49,451 nucleotides of DNA, taken from the NCBI GenBank assembly GCA_012513855.1, contig JAAZBK010000399.1, positions 1-49,451 on the forward strand, read 5' to 3'. Below the pieces are notes generated by a model. The model saw only the letters and a program-made list of their open reading frames with translations. It was not told the origin of the DNA and made no database searches. Of the stretch, positions 1 to 49,451 are shown piece after piece. The stretch comes from Acidimicrobiales bacterium. GTDB taxonomy: Bacteria; Actinomycetota; Acidimicrobiia; Acidimicrobiales; Iamiaceae. Position 1 is the first letter of the stretch, and each line of letters begins with the position of its first letter. Made by a program: the position numbers and the translations under genes.

Positions 1-761
1 ACGCCCGCCTTCACCATGGTGGCGGCGTGCAGGTAGGCGCTCACGGGAGTGGGGGCCACCATGGCGCCGGGCAGCCAGGCGTGGAACGGGTACTGGGCCG
101 ACTTGGTGAAGGCCCCGAGGAGGATCAGGGCCAGCGCCGCTCCCACCACGCCTCCCGACGGGGGAGCAGCCAGGATCTCCGACAGGCGGTAGGTGCCCGC
201 CTCGTTGCCGAGCAGCAGGAACCCGCCGAGCATGGCGAGACCGCCGGTTCCGGTGACCAGGAGCGCCTGCAGGGCGGCGTTGCGTGCCGGACCCTTCTCG
301 TGACGGTCGCCGATCAGCAGGAAGGACGTGATCGACGTGAGCTCCCAGAACCCGTAGATGACCAGGAGGTTGTCGGCCAGCACGAGGCCGACCATGGCCC
401 CGCCGAAGAGCGTGAGGAGTCCGAGGAGCCGGCCGACCCGGGGATCGGCCGAGTCGAAGTAGCCCGCGGAGTAGATGAAGACCGCCAGCCCGATGCCTGC
501 TGCTAGCAGGACCATCACCGCCGAGAGGCCGTCGAGTCGCAGGTCGAGGTCTACGCCGAGCTCGGGCATCCACGAGACGTGGGCGGTGACCACGTCTCCC
601 CGGTTGACCCCCTTGAGCTTGCTGAGCAGCCAGATCAGGGTGACCCCGGGCACGGTTGCGCAGACCGTCGCGGCCAGCCCGGGACGGATCCGGTTGAGCC
701 GCGCTCCCCCGAGCAGGACCACGAGTCCGACGATCAGGGGCCAGATGAGGATGGCGATCAT
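1..761 (-). CDS. mrpA: Na+/H+ antiporter subunit A (MrpA/MnhA family), 5' part; runs off the window start
   Basis: Manual translation of the minus strand from ATG 761 gives MIAILIWPL...SWMPELGVDLDLRLDGLS...AFTKSAQYPFHAWLPGAMVAPTPVSAYLHAATMVKAG, the MrpA/NuoL signature. Absent from the ORF track because there is no stop in the window. Confidence 0.9.
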   Translation of the reverse strand, partial: MIAILIWPLIVGLVVLLGGARLNRIRPGLAATVCATVPGVTLIWLLSKLKGVNRGDVVTAHVSWMPELGVDLDLRLDGLSAVMVLLAAGIGLAVFIYSAGYFDSADPRVGRLLGLLTLFGGAMVGLVLADNLLVIYGFWELTSITSFLLIGDRHEKGPARNAALQALLVTGTGGLAMLGGFLLLGNEAGTYRLSEILAAPPSGGVVGAALALILLGAFTKSAQYPFHAWLPGAMVAPTPVSAYLHAATMVKAG

Positions 762-920
762 CGCCAGTGGGTCCCGTGAACGGGCCCACCGGTGCCCCGA
801 CGGGGTCCGCTGGTGGGTCGTGGTCGCACGGTAAGGGGGGATCCTACTGGAGGCTCCTCGCCGTCCGGCCCGGAAGGGGGGTGCTTGCATCGTCGGTGCC
901 GGCAGACAACGCTGGTGGGG

Positions 921-1181
921 ATGGCGCTCACAGACCGCGACAAGGCGATCCTCGACTTCGAGCGGATGTGGTGGGCCGACCCCGATGCCAAGGCGAGGGC
1001 CATCCGGGAGCACTTCGAGGTCTCGCCCGCTCGCTACCACGAGCTCCTGGGTGAGATCCTGTCGGATCCGGAAGCCTTCCAACTCGATCCCCTCGTGGCC
1101 CGACGGTTGCGCCGCCAGCGCGAACGACGTCGGCCCGAGTTCGTCGAGGCCCGCCCCGCTAACGATTGGCCCCATCGATGA
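921..1181 (+). CDS. DUF3263 family small protein (Rv0430-like)
   Basis: MALTDRDKAILDFERMWW...KARAIREHFEVSPARYHELL...DPLVARRLRR pattern; sits upstream of a LytR_C gene as in other actinobacteria. Confidence 0.85.
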   Translation: MALTDRDKAILDFERMWWADPDAKARAIREHFEVSPARYHELLGEILSDPEAFQLDPLVARRLRRQRERRRPEFVEARPANDWPHR

Positions 1182-1783
1182 CCGCCCCCGACCACAGCAC
1201 CAGTGGATTCGACTCCAACACCCGTGGCCTCGCCGTGCTGGCCGTGGCGGTGGTGGTGGGGTTGCTCCTCCTGTTGAACGCGGGGAACGGCGGGGCGGCC
1301 GATCAGGTGGCCACCAACGGCTCCGGTGACGGCGGCGAGGTCACCGACAGCACCATCGACGTCTCCGGCCTGGGCGACGACGACGACGAGTCTGTCGACG
1401 AGAGCACCACCACCACGCCTGATCAGACCACCACCTCGAGCGTGCCGGAGACCACCGACACCCGGCCGCCGAACCAGGTGAAGGTCCTGGTCCTGAACGG
1501 TTGCGGAAGTGCCTGCCCCGGGGTGGCGGGCACCACCAGCGCCAGCATCGGCGAGACCGGCTTCGTGATGCAGCAGGCCGGCAACGCCTCCGCCCGGCCG
1601 GCCACCACCGTCGTCTACTTCGCCGAGAGCTACCAGGCCGACGCAGAAGCGGTGGCGGCGGTGATGGGCAAGGCCCCCGACGTGGTCGAGGCCATGCCGT
1701 CCACCTCTCCCGGGCCAGGGGCCGAGAACGCCAACGTGGTGGTGGTCCTGGGCGCAGACACGCCGCCTGCGTCGGGCAACTGA
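1178..1783 (+). CDS. Membrane-anchored LytR C-terminal domain protein (Rv0431/VirR-like)
   Basis: ATGA overlap with DUF3263; N-terminal TM helix, acidic/Thr linker, then VKVLVLNG...GVAG...GNA...TVVYF...VVVVLGAD. Confidence 0.85.
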   Translation: MTAPDHSTSGFDSNTRGLAVLAVAVVVGLLLLLNAGNGGAADQVATNGSGDGGEVTDSTIDVSGLGDDDDESVDESTTTTPDQTTTSSVPETTDTRPPNQVKVLVLNGCGSACPGVAGTTSASIGETGFVMQQAGNASARPATTVVYFAESYQADAEAVAAVMGKAPDVVEAMPSTSPGPGAENANVVVVLGADTPPASGN

Positions 1784-2589
1784 CCTCCGCCGACCAGCTG
1801 GCCGCCGCGCTGGCCGAGATCGTCGCCCGTCCAGAGAAGGCGGTGCTCATGTTCGACTTCGACGGGACGCTGGCCGACGTCGTCGAAGATCCCGCGGCAG
1901 CGCGGCCCCGACCGGGGGTGGTCGACCACCTGGCCGCCCTGGGCCACCGCTACCGCCAGGTCTGCGTGGTGTCGGGGCGGCCCGTCGGCTTCCTGGCCGA
2001 TCACCTGCCCGGCGGCCTGTTCCTGTCGGGTCTCTACGGCATGGAGGAGGTCGACGGCGGTCAGACGGTCGTTCCCGACGAGTTCCTCCGGTGGCAGGAC
2101 GCCGTCACGGGCGCGGTGTCCGATCTGACCACGTCGATCGCCCGAGATGGCCGGCTGACGGGGCTGGAGGTCGAGGACAAGGGCCTGTCGGTGACGGTCC
2201 ACTACCGGCGGCACCCGGAGCTGGGCGAGGCGGCGGTCGATCTCGCCACGCGGATCGCCGGCCGTCACTCGCTCGAGGTGCGCCCGGCTCGCATGTCGGT
2301 CGAGGTGCACCCACCGGTTCCCGCCGACAAGGGGACCGTGGTGCGACGGGTGATCGAGGGCGTCGACGGAGTCGAGGCCGCGGTGTTCGTGGGCGACGAT
2401 GTGGGTGACCTCCCGGCGTTCACCGCTCTGGCCGAGCTCCGGTCCGAGGGGCTGACCACCGCGGCGGTGGCGGTGGCGTCGAGCGAGATGGACCCGCGGA
2501 TGAGGGAGCAGGCCGACATCACCATCGCCGGCTCCGACGTGGAGGAGCTCCTGCGCGCACTGCGCTTCGGAGCGGGCGCCGATGGATAG
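1780..2589 (+). CDS. otsB: Trehalose-6-phosphate phosphatase (HAD)
   Basis: FDFDGTL, VVSGR, GLYGME, VEDKGLSVTVHYR, DKG and VGDDVGD motifs; adjacent to otsA. Start uncertain (CTG 1780 overlaps the upstream stop). Confidence 0.9.
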   Translation: MTSADQLAAALAEIVARPEKAVLMFDFDGTLADVVEDPAAARPRPGVVDHLAALGHRYRQVCVVSGRPVGFLADHLPGGLFLSGLYGMEEVDGGQTVVPDEFLRWQDAVTGAVSDLTTSIARDGRLTGLEVEDKGLSVTVHYRRHPELGEAAVDLATRIAGRHSLEVRPARMSVEVHPPVPADKGTVVRRVIEGVDGVEAAVFVGDDVGDLPAFTALAELRSEGLTTAAVAVASSEMDPRMREQADITIAGSDVEELLRALRFGAGADG

Positions 2590-2631
2590 GTTCCCCTGCG
2601 GCCTCGGACCGACGAACCAGGGAGACCCCCG

Positions 2632-4044
2632 ATGAGCAGCCCCGAAGGCCACCAGCCGTCGCCGGGCGGCGACCGCCCGCTGGTGGTGGTCTCGAACCGG
2701 GGTCCGGTGTCGTTCAGCCTGGTCGACGACGAACCGGTGGTGCGCCGTGGTGCAGGTGGCCTGGCATCGGGCCTGGGGCCGCTGGTCCGTGGCACCGGAG
2801 CGCTGTGGGTCGCCGCGGCCATGACCGACGGAGACCGCGCCACCGCCGCCCGGGGGGTGGTGCCCGCCGACGGCTTCGACGTCCGGTTGCTGGACATCGA
2901 TGCCCGGACCTGGAGCCTCCACTACGACTCGGTGTGCAACGAAGCGCTCTGGTTCGCCCACCACGGCCTGTTCGACTCCGTGTACTCGCCCACGTGGCCT
3001 CCCGGCTGGGTCGACAGCGCCTGGGACGCATACCGAAGGGTCAACGTCGCCTTCGCCGAGGCGGTGGCCGGCGACGCCCCGCGCGATGCGGTGGTGCTCA
3101 TCCAGGACTACCACCTCTGCCTCATGGCCGAGCCGTTGCGGCGGGCCCGGCCCGACCTGGCACTGGTCCACTTCAGCCACACGCCGTTCGCCACCCCGGC
3201 ATGGCTGCGGATGCTCCCCGACGTCGTCCGGACCGAGCTGGTCGACGGGCTCGCGGCCCACCACGCCGTGGGGTTCCACACCGGTAGGTGGGTGGCCGAC
3301 TTCGAGGCTTGCTGTGCAGACCTGGGCATCAGGCCCCCTGCCACCTTCGCGTCGCCGCTGGCCCCCGACCCCGACGACCTTCGGGCCACCGTCGAGTCCG
3401 CGGCGTGCCAGGAGGCCGGCCGCGAGCTCGATGAGATCATCGGCGACCGCGCGTTCGTGGCCCGTGTCGACCGGATCGAGCTGTCGAAGAACATCCTGCG
3501 GGGCTTCGATGCCTTCGCCGCGCTGCTGGAGGCCGATCCCTCGAGGCACGGCAAGGTGGTGTTCGGGGCGTTCTGCTACCCGTCCCGCCAGGGGGTGGCC
3601 GACTACGACCGCTACGCCACGGCGGTGGCCAGCCGGGTTGGGGAGATCAACGAGCGCTTCGGCACCTCCGACTGGACCCCCATCCACTACGACCCCACCG
3701 ACCACTACCCCCGCTCGGTGGCGGCGCTGGTCCGAGCCGACGTCGTGGTGGTGAACCCGGTGCGCGACGGTCTCAACCTGGTGGCCAAGGAGGCGGTGGT
3801 GGTGAACGACCGCGACGGTCAGCTCCTGCTGTCACCCGAGGCCGGGGCCTGGCCCGAGCTGGCCACCCACGCCTGGCGCGCCGACCCGTTCGACGTCGGT
3901 CAGACCGCGAGGGCCATGGCTGGTGCCCTCGACGCCACACCCGGCGAGCGACGGCGGCGCGCCGACGGCCTCCGCTCCGCGGCCACGGCGCGCACCTCGG
4001 CCGACTGGCTGGCCGACCAGCTGGCAGCCGCCCCGGTGCGCTGA
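2632..4044 (+). CDS. otsA: Trehalose-6-phosphate synthase (GT20)
   Basis: VVSNRGP, AGGLASGL, QDYHL, HFSHTPF, RVDRIELSKNILRG and DGLNLVAKE motifs. Confidence 0.95.
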   Translation: MSSPEGHQPSPGGDRPLVVVSNRGPVSFSLVDDEPVVRRGAGGLASGLGPLVRGTGALWVAAAMTDGDRATAARGVVPADGFDVRLLDIDARTWSLHYDSVCNEALWFAHHGLFDSVYSPTWPPGWVDSAWDAYRRVNVAFAEAVAGDAPRDAVVLIQDYHLCLMAEPLRRARPDLALVHFSHTPFATPAWLRMLPDVVRTELVDGLAAHHAVGFHTGRWVADFEACCADLGIRPPATFASPLAPDPDDLRATVESAACQEAGRELDEIIGDRAFVARVDRIELSKNILRGFDAFAALLEADPSRHGKVVFGAFCYPSRQGVADYDRYATAVASRVGEINERFGTSDWTPIHYDPTDHYPRSVAALVRADVVVVNPVRDGLNLVAKEAVVVNDRDGQLLLSPEAGAWPELATHAWRADPFDVGQTARAMAGALDATPGERRRRADGLRSAATARTSADWLADQLAAAPVR

Positions 4045-4063
4045 TCACGGGCACTATGGGGTG

Positions 4064-5050
4064 ATGCGAGTGCTCGCCGCGCCCGACAAGTTCAGAGGCA
4101 CCGCGACCGCGGCCGAGGTGGCGCGCGCGGTGGCGGCCGGCGCGGCGACCGCCGGAGCCAGGACGAACGAGGTGCCGCTCAGCGACGGTGGCGAGGGGTT
4201 CCTCGAGGTGTTCGGGGGCGCGAACCGATCCACCGTGGTCAGGGGCCCGCTCGGGGAGCAGGTCGACGCCGGTTGGCGGCTCGACGGGCGCACCGCCGTG
4301 ATCGAGATGGCCCGGGCGTCGGGACTGGAGCTGGTGGGCGGACCCGACGGCAACGATCCCATCGCCGCCGACACCACCGGCACCGGCGAACTGATCTCTG
4401 CCGCGCTCGACGCCGGAGCTCGCCGGATCCTCGTGGGCCACGGCGGTTCGGCCACCACCGACGGCGGGCTCGGGGCGGTGAAGGCCCTGTTCCCGACGGC
4501 TCGCCTCCGGGGGGTCGAACTGGTGGCCGCGGTCGACGTCGACACCCGCTTCGTCGACGCCGCCGGCCGCTTCGCGGCCCAGAAGGGGGCGACACCGGCT
4601 CAGGTCGAGTTGCTGCGTCGCCGGCTGGAACGGTTGGCGCAGGTCTATCGGGACGAGCACGGGATCGAGGTCGACCAGCTGGCGGGATCCGGGGCTGCCG
4701 GTGGCCTGGCGGGAGGGCTGGCGTCGGTGGGAGCCGTGATCGAACCCGGGTTCGACCTTATCTCCGACGAGTTGGACCTGGTGAACGCGGTGGAGCGCGT
4801 CGACCTCGTGGTCACCGGCGAGGGCTTCGTCGACGCGTCGTCGTTCGACGGCAAGGTGGTCGGGGGGATCGTCGATCTGGGCGCTGAGCTGGGGGTGCCG
4901 GTGCTCGTGGTGGCTGGGGAGGTCTTCGACGGGGTGGGCGACCACGTCGACGCGGTGAGCCTGGTGGAGAGGTTCGGACGGGACCGGGCGATGTCGGATC
5001 CGCTCGGATGCGTGGTGGAGACCGTGGCCCACCGCCTGGCCCACCTCTGA
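4064..5050 (+). CDS. glxK: Glycerate kinase (GlxK family)
   Basis: MRVLAAPDKFRGT, PLSDGGEG, IEMARASGL, GGSATTDGG, GSGAAGG and VTGEG motifs. Confidence 0.92.
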   Translation: MRVLAAPDKFRGTATAAEVARAVAAGAATAGARTNEVPLSDGGEGFLEVFGGANRSTVVRGPLGEQVDAGWRLDGRTAVIEMARASGLELVGGPDGNDPIAADTTGTGELISAALDAGARRILVGHGGSATTDGGLGAVKALFPTARLRGVELVAAVDVDTRFVDAAGRFAAQKGATPAQVELLRRRLERLAQVYRDEHGIEVDQLAGSGAAGGLAGGLASVGAVIEPGFDLISDELDLVNAVERVDLVVTGEGFVDASSFDGKVVGGIVDLGAELGVPVLVVAGEVFDGVGDHVDAVSLVERFGRDRAMSDPLGCVVETVAHRLAHL

Positions 5051-5060
5051 ACCGCGCGAA

Positions 5061-5081
5061 CCCGAACGTGCATCGTTCGGG
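5061..5081 (+). terminator. Short hairpin after glxK (possible terminator)
   Basis: cccgaacg-tgcat-cgttcggg, 8-bp stem 10 nt after the stop; no U-tract. Confidence 0.35.
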
Positions 5082-5102
5082 GTCGATCGGGGTAGAGAAG
5101 TC

Positions 5103-5192
5103 CCTGACGTTCGCGGTGTGGGGTGGACTCCTTTGCCGTGAGAGCGTCACTGCCGCCGGTCGCCGTCCGCGAGGAGGGCGACCGGCGGCGCG
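5103..5192 (+). ncRNA. Candidate small RNA (two hairpins)
   Basis: Long imperfect stem 5105-5149 with G-U pairs on the + strand and an ACUCCUU segment; second hairpin 5152-5189 (13 bp, G.G mismatch, 3 bp, GCGA tetraloop); upstream GCATC-N15-GGGTAG. Confidence 0.45.
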
Positions 5193-5227
5193 TCGCGGCT
5201 GCGATCGCCCGCCGGCGGAGCGGTACC

Positions 5228-6964
5228 TCAGGCTCGGAGCGGTGCGCCGGTCTGCAGCATCTGTTCGTGGTCGGCTGCCGGTACGGCCGGGCTGTAGAGG
5301 TAGCCCTGCGCTCCCTCGCAACCGAGCGAGCGGACCAGTTCGGCCTGCTCGGCGGTCTCGACGCCTTCGGCGGTGACCGAGATCTCGAGCTTGTCCGCCA
5401 TGGCCACCACCGCAGCGGTCAACCGCCGGTCACGGTCGCTCGTGGCGATGTCGGTCACGAAGCTGCGGTCGAGCTTCACCACGTCGATGTGGTAGCGGCG
5501 CAGGTAGGTGAGCGACGCGTAGCCCGTGCCGAAGTCGTCCAGCGCGATCGACACCCCGATGGCCGACAGGCCTTCCAGGTTGCTGGCCGCCGCGGGGGTG
5601 TCGTGGAGCAGAGCCGACTCGGTGATCTCCACGCACAGCTGCTCCGGCCGGCAGCCGGTGGCGTCGATCGCCCGGTGGAACCGGGCGAGCAGGTCAGGAT
5701 CGTCCAGTTGGCGGGGAGCCAGGTTCATCCGCAGGAGGATGTCGTGGCGGTTCCACTCGGCTGCCTGCCGGCACACGGTCTCCAGCACGGAGTTGCCGAT
5801 GGGGACGATCAGGCCGCTCTCCTCCGCTATCTCGATGAACCGTGCCGCCGGATAGACCTCGCCAGAGGGGTGCCGCCACCGGAGCAGCGCCTCGGCCGCA
5901 CGGATGGTCCCGTTGGCGAGGCTGACCTCGGGCTGGTACCAGACCTCCAGTTCGTCGCGGGGCAGCGCGCCCCGGAGCTGGTTCTCCAGGCGCAGGCGCT
6001 CGTCGATGGCGGTGCGGAGGGTCTCGTCGAACACCGACACCCCGTCGCGTCCGTTGGCCTTGGCCACGTACATCGCCGTATCGGCCTCTCGGAGCAGGTC
6101 GTTGGCGTCGACCTGGTCGCGGCTGGCCGACGTGACCGAGATGCCGACGCTGGCGGTGGCCGACAGCTCCGTCTCGCCCGAGAGGAGGGGGCGGCGGAAC
6201 GCCTCGACCACCCGCAAGGCCACGTGCACGGCTTCGGCCGGATCGGGGAGGTGCCGCATCACCACCACGAACTCGTCGCCGCCGTGCCGGGCCACCAGGT
6301 CGCCGGGCCTCACGTTCTCCACGAGGCGCTCGGCCGCCAGGCAGAGCAGCCTGTCTCCCACCGCGTGACCGAGGGAGTCGTTGACGAGCTTGAAGCGGTC
6401 GAGGTCGACGAGGAGCACCGCGGTGGTGAAGGTGGAGTCGAAGCTCGCTCGCACGGCCTGCTCGAGGACGTCGAGCAGGGCGGTCCGGTTGGCCAGGCCG
6501 GTCAGCGGGTCGCGGGCGGCCGCCCGGATGAGGGCGTTCTCGGCCAGCTTCCGGCTGGTGATGTCGCGGCTCATCATGATGACGTGCTCGACGCCTCCGT
6601 GGTCATCGACCTGGGGGATGAGCGTGGTCTCGAACCAGCGTTCGCGCTCGCCCGAACCGAAGCTGTCCTGATAGGTGGCCTTCTCCGCGGTGGCGAACAC
6701 CTTGCGGATCCGGTCCTCGCGGAGCTCGGCCTGATCGTCTCCGAAGCCCATCTCGGCGTGGGTCCGGCCTATCCATTCGTGGACGGCCAGCCCGCTCAGC
6801 TGGGCCGTGCGGTCGTTGACGAAGTCGTAGCGGAGTCGACGGTCGAACCGGGCTATGGAGTCGACCGTCTCGTCGACGACCACCCGCAGCATGCGCTCCA
6901 GCTCAGAGGGGCCCGCGGGATCGCCTCGGGTCCGTCCGTCGTGGTTTTCACCCCTTGGCCCCAT
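5228..6964 (-). CDS. PAS-GGDEF-EAL diguanylate cyclase/phosphodiesterase
   Basis: PAS region, DPLTGLANR, RPGD (I-site)...HGGDEF, AEALLRW, EITE, DDFGTGY, VKLDRSF, AEGVET. Start uncertain. Confidence 0.93.
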   Translation of the reverse strand: MGPRGENHDGRTRGDPAGPSELERMLRVVVDETVDSIARFDRRLRYDFVNDRTAQLSGLAVHEWIGRTHAEMGFGDDQAELREDRIRKVFATAEKATYQDSFGSGERERWFETTLIPQVDDHGGVEHVIMMSRDITSRKLAENALIRAAARDPLTGLANRTALLDVLEQAVRASFDSTFTTAVLLVDLDRFKLVNDSLGHAVGDRLLCLAAERLVENVRPGDLVARHGGDEFVVVMRHLPDPAEAVHVALRVVEAFRRPLLSGETELSATASVGISVTSASRDQVDANDLLREADTAMYVAKANGRDGVSVFDETLRTAIDERLRLENQLRGALPRDELEVWYQPEVSLANGTIRAAEALLRWRHPSGEVYPAARFIEIAEESGLIVPIGNSVLETVCRQAAEWNRHDILLRMNLAPRQLDDPDLLARFHRAIDATGCRPEQLCVEITESALLHDTPAAASNLEGLSAIGVSIALDDFGTGYASLTYLRRYHIDVVKLDRSFVTDIATSDRDRRLTAAVVAMADKLEISVTAEGVETAEQAELVRSLGCEGAQGYLYSPAVPAADHEQMLQTGAPLRA

Positions 6965-7129
6965 AGGACTCGTTCCCCACATCGGGTCGGCGCTCGGCCA
7001 GTGCTCGCGTCGACTGATCGGGAGCATAGTGGTGGCGTCGCCGCGGCACGTGGGGATGTGGCGGTCGGGAGACGGTCCCGGTCACGATCCCGGTCACGAC
7101 AGCCTGATCGTTGTGGGAGGATGCGCTTG

Positions 7130-7858
7130 ATGGCAGAAGACCAGGACGCCTTCGTCGCCCAGTGGCGGTTCGACAGCATCGAGACCTACCTCGATGTCGA
7201 CGCGGGCGTGCCCGTGGAACAGGGCGAGCGCCTCTCGATCCTCAACACCGAGGACCGCGCCATCGCTCTCACCGCCGCTGAGATGCGGGTGGAGTCGATG
7301 GTGTCGGCCCTGTCCGATCGCGCGTTGGCGAAGGCGGCGGTCACAGCGGTCGACCGGCTCTACCGCGCCGGCACCACGATGTCGTTGTGGAGCCCCGACA
7401 TAGCGTCGTACGTGCAGGCCACGTGGGGGTCGATCTTCAAGGCGCTGGGCCTTCGCGGCTACCGCATCCACTACGTGGTGGAGCACGACCACCCCGAGAG
7501 GATCGGCAGGCCGCTGGAGCTCTACCCGGACCTGTTCGCGTCGGCGGGGTTCGCGTACGTCTCCCCGTACACCTTCGCCAACGATCTGCCCGATGCCCTC
7601 GACGCCGAGGTCACCCCCGAGGGCCTGGCCCCGTTCCTCGGCGCCGGTCGGGAGATGGCTCGTGAGAGAGCCGAGGAACTGGTGAGGGCGGGTCGCCACC
7701 TCGCCTACGTGGAGGCGGCGCCGGCCGATGGTGCGGTCGACGCCATCCTTGCCCAGATCGAGATCACTCCCGGAACCATCGGCGTCCACCGCGTGGGCGA
7801 ACCGGTCGAGGAACCGCCCCCCGAGGTCATCTTCTCGTCGCGGGGTCCTGGGGGCTGA
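7130..7858 (+). CDS. Hypothetical protein (242 aa)
   Basis: GGAGG 9 nt before ATG 7130; host-like codon usage; C-terminal part of the long 5123..7858 ORF. Confidence 0.75.
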   Translation: MAEDQDAFVAQWRFDSIETYLDVDAGVPVEQGERLSILNTEDRAIALTAAEMRVESMVSALSDRALAKAAVTAVDRLYRAGTTMSLWSPDIASYVQATWGSIFKALGLRGYRIHYVVEHDHPERIGRPLELYPDLFASAGFAYVSPYTFANDLPDALDAEVTPEGLAPFLGAGREMARERAEELVRAGRHLAYVEAAPADGAVDAILAQIEITPGTIGVHRVGEPVEEPPPEVIFSSRGPGG

Positions 7859-7862
7859 TCAC

Positions 7863-9095
7863 TCAGCTGGCGGCCTCGTCGGCATCGGGCTCGTCAACAT
7901 CGGGTTCGTCAGCAATCGGCTCGTCGGCGTGGGGCTCGTCGGTGTGGGGCTCGCCAGCGGCGGTTGGCTCCTCCGTTCGCGGGTGGGCGACCCAGCGGTA
8001 CTCGCCGGTGGCGTCGTCCCAGACCCTTCGGGACGCGGCTTGTCCGGTCTCGTGGGCCAGGTCGCGCACGGTTCCGAGCCGTCGTTGCCGTCCGAGCGTG
8101 CCCATCTTCAACGACAGGTAGGCGATGCCGCCGAGGGGGATCGGCAACCAGAACTGGGCGAAGCGCCAGCACAGCACGGCGATGGTGGCGGAGTTGGCGG
8201 GAACCCCGAACCCGACCAGGGTCGGCGCCAGCGCGGCTTCCACCACGCCGAGGCCGCCGGGGGTGATGGGGATCGCCGCCAGCACGCCGGCGAGGCCGAA
8301 CGCCACCACCAGGTTGATGGGGTTGACCGAGCTCCCGAACGCGCGGAGGAAGACCCAGAGCGAAGCCGCCTCCAGCAGCCAGTTCGCCGTGGCCCAGAGC
8401 ACCCCGCTCTTGATCAGCTCTGGCTGTCGGGCCAGTTCGTGGAGGCGTTCGGCGAGCTGGTGGACGAACCGCGAGGCGGTGTCCTCGTGCACGTAGGGGA
8501 CCCGTCGGGCGATCGCCCTCAGGACCTTCTCGGCCCGGTCCCGCCCCTCCATCAGGAGGTAAACGAGCGCGCCGGCCGACGCCAGCAGCAGCACGCCGAC
8601 GAGAGCGGCGCCCGCGTAGAGGGGGTTGTAGCCGTTGAGGGGGATGGATATGAGGAGCGCCACCCACAGGAGGAGGTTGAGCACAACCGCCGATCCGAGA
8701 CCCACCGTGGCCATGGCGAACCCGGCCGCGGTGGGGGGCACCCCGCTCTCGGTGAAGAGCCGGTATCCCAGGGTGCCGCCGGCTGCGGACCCGCCGGGGA
8801 CGATGTTGGTGACCGACTTGGTGGCCAGCTGGATCCGGAAGATCGTGAACATCGACAGGTGAGGTTCCGGCGGGAGGGTGACCCTGGTGAGCACGGTGTA
8901 CGCGATGAGCGCCGAGCCCTGGAGCCCGACGGCGAGCGCCAGCAGCAGCGGGTTCACCTGGCGGATCAGGTCGGCCGACTCCCGGCTCTGGGCCCACTGC
9001 GGCAGGACGATGTAGTAGATGACGAACAGGAAGAACAACACGAACAGCGTCCGCTTGACGGCGCGACGGGACGCGGAAGAGCGCTTGGCGCTCAT
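7863..9095 (-). CDS. Lysylphosphatidylglycerol synthase TM/flippase-like membrane protein (YbhN family)
   Basis: Multi-TM; NIVPGGSAAGG, IPITPGGLGVVE and WRFAQFWLP motifs. Start approximate. Confidence 0.88.
   Translation of the reverse strand: MSAKRSSASRRAVKRTLFVLFFLFVIYYIVLPQWAQSRESADLIRQVNPLLLALAVGLQGSALIAYTVLTRVTLPPEPHLSMFTIFRIQLATKSVTNIVPGGSAAGGTLGYRLFTESGVPPTAAGFAMATVGLGSAVVLNLLLWVALLISIPLNGYNPLYAGAALVGVLLLASAGALVYLLMEGRDRAEKVLRAIARRVPYVHEDTASRFVHQLAERLHELARQPELIKSGVLWATANWLLEAASLWVFLRAFGSSVNPINLVVAFGLAGVLAAIPITPGGLGVVEAALAPTLVGFGVPANSATIAVLCWRFAQFWLPIPLGGIAYLSLKMGTLGRQRRLGTVRDLAHETGQAASRRVWDDATGEYRWVAHPRTEEPTAAGEPHTDEPHADEPIADEPDVDEPDADEAAS
7872..7955 (-). repeat. 15-bp imperfect coding tandem repeat (DEPxx pentapeptides)
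   Basis: Encodes GEPHT-DEPHA-DEPIA-DEPDV-DEPDA-DEA at the C-terminus of the YbhN-like protein. Confidence 0.8.
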
Positions 9096-9222
9096 CGAAC
9101 GCGACTGTCGGGTCGAGGCCCGACGGGAACGGGGATCATCGTGAAGATGCCCCCATTCTTCCCGCATCGCCCCGAGATAGGTGGAAAGGGGCCTGTCAGC
9201 ACCCACCGGTAGGGTGGCTCCG

Positions 9223-11502
9223 ATGTCCGATGCCCCGCCCCCTCCGTCTCTGGTAGACGGGCTCAACCCGGTCCAGGCGGAGGCCGTCACCCACGCCGAG
9301 GGGCCGCTGCTGGTGGTGGCGGGAGCGGGCTCGGGAAAGACCCGGGTGCTCACCCATCGCATCGCCCACCTCATCGAGCAGGGCGTCTCGCCGTTCGAGA
9401 TCCTGGCCATCACCTTCACCAACAAGGCCGCACAGGAGATGCGCGAGCGGGTTGGCGCCCTCGTGGGCCCGGTGGCCGAGAAGATGTGGGTGTCGACGTT
9501 CCACGCGGCTTGCGTGCGCATCCTCCGGCGAGACGGCCACCGCCTCGGCTACCCGTCGTCGTTCACCATCTACGACCAGGCCGACGCCCAGCGCCTCACC
9601 GGGTACGTGATCCGGGACCTCGGTCTGGACTCGAAGCGGTTCCCCACCCGTTCGGTCCACGCCACCATCTCGGCGGCCAAGAACGACGACATCGGTCCCG
9701 ACGCGTACCGCGACCGTGCGGAGCAGATCTTCGAACGCAAGATCGCCGACATCTACGCCGAGTACCAGGCCCGCCTGCTCAAGGCGGGCGCCATGGACTT
9801 CGACGACCTCCTCCGCAACACCGTGGAGCTCCTGCGCACCGAGCCGGAGGTGCTCGACCACTACCGCCGCCGCTTCCAGCACGTGTTGGTCGACGAGTAC
9901 CAGGACACCAACCGGGTCCAGAACGAGCTGGTGCTGCAACTGGCCGGAGATCACCACAACGTCTGCATCGTCGGCGACAGCGATCAAAGTATCTATAGGT
10001 TTAGAGGCGCCGACATCCGGAACATCTTGGAGTTCGAGGAGGCGTTCCCCGACGCCACGGTGATCGTGTTGGAGCAGAACTACCGCTCCACCCAGACCAT
10101 CCTCGACGCGGCCAACTCGGTCATCGCCAACAACGCCAGCCGCAAGCCCAAGGAGTTGTGGACCGACGAGGGCGAAGGCCACGCCATCATCCGCTACCAC
10201 GCCGACGACGAGAGCGACGAGGGCCAGTGGGTGGCCCACGAGATCGCCAAGCTGCACGACTCCGGCCAGCACTCGTGGGGCGACGTCGCCGTCTTCTACC
10301 GGACCAACGCCCAGAGCCGGGTGGTGGAGGAGCACCTGCTGCGGGCGGGCATCCCCTACAAGGTGGTGGGCGGCACCCGCTTCTACGACCGGCGAGAGGT
10401 GAAGGACGCGCTGTCGTACCTGAAGGCGGTGGTCAACCCGGCCGACGAGGTGGCCGTCAAGCGGGTGCTCAACGTGCCCAAGCGCGGCATCGGCGACAGC
10501 ACGGTCGGGCGGCTCGATGCGTGGGCTGCCATGAACGGCCTGTCGTTCATGCAGGCGGTCCGCCGCCACGACGAGGCCGGCATCTCCGGTCGGGCGGTCA
10601 AGGGGATCGAGGCGTTCCTCAAGCTGATCGACTCGGTCGAGACGATGGTCGAGCAGGGGCCGGCCCCGATGTTGGAGGCCCTGCTGGAGCACAGCGGATA
10701 CGCGGCCGAGCTGCAGGCCGAGCACTCGGTGGAGGCCGAAGGCAGGCTGGAGAACCTGGCCGAGCTGGTGGGATCGGCCCGGGAGGCCGAATCGGTCGAC
10801 CAGTTCCTGGAACAGGTCAGCCTGGTGGCCGACTCCGATCAGATCCCAGACGACGACTCCCAGGTCGTGCTGATGACGCTCCACTCGGCCAAGGGCCTGG
10901 AGTTCCCGGCGGTGTTCCTGATCGGCCTGGAAGACGGCGTGTTCCCGCACCTGCGGTCGCTCACCGAGCCCCACGAGCTGGAGGAGGAGCGCCGCCTGGC
11001 CTACGTCGGCATCACCCGGGCCAGGGAGCGGCTCTACCTGAGCCACGCGTGGAGCCGCACCATCTTCGGGTCGACCCAGTACAACCCGCCCAGCCGGTTC
11101 CTCGACGAGATCCCCCAGCGGCTGGTGCAGGCCATCGAGGGCAACCGGCGCTCGTCGCGCTCGGGGGCCTGGGCCGACGCGGCGTCGATGACGTCCACCC
11201 AGTCGAGCTGGGGCGAGCGCCCCCGCCGGCAGAGCCGCATCTCCTCGGAGCGCCGGGCCGCCAACCGCGAGCGTCGGGTCGATCAGGCCATAGCCGCCGG
11301 ACTGGCCAGCCAGGCCGAAGCCGCCGCCGGTCCACCCGCCGGAGACTTCCGCATCGGCGAGGACGTCGTCCACGGCAAGTGGGGAGAGGGCGTGGTGGTG
11401 GACCTGCGCGGCACGGGAGACAAGACCGAGATCACGGTCAACTTCCCCACGGTGGGGCAGAAGGTCCTGCTCCTCGCCTGGGCTCCGCTCAAGAAGGCCT
11501 GA
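9223..11502 (+). CDS. pcrA: ATP-dependent DNA helicase PcrA/UvrD1
   Basis: AGAGSGKT, ITFTNKAA, VDEYQD, GDSDQSIYRFRGA, LEQNYRS, TLHSAKGLEF, EERRLAYVGITRA and C-terminal Tudor-like domain; TAGGGT 7 nt before ATG. Confidence 0.97.
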   Translation: MSDAPPPPSLVDGLNPVQAEAVTHAEGPLLVVAGAGSGKTRVLTHRIAHLIEQGVSPFEILAITFTNKAAQEMRERVGALVGPVAEKMWVSTFHAACVRILRRDGHRLGYPSSFTIYDQADAQRLTGYVIRDLGLDSKRFPTRSVHATISAAKNDDIGPDAYRDRAEQIFERKIADIYAEYQARLLKAGAMDFDDLLRNTVELLRTEPEVLDHYRRRFQHVLVDEYQDTNRVQNELVLQLAGDHHNVCIVGDSDQSIYRFRGADIRNILEFEEAFPDATVIVLEQNYRSTQTILDAANSVIANNASRKPKELWTDEGEGHAIIRYHADDESDEGQWVAHEIAKLHDSGQHSWGDVAVFYRTNAQSRVVEEHLLRAGIPYKVVGGTRFYDRREVKDALSYLKAVVNPADEVAVKRVLNVPKRGIGDSTVGRLDAWAAMNGLSFMQAVRRHDEAGISGRAVKGIEAFLKLIDSVETMVEQGPAPMLEALLEHSGYAAELQAEHSVEAEGRLENLAELVGSAREAESVDQFLEQVSLVADSDQIPDDDSQVVLMTLHSAKGLEFPAVFLIGLEDGVFPHLRSLTEPHELEEERRLAYVGITRARERLYLSHAWSRTIFGSTQYNPPSRFLDEIPQRLVQAIEGNRRSSRSGAWADAASMTSTQSSWGERPRRQSRISSERRAANRERRVDQAIAAGLASQAEAAAGPPAGDFRIGEDVVHGKWGEGVVVDLRGTGDKTEITVNFPTVGQKVLLLAWAPLKKA

Positions 11503-11523
11503 CCACCGCCAGAGCGCAGTGGG

Positions 11524-12597
11524 TCAGACCCGGATCATCTTCTGTTCCCCCACCCCGAAGAAGCCGTCGACCACGAGCGTGGCGTGCTCGGCCTCGATGG
11601 TGCCCTCGAACCACCCGTAGGGCGCGTAGTACTCGGCCAGGAAGCGCTTGGGGCCGACGTGCATGGCGCTGCGAACTGTGGGCGTGAAGGTGACGTCGAC
11701 CGCGCCGGTGGTGTCGCGCGCCCGCCACGGGCCCCACGGCCCCTTCCGGCGTTCGAACGTCACCGGTGGGAGGCGGTGGACCTCTGAGCCGAGCCAGATC
11801 GCGTTCTCGTTGAAGACGTGTGGGTCACGGATCTGGTTGCGGGTGAGGTTGAAGCCCTCGACCCGGCCACTCTCGGGAGCTCGTCGGATCCCGGTGATCC
11901 AGTCGTACCTCATGGGCGAGGGGTAGTCGCCGTGGTGGTCGTCGAGGATCATGAACGACCGCTCGGCGTCCAGCTCCACGATCTCCGCGCCGATGGTCAT
12001 GCGCCCCTGGAACGGCATCATCGCCTTGTGCGAGTACAGCGCCCGGTCATCTTCGTTCGTGTCGAACGGGTGGCAGATCACCAGGTGGCCGGCATCGCCG
12101 GGCATGCACCGGCCGACGCCGTGCAGGTGGAGGCTCGGCTTCGTAGCGGAACCGGGATGGTCGACGTCGACGGTGAGCGCTCCCGCGGAGATCTCGTTGA
12201 CGATGGAGATCGACAGATCCCGGAACCGTCCAGCCGACCGGGTTCCGTCCAGGCCACGGGCCACGTGGATGAGCGGGCTGGGCAGCTTGGTCTCCCACCG
12301 CGAGATGGTGGCGGCCTCCTTGTTCACCGCCAGCAGTTGGAGGAGGCCGAGCGACTTGGTGTCGTACACCGCTCCCAGCACGAACCACTCATCGTTGCCG
12401 AGCTGGAAGGCCTCCCACTCCTTCAACCGCAGGTTTCGCAGCGCGCGGCGCACCGGGTTGCGACCGGCGACTTCGAGGGGGTTGACCACCGGGAGGGGGC
12501 CGTCGAAGGTCCCGTAGGCGTACCGCTGGCCGTCCACCAGGGCTGCCGGTGCCGGGGTGCGACCGGGTGGGTACACCGGTGTGGAGGGACGGGTCAC
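11524..12597 (-). CDS. DUF2804 family protein
   Basis: RLKEWEAFQ, YSHKA, LDDHHGDYP, GFNL, NENAIW, PYGWFEG and GVGE motifs; GTG 12597 lies 7 nt after TACCGT. Confidence 0.75.
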   Translation of the reverse strand: MTRPSTPVYPPGRTPAPAALVDGQRYAYGTFDGPLPVVNPLEVAGRNPVRRALRNLRLKEWEAFQLGNDEWFVLGAVYDTKSLGLLQLLAVNKEAATISRWETKLPSPLIHVARGLDGTRSAGRFRDLSISIVNEISAGALTVDVDHPGSATKPSLHLHGVGRCMPGDAGHLVICHPFDTNEDDRALYSHKAMMPFQGRMTIGAEIVELDAERSFMILDDHHGDYPSPMRYDWITGIRRAPESGRVEGFNLTRNQIRDPHVFNENAIWLGSEVHRLPPVTFERRKGPWGPWRARDTTGAVDVTFTPTVRSAMHVGPKRFLAEYYAPYGWFEGTIEAEHATLVVDGFFGVGEQKMIRV

Positions 12598-12655
12598 AGG
12601 GCTCACGGTAACGTTCGGCTTCGACGCCCCGGGAACAGCGAGGCGGGAGGAGAGC

Positions 12656-14029
12656 ATGGCTGGGCGTACTCCGGGCGAGGGCTCAGCAACGGCCATGGAC
12701 GAAGCAGCGAGACCGCAGGTGATCAGCGACGTGGCCTTCCGCGTCATCGTCGACACCTTGACCCTCCCGGTCCTGGTGGCCGACGGCACGGGAACGGTGG
12801 TCTACGCGGGAGGTTCGGTCGAGGCGTCCTTCGGGTACGAGCCCCACGAGATCCTCGGTCGCAACGTGATCGAGTTCACGCCGCCCGAGGAGGTCGAGCG
12901 TGCGCTCCAGTCGATCGAGGAGCTGACGCGCGCCGACGACCTCGGGATAGCGGTGCCCACCGCCTTCCCGATCATCCGCAAGGACGGCACCCTGACCTGG
13001 ATGGCCATCGGGGCCGTCCCCCTGTTCGACACCGACGTCGAGGGGATGACCTTCTACTTCCTGCCCTGGGACGCTCAGCTCCACTTCGACGAGTTCTTCG
13101 CGGCGCTGCTGGCCGGCGATCCGCTCGACGTGGTGTTCGCCCGGTTGGCCCTCTCCATCGCCATCTCGATGGAGTCGCTCGGGGTGAGCATCCACCACGG
13201 GTTCGACGGTGTGCACTTCGAATCGGTGGACGGGGCCGGGCATCCGCTCGGCATCGAACGGATCGCCGACGCGCCGTGGCACGAGGCCGCGCGCAGCGGT
13301 GAACCGCAGTACGTGCGAACCGTCGACGTCGAGGCGTTCGCCGGGCACACGGCCGTCGAGGAGGCGGCCGGCTGCTGGGCCATCCCGCTGGTGCCTCATC
13401 GATCCATCGAGCCGGCGGTCATGACGGTGTGGCGGGCGGTCGACACCCCGCCCGTCAGGGCCCACGACTTCGTGATCCTGCGGTCTCTCAGGTACGTGCA
13501 GCTGGCCCTGGTGCGGTCGGCCGAGCACCGCCAACTGTCGGACCTGGCCGATCACGACCACCTCACCGGGTTGGCGAACCGGGGGCTCTTCCAGCGCACG
13601 GTCCAGGCAGAGTTGGCCGCTGGATCCACCGACGTCGCCCTCATGTACTGCGACCTCGACGGCTTCAAGGCGGTGAACGATCACTTCGGCCACGGAGCTG
13701 GCGACGAGGTGCTGGTCGAGGTGGCCCGTCGCCTGCGCAGGGCAGCTGAGGGCTTCGGTGAGGTGGCCCGGATAGGCGGCGACGAGTTCACGCTGTTCGT
13801 GCGAACCGACGCCGACAGCGCCAGAGCGGCTGCACGACGCCTGGTGGAGGCGCTCGATGCGCCCATCGAGGTGCTCGGACGGGTCGTGCCCCTCGGCCTG
13901 TCGGTGGGCCTGGCCATCGGGCCGGCCCGATCGGTCGACGAGTTGATGCGGCGGGCCGACGCGGCCCTCTACACCGCCAAGCGCGCCGGTGGCAGCCGGG
14001 TGGCCGAGGCTCCGCTCGTCTCCAACTGA
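12656..14029 (+). CDS. PAS-containing diguanylate cyclase (GGDEF)
   Basis: GGAGGAG RBS; N-terminal PAS; DHLTGLANR, DLDGFKAVND, RIGGDEF, ADAALYTAK. Confidence 0.92.
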   Translation: MAGRTPGEGSATAMDEAARPQVISDVAFRVIVDTLTLPVLVADGTGTVVYAGGSVEASFGYEPHEILGRNVIEFTPPEEVERALQSIEELTRADDLGIAVPTAFPIIRKDGTLTWMAIGAVPLFDTDVEGMTFYFLPWDAQLHFDEFFAALLAGDPLDVVFARLALSIAISMESLGVSIHHGFDGVHFESVDGAGHPLGIERIADAPWHEAARSGEPQYVRTVDVEAFAGHTAVEEAAGCWAIPLVPHRSIEPAVMTVWRAVDTPPVRAHDFVILRSLRYVQLALVRSAEHRQLSDLADHDHLTGLANRGLFQRTVQAELAAGSTDVALMYCDLDGFKAVNDHFGHGAGDEVLVEVARRLRRAAEGFGEVARIGGDEFTLFVRTDADSARAAARRLVEALDAPIEVLGRVVPLGLSVGLAIGPARSVDELMRRADAALYTAKRAGGSRVAEAPLVSN

Positions 14030-14121
14030 ACCCGAGGCCCGACGCGCGCCGCTCGTTCGTGGCACGGGGTCGGTGAAATCGCCGGAGGGCCACGGCCGGT
14101 CCGTCGGTAGGGTCGCTGGTC

Positions 14122-15117
14122 GTGTCCGACGTGATCGCCTCGTCCGGTGCGGGTGCGCCCGCCGGCTCGGTCTCTCACGACGACGCCGGCGAGCTGAGGC
14201 TGGGAACGCTCGCAGGGATCGCGGCGTACTCGCTGTGGGGCGTGTTCCCGCTGGTGTTCCACCAGGTGCGCGAGGTGGCGGCCACGGAGGTGCTGGCCCA
14301 CCGGATCATCTGGTCGTTCGTGGTAGTGGTCGGTGTGCTCTTCTGGCGCCGGGATCACACCTGGACCTCGGTCCTGCGGAGCCACTCGGTCGAGCGGAGC
14401 CGGCTGGTGGCAGCCGCCGTGCTGGTGAGCATCAACTGGCTGGTGTACGTCTGGGCGGTGAGCCAGGCGAGGGTGGTCGAGGCCGCGCTCGGCTACTACA
14501 TCAATCCGCTCATCACCGTGGCTCTGGGCGTCGTGGTGCTCGGGGAGCACCTGCGGCGCCTCCAGGTGGCGGCTCTGGTGCTGGCCGTGATCGCAGTCGG
14601 CGTGCTCACCGTCGCCTACGGGCGGGTTCCGTGGGTGTCGCTCGTCCTGGCGTGCTCGTTCGCCGGCTACGGCTACCTGAAGAAGGCGGTCACGGTGTCG
14701 GCCGCCACCTCGCTGGCGGTCGAGACGGCCGTGCTGGCGCCGCTCGCCCTCGCGGCGGCCGCCGTGTTCCAGGTGCAGGGCACCGCGTCGTTCGGCCACG
14801 CCGGGACGGGACAGACCCTGATCCTCGCGGCTCTCGGCGTCGTCACCGCGGTGCCGCTCCTCCTCTTCGCCACCGCCGCCCGTCGCATCCCGCTGTCGCT
14901 CCTCGGCCTGCTCCAGTACCTCACGCCCACCATGCAGCTGATGTGCGGCGTGGTCCTGCTGGGCGAGGAGTTCCCGCCGGAGCGGGTGGCCGGTTTCACC
15001 CTGGTCTGGATGGCCCTGGGCCTGCTCACCGTCGATGCCGTCCGGAGGTCGGGCCGGTCTCGCCGGGAGATCGACGCTCCTCAGTCGCGCGACCCCGGCG
15101 AGGGATCGCAGCACTAG
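14122..15117 (+). CDS. rarD: EamA/DMT transporter RarD
   Basis: AYSLWG, AHRIIWS, NWLVYVWAV, ALGYYINPL, GLLQYLTP. Confidence 0.92.
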   Translation: MSDVIASSGAGAPAGSVSHDDAGELRLGTLAGIAAYSLWGVFPLVFHQVREVAATEVLAHRIIWSFVVVVGVLFWRRDHTWTSVLRSHSVERSRLVAAAVLVSINWLVYVWAVSQARVVEAALGYYINPLITVALGVVVLGEHLRRLQVAALVLAVIAVGVLTVAYGRVPWVSLVLACSFAGYGYLKKAVTVSAATSLAVETAVLAPLALAAAAVFQVQGTASFGHAGTGQTLILAALGVVTAVPLLLFATAARRIPLSLLGLLQYLTPTMQLMCGVVLLGEEFPPERVAGFTLVWMALGLLTVDAVRRSGRSRREIDAPQSRDPGEGSQH

Positions 15118-15150
15118 CGGACCTTCGGACCGGGTTCCTAGGGTGAACGG

Positions 15151-16662
15151 ATGAACTTCGGGGAACGCTTCGATCTTGCCCGCGGCAAGGACCTCACGCT
15201 CGGGGTCCTCATGGACCGGCTGGCGGCCATCCACGGGAACGGCAGGATGGTCGAGGAGGCCGAGTCCGGTCGGGTGCGGACGTTCGCCGAGGTGGCGGCG
15301 CAGGTCGACCGCTGGGCGGGAGCGATCCATGCCCGGACCGAACCAGGTGATCGGGTGGTTCTCACCACCGGCAACGTCTACGACCAGTTCCTGCTGGTGC
15401 TCGCCGCGTCCCGCGCCGGGCGTCTGCCCGCCCCGGTGAACAGCCAGATGGCCCAGGCCGAGATCGACCACGTGGTCCAGGACTCAGGAGCGTCGCTCGT
15501 GGTCTCAGACACGTCCGACCTGGAGGGCGGCCCGCCTCTGGGCCGAGCCGAACCGGCAGATCCCAGAGACGTCGGCGCGCTCTTCTACACCTCTGGCACC
15601 ACCGGCAAGCCCAAGGGCGCACAGCTCACCCATCGCGGTCTGTTCGGTGGGATGCCGCTCACGTCGGTCGCCCCTCGCCGGATGACACGCGACGAGATCG
15701 TCATGGGGCTTCCCGTCGCCCACATCTTCGGCTTCACCATCGCCATCGGCGCCGCGTGCGGCGGCCTGCCCATCTACTTCATGAAGAAGTTCAACCCGGT
15801 GAAGGTGCTCGATGCCATCGAGACCCGTCGGGCCACGGTCTTCGCCGGCGTTCCGGCCATGTACCGGATGCTCATGGAGGCGGGTGCCGACGAGCGAGAC
15901 CTCAAGTCGGTTCGACTCTGGATCTCGGGAGCCGACGCCATGCCCCAGGACCTGGCCATGGAGTTCAAGAAGCTGGGGGCGTCGCTCCGGGTCCCGTTCT
16001 TCGGGTCGGTCGGCGAGGCGATGTTCGCCGAGGGCTACGGCATGGTCGAGACGGGCGGCGGCGTGGCCCTGCGCATCTCGCCACCGCTCGTTCCTGGCGC
16101 ACTGGGTGGATCGATGGGCCTTCCGCTGCCGGGCAACAAGTTCAAGGTGGTCGACGAGGACGGCAACGAGGTCCCGGTGGGTGGGGTGGGGGAGCTGCTG
16201 CTCCAGGGCCACTCGATCCTCAAGGGGTACCACGGCGCTCCCGACGCCACCGCGGCGGCCCTCACCGACGACGGTTGGCTCCGCACCGGCGACATGGCCC
16301 GACGCGGCCCCTTCGGCGCGGTGAACTTCGAGGGTCGGATGAAGGACGTCATCAAGCGAGGCGGGTACTCGGTGTACGCGGTCGAGGTGGAACAGGACCT
16401 CGAGGAGCACGACGACGTCGTGGAGGCGGCCGTGGTGGCCTACCCCGACGCTCGCGACGGTGAGGTCCCGGTGGCCGCGGTGCGCCTCCAGCAGGGCGCC
16501 ACCTTCGACGCCGAGGCGCTGCGAGCGTTCGCCGAGGGTCGCATGTCGCGCTACAAGGTGCCGGCCCACTTCGTGGAGGTAGACGACTTCCCCCGCAGCG
16601 GCACCGACAAGATCCAGCGCAAGAAGGTCGCCGAGATCGTCCAGGGCCTCATCGACGCCTGA
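15151..16662 (+). CDS. AMP-binding acyl-CoA synthetase
   Basis: YTSGTTGKPKG, EGYGMVE, WLRTGD, GRMKDVIKRGG. Confidence 0.93.
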   Translation: MNFGERFDLARGKDLTLGVLMDRLAAIHGNGRMVEEAESGRVRTFAEVAAQVDRWAGAIHARTEPGDRVVLTTGNVYDQFLLVLAASRAGRLPAPVNSQMAQAEIDHVVQDSGASLVVSDTSDLEGGPPLGRAEPADPRDVGALFYTSGTTGKPKGAQLTHRGLFGGMPLTSVAPRRMTRDEIVMGLPVAHIFGFTIAIGAACGGLPIYFMKKFNPVKVLDAIETRRATVFAGVPAMYRMLMEAGADERDLKSVRLWISGADAMPQDLAMEFKKLGASLRVPFFGSVGEAMFAEGYGMVETGGGVALRISPPLVPGALGGSMGLPLPGNKFKVVDEDGNEVPVGGVGELLLQGHSILKGYHGAPDATAAALTDDGWLRTGDMARRGPFGAVNFEGRMKDVIKRGGYSVYAVEVEQDLEEHDDVVEAAVVAYPDARDGEVPVAAVRLQQGATFDAEALRAFAEGRMSRYKVPAHFVEVDDFPRSGTDKIQRKKVAEIVQGLIDA

Positions 16663-16695
16663 AGTACTTCTCGTTGCAGGACCTGGTGGCCGGGG

Positions 16696-17667
16696 TCAAG
16701 GGACCAGGGCGACCTTGCCGCTGAGGCGGCGCTCGAGCAGGTCGCGCAGCACGGCCCCGGCCTCGTCGAGCGGGCGCTCGGTGGGCTGGGGCGGGCTCAG
16801 GCTGCCGTCGGCCACCCTGGCCAGCACCTCGTCGATCAGCGTGCTCTGGTCGGCCGGGTTGCGCATCGCCCACGCTCCCCAGTCGATCCCCACCAGCGAC
16901 CGGTTGTTCAAGAGCACCAAGTTCGTGCGAAGCGACGGGATGTCGCCGGCGGCGAAGCCGATCACCAGGAGCCGGCCGCCGACGCCGAGCGCTCGAAGCG
17001 CCGCCTCGGTGTGCGCCCCGCCGACGGGATCGACAACCACGTCGACCCCGCCTCCTGACAGCTCTCGGGCGCGGGCCTTGAGGTCTTCCTCCTCGTAGGC
17101 GATGGTGGCCGCTGCTCCCACCGCGGCAGCGAGGTCGAGCTTCTCCCGGGTCGAGGCCGCCGCGATGACCTCCGCTCCGAGGGCACGGGCCACGTCGATG
17201 GCGGCGAGCCCCACCCCTCCACCGGCTCCGAGCACGAGGACCTTCTCGCCGGGGGCGACGGTGGTGCGCCGGGTCAGCGCGAACCACGCGGTGCAGTAGC
17301 TCTGGACGAGGACCGCGGCGGCGCCGTCGGACAGGTTGTCGGGGATCGGCACGACCGCCGCCTCGCTCAGGACGACGTGCGACGCGAAGGCGCCCAGCCC
17401 CAGCGACGACAGCACTCGGTCGCCCACGGCCACCCCGGTGACGCCGTCGCCCACCGCGGTGACGGTGCCGGCGAGTTCGCTGCCCGGTGTGAACGGCGGC
17501 GGGACCTTGATCTGGTAGGTCCCGGCGACGAACAGCGCGTCGACGAAGTTCACGCCGGCGGCGGCGACCGCCACCACCACCTGGCCCGGTCCGGGTTCGG
17601 GGTCCGGCACCTCCTCGACCACCAGGGTCTCGGGCTCGCCCCACTCGTTGCACACCACTCGTCGCAT
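16696..17667 (-). CDS. NADPH:quinone oxidoreductase (zeta-crystallin/MDR family)
   Basis: AAGVNFVD, PFTPGSELAG, GAGGGVG, DPVGG, IGFAAG, GKVAL. Confidence 0.92.
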   Translation of the reverse strand: MRRVVCNEWGEPETLVVEEVPDPEPGPGQVVVAVAAAGVNFVDALFVAGTYQIKVPPPFTPGSELAGTVTAVGDGVTGVAVGDRVLSSLGLGAFASHVVLSEAAVVPIPDNLSDGAAAVLVQSYCTAWFALTRRTTVAPGEKVLVLGAGGGVGLAAIDVARALGAEVIAAASTREKLDLAAAVGAAATIAYEEEDLKARARELSGGGVDVVVDPVGGAHTEAALRALGVGGRLLVIGFAAGDIPSLRTNLVLLNNRSLVGIDWGAWAMRNPADQSTLIDEVLARVADGSLSPPQPTERPLDEAGAVLRDLLERRLSGKVALVP

Positions 17668-17717
17668 GCCGGGACCCTACGTCGGGCTGGTCAGGGCGGG
17701 GGTCGGCGTCCCCCTGT

Positions 17718-17865
17718 GCGGGGGTTGGGGGCATGTCGTGTCGTGGGACGACGTTGATTGCCCCCAACCTCGGGGTTCGCGGGGGTTGGGGGCATGTCGT
17801 GTCGCAGGACGACGTTGCTTGCCCCCAACCTCGGGGGTCTCGACTCCCGTTGGCGGGGGTTGGGG
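17718..17865. repeat. Two tandem ~58-bp palindromic units (61-bp period) plus a partial third; REP-like
   Basis: 17718-17775 and 17779-17836 are near-identical; each has arms ggttgggggca/tgcccccaacc; the left arm recurs at 17853-17865. Confidence 0.85.
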
Positions 17866-17882
17866 AGCTGGCGTGGCGTGGG

Positions 17883-18395
17883 TCAGCCGGCAGCGGTCGA
17901 CGTGGTGGTCGTCGCTTCGTCGCGTGCGTCGGCGTTGAGGTCGACGTCGACCTTGCCGTCGATCACGGTGACCTCGAACTGGGTGAGGCCCTCGCCGTCG
18001 GCTGGAGCGGTGCGGTCGGGATCGCACTTGGCCCGGAAGATCTGCTCGTCGGGCTGCCAGTCCCAGGTGCAGTCGCGTGGCTCGTCGATGGGAGCCGCGA
18101 GGAACGCCGACCAGCCCGTCTCGGGGTCGTCGCCCTGGTGCTGGAGGATCATGTCGCGGTCCTTGCGACCCGAGACGTCGGCGAAGAGGTACGGGCCCGA
18201 CTCCGCGATGCGCTCCGCGAGCGTGGCCGCCCGACCGGCGGTGAAGGTCTGATCGCCCAACTGGAGGTCGGGGCTGTTGCGTCCGCTCAGCGCCACCGAG
18301 ACGAGCCCGAGCGTGCCGAACAGGACGACCACGCCGACCAAAGCCACGAGCGCGGCCCGACCCGCGTGGTGACCGGAACGCTCGACCGGGCTCAA
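17883..18395 (-). CDS. Membrane-anchored hypothetical protein, Rieske-like fold lacking cluster ligands
   Basis: N-terminal TM helix; WSAF...DCTWDWQPDEQIFRAKCD...DGEGLTQFEVTVIDGKVDVDL; TTG start. Confidence 0.7.
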   Translation of the reverse strand: MSPVERSGHHAGRAALVALVGVVVLFGTLGLVSVALSGRNSPDLQLGDQTFTAGRAATLAERIAESGPYLFADVSGRKDRDMILQHQGDDPETGWSAFLAAPIDEPRDCTWDWQPDEQIFRAKCDPDRTAPADGEGLTQFEVTVIDGKVDVDLNADARDEATTTTSTAAG

Positions 18396-18502
18396 GGCTG
18401 CGGATGGGGATGGGTCACAGGCACCTGCCTAGTATCCCTGCCGTGCCATGGCGCAGACGAGTCGCGCCGGCACCCCGGTAGCGAATCCGAAACGGAGTCC
18501 GA

Positions 18503-19642
18503 GTGGACCTTCTCGAGTACCAAGGCAAGCAGTTCTTCGCGCAGTACGGCATTCCGGTCAGTCCCGGCGAAGCCGTCACCACGGTCGAAGACGCAGTGGC
18601 CGCCGCTGAACGAATCGGTTACCCGGTCGTGGTCAAGGCGCAGGTCCACGTGGGCGGGCGCGGCAAGGCGGGCGGCGTGAAGCTCGCAGCCAACGTCGAC
18701 GAGGTGCGCGAGCACGCCGGCAACATCATCGGCCTCGACATCAAGGGCCACGTCGTCAAGACCATCTGGATCGAGTTCGCCTCCGACATCGCCGAGGAGT
18801 ACTACGCCAGCTTCACCCTCGACCGCTCGGCCAAGAAGCACCTCGGCATGCTGTCGGCCCAGGGTGGCGTGGAGATCGAGACCGTGGCCGAGGAAGATCC
18901 CGACGCCATCGCCAAGATCTGGATCGACCCGGTCGACGGCCTCACCGAGGCAGCCGCCCGCGAGTGGGTTCTGGCCGCCAAGCTCAACCCCGACGCCACC
19001 GACGGTGCCGTCGACATCCTCCTCAAGCTCTACACCGCCTACACCGAGGGCGACGCCGACCTCTGTGAGATCAACCCGTTGATCCTCAAGCCCACCGGCG
19101 AGGTCCACGCGCTCGACGCCAAGGTCACCCTCGACGGCAACGCCCAGTACCGCCACGAGGGCTGGGAGGAGTACGAAGCCACCCAGGTCCGCGACGACCG
19201 CGAGCAGGCCGCCTACGACAAGGGCCTCCAGTACGTCGGCCTCGAGGGCAGCGTCGGCGTGATCGCCAACGGTGCCGGCCTGGCCATGTCCACCGTCGAC
19301 ATCGTGAACCAGGTGGGTGGCAAGCCCGCCAACTTCCTCGACATCGGCGGCGGCGCCAACGCCGAGGTCATGGCCGGAGCGCTGGAGGTCATCAACAACG
19401 ACCCCGACGTGAAGTCCATCTTCATCAACATCTTCGGTGGCATCACCAAGGGCGACGAGGTGGCCAACGGCATCGTCACCGCCCTCGGCCGCGTCAAGAT
19501 CGACGCCCCCATCGTGATCCGCATCGACGGCACCAACGCCGAGGAGGGCCGGGCCATCCTCGCCGAGCACGAGTCCGACATGCTCCAGTCCAAGCCCACC
19601 ATGCTCGAGGCCGCCCGCACCGCGGTCGAGCTCGCCAAGTAA
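18503..19642 (+). CDS. sucC: Succinyl-CoA synthetase beta subunit
   Basis: MDLLEYQGK, KAQVHVGGRGKAGGV, EINPL, NGAGLAM, ANFLDIGGG, NIFGGI. Confidence 0.98.
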   Translation: MDLLEYQGKQFFAQYGIPVSPGEAVTTVEDAVAAAERIGYPVVVKAQVHVGGRGKAGGVKLAANVDEVREHAGNIIGLDIKGHVVKTIWIEFASDIAEEYYASFTLDRSAKKHLGMLSAQGGVEIETVAEEDPDAIAKIWIDPVDGLTEAAAREWVLAAKLNPDATDGAVDILLKLYTAYTEGDADLCEINPLILKPTGEVHALDAKVTLDGNAQYRHEGWEEYEATQVRDDREQAAYDKGLQYVGLEGSVGVIANGAGLAMSTVDIVNQVGGKPANFLDIGGGANAEVMAGALEVINNDPDVKSIFINIFGGITKGDEVANGIVTALGRVKIDAPIVIRIDGTNAEEGRAILAEHESDMLQSKPTMLEAARTAVELAK

Positions 19643-19661
19643 GCCCGGAAGGAAACGACCA

Positions 19662-20546
19662 ATGGCAATTTTTGTCGACGAGAACACGAAGGTCGTGTAC
19701 CAGGGCCTCACCGGCTCCCAGGGCAGCTTCTACGGCCTCCGCAACCGTGACTACGGCACCCAGGTGGTGGCCGGCGTGAACCCCAAGAAGGCCGGCACCG
19801 ACGTGGACGGCATCCCCGTCTACGCCACCGTGGCCGAGGCCAAGGAGGCCACCGGCGCCACCGTGTCGTGCGTCTTCATCCCGGCACCGGGCGTGAAGGC
19901 CGCGGTGCTCGAGGCCGCCGAGGCCGGCATGGACCTGGTGGTCGTGATCACCGAAGGCGTGCCCGCCCAGGACGAGGCGTACTTCTTCAACAAGGTGAAG
20001 CGCGACTTCCCCGGCACCCGCATCCTCGGCCCCAACTGCCCCGGCATCATCAGCCCCGGCAAGGCCAACATCGGCATCACCGCCGGTGAGATCGCCCTGC
20101 CCGGCGGTCCCGTCGGGATCGTGAGCCGCTCCGGCACCCTCACCTACCAGGCGCTGTACGAGCTCAAGCTCCAGGGAATCGGCGTCACCACTTGCGTGGG
20201 CATCGGTGGCGACCCGGTCCCGGGCACGTCGTTCATCGACTGCCTGGAGGCCTTCGAGGCCGACCCCGACACCAAGGCCGTGATGCTCATCGGTGAGATC
20301 GGTGGCTCGGCCGAGGAAGAGGCCGCCGAGTTCATCAAGACCAAGATGACCAAGCCGGTCTCGGCCTACATCGCGGGCGTCACCGCTCCCCCCGGCAAGA
20401 AGATGGGCCACGCCGGCGCCATCGTCTCGGGTGGCAAGGGCACCGCCGCCGCCAAGATGGAGGCCCTCACCGACGCTGGCGTCAAGGTGGGCAACAACCC
20501 CACCGAGGCCGGCGAGCTGATGGTGGAGATCGTCAAGGGCCTCTGA
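19662..20546 (+). CDS. sucD: Succinyl-CoA synthetase alpha subunit
   Basis: QGLTG, GPNCPG, SRSGTLTY, GIGGDP, GEIGG, MGHAGA. Confidence 0.98.
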   Translation: MAIFVDENTKVVYQGLTGSQGSFYGLRNRDYGTQVVAGVNPKKAGTDVDGIPVYATVAEAKEATGATVSCVFIPAPGVKAAVLEAAEAGMDLVVVITEGVPAQDEAYFFNKVKRDFPGTRILGPNCPGIISPGKANIGITAGEIALPGGPVGIVSRSGTLTYQALYELKLQGIGVTTCVGIGGDPVPGTSFIDCLEAFEADPDTKAVMLIGEIGGSAEEEAAEFIKTKMTKPVSAYIAGVTAPPGKKMGHAGAIVSGGKGTAAAKMEALTDAGVKVGNNPTEAGELMVEIVKGL

Positions 20547-20575
20547 CGCCCCGACCTCCGTCCCGGACCAACTGA

Positions 20576-20608
20576 CGCAGCCGGAGCGCGCCCAGCGCTC
20601 CGGCTGCG
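20576..20608 (+). terminator. Intrinsic terminator-like hairpin after sucD
   Basis: cgcagccggagcgc-gccca-gcgctccggctgcg, perfect 14-bp stem. Confidence 0.8.
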
Positions 20609-20652
20609 CTCGTTGCGTGGCGATCCGCTGGATTCACCTACTCTGCGTGGCC

Positions 20653-21834
20653 ATGAGGTTCTTCCCCGACCGGGCGATGGCGCTGGCGCCCGCCACCATC
20701 AACGACTACCGCGAGCTGGCCCGGCGACGCCTGCCCCGCCAGCTGTTCGACTACATCGACGGCGGGGCCTACGACGAGACCACCATGCGGGCCAACATCA
20801 GCGACCTACAGGCGGTGAAGCTCCGCCAGCGGGTGATGAAGGACGTCGAGGTCCGCAACCAGTCCACCACCGTTCTGGGTCAGGAGCTGTCGACGCCGGT
20901 GATCCTCGCCCCGGTGGGCATGGGTGGGATGTACGCGCCCCGCGCCGAGGTATCGGCCATCCGGGCGGCCACGCGGGTCGGCGTCCCGTTCGTCGAGTCG
21001 ACGGTCTCGATCTGCAGCCTCGAGGAGGTGTCGGCCGCGTCGAGCCGTCCGCCGTGGTACCAGCTGTACGTCATGAAGGACCGCTCGTTCGGCGAGGGTC
21101 TGCTCCAGCGGGCCGCCGACGTCGGCGCTCCGGTGGTGGTCCTCACCGTCGACCTCCCGGTGATCGGCGCTCGGCACCGGGACACCCGCAACGCCATGAC
21201 CGGTGAGGCGGTGGGTTGGGTGAAGGCGCTCCGCGGCCTCGACCTCGCAGCCCACCCCCGCTGGATCAAAGACGTCGTGCTGGGCGGCAAGCCGCTCATC
21301 TTCGGCAACCTGGAGACGGCGGTGCCCGGGGCCAAGACGCCCATCGCCTTCCGCCGCTGGGTCGACAAGCAGTTCGACCCCAGCGTCACCTGGGACGACA
21401 TCGCCTGGGTGCGGGAGCACTGGGACGGCAAGCTGCTGGTCAAGGGCATCCTCGACGTGGAGGACGCCCGGCAGGCGGCCGACGCGGGGGTCGACGGCCT
21501 GGTGGTGTCGAACCACGGGGGCCGTCAGCTCGACGCGGTGCCGTCGTCGGTCGCCGCGCTGCCCGACATCGCCGCCGCGGTGGCGGACCGGGTGGAGGTC
21601 CTGGTCGACGGCGGCATCCGAACCGGGCTCGACGTCGTCAAGATGCTGGCGCTCGGGGCCAGGGCCGTGATGGTCGGCCGGGCGTGGGCGTGGGCGGTGG
21701 CCGGTCGTGGTGAGGCAGGGGTCGAGCACATGCTGCGGGTGCTCATGTCCGACATCGACACCGCGCTGGGGCTCACCGGCAGCAACGACGTCGCCGACCT
21801 CGACCGTTCCGTCCTGGTGAACCGCGGGGCCTGA
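20653..21834 (+). CDS. lldD: FMN-dependent L-lactate / alpha-hydroxy acid dehydrogenase
   Basis: FDYIDGGA, LAPVG, QLYV, TVDLP, KGIL, SNHGGRQLD, DGGIRTGLD; TACTCT 8 nt before ATG 20653. Confidence 0.88.
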   Translation: MRFFPDRAMALAPATINDYRELARRRLPRQLFDYIDGGAYDETTMRANISDLQAVKLRQRVMKDVEVRNQSTTVLGQELSTPVILAPVGMGGMYAPRAEVSAIRAATRVGVPFVESTVSICSLEEVSAASSRPPWYQLYVMKDRSFGEGLLQRAADVGAPVVVLTVDLPVIGARHRDTRNAMTGEAVGWVKALRGLDLAAHPRWIKDVVLGGKPLIFGNLETAVPGAKTPIAFRRWVDKQFDPSVTWDDIAWVREHWDGKLLVKGILDVEDARQAADAGVDGLVVSNHGGRQLDAVPSSVAALPDIAAAVADRVEVLVDGGIRTGLDVVKMLALGARAVMVGRAWAWAVAGRGEAGVEHMLRVLMSDIDTALGLTGSNDVADLDRSVLVNRGA

Positions 21835-21844
21835 GACCGCCAGG

Positions 21845-22525
21845 TCAGCGGCGGCTCTCGTCGACCCGCCGGATCGCCTGGTCGAGGCCGTGGTGGTGGC
21901 CGATGGGGGTGGCCGGATCGACGAGGATCACGTCGACGAGTCCGGCGTCGATGGCGCCGGGGTCGGCGCGGGCGTCGTCGCCCACCATGATCGCCCGGTT
22001 CGGCTCCACGCCGAGCTGGCGGCAGGCCTCCTGGAAGATGGCGACATCGGGCTTGGCGACGCCGCACTCGTAGGACAGCGTGAACGACCGGATCCAGGCG
22101 TCGTAGCCGCGCACCTCGAACGGGGTCCGCACGTTCCAACCGGTGTTGCTCACCACCCCCACCGCCACCCCGCGCACGTGGAGGCCGCCCAGGACCGATT
22201 CGGTGTCGGCGTAGGGCATCCACGCCCAGGGATCGTGGAAGCTGCTGTCGAGCGCCGTGCCGATGCCCGGCACCACCCGGTCGGCGAGCCCGTAGAGGAT
22301 CGGCCACCGGGTGCGCCACACCTCCCCGTCGAGGTCCCGGCCCCGGGCTACCTCGGCGGGGTCCATCGCCGCGGCATCGATCTCCAGCCAGAGGTCGACT
22401 GCTTCCTCTTCGGTCAGGTCGTGGCCGAGAGCGGCGGCTTCGGCGCGAACGACCTCGGGTCCGGGCGCGTGGGCGAAGAGCGTGTGGCCGAAGTCGAACA
22501 GCACTGCGTCGATCGGGAGGCTCAC
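21845..22525 (-). CDS. HAD-superfamily hydrolase
   Basis: FDFGHTL, VVSN, KPD, MVGDDARAD. Confidence 0.88.
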   Translation of the reverse strand: MSLPIDAVLFDFGHTLFAHAPGPEVVRAEAAALGHDLTEEEAVDLWLEIDAAAMDPAEVARGRDLDGEVWRTRWPILYGLADRVVPGIGTALDSSFHDPWAWMPYADTESVLGGLHVRGVAVGVVSNTGWNVRTPFEVRGYDAWIRSFTLSYECGVAKPDVAIFQEACRQLGVEPNRAIMVGDDARADPGAIDAGLVDVILVDPATPIGHHHGLDQAIRRVDESRR

Positions 22526-23256
22526 GCCGGTTCGTCCAGTTCCGACTCGCCGCCGGACACCGCCTTGAACGTGGCCGCGACCTCGGCCAGGTCCTGGACG
22601 AAGTCGGTGTAGAGCCCATCGAGACCCTTGGCCAGAGCCTGCTCCATGTGCTTGCGGCGCTGGGCGATGGACCCGAAGGCCAGCAGCCCGCGGCTGTGAC
22701 AGGCCTCTACGAGGGTCGGCGTCCAGCGCGACCAGTGCGTGTTCTGGGCGTCGATGCGGGACCGGACGAGCAGGTCCATGTGGTGCTCGTAGCCGATCGT
22801 GCGACGGTCCAGCTCGGGGAGCCTGGTCTCGTGCATCAGCCGGACCGCTTCGCTGGCCTGGCGGATGTGTTGGAGCGTGTAGATGCTGTCGTGCACCAGC
22901 CAGAGACGCTCGGTGGCCCCCGCCCGGTCGGCCACCGCGAGCGTGGCCGGCACCGCGGCGGGGTCCTTGACGTCGATGGAGAGCTCGAAGTCGGTCCCGA
23001 GCTCGCGGTAGAGCTCGTCGAGGGTGATCACCCCGTAGCCGGCGAGCTTGGCGGCTGTGAGCCGGCGGACCCGTCGGGGGAAGAACCTGTCGCCCCGGAC
23101 GTAGGGGTCGTGGACCAACACGGCCACCCCGTCGATGGAGAGCCGGACATCGGACTCCAACGACAGTCCCAGGTCGAGTGCCCGGGCCATGGCGGCGATC
23201 GAGTTCTCGGGATGGTCGTGGTCGGTGCCGCCCCGGTGGGCGAATAGGAGGACCAT
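22522..23256 (-). CDS. Glycerophosphodiester phosphodiesterase family protein
   Basis: FAHRGG, PENSIAA, ESDVRL, VHD, IDVK, DGLYTD; overlaps the HAD gene start. Confidence 0.9.
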   Translation of the reverse strand: MVLLFAHRGGTDHDHPENSIAAMARALDLGLSLESDVRLSIDGVAVLVHDPYVRGDRFFPRRVRRLTAAKLAGYGVITLDELYRELGTDFELSIDVKDPAAVPATLAVADRAGATERLWLVHDSIYTLQHIRQASEAVRLMHETRLPELDRRTIGYEHHMDLLVRSRIDAQNTHWSRWTPTLVEACHSRGLLAFGSIAQRRKHMEQALAKGLDGLYTDFVQDLAEVAATFKAVSGGESELDEPA

Positions 23257-23316
23257 CCCGTCATCGTCTCACGCCGAAGTGGTCCACCGGCGGGACGACA
23301 CTAATGTCGTTCGACC

Positions 23317-24864
23317 GTGGCGAGCCTTGATCCTGTTCGTGCCGCACTGCGTCCAACCTGGGCGTTCGTGGCGGTCGTCGCCACCCTGGCGCTGTTCGTT
23401 CGGGTGCCGAGCTACGTGCACGAGCTGTTCGATCCCGACGAGGCGGCCATCGCGTCGCAGGCGATCACCATCCGCGAGGGCGGCATCCTCTACGTCGACG
23501 CGATCGACCGGAAGCCTCCGCTCCCGCCGTTCCTGTACGAGCTGTCCTTCCGCCTGACGGGGTCGACCGACCTCCGGCCGATGCACCTGCTGGCCGCAAC
23601 CGGCCTGGCCGGGGCAGGGATCGTCCTCGGCCTCGACGCCCGGCGGCGACACGGCGCCCGGGCGGGGTGGTGGGCGGCCCTGTTGGCGGTGGCCGGAGCG
23701 GTGGCCTTCTTCCCGGTCGACGCCCAGGCGGCCAACTACGCGCACCTCGCGCTCTTCCCGGGAGCGGCCGCAGTGGTGTGGGCCCGGAGGGGGACGGTGG
23801 CGGCCTCGGCGGCGGCCGGGATGGCGTTGGGAGTGGCCATCTTGTGCCGTCAGTCCTGGCTCGCCGGGGTCATCCCCGGTCTGGTCGCGGCCTGGTGGCC
23901 GTCGGTCCCCGGTGCCACGGGTGCCGAACGGGCCGACCGGCGGTCGTCGGCGTTGAGCGCTGGCGCCTTCGGTGCTGCGACCGCGGCCACCGTGGCCGCC
24001 GCGGGCCTGATCGTTCCGTTCTCGGACTTCTGGTCGTGGACGTTCTCGGGCACCGGTGGCTACGTGCTGTCGGAGGTCGAGGTGGGGCCGACCCTCGGTC
24101 GGTTCGCGGCGACCGTCGGACTGTTCGTGGCCTTCCACGTCACGCTGGTGGCCGCGGCCATGGCTTCGGGATGGGCTCGCTGGCAGGACCGCAGCGGTTG
24201 GCGGGACGATCTCGACCTCTGGCTCTGGCTGGGCGCGGGGTGCGCCGCGGTGGTGGCGGGCTTCCGGTTCTTCGGTCACTACTGGCTGCAGGTGATCCCC
24301 CCGGCGGTGGTCCTGGCCGCGCCGGTGGTGGCGGGCCTGGACGTGAGGCGACGGGCGTGGGCGCTGGCCGGAACCGTGGCACCGGGGGCTCTGGCTGTCA
24401 TGTTCGCGTTCACCCCGGCGACGTTCCGGGACCTGCCCGACCCCGACCCGGTGGCGACCTTCGTGCGAGCCAACACCGACCCCGGTGACGCGGTGCTGAT
24501 CTGGGGGAACTTCCCCGAGGTGCACTGGACCGCGGATCGGCCGCCGGGTGGTGCCCTGGTGCACAGCGACTTCGTGACCGGCCGTTCCGGTGGTCGCGAC
24601 GCGGGCGCCGAGACCATCGACGAGGCCACTCCGGGAGCGCTCGATGCCCTACTGCGGGCGGCTCGCCGGAACCCGCCCCGACTGGTGCTCGACACATCGG
24701 TGGCGGGCCTCCGCGACTATGACGCCTACCCGCTGCGCAACTTCCCGCGGATGCACCGCTTCGTGATCGAGCACTACGAGCTGACGACGCAGATCGCGGG
24801 CATCGATGTCTGGACCCGCATCCCCGGTTCGGGCCTGGAGGGCGAGGCCGAGGAGGCGGGCTGA
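23317..24864 (+). CDS. GT-C fold membrane glycosyltransferase (ArnT/GT39-like)
   Basis: DPDEA first loop, LYVDAIDRKPP, many TM helices, FFGHYWLQ. Confidence 0.82.
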   Translation: MASLDPVRAALRPTWAFVAVVATLALFVRVPSYVHELFDPDEAAIASQAITIREGGILYVDAIDRKPPLPPFLYELSFRLTGSTDLRPMHLLAATGLAGAGIVLGLDARRRHGARAGWWAALLAVAGAVAFFPVDAQAANYAHLALFPGAAAVVWARRGTVAASAAAGMALGVAILCRQSWLAGVIPGLVAAWWPSVPGATGAERADRRSSALSAGAFGAATAATVAAAGLIVPFSDFWSWTFSGTGGYVLSEVEVGPTLGRFAATVGLFVAFHVTLVAAAMASGWARWQDRSGWRDDLDLWLWLGAGCAAVVAGFRFFGHYWLQVIPPAVVLAAPVVAGLDVRRRAWALAGTVAPGALAVMFAFTPATFRDLPDPDPVATFVRANTDPGDAVLIWGNFPEVHWTADRPPGGALVHSDFVTGRSGGRDAGAETIDEATPGALDALLRAARRNPPRLVLDTSVAGLRDYDAYPLRNFPRMHRFVIEHYELTTQIAGIDVWTRIPGSGLEGEAEEAG

Positions 24865-24868
24865 ACGC

Positions 24869-24901
24869 GCCGGTGCCCGCCCCCAGGGGGCGGGCACCGG
24901 C
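24869..24901. terminator. Bidirectional terminator-like hairpin between convergent genes
   Basis: gccggtgcccgcccc-cag-ggggcgggcaccggc, perfect 15-bp stem. Confidence 0.8.
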
Positions 24902-24923
24902 TTCGATCAGTGTTGACCGGGGG

Positions 24924-25436
24924 TCAGAACGGGCTGGGCGGCGTGCTGCCGGGCCCCTGGCCGACGGAGGACGATCCGCCGGGTTCGATCCCCATGTGCT
25001 CCATGAGGGCGCCGGCCGCGTAGGCCAGGGTGCCGAGGAGCATGAGCCAGTAGCCGAAGCCCTTGTTCTCGTTGGCGAACAGGTAGCCGATCATGATCAC
25101 GACCGAGGCGAACGACAGGATGAAGGTCCACTGGGTCCAGGTGAACCCGAGGATGTTCTCGGGCAGCTTCACGCCGCCGAAGAGGACGGCAGCGGTGCCG
25201 CCGGCCACGATCAGGCCGAAGATGGCCGGCCAGGTGGCGAGCGGGAACAGGTTGGCGTCGGTGCTCCAGGCGCTGAAGGTTCGCTTGCCGACGCCGAAGT
25301 CGATCGACACGAACGCGAAGAAGCTGAAGATCAGGGTCACGGCTCCGCCGGCCAGCATCGCAATCTGACTGGGCTTGAGTGAGGAGTTCACTGAGGTACC
25401 GCCTTCCGCGGGGACTTCGTCGGGATCGCTGGCCAC
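24924..25436 (-). CDS. Small four-TM membrane protein (possibly DUF5336-like)
   Basis: Four hydrophobic segments and a Pro/Gly tail; lies between sucD and purN. Confidence 0.7.
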   Translation of the reverse strand: MASDPDEVPAEGGTSVNSSLKPSQIAMLAGGAVTLIFSFFAFVSIDFGVGKRTFSAWSTDANLFPLATWPAIFGLIVAGGTAAVLFGGVKLPENILGFTWTQWTFILSFASVVIMIGYLFANENKGFGYWLMLLGTLAYAAGALMEHMGIEPGGSSSVGQGPGSTPPSPF

Positions 25437-25573
25437 GGTAGTTCACTCTGCGCGCGCTGTCGGCGGATGGTCGCTCATGGCGCGCGATGTGGAGCCGCAG
25501 GTAGAGGTCATCTCGGGGCCTGATCTCGGCGTGTTTGGGGCCGATGGCATCGCGGTCGGTAACGTCGGCCCAC

Positions 25574-26140
25574 GTGCGCACAGCGGTGTTGGTGTCGGGT
25601 ACGGGGACCATCCTCGACGCCATGGTCGGAGCCGGCGTACCGGTGGCCCTGGTGGTGGCCGACCGGCGGTGCGGCGGCCTGGAACGAGCCACCGGGCGGG
25701 GGATCCCGGCGGTGCTGGTCGAGCGGCCCGGGTTCGGCACCGACTTCGACCGCGACGGCTATTCGCAGCAGCTAGCAACCACCCTCCGTGACCACGAGAT
25801 CGACCTGGTGGTGATGGCCGGGTTCGGGACGATCCTGAGCGAGCCGATGCACGAGGCCTTTCCTGAACGGATCCTGAACACCCATCCGGCGTTGCTCCCC
25901 TCGTTCAAGGGGTGGCACGCGGTGCGCGACGCCCTCGCCCACGGCGTGAAGGTCACCGGCTGCACCGTCCACGTGGCCGGCCTCGACGTCGACACCGGGC
26001 CGATCCTGGCCCAGGAAGCCGTCAGGGTCCTGCCCGACGACACCGAGTCGACCCTCCACGAACGGATCAAGGAGGTCGAGCGGCGCATCTACCCCGAGAC
26101 CGTCCTGGCCATCCTCGAACGAGGGGCGGTCCTGACGTGA
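25574..26140 (+). CDS. purN: Phosphoribosylglycinamide formyltransferase
   Basis: VLVSGTGT, MAGF, NTHPALLPSF, GVKVTGCTVH, VDTGPI, LHERIK. Confidence 0.96.
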   Translation: MRTAVLVSGTGTILDAMVGAGVPVALVVADRRCGGLERATGRGIPAVLVERPGFGTDFDRDGYSQQLATTLRDHEIDLVVMAGFGTILSEPMHEAFPERILNTHPALLPSFKGWHAVRDALAHGVKVTGCTVHVAGLDVDTGPILAQEAVRVLPDDTESTLHERIKEVERRIYPETVLAILERGAVLT

Positions 26141-26207
26141 CCGCCCGCTGCTCGCCCGCCACGTCCGTGGCCGCACCTCACCCCGAAACCCGAAGGGATC
26201 CTCTGCC

Positions 26208-27764
26208 ATGAGGGCACTGTTCTCCGTCTACGACAAGACCGGAATCGTCGAACTGGCCTCCGGCCTGGCCGGCCTGGGTTGGGACCTCGTGTCCAGCGGC
26301 GGCACCGCTGCGGCGATGCGCGAGGCCGGGTTGAGCGTGACAGACACCGAGACGCTCACCGGGTTCCCTGCCATCCTCGGTCACCGGGTGATGACGCTGC
26401 ACCCCAAGCTGCACGGCGGGATCCTGGCCGATCGGACCAAGGCCGACCACGTCTCCGACATGCAGGAGCACGGAATCGAGCCGATCGACCTCGTGGTCAC
26501 CAACCTCTACCCGTTCGGCACCGATCCGGCGGCCTTCACCCATGGCGGCGGCACCGCCGAGGACCTGATCGACATCGGCGGTCCGGCCATGACCCGTGCC
26601 GCAGCCAAGAACCACGCCCAGGTCGGCGTGGTGGTCGACCCGGCCGAGTACCCCGCCGTGCTCGACGAGATCCGGACGAACGGTTCGCTCTCGGCCGAAA
26701 CCCGCCGGCGCCTGGCCCGCACCGCCTTCGCCCACACCGCGGCCTACGACGCCGCGGTGGTCGCCTGGTTCGACGACGAAGCCGACGACCTCCTACCGCC
26801 CACGCTCCACGTGGCCGCGGTGCGCGAGGAGCGCACGCTCCGCTACGGCGAGAACCCCCACCAGGCCTCCGCCCTCTACCGATCGCGTGGTGCCGACCCG
26901 TGGTGGGCCACCGCCACCCAGCACGGGGGCATGGCCCTCAGCTACCTCAACCTCTACGACGCCGACGCGGCGTGGATCCTGGCCCACGACCTCGGCTCGG
27001 CCGGCGGCACGTTGAACCCGGCCCGGCCCGCCGTCGCCATCATCAAGCACGCCAACCCGTGCGGCGCCGCGATAGCCGGATCCCTGGCCGACGCCTACCA
27101 GAAGGCGTTCGAGTGCGATCCCCGCTCGGCCTTCGGCGGGATCGTGGCGCTGAACCAGCCGGTCGACGACGCCACCGTGGAGGAGATGGTCGCGGCCGCT
27201 CAGGCCGACGTGGTGATCGCCCCCGGCTACGGCCCCGGCGTGATCGAACGGCTCCAGGCCAAGCGCAAGAACACCCGTCTGCTCGAGGCCGTGCCTCCCA
27301 CGCCTGCCACCCGCCACCTCCGTCCCATCTCGGGCGGTTGGCTCGTGCAGGAGCCCCACCGCCTGGTGACGCCGGCCTCCGATTGGAAGGTGGTCACCGA
27401 GCGCAAGCCCACCGACGCCGAGATGGCCGACGCCGCGCTGGCGTTTCGCATCTGCGCCGCGGTCACGTCGAACTCCATCGTCCTGGCGAAGGACGGCGTG
27501 GCCTGGGGGATCGGCGCCGGTCAGCAGAACAGGGTGGAAGCGGGCCAGATCGCCGCCGAGAAGGCCGCCGGCCGTGCCGCCGGCGGCGCCTGCGCCAGCG
27601 ACGCGTTCTACCCGTTCCCCGACGGCATCGAGGCCGCGGCGGCTGCTGGGGTGGCCGTGATCGTCCAGCCCGGCGGCAGCGTGAAGGACGAGGCCAACAT
27701 CGCCCGGGCGAACGAGTTGGGCGTGGCCATGGTCTTCACCGGCGAGCGCCAGTTCAAGCACTAG
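26208..27764 (+). CDS. purH: AICAR formyltransferase / IMP cyclohydrolase
   Basis: RALFSVYDK, SSGGT, TLHP, IDIGG, LRYGENPHQ, KHANPCG, ASDAFYPF, QPGGS. Confidence 0.97.
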   Translation: MRALFSVYDKTGIVELASGLAGLGWDLVSSGGTAAAMREAGLSVTDTETLTGFPAILGHRVMTLHPKLHGGILADRTKADHVSDMQEHGIEPIDLVVTNLYPFGTDPAAFTHGGGTAEDLIDIGGPAMTRAAAKNHAQVGVVVDPAEYPAVLDEIRTNGSLSAETRRRLARTAFAHTAAYDAAVVAWFDDEADDLLPPTLHVAAVREERTLRYGENPHQASALYRSRGADPWWATATQHGGMALSYLNLYDADAAWILAHDLGSAGGTLNPARPAVAIIKHANPCGAAIAGSLADAYQKAFECDPRSAFGGIVALNQPVDDATVEEMVAAAQADVVIAPGYGPGVIERLQAKRKNTRLLEAVPPTPATRHLRPISGGWLVQEPHRLVTPASDWKVVTERKPTDAEMADAALAFRICAAVTSNSIVLAKDGVAWGIGAGQQNRVEAGQIAAEKAAGRAAGGACASDAFYPFPDGIEAAAAAGVAVIVQPGGSVKDEANIARANELGVAMVFTGERQFKH

Positions 27765-27872
27765 GCGTCGCCGCACTGCGTGCGCAGCCCGCGTGCGCGA
27801 TCGGTCAACTGGCTATGGTCTCGAATCGTCCGGGCGACCGAGCGCTCGGCCATCGACGTCCAGGGGGCCGTC

Positions 27873-28784
27873 TTGTCGAAGTCTTCGTTGCGCCGTGCCG
27901 CGCTCGCCCTCGTGGCGCTCTCACTGGTCGCCGGCCTCGCGGCGTGCCGCACGATGCCGGCCTCCGGTCGGTACTCGACCGCTCTGTACACCGACAGCCA
28001 GCTCACGACGGTGAGCGGCGTCACGTACGCGACTGCGGAGACCTACGTCGGATCGATGGTCGACCTTGCGCTCGACCTCTACCTTCCGCCGGCCGACGAC
28101 GGCCCTGAGCTCCGTCCGATGGTCATCGCCATCCACGGCGGCGGCTTCACCTCGGGCAGCCGGTCCAACATGGCGGGAACGGCCCGGAGCTATGCCCGTC
28201 GAGGGTTCGTGGCGGCCACCATCAGCTACCGGCTCGATCCCGGCGCCAGCCCGACGAACCTGGCTCGCTACCTCAACGCGATCCTCGACGGCATCGATGA
28301 CGGCATGGAGTCCGTACGTTGGGCGCGCTCGGTGGCATCGACCTACGACATCGACACCACCCGCATCGCCATGGTCGGGAGCTCCGCTGGTGGCGTCATA
28401 GCCATGGGTACAGCGGTGATGGACGATCCCACGCCCGGAGGTCCCCTGGCGGGCTACTCGCCGAAGATCGGCTCCGCGGTCTCGACCGGCGTGAACCTCA
28501 CCCTCGGCTTCGACTACGGGATCATCTCGATCACCCCCGACGACGCGCCGATCCACATGTTCCACTACTCGACCGACACGGTCACCGGCGACACGTTCGA
28601 CACCGCCTTCGAGACCTGCGTGCACGTGAGCCAGGGAGGCGCAGAGTGCTCCCTGGTCCACAACGAGGGCATCGGTCACACCGTGAGCCTCAGCGCCGAA
28701 GCCGACCACTGGCCGTCCCAGATCGGCCCGCACCTGTGGGACGACCTCGACCTCTACTCCCTGGTGCCGTCTGACCAGCCCTGA
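27873..28784 (+). CDS. Lipoprotein alpha/beta hydrolase (HSL-like esterase)
   Basis: Signal peptide with LAAC lipobox; HGGGF, ISYRL, GSSAGG nucleophile motif, C-terminal GH. TTG start inferred. Confidence 0.85.
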   Translation: MSKSSLRRAALALVALSLVAGLAACRTMPASGRYSTALYTDSQLTTVSGVTYATAETYVGSMVDLALDLYLPPADDGPELRPMVIAIHGGGFTSGSRSNMAGTARSYARRGFVAATISYRLDPGASPTNLARYLNAILDGIDDGMESVRWARSVASTYDIDTTRIAMVGSSAGGVIAMGTAVMDDPTPGGPLAGYSPKIGSAVSTGVNLTLGFDYGIISITPDDAPIHMFHYSTDTVTGDTFDTAFETCVHVSQGGAECSLVHNEGIGHTVSLSAEADHWPSQIGPHLWDDLDLYSLVPSDQP

Positions 28785-28931
28785 GCGCCGATCGCCGTCA
28801 GGTCTCTCCCGGCTTCCGGATCAGCCGCTCAGAGCGTCGTCGACGCCGGTCTCACGTTCACCGAGGTACTTCGGACCGGGATCGAGGACCACGTCGATCA
28901 CGGCCTTGACCGACGCGGGCACCGGCGAAGC

Positions 28932-29345
28932 TCAGACCTCTACGACTTGGATGAGATCGTCGAGTGCTCGGAAGTCGGCTCCGTTGCGGGTGTAGAGCGG
29001 AAGTTCGTTGGCGAGGGCGGTGGCGGCGATGAGGAGGTCGACCGCTCGTGCCCCGCGTGCTTTGCGACCCACGGCGCTCACCGCAGCGAACACCTGGCCG
29101 TAGGAGCGTGCCGCCGCATCGTCGAACGGGAGTGCGTGGAACGTGGCCTCGGTGCGCTGCAAGCGGTCCTGGCGTCGAGCTCGCTCCTGGGGATCGTCGG
29201 TGGCGTGGGGCCCGGCCGCCAGCTCCGCCATGGTCAGCGCGCTGACGGCGACCTCGAGAGGCAGCACGCCGGGATCGAGGTGCCCGAGGTCGATGAAGAC
29301 GGAGGTGTCGAGCAGGCCACGAGCGTGACGCTGGCGGTCAGGCAC
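28932..29345 (-). CDS. vapC: VapC PIN-domain toxin
   Basis: LLDTSVFI, TMAEL, LPFD, DLLIAATA, LYTRN..DF. Confidence 0.93.
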   Translation of the reverse strand: MPDRQRHARGLLDTSVFIDLGHLDPGVLPLEVAVSALTMAELAAGPHATDDPQERARRQDRLQRTEATFHALPFDDAAARSYGQVFAAVSAVGRKARGARAVDLLIAATALANELPLYTRNGADFRALDDLIQVVEV

Positions 29346-29592
29346 GGGGAGCGATGCTCTGGTCTGTCACCCGGTCGAGGTCAGCGCGGAGGCGGTCGCC
29401 GTCGACCGCTGGCGCTCCGCGGAACATCGCCGTCACGACGTCTACGTTCACGAACTGCTGGCGGGGAAACGGAACGAGCTGGCCGACCGGTACGCCGTTG
29501 CGGGTGACCACGAAGTCCTGCCCGTCGTCGAGCGCTCGCATGATCTCTCCGCTCTGGTTCCGGAGCTCCCGTTGGGTGATCTCGCGCGCCAT
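29338..29592 (-). CDS. Phd/YefM-family antitoxin
   Basis: MAREITQRELRNQSGEIMRAL...VVTRNGVPVGQLVP; overlaps vapC; TACGCT 7 nt before ATG. Confidence 0.92.
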   Translation of the reverse strand: MAREITQRELRNQSGEIMRALDDGQDFVVTRNGVPVGQLVPFPRQQFVNVDVVTAMFRGAPAVDGDRLRADLDRVTDQSIAPRA

Positions 29593-29601
29593 GGAGGCGA
29601 G

Positions 29602-29619
29602 CGTAGCACGCGTGCGACG
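29602..29619. promoter_or_regulatory. Palindromic operator over the TA promoter
   Basis: cgt-a-gcacgcgtgc-g-acg (one mismatched pair) overlapping the minus-strand -10 TACGCT. Confidence 0.6.
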
Positions 29620-29667
29620 AAAGCAGGTGCTCGCTCCGGCATGGGGTCGTCGCCGTAGGCTCGCTGC

Positions 29668-30123
29668 GTGGCTGGCCGGGTGATGACGGTGACGTTCCGG
29701 CGCCAGGGCCGCGGGTGCGCCTGGACCGCGCTGCGGCCGCCGCGCTCGGTCGTGCCCGGACCGACCATGGCCGCTGGTGCCGACCTGCCGCACGACCTCT
29801 ACACGTTCGTGATCGAGGACGCGCTCGGGCTCGAGCGCGGGTTCTGGGGCTGCGTGGCGGCCGGGGCCACCTTCAAGACGCTCGGTCGCAAGCGGACGCC
29901 GCAGGGCAAGGCGGTGATCGCCGAGAACCTGCCCGAGCTGGAAGCCGCCGAGGCGCAGGTCAACGAGATCTACTTCGCGTGGCGCGACGGCAGGCCGACC
30001 GAGCTCGACGACGAGCTGGACGGGATGCTCGACCGGTGGCGGGCGCTCGACGACGGCGAGGAGCTGACGGTCGAGTGGGCCATCGACCGCTCCGGCCGGG
30101 GTGCCCGCCGCTCCCGACGGTGA
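29668..30123 (+). CDS. Hypothetical protein with LPHDL..FVIE..LGL..GFWG motif
   Basis: Host-like codon usage; TAGGCT 6 nt before GTG 29668. Confidence 0.75.
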   Translation: MAGRVMTVTFRRQGRGCAWTALRPPRSVVPGPTMAAGADLPHDLYTFVIEDALGLERGFWGCVAAGATFKTLGRKRTPQGKAVIAENLPELEAAEAQVNEIYFAWRDGRPTELDDELDGMLDRWRALDDGEELTVEWAIDRSGRGARRSRR

Positions 30124-30215
30124 GTCGATGACGGCGCTGGCCGGGCGCCGTGGGACGATGGCCGCCGGATGCTGCGGGCGAGCAGCCTCCACAGCCCTCA
30201 GGAGGACGAGCTGAC

Positions 30216-31079
30216 ATGACCGCACGGATGATGCCGGGCAAACCTGTGGCCGAGGCGGTGTTCGCCGACCTCGCGCCCCGGATCGCGGCGCTGGCGGCCG
30301 GTCGCACGCCGGGCCTGGGCACCATCTTGGTGGGCGACGACTCGGCCAGCGCCGGCTACATCCGCATGAAGATGGAGAAGGCCGAGTCGCTGGGCTTCAC
30401 GTCGCCCCACATCCACCTCCCACAGGAAGCCACCCAGGCCGACGTGCTGGCCGCCATAGGACAGATGAACGACGCCGACGACGTCGACGCCGTCCTGGTG
30501 CAGCACCCCACGCCACCCCAGATCGACTTCGACGCCGCCCTCCTGGCGCTCGACCCGGACAAGGACGTCGACGGCCTCCACCCGGTCAACATGGGCCGGC
30601 TCGCCCTCGGCATGCCCGGCCCCGTTCCGTGCACGCCAGCCGGCATCGAGGCGATCCTGGCCCACTACGAGGTCCCGGTCTCGGGTCGCGAGGTCTGCAT
30701 CCTGGGCCGTGGCACCACGCTCGGGAGGCCGCTGGCCCTGCTCCTGTCGCAGAAGCGCCCCACCGCCAACGCGGCGGTCACGGTGGTCCACACCGGGGTG
30801 CCGAACTGGGACGACTACACCCGTCGAGCCGGCATCGTCATCGCCGCGGCGGGGGTGCCGGGCATCCTCCAGCCCGAGCACATCACCCCCGGCGCCGTGG
30901 TGGTCGGCGGCGGTGTCCGCTACGAGGGCAAGAAGCTCCTGCCCGACGTCGACGAGCGCTGCGAGGAGGTGGCCGGATCCATCACCCCGCGGGTGGGCGG
31001 TGTCGGTCCCACCACCATCGCCATGCTCTTCCGAAACGCGGTCGAAGCCGCCGAACGTCGGGCCGGCGTCGCCAGCTGA
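30216..31079 (+). CDS. folD: Methylenetetrahydrofolate dehydrogenase/cyclohydrolase
   Basis: PGLGTILVG, KDVDGLHP, PCTP, ITPRVGGVGPTT; GGAGG upstream. Confidence 0.96.
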   Translation: MTARMMPGKPVAEAVFADLAPRIAALAAGRTPGLGTILVGDDSASAGYIRMKMEKAESLGFTSPHIHLPQEATQADVLAAIGQMNDADDVDAVLVQHPTPPQIDFDAALLALDPDKDVDGLHPVNMGRLALGMPGPVPCTPAGIEAILAHYEVPVSGREVCILGRGTTLGRPLALLLSQKRPTANAAVTVVHTGVPNWDDYTRRAGIVIAAAGVPGILQPEHITPGAVVVGGGVRYEGKKLLPDVDERCEEVAGSITPRVGGVGPTTIAMLFRNAVEAAERRAGVAS

Positions 31080-31127
31080 CGCTGTCCTGTCCCCCCGGTG
31101 GGGCACCCGGTACCATCTCGGTCCACC

Positions 31128-31994
31128 ATGACCCGGATCTCAGATCTCCTCGCCTCCGGCCCCACCTGGTCGTTCGAGTTCTTCCCGCCGAAGACGCCCG
31201 AGGGCATGGTCGCCCTGCACGACACGGTCGCCCAGCTGTCGGAGCTGGCTCCCGACTTCGTGTCGATCACCTACGGCGCGCTCGGGACCACCCGCTCCAC
31301 CACCCGCGACCTGGTGGTGAAGATCAACGACGAGCAGAGCTTTCCGGCCATGCCCCACCTCACCTGCGTGGGCCACACCCGCCAGGACCTCGTGTCTCTC
31401 CTGGAGGACTACCGGGCCTGCGGGGTGCACAACGTCCTCGCCCTGGCCGGTGATCCGCCCGCCGACGGCTCCGATCCCGGCGGCGACTTCACCTACGCCA
31501 GCGAGCTGGTCGACCTGGCCCACGAGGTCGACGGCTTCGCGGTGGCGGTCGCGGCGTTCCCCGAGATCCACCCACGGTCTCCCGATCGGGAGACCGACCG
31601 CCGCCAGCTCGCCGCCAAGCTCGGCCAGTCCGACTTCGGCATGACCCAGTTCTTCTGGGAGGTCGACCACTACCGGCGCATGGTCGACGAGCTGGCCGAC
31701 CTCGGCTGTGAGACCCCGATCCTGCCAGGGGTGATGCCGTTCGTGAACGTCGCCGGCACCCGGCGGATGTCGGCCATCAACAACTGCCACATCCCTGACC
31801 GGTTGCAGGAGCGCCTCGACGCGGTCGACGGCGACGCCGAGGCCACCCGCAAGCTCGGCGTCGAGGTCGCCACCGACCTGGTGGCCGAGCTGTTGGAGCT
31901 GGGAGTGCCCGGCATCCACCTCTACGCCATGAACCGGGCTCAGTCGATCACCGAGATCTACGGCAACCTCGGCCTCCGGCCCGACTCGCTGTAG
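31128..31994 (+). CDS. metF: Methylenetetrahydrofolate reductase
   Basis: SFEFFPPK, SITYGA, HLTC, LALAGD, TQFF, HLYAMNR. Confidence 0.95.
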   Translation: MTRISDLLASGPTWSFEFFPPKTPEGMVALHDTVAQLSELAPDFVSITYGALGTTRSTTRDLVVKINDEQSFPAMPHLTCVGHTRQDLVSLLEDYRACGVHNVLALAGDPPADGSDPGGDFTYASELVDLAHEVDGFAVAVAAFPEIHPRSPDRETDRRQLAAKLGQSDFGMTQFFWEVDHYRRMVDELADLGCETPILPGVMPFVNVAGTRRMSAINNCHIPDRLQERLDAVDGDAEATRKLGVEVATDLVAELLELGVPGIHLYAMNRAQSITEIYGNLGLRPDSL

Positions 31995-32018
31995 CTCTCC
32001 GGCCTGGCGACGCAGCGA

Positions 32019-32567
32019 TCAGGCCTGGCGACCCATCCGGGCCAGGACCTGTTCTTCGCGGGTGGCGCCCTGCGGCGCCTCGACGCCGGCCTTGGCGACC
32101 CCGGGCATGTAGAGGGCGGGGCCGAAGCCGTCCATGCCCTTGTCGAGCTGGTCCAGCTCCTCCCCGGTGAAGTGGGTCTCCTGGCCGGTGGCGGTGGCGA
32201 TGTCCCAGCGGTGGGCGACCATGTCGAACACGTAGAAGTCGCGGATCGTGTCGCCGATGGTCGTGGGCCCGAAGTGCCCGTCGTAGGGCGTGGCCATCAG
32301 GGCGTCGTCGGCGATGACGGGTTCGATGGCTGAGACGTGGGCGACCCACGCCTGGGCCGGGTCGACGTCGACGGTCGGGGCGTCGGGAAGGGCCACGCCC
32401 TTGCCCGCGAGGAACTCGCGTTGGGTGTCGATCATGTGGCTGACGACGTCGGCGGCGGTCCAGTCCTCACAGGGCGAGGGCGAGCTCCAGTTGGCGGAAG
32501 GAGCGGCGCTGATGACGTCTCGCAGCGGGCTCTCGGCCCGGCGGAAGGAATCGGTGAGGTTCGTCAT
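32019..32567 (-). CDS. TIGR03086 / mycothiol-dependent maleylpyruvate isomerase-like (DinB fold) metal-binding protein
   Basis: WSSPSPCEDWTAADVVSH, HRWDIATATG, C-terminal LARMGR; TATCGT 7 nt before ATG. Confidence 0.85.
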   Translation of the reverse strand: MTNLTDSFRRAESPLRDVISAAPSANWSSPSPCEDWTAADVVSHMIDTQREFLAGKGVALPDAPTVDVDPAQAWVAHVSAIEPVIADDALMATPYDGHFGPTTIGDTIRDFYVFDMVAHRWDIATATGQETHFTGEELDQLDKGMDGFGPALYMPGVAKAGVEAPQGATREEQVLARMGRQA

Positions 32568-32605
32568 GTGGCTCACGATACGAAGGTGCGGCACGCTCTG
32601 ACTTG

Positions 32606-33466
32606 ATGAAACCCGACAGTTCGGACCCGCAACGCACCGACGCCATCGAGCGGGCCCACCTGCGCCGCCCGGCCGACACCGCCAGCACGGTGCACCGCTA
32701 CGACGTCCAGGCGGAGCTGTCGGATCTGTTGCGTCGCTTCTGGATCCCGGTGTGGTCGGTTCCCGCCGGCCAGGAGTCGGCGCAACAGGTGCTCCAGTAC
32801 CCCGTGGCGTTGATGATCATCACCGCCGACTACGCCCGCTTCATGGGGGTGAGGACCGGCCTGTCGACCACCACCCTGGTCGGCGACGGGTTCGGTGTCG
32901 GTGTGATGTTCCAACCTGCTGCCGGATCTCTGATCAGCCGCGGTCCGATGACGGAGTGGGCCGACCGCCACGGCGATCTGAGCGAGGTGATGGGTGAGGA
33001 GGGCCACCGCCTGACCGACGAGGTGCGTGGCCTGATGTCGGACGATCCCTGGGCTGAGGGCTTGCACCGGGCGGCCATCGCCGTGGTCGAACGAGCGCTG
33101 GCCCGCTACCTCCCCGTCGACGACGAGGGACTGCTCGTGAACGACATCGTGCGGTTCGTCGAGGACCGAAGCGACGTGACCCGGGTGGCTCAGGTCTGCG
33201 ACGAGTACCACCTGTCGGAGCGCTCGCTGCAACGTCTCACCGCCAGGCGGCTCGGTCTCAACCCCAAGTGGCTCATCCAGCGCCGCCGCCTCCACGAAGC
33301 CGCCGACCGGCTCCGGGCCGGCACCGGATCGCTGGCCGACGTGGCTGCCGACCTGGGATACGCCGACCAGGCCCACCTCTCCCGCGACTGGCAGGCGGTC
33401 ACCGGCTACACCCCCGGCGAGTTCGCCCGGGAGTTCGGAACCGAAGGCCAGCCGGGGGTCCGGTGA
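32606..33466 (+). CDS. AraC-family transcriptional regulator
   Basis: SERSLQRL...GLNPKWL...LADVAADLGYADQAHLSRDW; divergent from the TIGR03086 gene. Confidence 0.92.
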   Translation: MKPDSSDPQRTDAIERAHLRRPADTASTVHRYDVQAELSDLLRRFWIPVWSVPAGQESAQQVLQYPVALMIITADYARFMGVRTGLSTTTLVGDGFGVGVMFQPAAGSLISRGPMTEWADRHGDLSEVMGEEGHRLTDEVRGLMSDDPWAEGLHRAAIAVVERALARYLPVDDEGLLVNDIVRFVEDRSDVTRVAQVCDEYHLSERSLQRLTARRLGLNPKWLIQRRRLHEAADRLRAGTGSLADVAADLGYADQAHLSRDWQAVTGYTPGEFAREFGTEGQPGVR

Positions 33467-33484
33467 CCATCGTGTTGACGTGAC

Positions 33485-33512
33485 CTCACGCAGCCGGGGC
33501 ACGGCGTGTGAG
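33485..33512. promoter_or_regulatory. NnaR-type inverted repeat upstream of nirB
   Basis: CTCACG-N16-TGTGAG; same arms as the 40759-40785 site; matches the CTCAC..GTGAG NnaR motif as I recall it from Streptomyces/Mycobacterium. Confidence 0.7.
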
Positions 33513-33560
33513 CGCTCGCACAGGTCGGCGGCGGATCGGCGCTGCGGCGTTAGCGGGGGC

Positions 33561-33603
33561 GTCACGCGTCCGTCGTCACCACGTGACAGCCCTTCGCTTG
33601 GAT
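33561..33603 (+). promoter_or_regulatory. GlnR-type a-sites and putative -10 of nirB
   Basis: GTCAC (33561) and GTGAC (33583) 22 bp apart, then N10-TTGGAT-N7-ATG; same spacing as the nnaR and nitrate reductase promoters. Confidence 0.45.
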
Positions 33604-33610
33604 GCTCGGC

Positions 33611-36289
33611 ATGGCAAGCGAACCCGGCACCACCACCGACACCTCCAGCGCCCGACTCGACCTCGTGGTCGTGGGCAACGGCATGGTCGGCCACAAGCTG
33701 CTCCAGGCCCTGGCCGACGCCGGTGCGCTCGAGCACGTGGCGGTCACCGTGCTGGGCGAGGAGATCCGTCCGGCGTACGACCGGGTGGGTCTGACGTCGT
33801 GGTTCGAGCGGCGTGACGCCGACGACCTGGCCCTAACCAGTCGTGAGTGGTTCACCGACCAGGGGATCGACCTGCACCTCGGAGACCCGGTGGCGGAGAT
33901 CGACCGTGATGCCAAGGTCGTTCGCACGGTCGGCGGCGCCGAGTTCTCCTACGACCGGCTGGTGCTGGCCACCGGGTCGGCTCCGTTCGTGCCGCCGATC
34001 CCAGGGGCGGAGGGACCCGACCGGTTCGTGTACCGGACCATCGAGGACCTCGAGGCCATCGCAGCCGCCGCCGACCGGCCCGAGGTGACCCGAGGGGTCG
34101 TGGTGGGTGGCGGCCTGCTCGGCCTGGAGGCCGCCAACGCCCTTCGCAAGCTCGGGCTCGACACCCACGTGTTGGAGATGGCGCCCGGCCTCATGCCGGT
34201 CCAGCTCGACGCTCGTGGCGGCGAGGTCCTGCGCAGCCACATCGAAGCACTCGGGGTCACCGTCCACACCGGCGTGTCGACCAGGTCGGTCGACGGCGAC
34301 GAGGGGGTCAGCCAGATCTCCTTCGCCGAAGGCGACCCGCTGCCCACCGACATCGTGGTCTTCTCGGCCGGCATCCGCCCCCGCGACCAGCTCGCCCGGG
34401 ACTGCGGCATCGAGGTCGGCGAGCGGGGCGGCATCGTGGTCGACGGCACCCTGAGCACCTCCGATCCGGCCATCTCGGCCATCGGTGAGTGCGCCCTGTT
34501 CGAAGGCCGGATCTACGGCCTGGTCGCTCCCGGCTACACGATGGCCAGGGTGCTGGCCGCCCACCTGGGCGCTCAGGCCCTCGGCGCCCCTGCCCCCGAC
34601 GACGCCTTCACCCCGGCCGACATGTCCACCAAGCTCAAGCTCCTCGGCGTCGACGTCGCCAGCCTCGGCGACCCGCACGCCGACCGAACCGACCCGGACA
34701 CCCGGGCGCTCGTCTGGGATGACCCGGTGGCCGGCACCTACGAGAAGCTCGTGGTGTCAGCCGACGGCTCGCGAGCGCTCGGTGCTGTCCTGGTCGGGGA
34801 CGCCTCGGCGTACTCGACGCTCCTACAGGTGATCACCGGGACCAGCCCGGTCCCCGACGAGCCCGCGCTCCTCCTGGCCCGCGGTCCACAGCAGGGCAAC
34901 GGCGGGGGAGCCTCGGGACTGGCGGCGCTGCCGGCCGAAGCCGTGATCTGCAGCTGCGAGAACGTCACCAAGGGGAGCATCGAGGACGCGGTCGCCTCCG
35001 GGTGCTCCGACCTCGACGCCCTCAAGTGCTCCACCAAGGCCGGCACCGGATGCGGTGGCTGCGTCCCCCAGGTGACGGCGCTCATGAACGACGCGCTGCG
35101 CCGGGCCGGCGTGGAGGTCTCCACCGACCTGTGCCCGCACTTCGCCCACACCCGGGCCGACCTCTTCGACCTGGTGCGAATCAACGGCATGACCTCCTTC
35201 GCCGAGGTGCTGGAGGCCTACGGATCCGGAGCCGGTTGCGACATCTGCAAGCCCACGGTCGGCTCGATCCTGGCCACGGTGGTGAACGAGCACATCCTCG
35301 ACGGAGATCGCGCCGCCATCCAGGACACCAACGACCGGTTCCTGGCCAACATGCAGAAGGACGGCACCTACTCGGTGGTCCCCCGGGTGCCGGGCGGTGA
35401 GATCACACCGGAGAAGCTGATCGTGATCGGCGAGGTCGCCCGCGACTTCGACCTCTACACCAAGATCACCGGCGGCCAGCGCATCGACCTGTTCGGCGCC
35501 ACCGTCGACCAGCTTCCGGTGATCTGGAAGCGGCTCGTCGATGCGGGCTTCGAATCGGGCCACGCCTACGGCAAGTCGCTGCGGACCGTGAAGTCGTGCG
35601 TGGGTGAGACGTGGTGCCGCTACGGCGTCCAGGACTCGACGGCCATGGCCATCCTCCTGGAGGATCGCTACAAGGGCCTGCGTTCGCCGCACAAGATCAA
35701 GATGGCCGTGTCGGGCTGCGCCCGGGAGTGCGCCGAAGCCCAGAGCAAGGACGTCGGCGTCATCGCCACCGAGCGGGGCTGGAACCTGTACGTGGGCGGC
35801 AACGGCGGCAAGCAGCCCCGCCACGCCGACCTGCTGGCGGAGGACCTGTCGGACGACGAGCTGGTCAGGGCGATCGACCGCTACCTCATGTACTACGTGC
35901 GCACCGCCGACCGGCTTCAGCGCACCAGTACCTGGGTCGAGGGCCTCGAGGGCGGTCTCGACCGGCTGCGTGCGGTGATCTTCGACGACGTGCTGGGCGT
36001 GGCCGCCGAGCTCGACGCGGCGATCGCCCACCACCTCGACACCTACGAGTGCGAGTGGGCGGCCACGCTGGAGCGCCCGGAGCGCCTGGCCCGCTTCACC
36101 ACCTTCGTCAACGCACCGAGGGTCGCGGATCCCACGATCTCGTTCGTGAAGGAGCGGGGTCAGATCCGCCCGGGCACGAAGGTGCTGGCCGGCGCAGTCC
36201 CGTCAGATGGCGCCGCCGGCGTCGACGGTGTGCCCGTCATCGTCCGTTCCAAGAGCCAAGAGCTCGATCTCGTGAAGGTGGAAGCATGA
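33611..36289 (+). CDS. nirB: NADH-dependent nitrite reductase large subunit
   Basis: GNGMVG, ATGS, GGGLLGLE, CSCEN, CGGC, CDICKP, TGGQRIDL, KSCVGETWCRYG, SGCARECAE. Confidence 0.97.
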   Translation: MASEPGTTTDTSSARLDLVVVGNGMVGHKLLQALADAGALEHVAVTVLGEEIRPAYDRVGLTSWFERRDADDLALTSREWFTDQGIDLHLGDPVAEIDRDAKVVRTVGGAEFSYDRLVLATGSAPFVPPIPGAEGPDRFVYRTIEDLEAIAAAADRPEVTRGVVVGGGLLGLEAANALRKLGLDTHVLEMAPGLMPVQLDARGGEVLRSHIEALGVTVHTGVSTRSVDGDEGVSQISFAEGDPLPTDIVVFSAGIRPRDQLARDCGIEVGERGGIVVDGTLSTSDPAISAIGECALFEGRIYGLVAPGYTMARVLAAHLGAQALGAPAPDDAFTPADMSTKLKLLGVDVASLGDPHADRTDPDTRALVWDDPVAGTYEKLVVSADGSRALGAVLVGDASAYSTLLQVITGTSPVPDEPALLLARGPQQGNGGGASGLAALPAEAVICSCENVTKGSIEDAVASGCSDLDALKCSTKAGTGCGGCVPQVTALMNDALRRAGVEVSTDLCPHFAHTRADLFDLVRINGMTSFAEVLEAYGSGAGCDICKPTVGSILATVVNEHILDGDRAAIQDTNDRFLANMQKDGTYSVVPRVPGGEITPEKLIVIGEVARDFDLYTKITGGQRIDLFGATVDQLPVIWKRLVDAGFESGHAYGKSLRTVKSCVGETWCRYGVQDSTAMAILLEDRYKGLRSPHKIKMAVSGCARECAEAQSKDVGVIATERGWNLYVGGNGGKQPRHADLLAEDLSDDELVRAIDRYLMYYVRTADRLQRTSTWVEGLEGGLDRLRAVIFDDVLGVAAELDAAIAHHLDTYECEWAATLERPERLARFTTFVNAPRVADPTISFVKERGQIRPGTKVLAGAVPSDGAAGVDGVPVIVRSKSQELDLVKVEA

Positions 36290-36663
36290 TGTCCCGTTGG
36301 ATCCGAGTGGTTCCGACCGACGACCTGATCGAGGGTCGCGGCGTGTGCGGCCTGGTGGGCGAGTCCTGCGTCGCCGTGTTCCGCCTCCCCGGCGGCAGCT
36401 TCGCGGCGGTCGGGGGGATCGATCCCCGTAGCGGGGCGAACGTGATGGCCCACGGGCTCACCGGGTCGGTGGAGGTCGACGGCCAGGACGTGGCGTTCGT
36501 GGCCTCACCCCTCGACAAGCACCGCTACCGCCTGGACACCGGCGATGCACTGGCTTCCGACGAGCCCGGCCTCGGCTGCTGGCCGTTCCGGGTGGTCGAT
36601 GACATCGTCGAGGTCGCCGCGGCCGTCGGAGAGTGGGTCGCCCCCGGGCCCGTGGTCGGCTGA
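36286..36663 (+). CDS. nirD: Nitrite reductase small subunit
   Basis: ATGA overlap with nirB; VAVFR, DPRSGANVMAHGL, VASPLDKHRYRLDTG. Confidence 0.92.
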   Translation: MMSRWIRVVPTDDLIEGRGVCGLVGESCVAVFRLPGGSFAAVGGIDPRSGANVMAHGLTGSVEVDGQDVAFVASPLDKHRYRLDTGDALASDEPGLGCWPFRVVDDIVEVAAAVGEWVAPGPVVG

Positions 36664-36777
36664 GGGCCACGCCGCCGCGCTCGCTCGTGACGGGCCACGG
36701 GAGCAGGGAGCTCGGGGTCGCTGATCGACTTTCGGCACGAGCCCACACCGCATGCCCCTACACTTCTTTCCCGTTCG

Positions 36778-39441
36778 ATGGTCGAACCAACGGCGATGAA
36801 TCGGGGTCAGATGACCGAACCGGCGACTGAGCACCTCTCCCGGGCAGCGATGGTCGTGGTCCGCTTCGACGGCCCGGCGATCGTCAGGCACGTGGCGGCG
36901 CCGCCCTACGAGCCGGCGGCGGCGATGCGGTTCGACCTGGAGCTCGGCGACCTGCGGTGGCTGGCTCGCGCCCGTGGCGCGGCCCTCTCAGACGTGGTCG
37001 AAGGCAGCGGGGATGGTGCGCCCGCCCCACGGCCGGAGCTCGTTCAGGCCCTGGCCGACTTCTCCCTGATCGAGGATGGTCCTCCGCACGCCGCTGGAGC
37101 CCCCGCTGCTGCACCACCGCGGCTCGGGGTCGCACCTCCGGCGGGGGCTGAGCTACAGCTCGCCATCCCCACGGTCTGCTCCATCGGCACGAACACGTTC
37201 GACCTCTTCGGCCACGACGGCCAGCTCGCAGCCTCGCTGAGCCCGGTCGAGCTGGCCGTTGCGTGCTCGTTCTGCTCGCCGCGGACGACAGAGGACTCCT
37301 TCATCGAGCAGTCGTCCCGGTTGGGCGCCGAGGCCTTGGATGCCGAGCACCACCGGGACCTGGTCGCCTTCCTCTTCGGCTCAGGCCTGGTGAGGGAGCA
37401 CTCGTCGGGGAGGGTCTCCACCAACAAGGAGGAGGAAGGGCTCCGCATCGGGATCCTGGCCACGATGCGCCTGCGGGCCAACACCGCTGCCCTGCTCGAC
37501 GAGCTGAAGGCCGAACCGGCGGGACAGCCTGGAGTCGGACCGGCGAAGGTGTTCGGCGTCCAGGTCGCCGGCAACGTCCCGCCGCTCTCGACGGGGATGG
37601 TGATGGCCTCGGTGCAGGCCGCCGCCCTGGAGCACCCCGAGATCGCCCGGTCGTTCGACCTGCGCCCCCACTGGATCATCGATCCCGACGATGCGATTGC
37701 GACGGAGCACCCGTCGATCTACCTCTTCACCAACTACATCTGGTCCCACGAGCAGAACCTCGACTTCTCCAGGGCGCTCAAGGAGCGGCACCCGAACGCC
37801 ATCACGATCCACGGTGGACCGGACTGCCCCACCTACCCGCGAGACACCGAGATCTACCTGCGCAACAACCCGCAGGTGGACATCATGGTGCGCGGCGAGG
37901 GGGAGCAGACGGCAGCCGAACTGTTCAAGGCTCTGGCTCCCACCATCACCAGCTCTGGCGGACCGGATCTCTCGGTGCTCCGCGACGTCCCCGGTCTCGC
38001 CTTCCAACTGGACGGTGAGATCGTCCGCACCGATGACCGGGAGCGGATCACCGATGTCGGAGCCACGCCGTCGCCCTTCCTCTCGGGGATCTTCGACGTG
38101 TTCGCCGAGACCGGCGACATCACCCTGGCCATAATCGAGACCAACCGCGGGTGCCCCTACGGATGCACCTTCTGCGACTGGGGATCATCGACCAACTCGA
38201 GGATCCGAAAGTTCGACATCGAACGGGTGTACGCCGAGTTCGAGTGGTGTGCGCGCAACCGGGTGGAACGGGTGTTCCTGGCCGATGCCAACTTCGGCAT
38301 CTTCTCTCGCGACGTCGACATCGCCCACCACATGGTCGGGCTGAAGGAGAAGTACGGCTACCCGAAGCGGCTGATGACCAACTACGCCAAGAACACGGTC
38401 AAGCACCTGCGGGAGATCGTGGAGATCCTCGCCAAGGGCGACGTGCTGTCGGAGGGACTCCTCTCGCTCCAGACGATGGACGACGCCACCCTCAGCACCA
38501 TCCGCCGGTCCAACATCAAGCTGGAGAAGTACGAGGCCCTGGCCAAGGAGTTCCACGAGGCCGAGATGCCGTTGTTCGTCGACCTCATGCTGGGCCTGCC
38601 CGGCCAGACCGTGGAGTCGTTCAGGAACGACCTCCAGCAGTGCGTCGACCGTGAGGTCAACGCCAAGGTGCACACCACCGAGCTGCTCGTGAACAGCCCG
38701 ATGAACAACCCCGCGTATCGCGACGAGCACCAGGTGGTGACCACCCGAGCCCCGGGGCCCACCGGCAAGGGAACCGCCGCCGCTGCTCTGCTCGGACCGT
38801 CCCTGGTGGTCTCCACCTCGACGTTCACCCGCGAGGACTACCGCGACATGGACCTCATGCGCAGGAGCTACCTGCTCCTCGAGAACCTCGGTGTGATGCG
38901 TCACGTCTCGCGCTTCGTCCGCCGTGAGATGGGCACACCCGAGGTCGAGCTGATGGAGACCGTTCGCCACCTGGTGACGCGCGACCGGGGCCGTTGGCCG
39001 ATGCTCGAAGCCACCGTCCTGGCCGTGCCGAACCACCTCGTGCCCCCCGTGAGCTGGGCGTTCTACATCGACGAGCTGCGCGAAGTGCTCGTCGGCCAGG
39101 TGGGGGTGGCGGCGGGCTCGGCGCTGGAGACCGTGCTGGCCGTGCAGCACGCGGTGCTGCCCGCTCCCGGGCGCGATCTTCCGCTGAAGATAGAGCTGGC
39201 CCACGACTACCCGGCCTGGTACGGGTCGGTCATGAAGGCCAAGGACGACGGCCACCTCCACGACTGGGAGACGGTCGTCGGACGGCTGGAGGACCTCGGT
39301 CCGACCACCTTCGAGGTCGACGACCCCCACGACGTCGCCAGCCGCAGCATGGGCATTGGAACCTCGCTCTACCCCTACCTGGACTGGGAGCTCCAGTCGC
39401 CGGTCGCTCGGGCGATGCCGGCGCACCATCGGGACAACTGA
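36778..39441 (+). CDS. Cobalamin-dependent radical SAM protein with long N-terminal extension
   Basis: B12-binding domain (PPLSTG, TNYIWS, HGGP, VRGEGE); ETNRGCPYGCTFCDWG (CxxxCxxC at 38152-38175); DANFG; LMLGLPGQT. Start could be 36778, 36796 or 36811; TACACT at 36759. Confidence 0.92.
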   Translation: MVEPTAMNRGQMTEPATEHLSRAAMVVVRFDGPAIVRHVAAPPYEPAAAMRFDLELGDLRWLARARGAALSDVVEGSGDGAPAPRPELVQALADFSLIEDGPPHAAGAPAAAPPRLGVAPPAGAELQLAIPTVCSIGTNTFDLFGHDGQLAASLSPVELAVACSFCSPRTTEDSFIEQSSRLGAEALDAEHHRDLVAFLFGSGLVREHSSGRVSTNKEEEGLRIGILATMRLRANTAALLDELKAEPAGQPGVGPAKVFGVQVAGNVPPLSTGMVMASVQAAALEHPEIARSFDLRPHWIIDPDDAIATEHPSIYLFTNYIWSHEQNLDFSRALKERHPNAITIHGGPDCPTYPRDTEIYLRNNPQVDIMVRGEGEQTAAELFKALAPTITSSGGPDLSVLRDVPGLAFQLDGEIVRTDDRERITDVGATPSPFLSGIFDVFAETGDITLAIIETNRGCPYGCTFCDWGSSTNSRIRKFDIERVYAEFEWCARNRVERVFLADANFGIFSRDVDIAHHMVGLKEKYGYPKRLMTNYAKNTVKHLREIVEILAKGDVLSEGLLSLQTMDDATLSTIRRSNIKLEKYEALAKEFHEAEMPLFVDLMLGLPGQTVESFRNDLQQCVDREVNAKVHTTELLVNSPMNNPAYRDEHQVVTTRAPGPTGKGTAAAALLGPSLVVSTSTFTREDYRDMDLMRRSYLLLENLGVMRHVSRFVRREMGTPEVELMETVRHLVTRDRGRWPMLEATVLAVPNHLVPPVSWAFYIDELREVLVGQVGVAAGSALETVLAVQHAVLPAPGRDLPLKIELAHDYPAWYGSVMKAKDDGHLHDWETVVGRLEDLGPTTFEVDDPHDVASRSMGIGTSLYPYLDWELQSPVARAMPAHHRDN

Positions 39442-39542
39442 CCTCCGCCACGGCTGACGCCCACCTGGGCCTCACCGGCCGCGGTCTCGACTCGATCCGA
39501 GGCGCGATTCGCGTTCCGTGACCTTCGCCACGTCGCGAACGA

Positions 39543-39596
39543 GTCATGCTCGGGACACCGCGGCGAAACCGTTCCGAAACACCGCTGGGCCAACCT
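39543..39596 (+). promoter_or_regulatory. GlnR-type box array and -10 of nnaR
   Basis: GTCAT-N6-GACAC-N6-GAAAC-N6-GAAAC (11-bp phasing), then N10-CAACCT-N6-ATG. Confidence 0.7.
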
Positions 39597-39602
39597 CGGC
39601 GG

Positions 39603-40751
39603 ATGACGCTCGCGCCGCTCGCCGGTTACACGGTGGGGATCACAGCCGATCGACGTGCGGAGGAGCAGGGAACGCTGCTCTCGCGCCTCGGCGCATCGGT
39701 GCTGCACGGGCCGGTGATCCGCACCCGTCCCCTCAGCGAGGACGTGCGCGCCGCCACGGAGAAGGTGATCGCCGATCCGCCCGACGTTCTGGCCATCGTC
39801 ACCGCGCTCGGCGTCCGGGGCTGGTTCAGCGCGGCCGAGAGCCTGGGGTTGGGCGAGGACCTGTTCGACTCCCTCACCGTTACGCAGACCGGTGAACCCC
39901 GCGGCCTCGTGGTCCTCGCCCGAGGCCCGAAGGCGGCCGGCGCTGCGATGTCGCTGGGGATCGACGTCACCTGGCGGGCACCGGAGGCCCGCGTCTCGGA
40001 CCTCATCGACCACCTCCGATCGGGAGCTTCGCGGGCCATGGAGCCCGGGACGCGCGTTGCGATCGTGCTCGACGGTTCGCCCACCAGCGCGCTGGTGGAC
40101 GCGGTCTCGTCGTTCGCTACCGGCGTGGAGGTCACCGCGATCCCGGTCTACCGCTGGGAGCTACCCGACGATCCCGGGCCAGCCGAACGCCTCATCTCGG
40201 CGATGGTCGAGGGCGTCGTCGATGCGGTGACGTTCACGTCGTCGCACGCGGTCGCGAACTTCGCAGCCCTGGCCGAGGGTGCTGGCATGCTCGATGGCGT
40301 CCGAACGATGTTCGAGCGGGGAACGACCGTGCCGGTGGCCGTGGGTCCGGTGACGGCGGAGCGCATCGTCGAACTCGGGTTCACCACCCCGGTGGAGCCT
40401 CCCACCTTCCGGCTCGGGGCCATGGTCCGGTCGTTGACCAACACGTTGCAGAACTGCTCGGCAGAGCTTCGGCTCGCCGATCACGTCGTGCGCATCCAGG
40501 GCCGGATGGTGCAGGTCGACGCCGAGGTGCCCGTCCTCCTGACCGACCGGGAACGGGCGGTGCTGGCCGTGCTCTCCCGCCGGCCCGGCGTGGTGGTCTC
40601 CAAGGGCGAGCTCCGCATGGAGGTGTGGGACAATGGCGCTGACGACCACGCGGTGGAGGTCACGGTCGGACGGCTACGCCGCCGGCTCGGACCGGCAGCG
40701 GACGGCATCGAGACGGTGATGCGGCGGGGCTATCGCCTTTCGCCGTCGTGA
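39603..40751 (+). CDS. nnaR: HemD-like/winged-helix regulator of nitrate assimilation (NnaR)
   Basis: PLAGYTVGITADRR, ARGPKA, PVYRW, DAVTFTS, VGPVTA, then OmpR-type wHTH (HAVEVTVGRLRRRLG, TVMRRGYRL); nir/nas context. Confidence 0.9.
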   Translation: MTLAPLAGYTVGITADRRAEEQGTLLSRLGASVLHGPVIRTRPLSEDVRAATEKVIADPPDVLAIVTALGVRGWFSAAESLGLGEDLFDSLTVTQTGEPRGLVVLARGPKAAGAAMSLGIDVTWRAPEARVSDLIDHLRSGASRAMEPGTRVAIVLDGSPTSALVDAVSSFATGVEVTAIPVYRWELPDDPGPAERLISAMVEGVVDAVTFTSSHAVANFAALAEGAGMLDGVRTMFERGTTVPVAVGPVTAERIVELGFTTPVEPPTFRLGAMVRSLTNTLQNCSAELRLADHVVRIQGRMVQVDAEVPVLLTDRERAVLAVLSRRPGVVVSKGELRMEVWDNGADDHAVEVTVGRLRRRLGPAADGIETVMRRGYRLSPS

Positions 40752-40758
40752 CGCCGTG

Positions 40759-40785
40759 CTCACAAGCCGGTCGACCGTCTGTGAG
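40759..40785. promoter_or_regulatory. NnaR-type inverted repeat upstream of the nitrate reductase operon
   Basis: Perfect CTCACA-N15-TGTGAG. Confidence 0.78.
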
Positions 40786-40802
40786 TCGGACGTGCGCCCG
40801 TC

Positions 40803-40845
40803 GTAACGGCGGCCACACCGCAGCGAAACCACCCACGTCCAACAT
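40803..40845 (+). promoter_or_regulatory. GlnR-type boxes and -10
   Basis: GTAAC-N6-CACAC-N6-GAAAC, then N10-CAACAT-N7-ATG (40853). Confidence 0.7.
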
Positions 40846-40852
40846 GACCCCC

Positions 40853-40903
40853 ATGACGACTGCATCCGAGCTCCTGGCGGCCCCGGTAGGGGACCGGCGA
40901 TGA
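40853..40903 (+). CDS. Putative leaderless u[19 protein letters not shown]
   Basis: ATG at the leaderless position of the predicted promoter; its TGA overlaps the next ATG (ATGA 40900-40903). Confidence 0.5.
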   Translation: MTTASELLAAPVGDRR

Positions 40904-42633
40904 GCTCGTCGGCGGTGGCCGGCTTGGGCCTCGATGCGGGAGTGCTGACGGCACCGCGCTCGCGCGACCTGCTCGGGACCGAGCTCACGCCCATCGACAT
41001 CCTCCTCGGCCGTCAGGCGGAGATGACCCCGGTCGAGCGCTTCGCCCGTCTGCACGAGGACGACCTCGTCCCCGCCGGGGAGCGTTGGTGGAGCGAGCGG
41101 CTCCCCACCGCTCTGCCGGGTGTGGGCCAGCAGTACGCCTTTGCGGTCGACATGGACTCCTGCACCGGGTGCAAGGCGTGCGTGTCGGCCTGCAACAACC
41201 TCAACGGGCTCGACGGCGACGAGCAGTGGCGCACGGTCACCACGGTCCACGGCGACACGCCGGCCGGCCCGTCGGTGCTCACCGTCACCGCGGCGTGCCA
41301 CCACTGCGTGGAGCCTGCCTGCATGGCGGGGTGCCCGGTCGATGCGTACGAGAAGGACCCGATCACCGGCATCGTGGCCCACCTCGACGACCAGTGCATC
41401 GGTTGCTCCTACTGCACGCTGACCTGCCCGTACGAGGTGCCGCTCTACAACTCGTCGCTCGGCATCGTCCGCAAGTGCGACATGTGCCGCGGTCGCCTGG
41501 CCGACGGCGAGGCTCCCGCTTGCGTCCAGGGCTGCCCGAACGGTGCCATCACCATCACGGTGGTCGACGTCGACGAGGTGATCGAGGGCCTGGAGCGAGA
41601 CCTGGAGGTGGCCGCGGCCGCCGATGGCGTCGCCGACCGCCCCCGGCTGGTGCCGGGAGCACCGGACTCCACGCTCACGGTCCCGACCACGCAGTACCGG
41701 TCGAGCCGGACGTCTCACGGATCGTTCGCCGACCACCGGGTGGTCAAGCCCGGTCACGCGCACACACCGCTGGCCGTGATGCTCACCCTCACCCAGGTGG
41801 CGGTGGGGACGGCGGTGGTCGACGCCGCGGTCTCCCCGCTGGCCGCCGAGCACGTTCCCCGCTCGGTTCCGGCGCTGGCGCTCGGGGTGGCCCTGGTGGC
41901 TCTGGCAGCATCGGTGGGCCACATCGGCCGGCCGCTCTACGCCTGGCGGGCCATCCTGGGCTTCCGGCACTCCTGGCTGAGTCGGGAGATCGCCGCGTTC
42001 GGTGCGTTCGCCGGACTCGGGGTCGCCCTCGCCGGCGCGGTGTTCCTGGAGCTGGACGCTGCGCTGATCACGCTCCTGCGCCTCGGCACCGTGGCGGCGG
42101 GTCTGGCCGGCGTCGCCTGCTCGGTGATGCTCTACGCGGTGACAGGTAGAAGGTGGTGGAGGGTGCGCACCAGCAGCATCCGCTTCGCCGGAACGATGGC
42201 CGGCGCCGGTGGCCTGCTGGTGGCGGCGGTGACGCTCGGCGGAGCGGTGGACGACAGCACCACCGGGCCGATCGACGTGGCGACCGTCCTCCTCCTGGTG
42301 GTGGCCGCATCCACCGTGGTGAGCCTGCTGGCTGCCGTCTCGACCCTGGCCCGTCACAGCGCGACCGTGGGCGACGATCTGGCCGCCACCCGCCAACTTC
42401 TGCTGGGACCGCTGGCCGGCCTCGTCCGGCTGCGGGTCGCCGCCTCGATCCTCGGTGGCGTGGTGATCCCGCTGGTGGTCGTGCTAGCGCTGCCGGCGGA
42501 CAGGCCGGTCGGTTGGGAGGCGCCGGGGGCGCTGGGCCTGGCGCTGGTGGTCTTCACGATCGGTGAGCTGTTCGACCGGCGGCTCTTCTTCCTCGCTTCG
42601 GTGGCGCCCCGTCGCTACGGAGACATCAGATGA
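40900..42633 (+). CDS. Fused 4x[4Fe-4S] (DmsB/NrfC-like) and DmsC-type membrane anchor subunit
   Basis: [48 protein letters not shown]; then [25 protein letters not shown], about 8 TM helices, ELFDRRLFF. Confidence 0.92.
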
Positions 42634-42643
42634 GGAACCTCCG

Positions 42644-44896
42644 ATGAAGAGCCCCGTGGAACTGCTGCGGCCCCGCAAGGACGGCCCGCTCACCGATCGC
42701 CTCCGGCGCGAGCGCCCCGGCTTCGGGCTGCCCCAGATCCCCGCCGGTCGGACTCCCACCGCCACCACCCGCCTCACCTGTGGCTTCTGCTCCACGGGCT
42801 GCGGTCTCGACGTGCACCTGCACGACGGAGAGGCGGTGGGCCTCACGCCCAGCAACGACCACCCGGTCAACCTGGGCATGGCGTGCCCCAAGGGCTGGGA
42901 GGCGCTCACCCCGCTGGCCGCCAGCGATCGGGCCACCACGCCCCTGCTGCGCGACGACAACGGCAAGCTCCGCCCCGTCGACTGGAACACCGCGCTCGCC
43001 ACCTTCACCGAGCGGATGAAGGCCATCCAGGCCGAGCACGGTCCAGCGTCGGTGGCCTTCCTGTCCACCGGGCAGATCGTCACCGAGGAGATGGCGTTCC
43101 TCGGGGCGTTGGGCAAGTTCGGGATGGGGATCGTCCACGGCGACGGCAACACCCGCCAGTGCATGGCCACCGCGGTGGTGGCCTACAAGGAGGCGTTCGG
43201 GTTCGACGCGCCGCCCTACACCTACGCCGACTTCGAGCAGTCCGACGTGATGGTCCTGATCGGGTCGAACCTGTGCGTGGCCCACCCGATCATGTGGGAG
43301 CACATCGTCCGCAACCCGCACTCGCCCGAGATCGTGGTGATCGATCCCCGTCGCACCGAGACGGCGTCGGCCGGGACCCTCCACGTAGCCCCCAACCCCA
43401 AGACCGACCTCACGCTGCTCTACGGCCTGGCCCACGTGATCATCGGGAACGGGTGGGTGGACCGGGAGTTCGTCGACGCGCACACCACCGGCTTCGCGGA
43501 GCTGGCCGACCACGTGGCCGCCTTCACGCCCGACAGGGTGAGCGCGGAGACCGGTGTCGATGTCGCCACGCTGAAGCGGACCGCGGAGCTGATCGGCACA
43601 GGCGAGCGGGTATCGCTGTGGTGGACCATGGGCGTCAACCAGAGCCACCAGGGCACCAAGACGGCTCAGGCCATCATCGACCTGGCCCTGCTCACCGGCA
43701 ACATCGGTCGCCCCGGCACCGGCGCCAACTCGATCACCGGCCAGTGCAACGCCATGGGATCGCGGCTCTTCTCCAACACCACCGGTCTCCTCGGCGGTCA
43801 CGACTTCGCCAAGCCGGAGCACCGGGCCAAGGTCGCCGGGATCCTCGGGATCGACGAGTCGGTCATCCCCACGGAACCGAGCTGGGCCTACGACCGCATC
43901 ATCGAGGGCATCAACCGGGGCGAGATCCGGGGTCTGTGGGTGATCGCCACCAACACGTCGCACTCCTGGATCAACCAGAGCGACGCGCGAGAGCTGCTCG
44001 ACAAGCTCGACTTCCTGGTGGTCCAGGACATGTACTCCACCACCGAGACGGCCCAGCAGGCCGACCTGGTGCTGCCCGCTGCCGGCTGGGCCGAGAAGGA
44101 GGGCACGTTCATCAACTCCGAACGGCGACTCGGGATCGTCAAGCGGGTGGCCCGAGCGCCCGGACAGGCGCTGTCCGACTTCTTCATCTTCCGGGCCATC
44201 GCCGACGCCTGGGGCTGCGGCGAGGTGTTCCGGCGCTGGACAGACCCGGAGTCGGTGTTCGAGATCCTGCAGGAGCTCACTGCAAACCAGCCCTGCGACA
44301 TCACCGGCGTGAGGGGGTACGAGGAGGTCGACGGTGGCCACGTCCAGTGGCCATACCGGACCGAAGACCGAATCGATTCCCACACGACCGGCGATGTGGC
44401 CGGTGACCCGACCGCGGCGAACGGGCAACGTCGCCTGTTCGCCGACGGTCGGTTCTTCACCCCCGACGGCCGGGCCCGGCTGCTGTTCACCGAACCGGCC
44501 GGTCCGCCCGAGAAGCTGTCGCGGGCATACCCACTCGTGCTCCTGACCGGTCGGGGCACCAGCAGCCAGTGGCACACCGGCACCCGTACGTCGAAGTCGC
44601 CCACGCTCCGGGCCCTGGCACCCGACGACACGTGGGTCGAGATCGATCCGGCCGACGCGGCGGAGCGTGGCATCAGCGGCGGTCAGGTCGTCGCCGTCCG
44701 ATCGAGCCGTGGCTCGATGCGGGCCCGCGCCCACGTCACGCCCACGGTCGGCAAGGGCCGGGTGTTCGTGTCGATGCACGACGCCCGCACCAACCGCCTC
44801 ACGTTCCCCGCGTTCGACCCCCAGTCGCGCCAGCCGTCCTACAAGTACGCCGCCGTCGAGGTGTCGCTCCCGGAACCCTGGGATCCGCCGGACTGA
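42644..44896 (+). CDS. Molybdopterin nitrate reductase catalytic subunit (Nas/Nap type), no Tat signal
   Basis: CGFCSTGC...[44 protein letters not shown]...[17 protein letters not shown]. Confidence 0.92.
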
Positions 44897-44937
44897 ACCC
44901 GGGTGTCGCGATCGACGCCGACCCGTAGGGTGCGGGC

Positions 44938-45849
44938 GTGCGATACGGGATCAACGGTTCGGGTCGGATGCTCACCCACGGGGTGGCGGGGCTGCTGGAG
45001 GACATGAGGGCGTCGGAGGCGGCCGGGTTCTCGAGCTACTGGGTGGCCCAGGTCGGGCTGGTCGATGCCCTCACGGCCATCGGCGCGCACGGCGACACCG
45101 GGTCGTCCATGGAGATCGGCACCGCGGTGATCTCCACCTGGGAGCGTCACCCGCACGCGCTCGCCGCCCAGGCGCTCACCACCCAGACCCTGGTGGGAGA
45201 TCGGCTGATCGTGGGCATCGGGCTCAACCACCAGCCCCACGTGGAGGGCCGCCTGCGGATGGAGTGGCACAAGCCGGTCCGCCACATGATCGACTACCTG
45301 TCGATCCTCGGCGACCTGCTCGCCACCGGCACGGCCTCGTTCCAGGGTGAGGTGTGGTCGTTCGAGGCGGCCGACGCCAAGCCGTCGCCCGGCGTCCCCA
45401 AGGTGATGATCGCCGCGCTGGGAGACCAGATGCTCAAGGTGGCCGGCCGCCGCACCGACGGCACGATCTTGTGGTGCGTCGGACCCAAGACCATCGGCAG
45501 CCACATCGCCCCGATCATCAACGACGCCGCAGCCGCAGCCGACCGCCCGGCTCCCGCCATCGTGTGCTCGATCCCGGTGTGGGTCACCGACGATCCGCAA
45601 CCGGCCCGCGACTTCCTGGCCACGATCCTGGCCGACTACGCCTCGCTGCCCAGCTACCGGGCGATGATGGACATCGAGGGCGTCGAGGGTCTCGGCGACC
45701 TGTCGATCGTGGGCGACGAGGAGGCCGTGCGGGCCGCCCTGGGCGAGCTGGCCGAGTCCGGCGCCACCGACTTCACTCCGGTGCCCATGGGCGGCAACCC
45801 CGACGAAGAGGCCCGCACCATGGCCTTGCTCACCGAGGCACTGGGCTGA
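44938..45849 (+). CDS. LLM-class (probably F420-dependent) oxidoreductase
   Basis: EIGTAVI, RHP..LA.QALT, GIGLNH, AALGDQML, DGTILW, YASLPSYRAM (TIGR03564-like). Confidence 0.88.
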   Translation: MRYGINGSGRMLTHGVAGLLEDMRASEAAGFSSYWVAQVGLVDALTAIGAHGDTGSSMEIGTAVISTWERHPHALAAQALTTQTLVGDRLIVGIGLNHQPHVEGRLRMEWHKPVRHMIDYLSILGDLLATGTASFQGEVWSFEAADAKPSPGVPKVMIAALGDQMLKVAGRRTDGTILWCVGPKTIGSHIAPIINDAAAAADRPAPAIVCSIPVWVTDDPQPARDFLATILADYASLPSYRAMMDIEGVEGLGDLSIVGDEEAVRAALGELAESGATDFTPVPMGGNPDEEARTMALLTEALG

Positions 45850-45854
45850 ACCCG

Positions 45855-46283
45855 GTGGCCGATCCGACCGACGATCCGGTGGTGACGCCCGACGCCATAA
45901 ACGCCGTCCTCGATCAGTACTTCACCACCCCGGGGCCCCGCTGCGCGGAGACCGGCCCGGGCTACGCGGTGGCGTCGGCCACCGGCCGGGCGCTCACCGT
46001 CCGGCCGGGCGGCTACGTGTCGGGGCCGACCCAGTTCGCCCTGGCCGATGCCGCGCTCTACTACGCGGCCATGGTGGCCATCGGGAAGGTGGAGACCATG
46101 GCCCTCACCTCCGAGCTGTCGATCCGCTACCTGCGTCCGGCCCAGGGCGAGGCCATCTACGCCCGCGCCACCATCGACACCGTCACCCGTCGCTCGGTGG
46201 TGGGATCGATCAAGGTCTGGATGGACGACGCCGACGATCGCCCCACCGCCATAGCCCAGGGCACCTACGCGCTCCCTCGATAG
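45855..46283 (+). CDS. PaaI/hot-dog thioesterase
   Basis: RPGGYVSGPTQFALAD, TSELSIRYLRP, AQGTYALP. Confidence 0.88.
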   Translation: MADPTDDPVVTPDAINAVLDQYFTTPGPRCAETGPGYAVASATGRALTVRPGGYVSGPTQFALADAALYYAAMVAIGKVETMALTSELSIRYLRPAQGEAIYARATIDTVTRRSVVGSIKVWMDDADDRPTAIAQGTYALPR

Positions 46284-46294
46284 AGCGGCGAAGC

Positions 46295-49451
<3,157 letters not shown>

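What the first reader, a model, noticed from the sequence alone, without database searches (positions are those of the whole stretch)
40900..44896. Candidate quinol-fed, membrane-anchored assimilatory nitrate reductase (Tat-less Nas/Nap enzyme plus fused DmsB-DmsC partner)
Seen: the Mo subunit has nitrate-reductase motifs (NTRQCM, WTMGVNQ, GQCNAMG). It has no Tat signal with a hydrophobic core and no C-terminal BFD-like extension. Its upstream partner is one polypeptide with four [4Fe-4S] motifs plus a DmsC-type anchor. The promoter has NnaR- and GlnR-type sites, and nirBD is nearby. Established: characterised assimilatory nitrate reductases take electrons from NADH (diaphorase or NirB) or from ferredoxin/flavodoxin, while DmsB/DmsC modules connect Mo enzymes to the quinone pool in respiration. 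Inference: this is a cytoplasm-facing nitrate reductase run off menaquinol but regulated for assimilation, fitting none of Nas, Nap or Nar. I recall similar gene pairs in Planctomycetes/Verrucomicrobia annotations but know of no biochemical characterisation.
Basis: partly seen in the sequence, partly recalled or inferred. Interest (0 to 1): 0.85.

Follow-up and report, generated by a model that had tools for sequence, protein, structure and literature searches.

The report
Membrane-anchored, quinol-fed assimilatory nitrate reductase
Beside nitrate-assimilation genes sits a nitrate reductase paired with one protein that fuses an iron-sulfur wire to a membrane anchor predicted to face the cell interior, so this bacterium and many relatives likely reduce nitrate for growth with electrons from membrane quinol instead of NADH or ferredoxin, an untested design.

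Summary
Observation confirmed. 42644-44896 encodes a signal-less molybdoenzyme with a nitrate-reductase active site; it groups with Nas/Nap, apart from formate dehydrogenases. 40900-42633 encodes four [4Fe-4S] motifs fused to an 8-helix DmsC/NrfD anchor that keeps the quinol-site residues of E. coli DmsC (76 of 76 sequences). Its charge bias is the reverse of DmsC and like SoeC, so wire and quinol site likely face the cytoplasm. A complex model supports binding (0.85; best control 0.18). The pair recurs in six phyla; in 41 sampled genomes 35 had nirB/nirA and 30 a nitrate transporter nearby; in 10 of 15 genomes it is the only strong Nas/Nap-like hit. NnaR-like palindromes precede this operon and nirB. 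Best reading (0.68): an electroneutral, inward-facing menaquinol:nitrate reductase for assimilation. Against: no assay or expression data, no narK found in this assembly, a second NasC-like gene on another contig. Precedents lower the novelty: inverted SoeC anchors, and M. tuberculosis NarGHI, which also assimilates. Eight literature searches found no description. This scan already reported the same system on other DNA (35 notes, at least 33 genomes).

The parts
33485..33512 (+). NnaR-like palindrome (CTCACG-N16-TGTGAG) upstream of nirB
   Evidence: motif from PMC6277429
33602..36289 (+). nirB, NADH nitrite reductase large subunit
   Evidence: NCBIfam TIGR02374 1026 bits, cut-off 578
36286..36663 (+). 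nirD, Rieske small subunit
   Evidence: Pfam Rieske_2 80 bits; TIGR02378 64.1, under its cut-off 74.65
39546..40751 (+). nnaR-type regulator (HemD + OmpR-type DNA-binding domain); true start probably ATG 39603
   Evidence: Pfam HEM4 + Trans_reg_C; NF005568 295.8, cut-off 273
40759..40785 (+). NnaR-like palindrome CTCACA-N15-TGTGAG
   Evidence: like sites before nirB or narK in L005, L026, L033, L057
40803..40829 (+). GlnR-type boxes GTAAC-n6-CACAC-n6-GAAAC (middle box degenerate)
   Evidence: consensus from PMC10704036
40900..42633 (+). fused partner, 577 aa: N-terminal docking arm (aa ~30-52), four [4Fe-4S] motifs (aa 77-220, nt 41128-41559), 8-helix DmsC/NrfD anchor (aa 289-565, nt 41764-42594) with H341, S358, E363
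42644..44896 (+). Mo-bisPGD nitrate reductase catalytic subunit, 750 aa, one [4Fe-4S] motif, no signal peptide, no C-terminal extension

Best explanation
The two genes encode a signal-less nitrate-reductase-type molybdoenzyme and a fused iron-sulfur/membrane-anchor protein that likely form a complex on the inner face of the membrane and likely reduce nitrate for assimilation with electrons from menaquinol. Proposed path: menaquinol is oxidised at the His341/Ser358/Glu363 pocket on the cytoplasmic side, electrons pass through the four-cluster domain to the Mo subunit's own cluster (C46/49/53/81, K83) and on to Mo, nitrate becomes nitrite in the cytoplasm, and NirBD (NirA in other genomes) reduces it to ammonium. 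Protons would be released and consumed on the same side, so this step would be electroneutral, unlike NarGHI; the gain would come upstream, because NADH can first pass through a proton-pumping dehydrogenase. Expression would be under NnaR/GlnR in actinobacteria and sigma-54 in planctomycetes. Shown: genes, motifs, conservation, gene linkage. Predicted: fold, topology, subunit contact. Inferred: substrate, quinol donor, physiological role, regulation.
For: Active site matches NapA (C-M, M-G-x-N-Q, T-G-Q) not Fdh (C/U-H, R-G-Q) in PDB alignments; NTRQCM in 72 of 76 rows, the other 4 cut or broken. Trees put it with Nas/Nap; the split from the Fdh, NasC-like and DmsA rows has SH-aLRT 99.6 (FastTree 0.99). 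H341/S358/E363 align with E. coli DmsC H65/S82/E87 and are invariant in 76 of 76 full-length partners, as are all 16 Cys; PMC8076601 names these residues as the quinol site. K+R excess on the Fe-S side in 76 of 76 (mean +14.3, minimum +9); window 21 vs 2, SoeC-like anchor 21 vs 0, E. coli DmsC 4 vs 8. Anchor folds like ActC (Z 22.3, rmsd 3.3, 275 aligned) and PsrC (Z 20.2, rmsd 3.8, 245 aligned). Complex score 0.85, best of 3 controls 0.18; mark reached by 116 of 157 solved and 2 of 215 mismatched pairs; runs agree in at least 90% of contacts, partner pLDDT at least 82; contacts join Mo 77-86 to partner 89-103 and use both family-specific N-terminal arms. Mo gene directly downstream in 75 of 80 loci, the other 5 at contig ends; nirB/nirA in 64 of 80 and 40 of 42 with full flanks. 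In 41 loci from evenly drawn genome samples: nitrite reductase 35, transporter 30 (ABC type 11), NnaR-like 13, any of these 39. In 151 planctomycete genomes the 14 with this Mo type are the same 14 with an adjacent partner. Only hit above 150 bits in 10 of 15 genomes, including a one-contig genome of the same genus. Sigma-54-type motif within 600 bp upstream of these operon genes 13 of 24 times, 1.1 expected (motif recalled). menB present, narG not found in the own genome.
Against: No biochemical, genetic or expression data. No narK-type transporter found in the own assembly (88.7% complete), though same-class relatives carry one between nnaR and the partner gene. The own genome has a second, NasC-like enzyme on contig C442 (NF047855 795 bits, cut-off 1100), and S. 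cellulosum So0157-2 has two, so the pair is not always the sole candidate. In 2 of 41 sampled loci the intact Mo gene lies away from the partner (G611, G516). The sister Mo enzyme of Cetobacterium has no adjacent anchor. NirBD is also used in anaerobic nitrite removal (own knowledge). The best single NCBIfam score of the Mo subunit is Fdh-alpha (483.5), just above NasA (462.2), all under cut-off. The complex pass may partly reflect likeness to solved Mo/four-cluster pairs. Cytochrome bd subunits score as high as PsrC in the fold search (Z 18-21), so the fold alone shows no function. Genomes are related, so counts are not independent.
Confidence: 0.68

Rival explanations
1. Same quinol-fed, inward-facing enzyme, but its main role is redox balancing or low-oxygen nitrate reduction to ammonium together with NirBD, with assimilation secondary.
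For: DmsB/DmsC modules are respiratory in known systems (PMC8076601). NirB is the commonest neighbour (48 of 80). The sister enzyme is in an anaerobe (Cetobacterium). Some acidobacteria with only 'nasA' genes release nitrite (PMC5900883 passage; not shown to be this family).
Against: NirA in 17 of 80 and 13 of 41 loci, ABC nitrate uptake genes in 11 of 41, amt in 4 of 80, NnaR/GlnR-type and sigma-54-type sites. No narG, nrfA or nor family recurs among neighbour clusters that I identified; 6 reading frames with two or more CxxCH in 5 of 41 loci, not examined further. An N-side quinol site gives no redox loop.
Confidence: 0.15
2. The anchor is mainly a tether; electrons reach the four-cluster domain from NirB/NirD, ferredoxin or a flavoprotein, as in classical Nas.
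For: NirBD, CysJ-like or FNR-domain genes are usual neighbours; NirB-to-Nas transfer through NirD is known in Paracoccus (recalled).
Against: Quinol-site residues invariant in 76 of 76; soluble donors vary between loci (NirB, NirA+FNR, NirA+CysJ) while the anchor is constant; no C-terminal [2Fe-2S] entry domain on the Mo subunit.
Confidence: 0.08
3. Quinol-fed and assimilatory, but the anchor also moves protons, making the step electrogenic.
For: E556 (74 of 76) and R560 (76 of 76) in helix 8 are conserved; NrfD-like proteins are proposed ion translocators (PMC8076601); the reaction has about 0.5 V to spare (nitrate +433 mV from PMC10100899; menaquinone about -70 mV recalled).
Against: The same paper finds half-channels poorly defined in DmsC/SoeC/PsrC; E. 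coli DmsC has the same E and R; an inverted anchor would reverse the channel direction.
Confidence: 0.05
4. A formate dehydrogenase or other oxyanion enzyme, as automatic labels say ('formate dehydrogenase iron-sulfur subunit', 'DMSO reductase anchor').
For: Source names; top PDB and NCBIfam scores are Fdh by a small margin.
Against: Met follows the Mo-ligand Cys and Thr replaces the Fdh Arg; tree position; nitrate-specific neighbours.
Confidence: 0.04

Closest known systems
Assimilatory nitrate reductases NasA/NasC/NarB/NasN
   Same: Cytoplasmic Cys-ligated Mo-bisPGD subunit with one N-terminal [4Fe-4S], same active-site motifs, 30-37% identity, clustered with nirBD/nirA, narK/nrtABC, nnaR.
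   Different: No diaphorase, diflavin or C-terminal [2Fe-2S] module; fixed partner is a four-cluster protein fused to a membrane anchor; forms its own clade.
SoeABC sulfite:quinone oxidoreductase
   Same: Three-module layout (Mo, four-cluster, DmsC-type anchor) facing the cytoplasm with an inverted anchor (PMC8076601). An Azospirillum anchor beside xsc, which I take for SoeC-like, shares the HLGRP...SWLSRE loop, scores higher to the family profile than E. coli DmsC (69.7 vs 54.9 bits) and has the same charge bias.
   Different: Different Mo clade and substrate; Soe reduces quinone, this would oxidise quinol; B and C are separate genes and follow A.
E. coli DmsABC / T. thermophilus PsrABC
   Same: Four-cluster subunit, 8-helix heme-free anchor, H65/S82/E87 quinol-site residues, quinol-to-Mo direction.
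   Different: Tat-exported and periplasm-facing, opposite charge bias, unfused, different substrate, anaerobic respiration.
NarGHI (including the dual-use enzyme of M. tuberculosis)
   Same: Membrane-bound, cytoplasm-facing, quinol-fed nitrate reduction; in M. tuberculosis it also serves assimilation (PMC7816997 passage).
   Different: NarG is a distant Asp-ligated enzyme of about 1,230 aa and NarI a diheme anchor with an outward quinol site (established knowledge); here a Nas/Nap-type subunit and a heme-free inverted anchor.
NapA with NapC or NapGH
   Same: Same catalytic radiation and motifs; fed from quinol.
   Different: Periplasmic with Tat signal; different quinol dehydrogenases; no napB/D/C here.

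Membership tests
Nas (NasA/NasC/NarB) | Cys-ligated Mo-bisPGD subunit with nitrate-reductase active site in the Nas/Nap clade | tested here: met
   under the NCBIfam cut-offs of the haloarchaeal NasA and NasC models
Nas (NasA/NasC/NarB) | Cytoplasmic, no export signal | tested here: met
   0 of 76 with Tat pattern, DmsA control positive; motif test only
Nas (NasA/NasC/NarB) | Soluble enzyme fed by NAD(P)H module or ferredoxin/flavodoxin | tested here: inconclusive
   No fused or dedicated soluble module; constant membrane partner; the real donor cannot be assayed here
Nas (NasA/NasC/NarB) | Linked to assimilatory nitrite reductase, transporter and nitrogen-control sites | tested here: met
   transporter not found in the own assembly
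Nas (NasA/NasC/NarB) | Required for growth on nitrate as N source, repressed by ammonium | not testable with these tools
   needs mutants and expression data
Nap | Tat signal peptide, periplasmic | tested here: not met
Nap | napB/napC/napD/napGH partners; NapA model over cut-off | tested here: not met
   TIGR01706 323.8 vs 930.55; no such genes beside the pair in the window
Nar | NarG-type catalytic subunit with NarH and diheme NarI | tested here: not met
   no narG match at this locus or over cut-off in the genome; anchor is Pfam DmsC
CISM enzymes with NrfD/DmsC anchor | Mo subunit + four-cluster protein + 8-helix NrfD-fold anchor | tested here: met
CISM enzymes with NrfD/DmsC anchor | Quinol-site His/Ser/Glu beside the Fe-S domain | tested here: met
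   76 of 76
CISM enzymes with NrfD/DmsC anchor | Quinol turnover | not testable with these tools
   needs assay
DmsABC | Tat-exported DmsA-clade subunit, periplasm-facing anchor | tested here: not met
   TIGR02166 133.9 vs 777.7; opposite charge bias
SoeABC | Inverted, cytoplasm-facing anchor | tested here: met
   (charge bias, one SoeC-like comparison)
SoeABC | SoeA-clade catalytic subunit in a sulfur context | tested here: not met
   Nas/Nap clade and nitrate neighbours; SoeA itself was not in the tree
Formate dehydrogenase (FdhF/FdsA) | Cys/Sec-His and active-site Arg | tested here: not met
   Cys-Met and Thr

The most novel reading that the evidence does not exclude
A fourth architecture of prokaryotic nitrate reductase: a two-polypeptide, heme-free, inward-facing quinol:nitrate oxidoreductase dedicated to aerobic assimilation. 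It would be the only route to nitrate nitrogen in many Planctomycetota, Verrucomicrobiota, Myxococcota, Acidobacteriota, Poribacteria and Acidimicrobiia, and would let cells keep the protons pumped by complex I while assimilating nitrate.
Probability: 0.55. Interest if true: 0.82.

Novelty: new variant of a known kind. Interest (0 to 1): 0.68.

Why it matters
Textbook classes tie donor to role: NAD(P)H or ferredoxin for assimilation, quinol for respiration. A widespread enzyme that feeds assimilation from quinol through an inverted DmsC anchor would break that rule with a dedicated design, not a dual-use one. About 1,600 stored stretches in the GTDB collection match the type I patterns (estimate), and 3 to 9% of sampled genomes in five groups carry a linked pair or its partner gene, mostly mislabelled as formate dehydrogenase or DMSO reductase parts. 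It would change energy-cost estimates for nitrate use in soil and aquatic bacteria, and gives a small heme-free model for inverted NrfD anchors, of which only SoeC is described in the survey I read.

Tried and rejected
1) A 1,725-aa NirB-NirD-partner reading frame in L025 looked like a fusion link, but NirD's normal C-terminus continues in another frame: a frameshift, rejected. 2) Search for stand-alone anchors gave 13 short hits, mostly on contigs under 2.6 kb; no evidence for a split form. 3) tblastn of the whole anchor on plasmids gave nothing; the first four helices gave only 7 weak Azospirillum hits (E 6-7), followed up by profile. 4) RNA runs: no RNA holder listed. 5) NtcA-type and FNR-type motif scans gave scattered, mostly intragenic hits, not used. 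6) No solved structure of this family: best PDB sequence hits are 341 bits for the Mo subunit and Fe-S-domain-only for the partner. 7) Literature searches listed no paper on this architecture; passages read in PMC10609526, PMC8808070, PMC13608581, PMC3404531, PMC5900883 did not describe it. Two reviews on bacterial nitrate assimilation were not held; subscription journals are largely unsearched. 8) No culture phenotype could be tied to a genome shown to carry the pair. 9) Weak hits in Acidobacteriota and one planctomycete (L144, L148-L151, L164) proved to be fused partners behind an unrelated Mo enzyme and were left out of the 41-locus count, as were the five centre genomes.
Full report
Setting. 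The window is contig C310 of a 3.75 Mb, 540-contig, 70% GC assembly, 88.7% complete. The nearest named homologues of the partner are from Acidimicrobiales. Gene order on the + strand: nirB, nirD, a B12 radical-SAM gene, nnaR, a 148-bp gap, the fused partner, the Mo subunit.

Catalytic subunit. The 750-aa protein from ATG 42644 has the three Mo-enzyme Pfam domains and nothing else. NCBIfam scores it under every cut-off, with Fdh-alpha (483.5), haloarchaeal NasA (462.2), NasC (409.9) and NapA (331) on top, so scores do not decide. Residues do: against the 723-aa NapA of PDB 2jim it keeps N-x-R-x-C-M, W-x-M-G-x-N-Q and T-G-Q-x-N-A, whereas the F420 formate dehydrogenase has His after the ligand and Arg before GQ. 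Two trees with 20 and 19 reference or paralogue sequences, mostly from annotated plasmid and E. coli records, put the family in one clade (support 1.0 and 100) inside the Nas/Nap radiation, split from the Fdh, NasC-like and DmsA rows at 0.99 and 99.6 (22 family rows in the first, 10 type I and 6 type II in the second; one frameshifted Poribacteria row dropped from the second). Its sister is a Cetobacterium enzyme (41% identity) that lacks both the N-terminal arm and an adjacent anchor. The 45 residues before the first Cys are conserved in the family (GPLT.EL.R.PG.FGLGQVP), not hydrophobic, and 0 of 76 match a twin-arginine pattern that does detect DmsA.

Partner. 577 aa: an N-terminal arm, 16 Cys in four cluster motifs, a linker and a DmsC domain. 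The AlphaFold model (mean pLDDT 80.9, pTM 0.81; Fe-S region only 60-85) has eight membrane helices and matches ActC (Z 22.3) and PsrC (Z 20.2); cytochrome bd chains score alike, so the fold is only consistent. In 76 full-length sequences (of 81; 5 cut or short ones dropped) all 16 Cys and H341, S358 and E363 are invariant and align with E. coli DmsC H65, S82, E87, which PMC8076601 (parts 3 and 4 of 7 read) lists as quinol-site residues, H65 and E87 with mutational support. Loops on the Fe-S side carry more Lys+Arg in 76 of 76 (mean +14.3; internal loops alone +8.8). One method on four proteins gives 21:2 for the window, 18:4 for type II, 21:0 for a SoeC-like anchor and 4:8 for E. coli DmsC. 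With the Fe-S domain fused to a signal-less N-terminus, the anchor is most likely inverted, as the same paper expects for SoeC. Caveat: the partner's first 20 residues are mildly hydrophobic (1.39) but have no basic region and lie outside the conserved part.

Do they bind? ESMFold2 on the Mo subunit (1-743) and partner residues 26-280 scored 0.85 against a best control of 0.18 (mark reached by 116 of 157 solved and 2 of 215 mismatched pairs; contacts agree at 90% or more; partner pLDDT 83). The region by the Mo subunit's cluster (77-86) touches the partner's first cluster motif (89-103), and the tightest contacts use the partner's family-specific arm (35-43 on 480-534). Mo/four-cluster pairs are solved, so part of the pass may be likeness.

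Distribution and context. A GTDB scan found 584 relatives in 24 of 64 parts (about 1,600 stretches estimated) and returned the best 80, from Acidimicrobiia, Planctomycetota, Myxococcota, Verrucomicrobiota, Acidobacteriota and Poribacteria. The Mo gene follows directly in 75 of 80 (5 at contig ends); nirB or nirA is in 64 of 80 and 40 of 42 with full flanks; a transporter in 37. Evenly drawn samples gave partner hits in 14 of 251 own-class, 15 of 151 Planctomycetota, 9 of 121 Acidobacteriota, 9 of 121 Verrucomicrobiota and 5 of 101 Myxococcota genomes, centres included. Leaving out the 5 centres and 6 loci with an unrelated Mo enzyme, 41 loci remain: Mo adjacent 37 (2 contig ends, 2 elsewhere in the genome), nitrite reductase 35 (NirB 22, NirA 13), transporter 30, NnaR-like 13, any marker 39. 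A second clade (type II, GNTTLCM/WTMGVNH, 10 of the 41) has the same layout. In Planctomycetota the 11 type I and 3 type II Mo genes lie in the same 14 genomes as an adjacent partner. Of 15 genomes searched whole, 10 have no other hit above 150 bits, 2 have only a hit with an in-frame TGA (Sec-Fdh-like), 2 have untyped hits of 217-266 bits, and S. cellulosum has two NasC-like paralogues.

Regulation. NnaR's motif in mycobacteria is ctCAC(a/c)-16N-(t/g)GTGag near a GlnR box (PMC6277429, passages). The window has such palindromes before the operon (N15) and before nirB (N16), with a GlnR-type site 17 bp downstream of the first (consensus from PMC10704036 passages). Four related loci have the palindrome before nirB or narK. 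In 108 loci, 13 of 24 sigma-54-type motifs lie within 600 bp upstream of these nitrogen genes against 1.1 expected (motif recalled, related genomes not independent). All of this is sequence inference.

Mechanism. Menaquinol (menB is present) would be oxidised at an inward pocket and nitrate reduced in the cytoplasm; the drop from about -70 mV (recalled) to +433 mV (PMC10100899 passage) is ample. Nitrite reduction needs lower-potential electrons, which fits the separate NADH-linked NirB or NirA plus flavoprotein in these clusters (inference). The step would be electroneutral; a NuoG-like gene on C421 (by recalled motif) suggests NADH could first pass complex I.

Against. No assay, mutant or transcript. 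No narK found in this assembly. A NasC-like enzyme behind a weakly NarI-like membrane gene lies on C442 and could serve nitrate reduction here. A redox-balancing role is not excluded.

Known versus new. It works like a Nas catalytic subunit on a Soe-type inward anchor. It fails membership of Nap, Nar, Dms and Fdh, meets the Nas criteria except the donor, and meets the CISM layout. Quinol-fed assimilation is known from M. tuberculosis NarGHI (PMC7816997 passage citing Malm 2009, itself not read). The NrfD survey parts I read name no nitrate-linked group ('nitrate' occurs once in its main text; supplements not opened). Eight searches found no description, within a library that lacks most subscription papers. 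Earlier notes of this scan report the same system in at least 33 other genomes; I had reached this reading before consulting them and they are not independent support.

Verdict. Real, conserved and widespread; a new variant of known kinds, likely a quinol-fed assimilatory nitrate reductase (0.68). Interest 0.68.

Noticed in passing
L081 (G000:C442) 1-3216, - strand: A second nitrate-reductase-like gene (NGRLCM, NasC-like, 795 bits) directly behind a membrane gene with a weak NarI match (E 0.0026), cut by the contig end; a close relative is in S. cellulosum (L087). Possibly another membrane-linked Nas-type system.
   Followed up: partly
window 36778-39441: An 887-aa B12-binding radical-SAM gene (weak KedN5 match, 259.7 vs 700) sits between nirD and nnaR, where most relatives have no such gap.
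   Followed up: no
L126-L129, L141-L143, L146, L147, L159: Type II clade of the same system: partner without the long N-terminal arm, Mo motifs GNTTLCM and WTMGVNH, same nirBD/nirA/nnaR context.
   Followed up: partly
L144, L148-L151, L164: Signal-less fused Fe-S/DmsC proteins with the same SWLS-E loop lie behind an unrelated Mo enzyme (140-186 bits) with no nitrate genes seen; the fused module seems to serve other substrates too.
   Followed up: partly
L016, L022, L058: Poribacteria Mo subunits carry a 203-aa C-terminal tail that resembles a duplicated piece of the Mo domain (L100).
   Followed up: no
L030, L036, L059, L076, L133, L135: An FNR-type domain lies between the nitrite reductase gene and the partner gene, fused to NirA in L059 (965 aa); elsewhere NirA pairs with a CysJ-like flavoprotein (L018, L020, L038, L045, L066).
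   Followed up: partly
L157 (G611) and L145 (G516): Partner gene beside nirA without an intact adjacent Mo gene; an intact type I Mo gene lies on another contig or 94 kb away.
   Followed up: yes
L025 6521-11698: NirB and NirD appear fused in one frame; the further read-through into the partner is a frameshift.
   Followed up: yes
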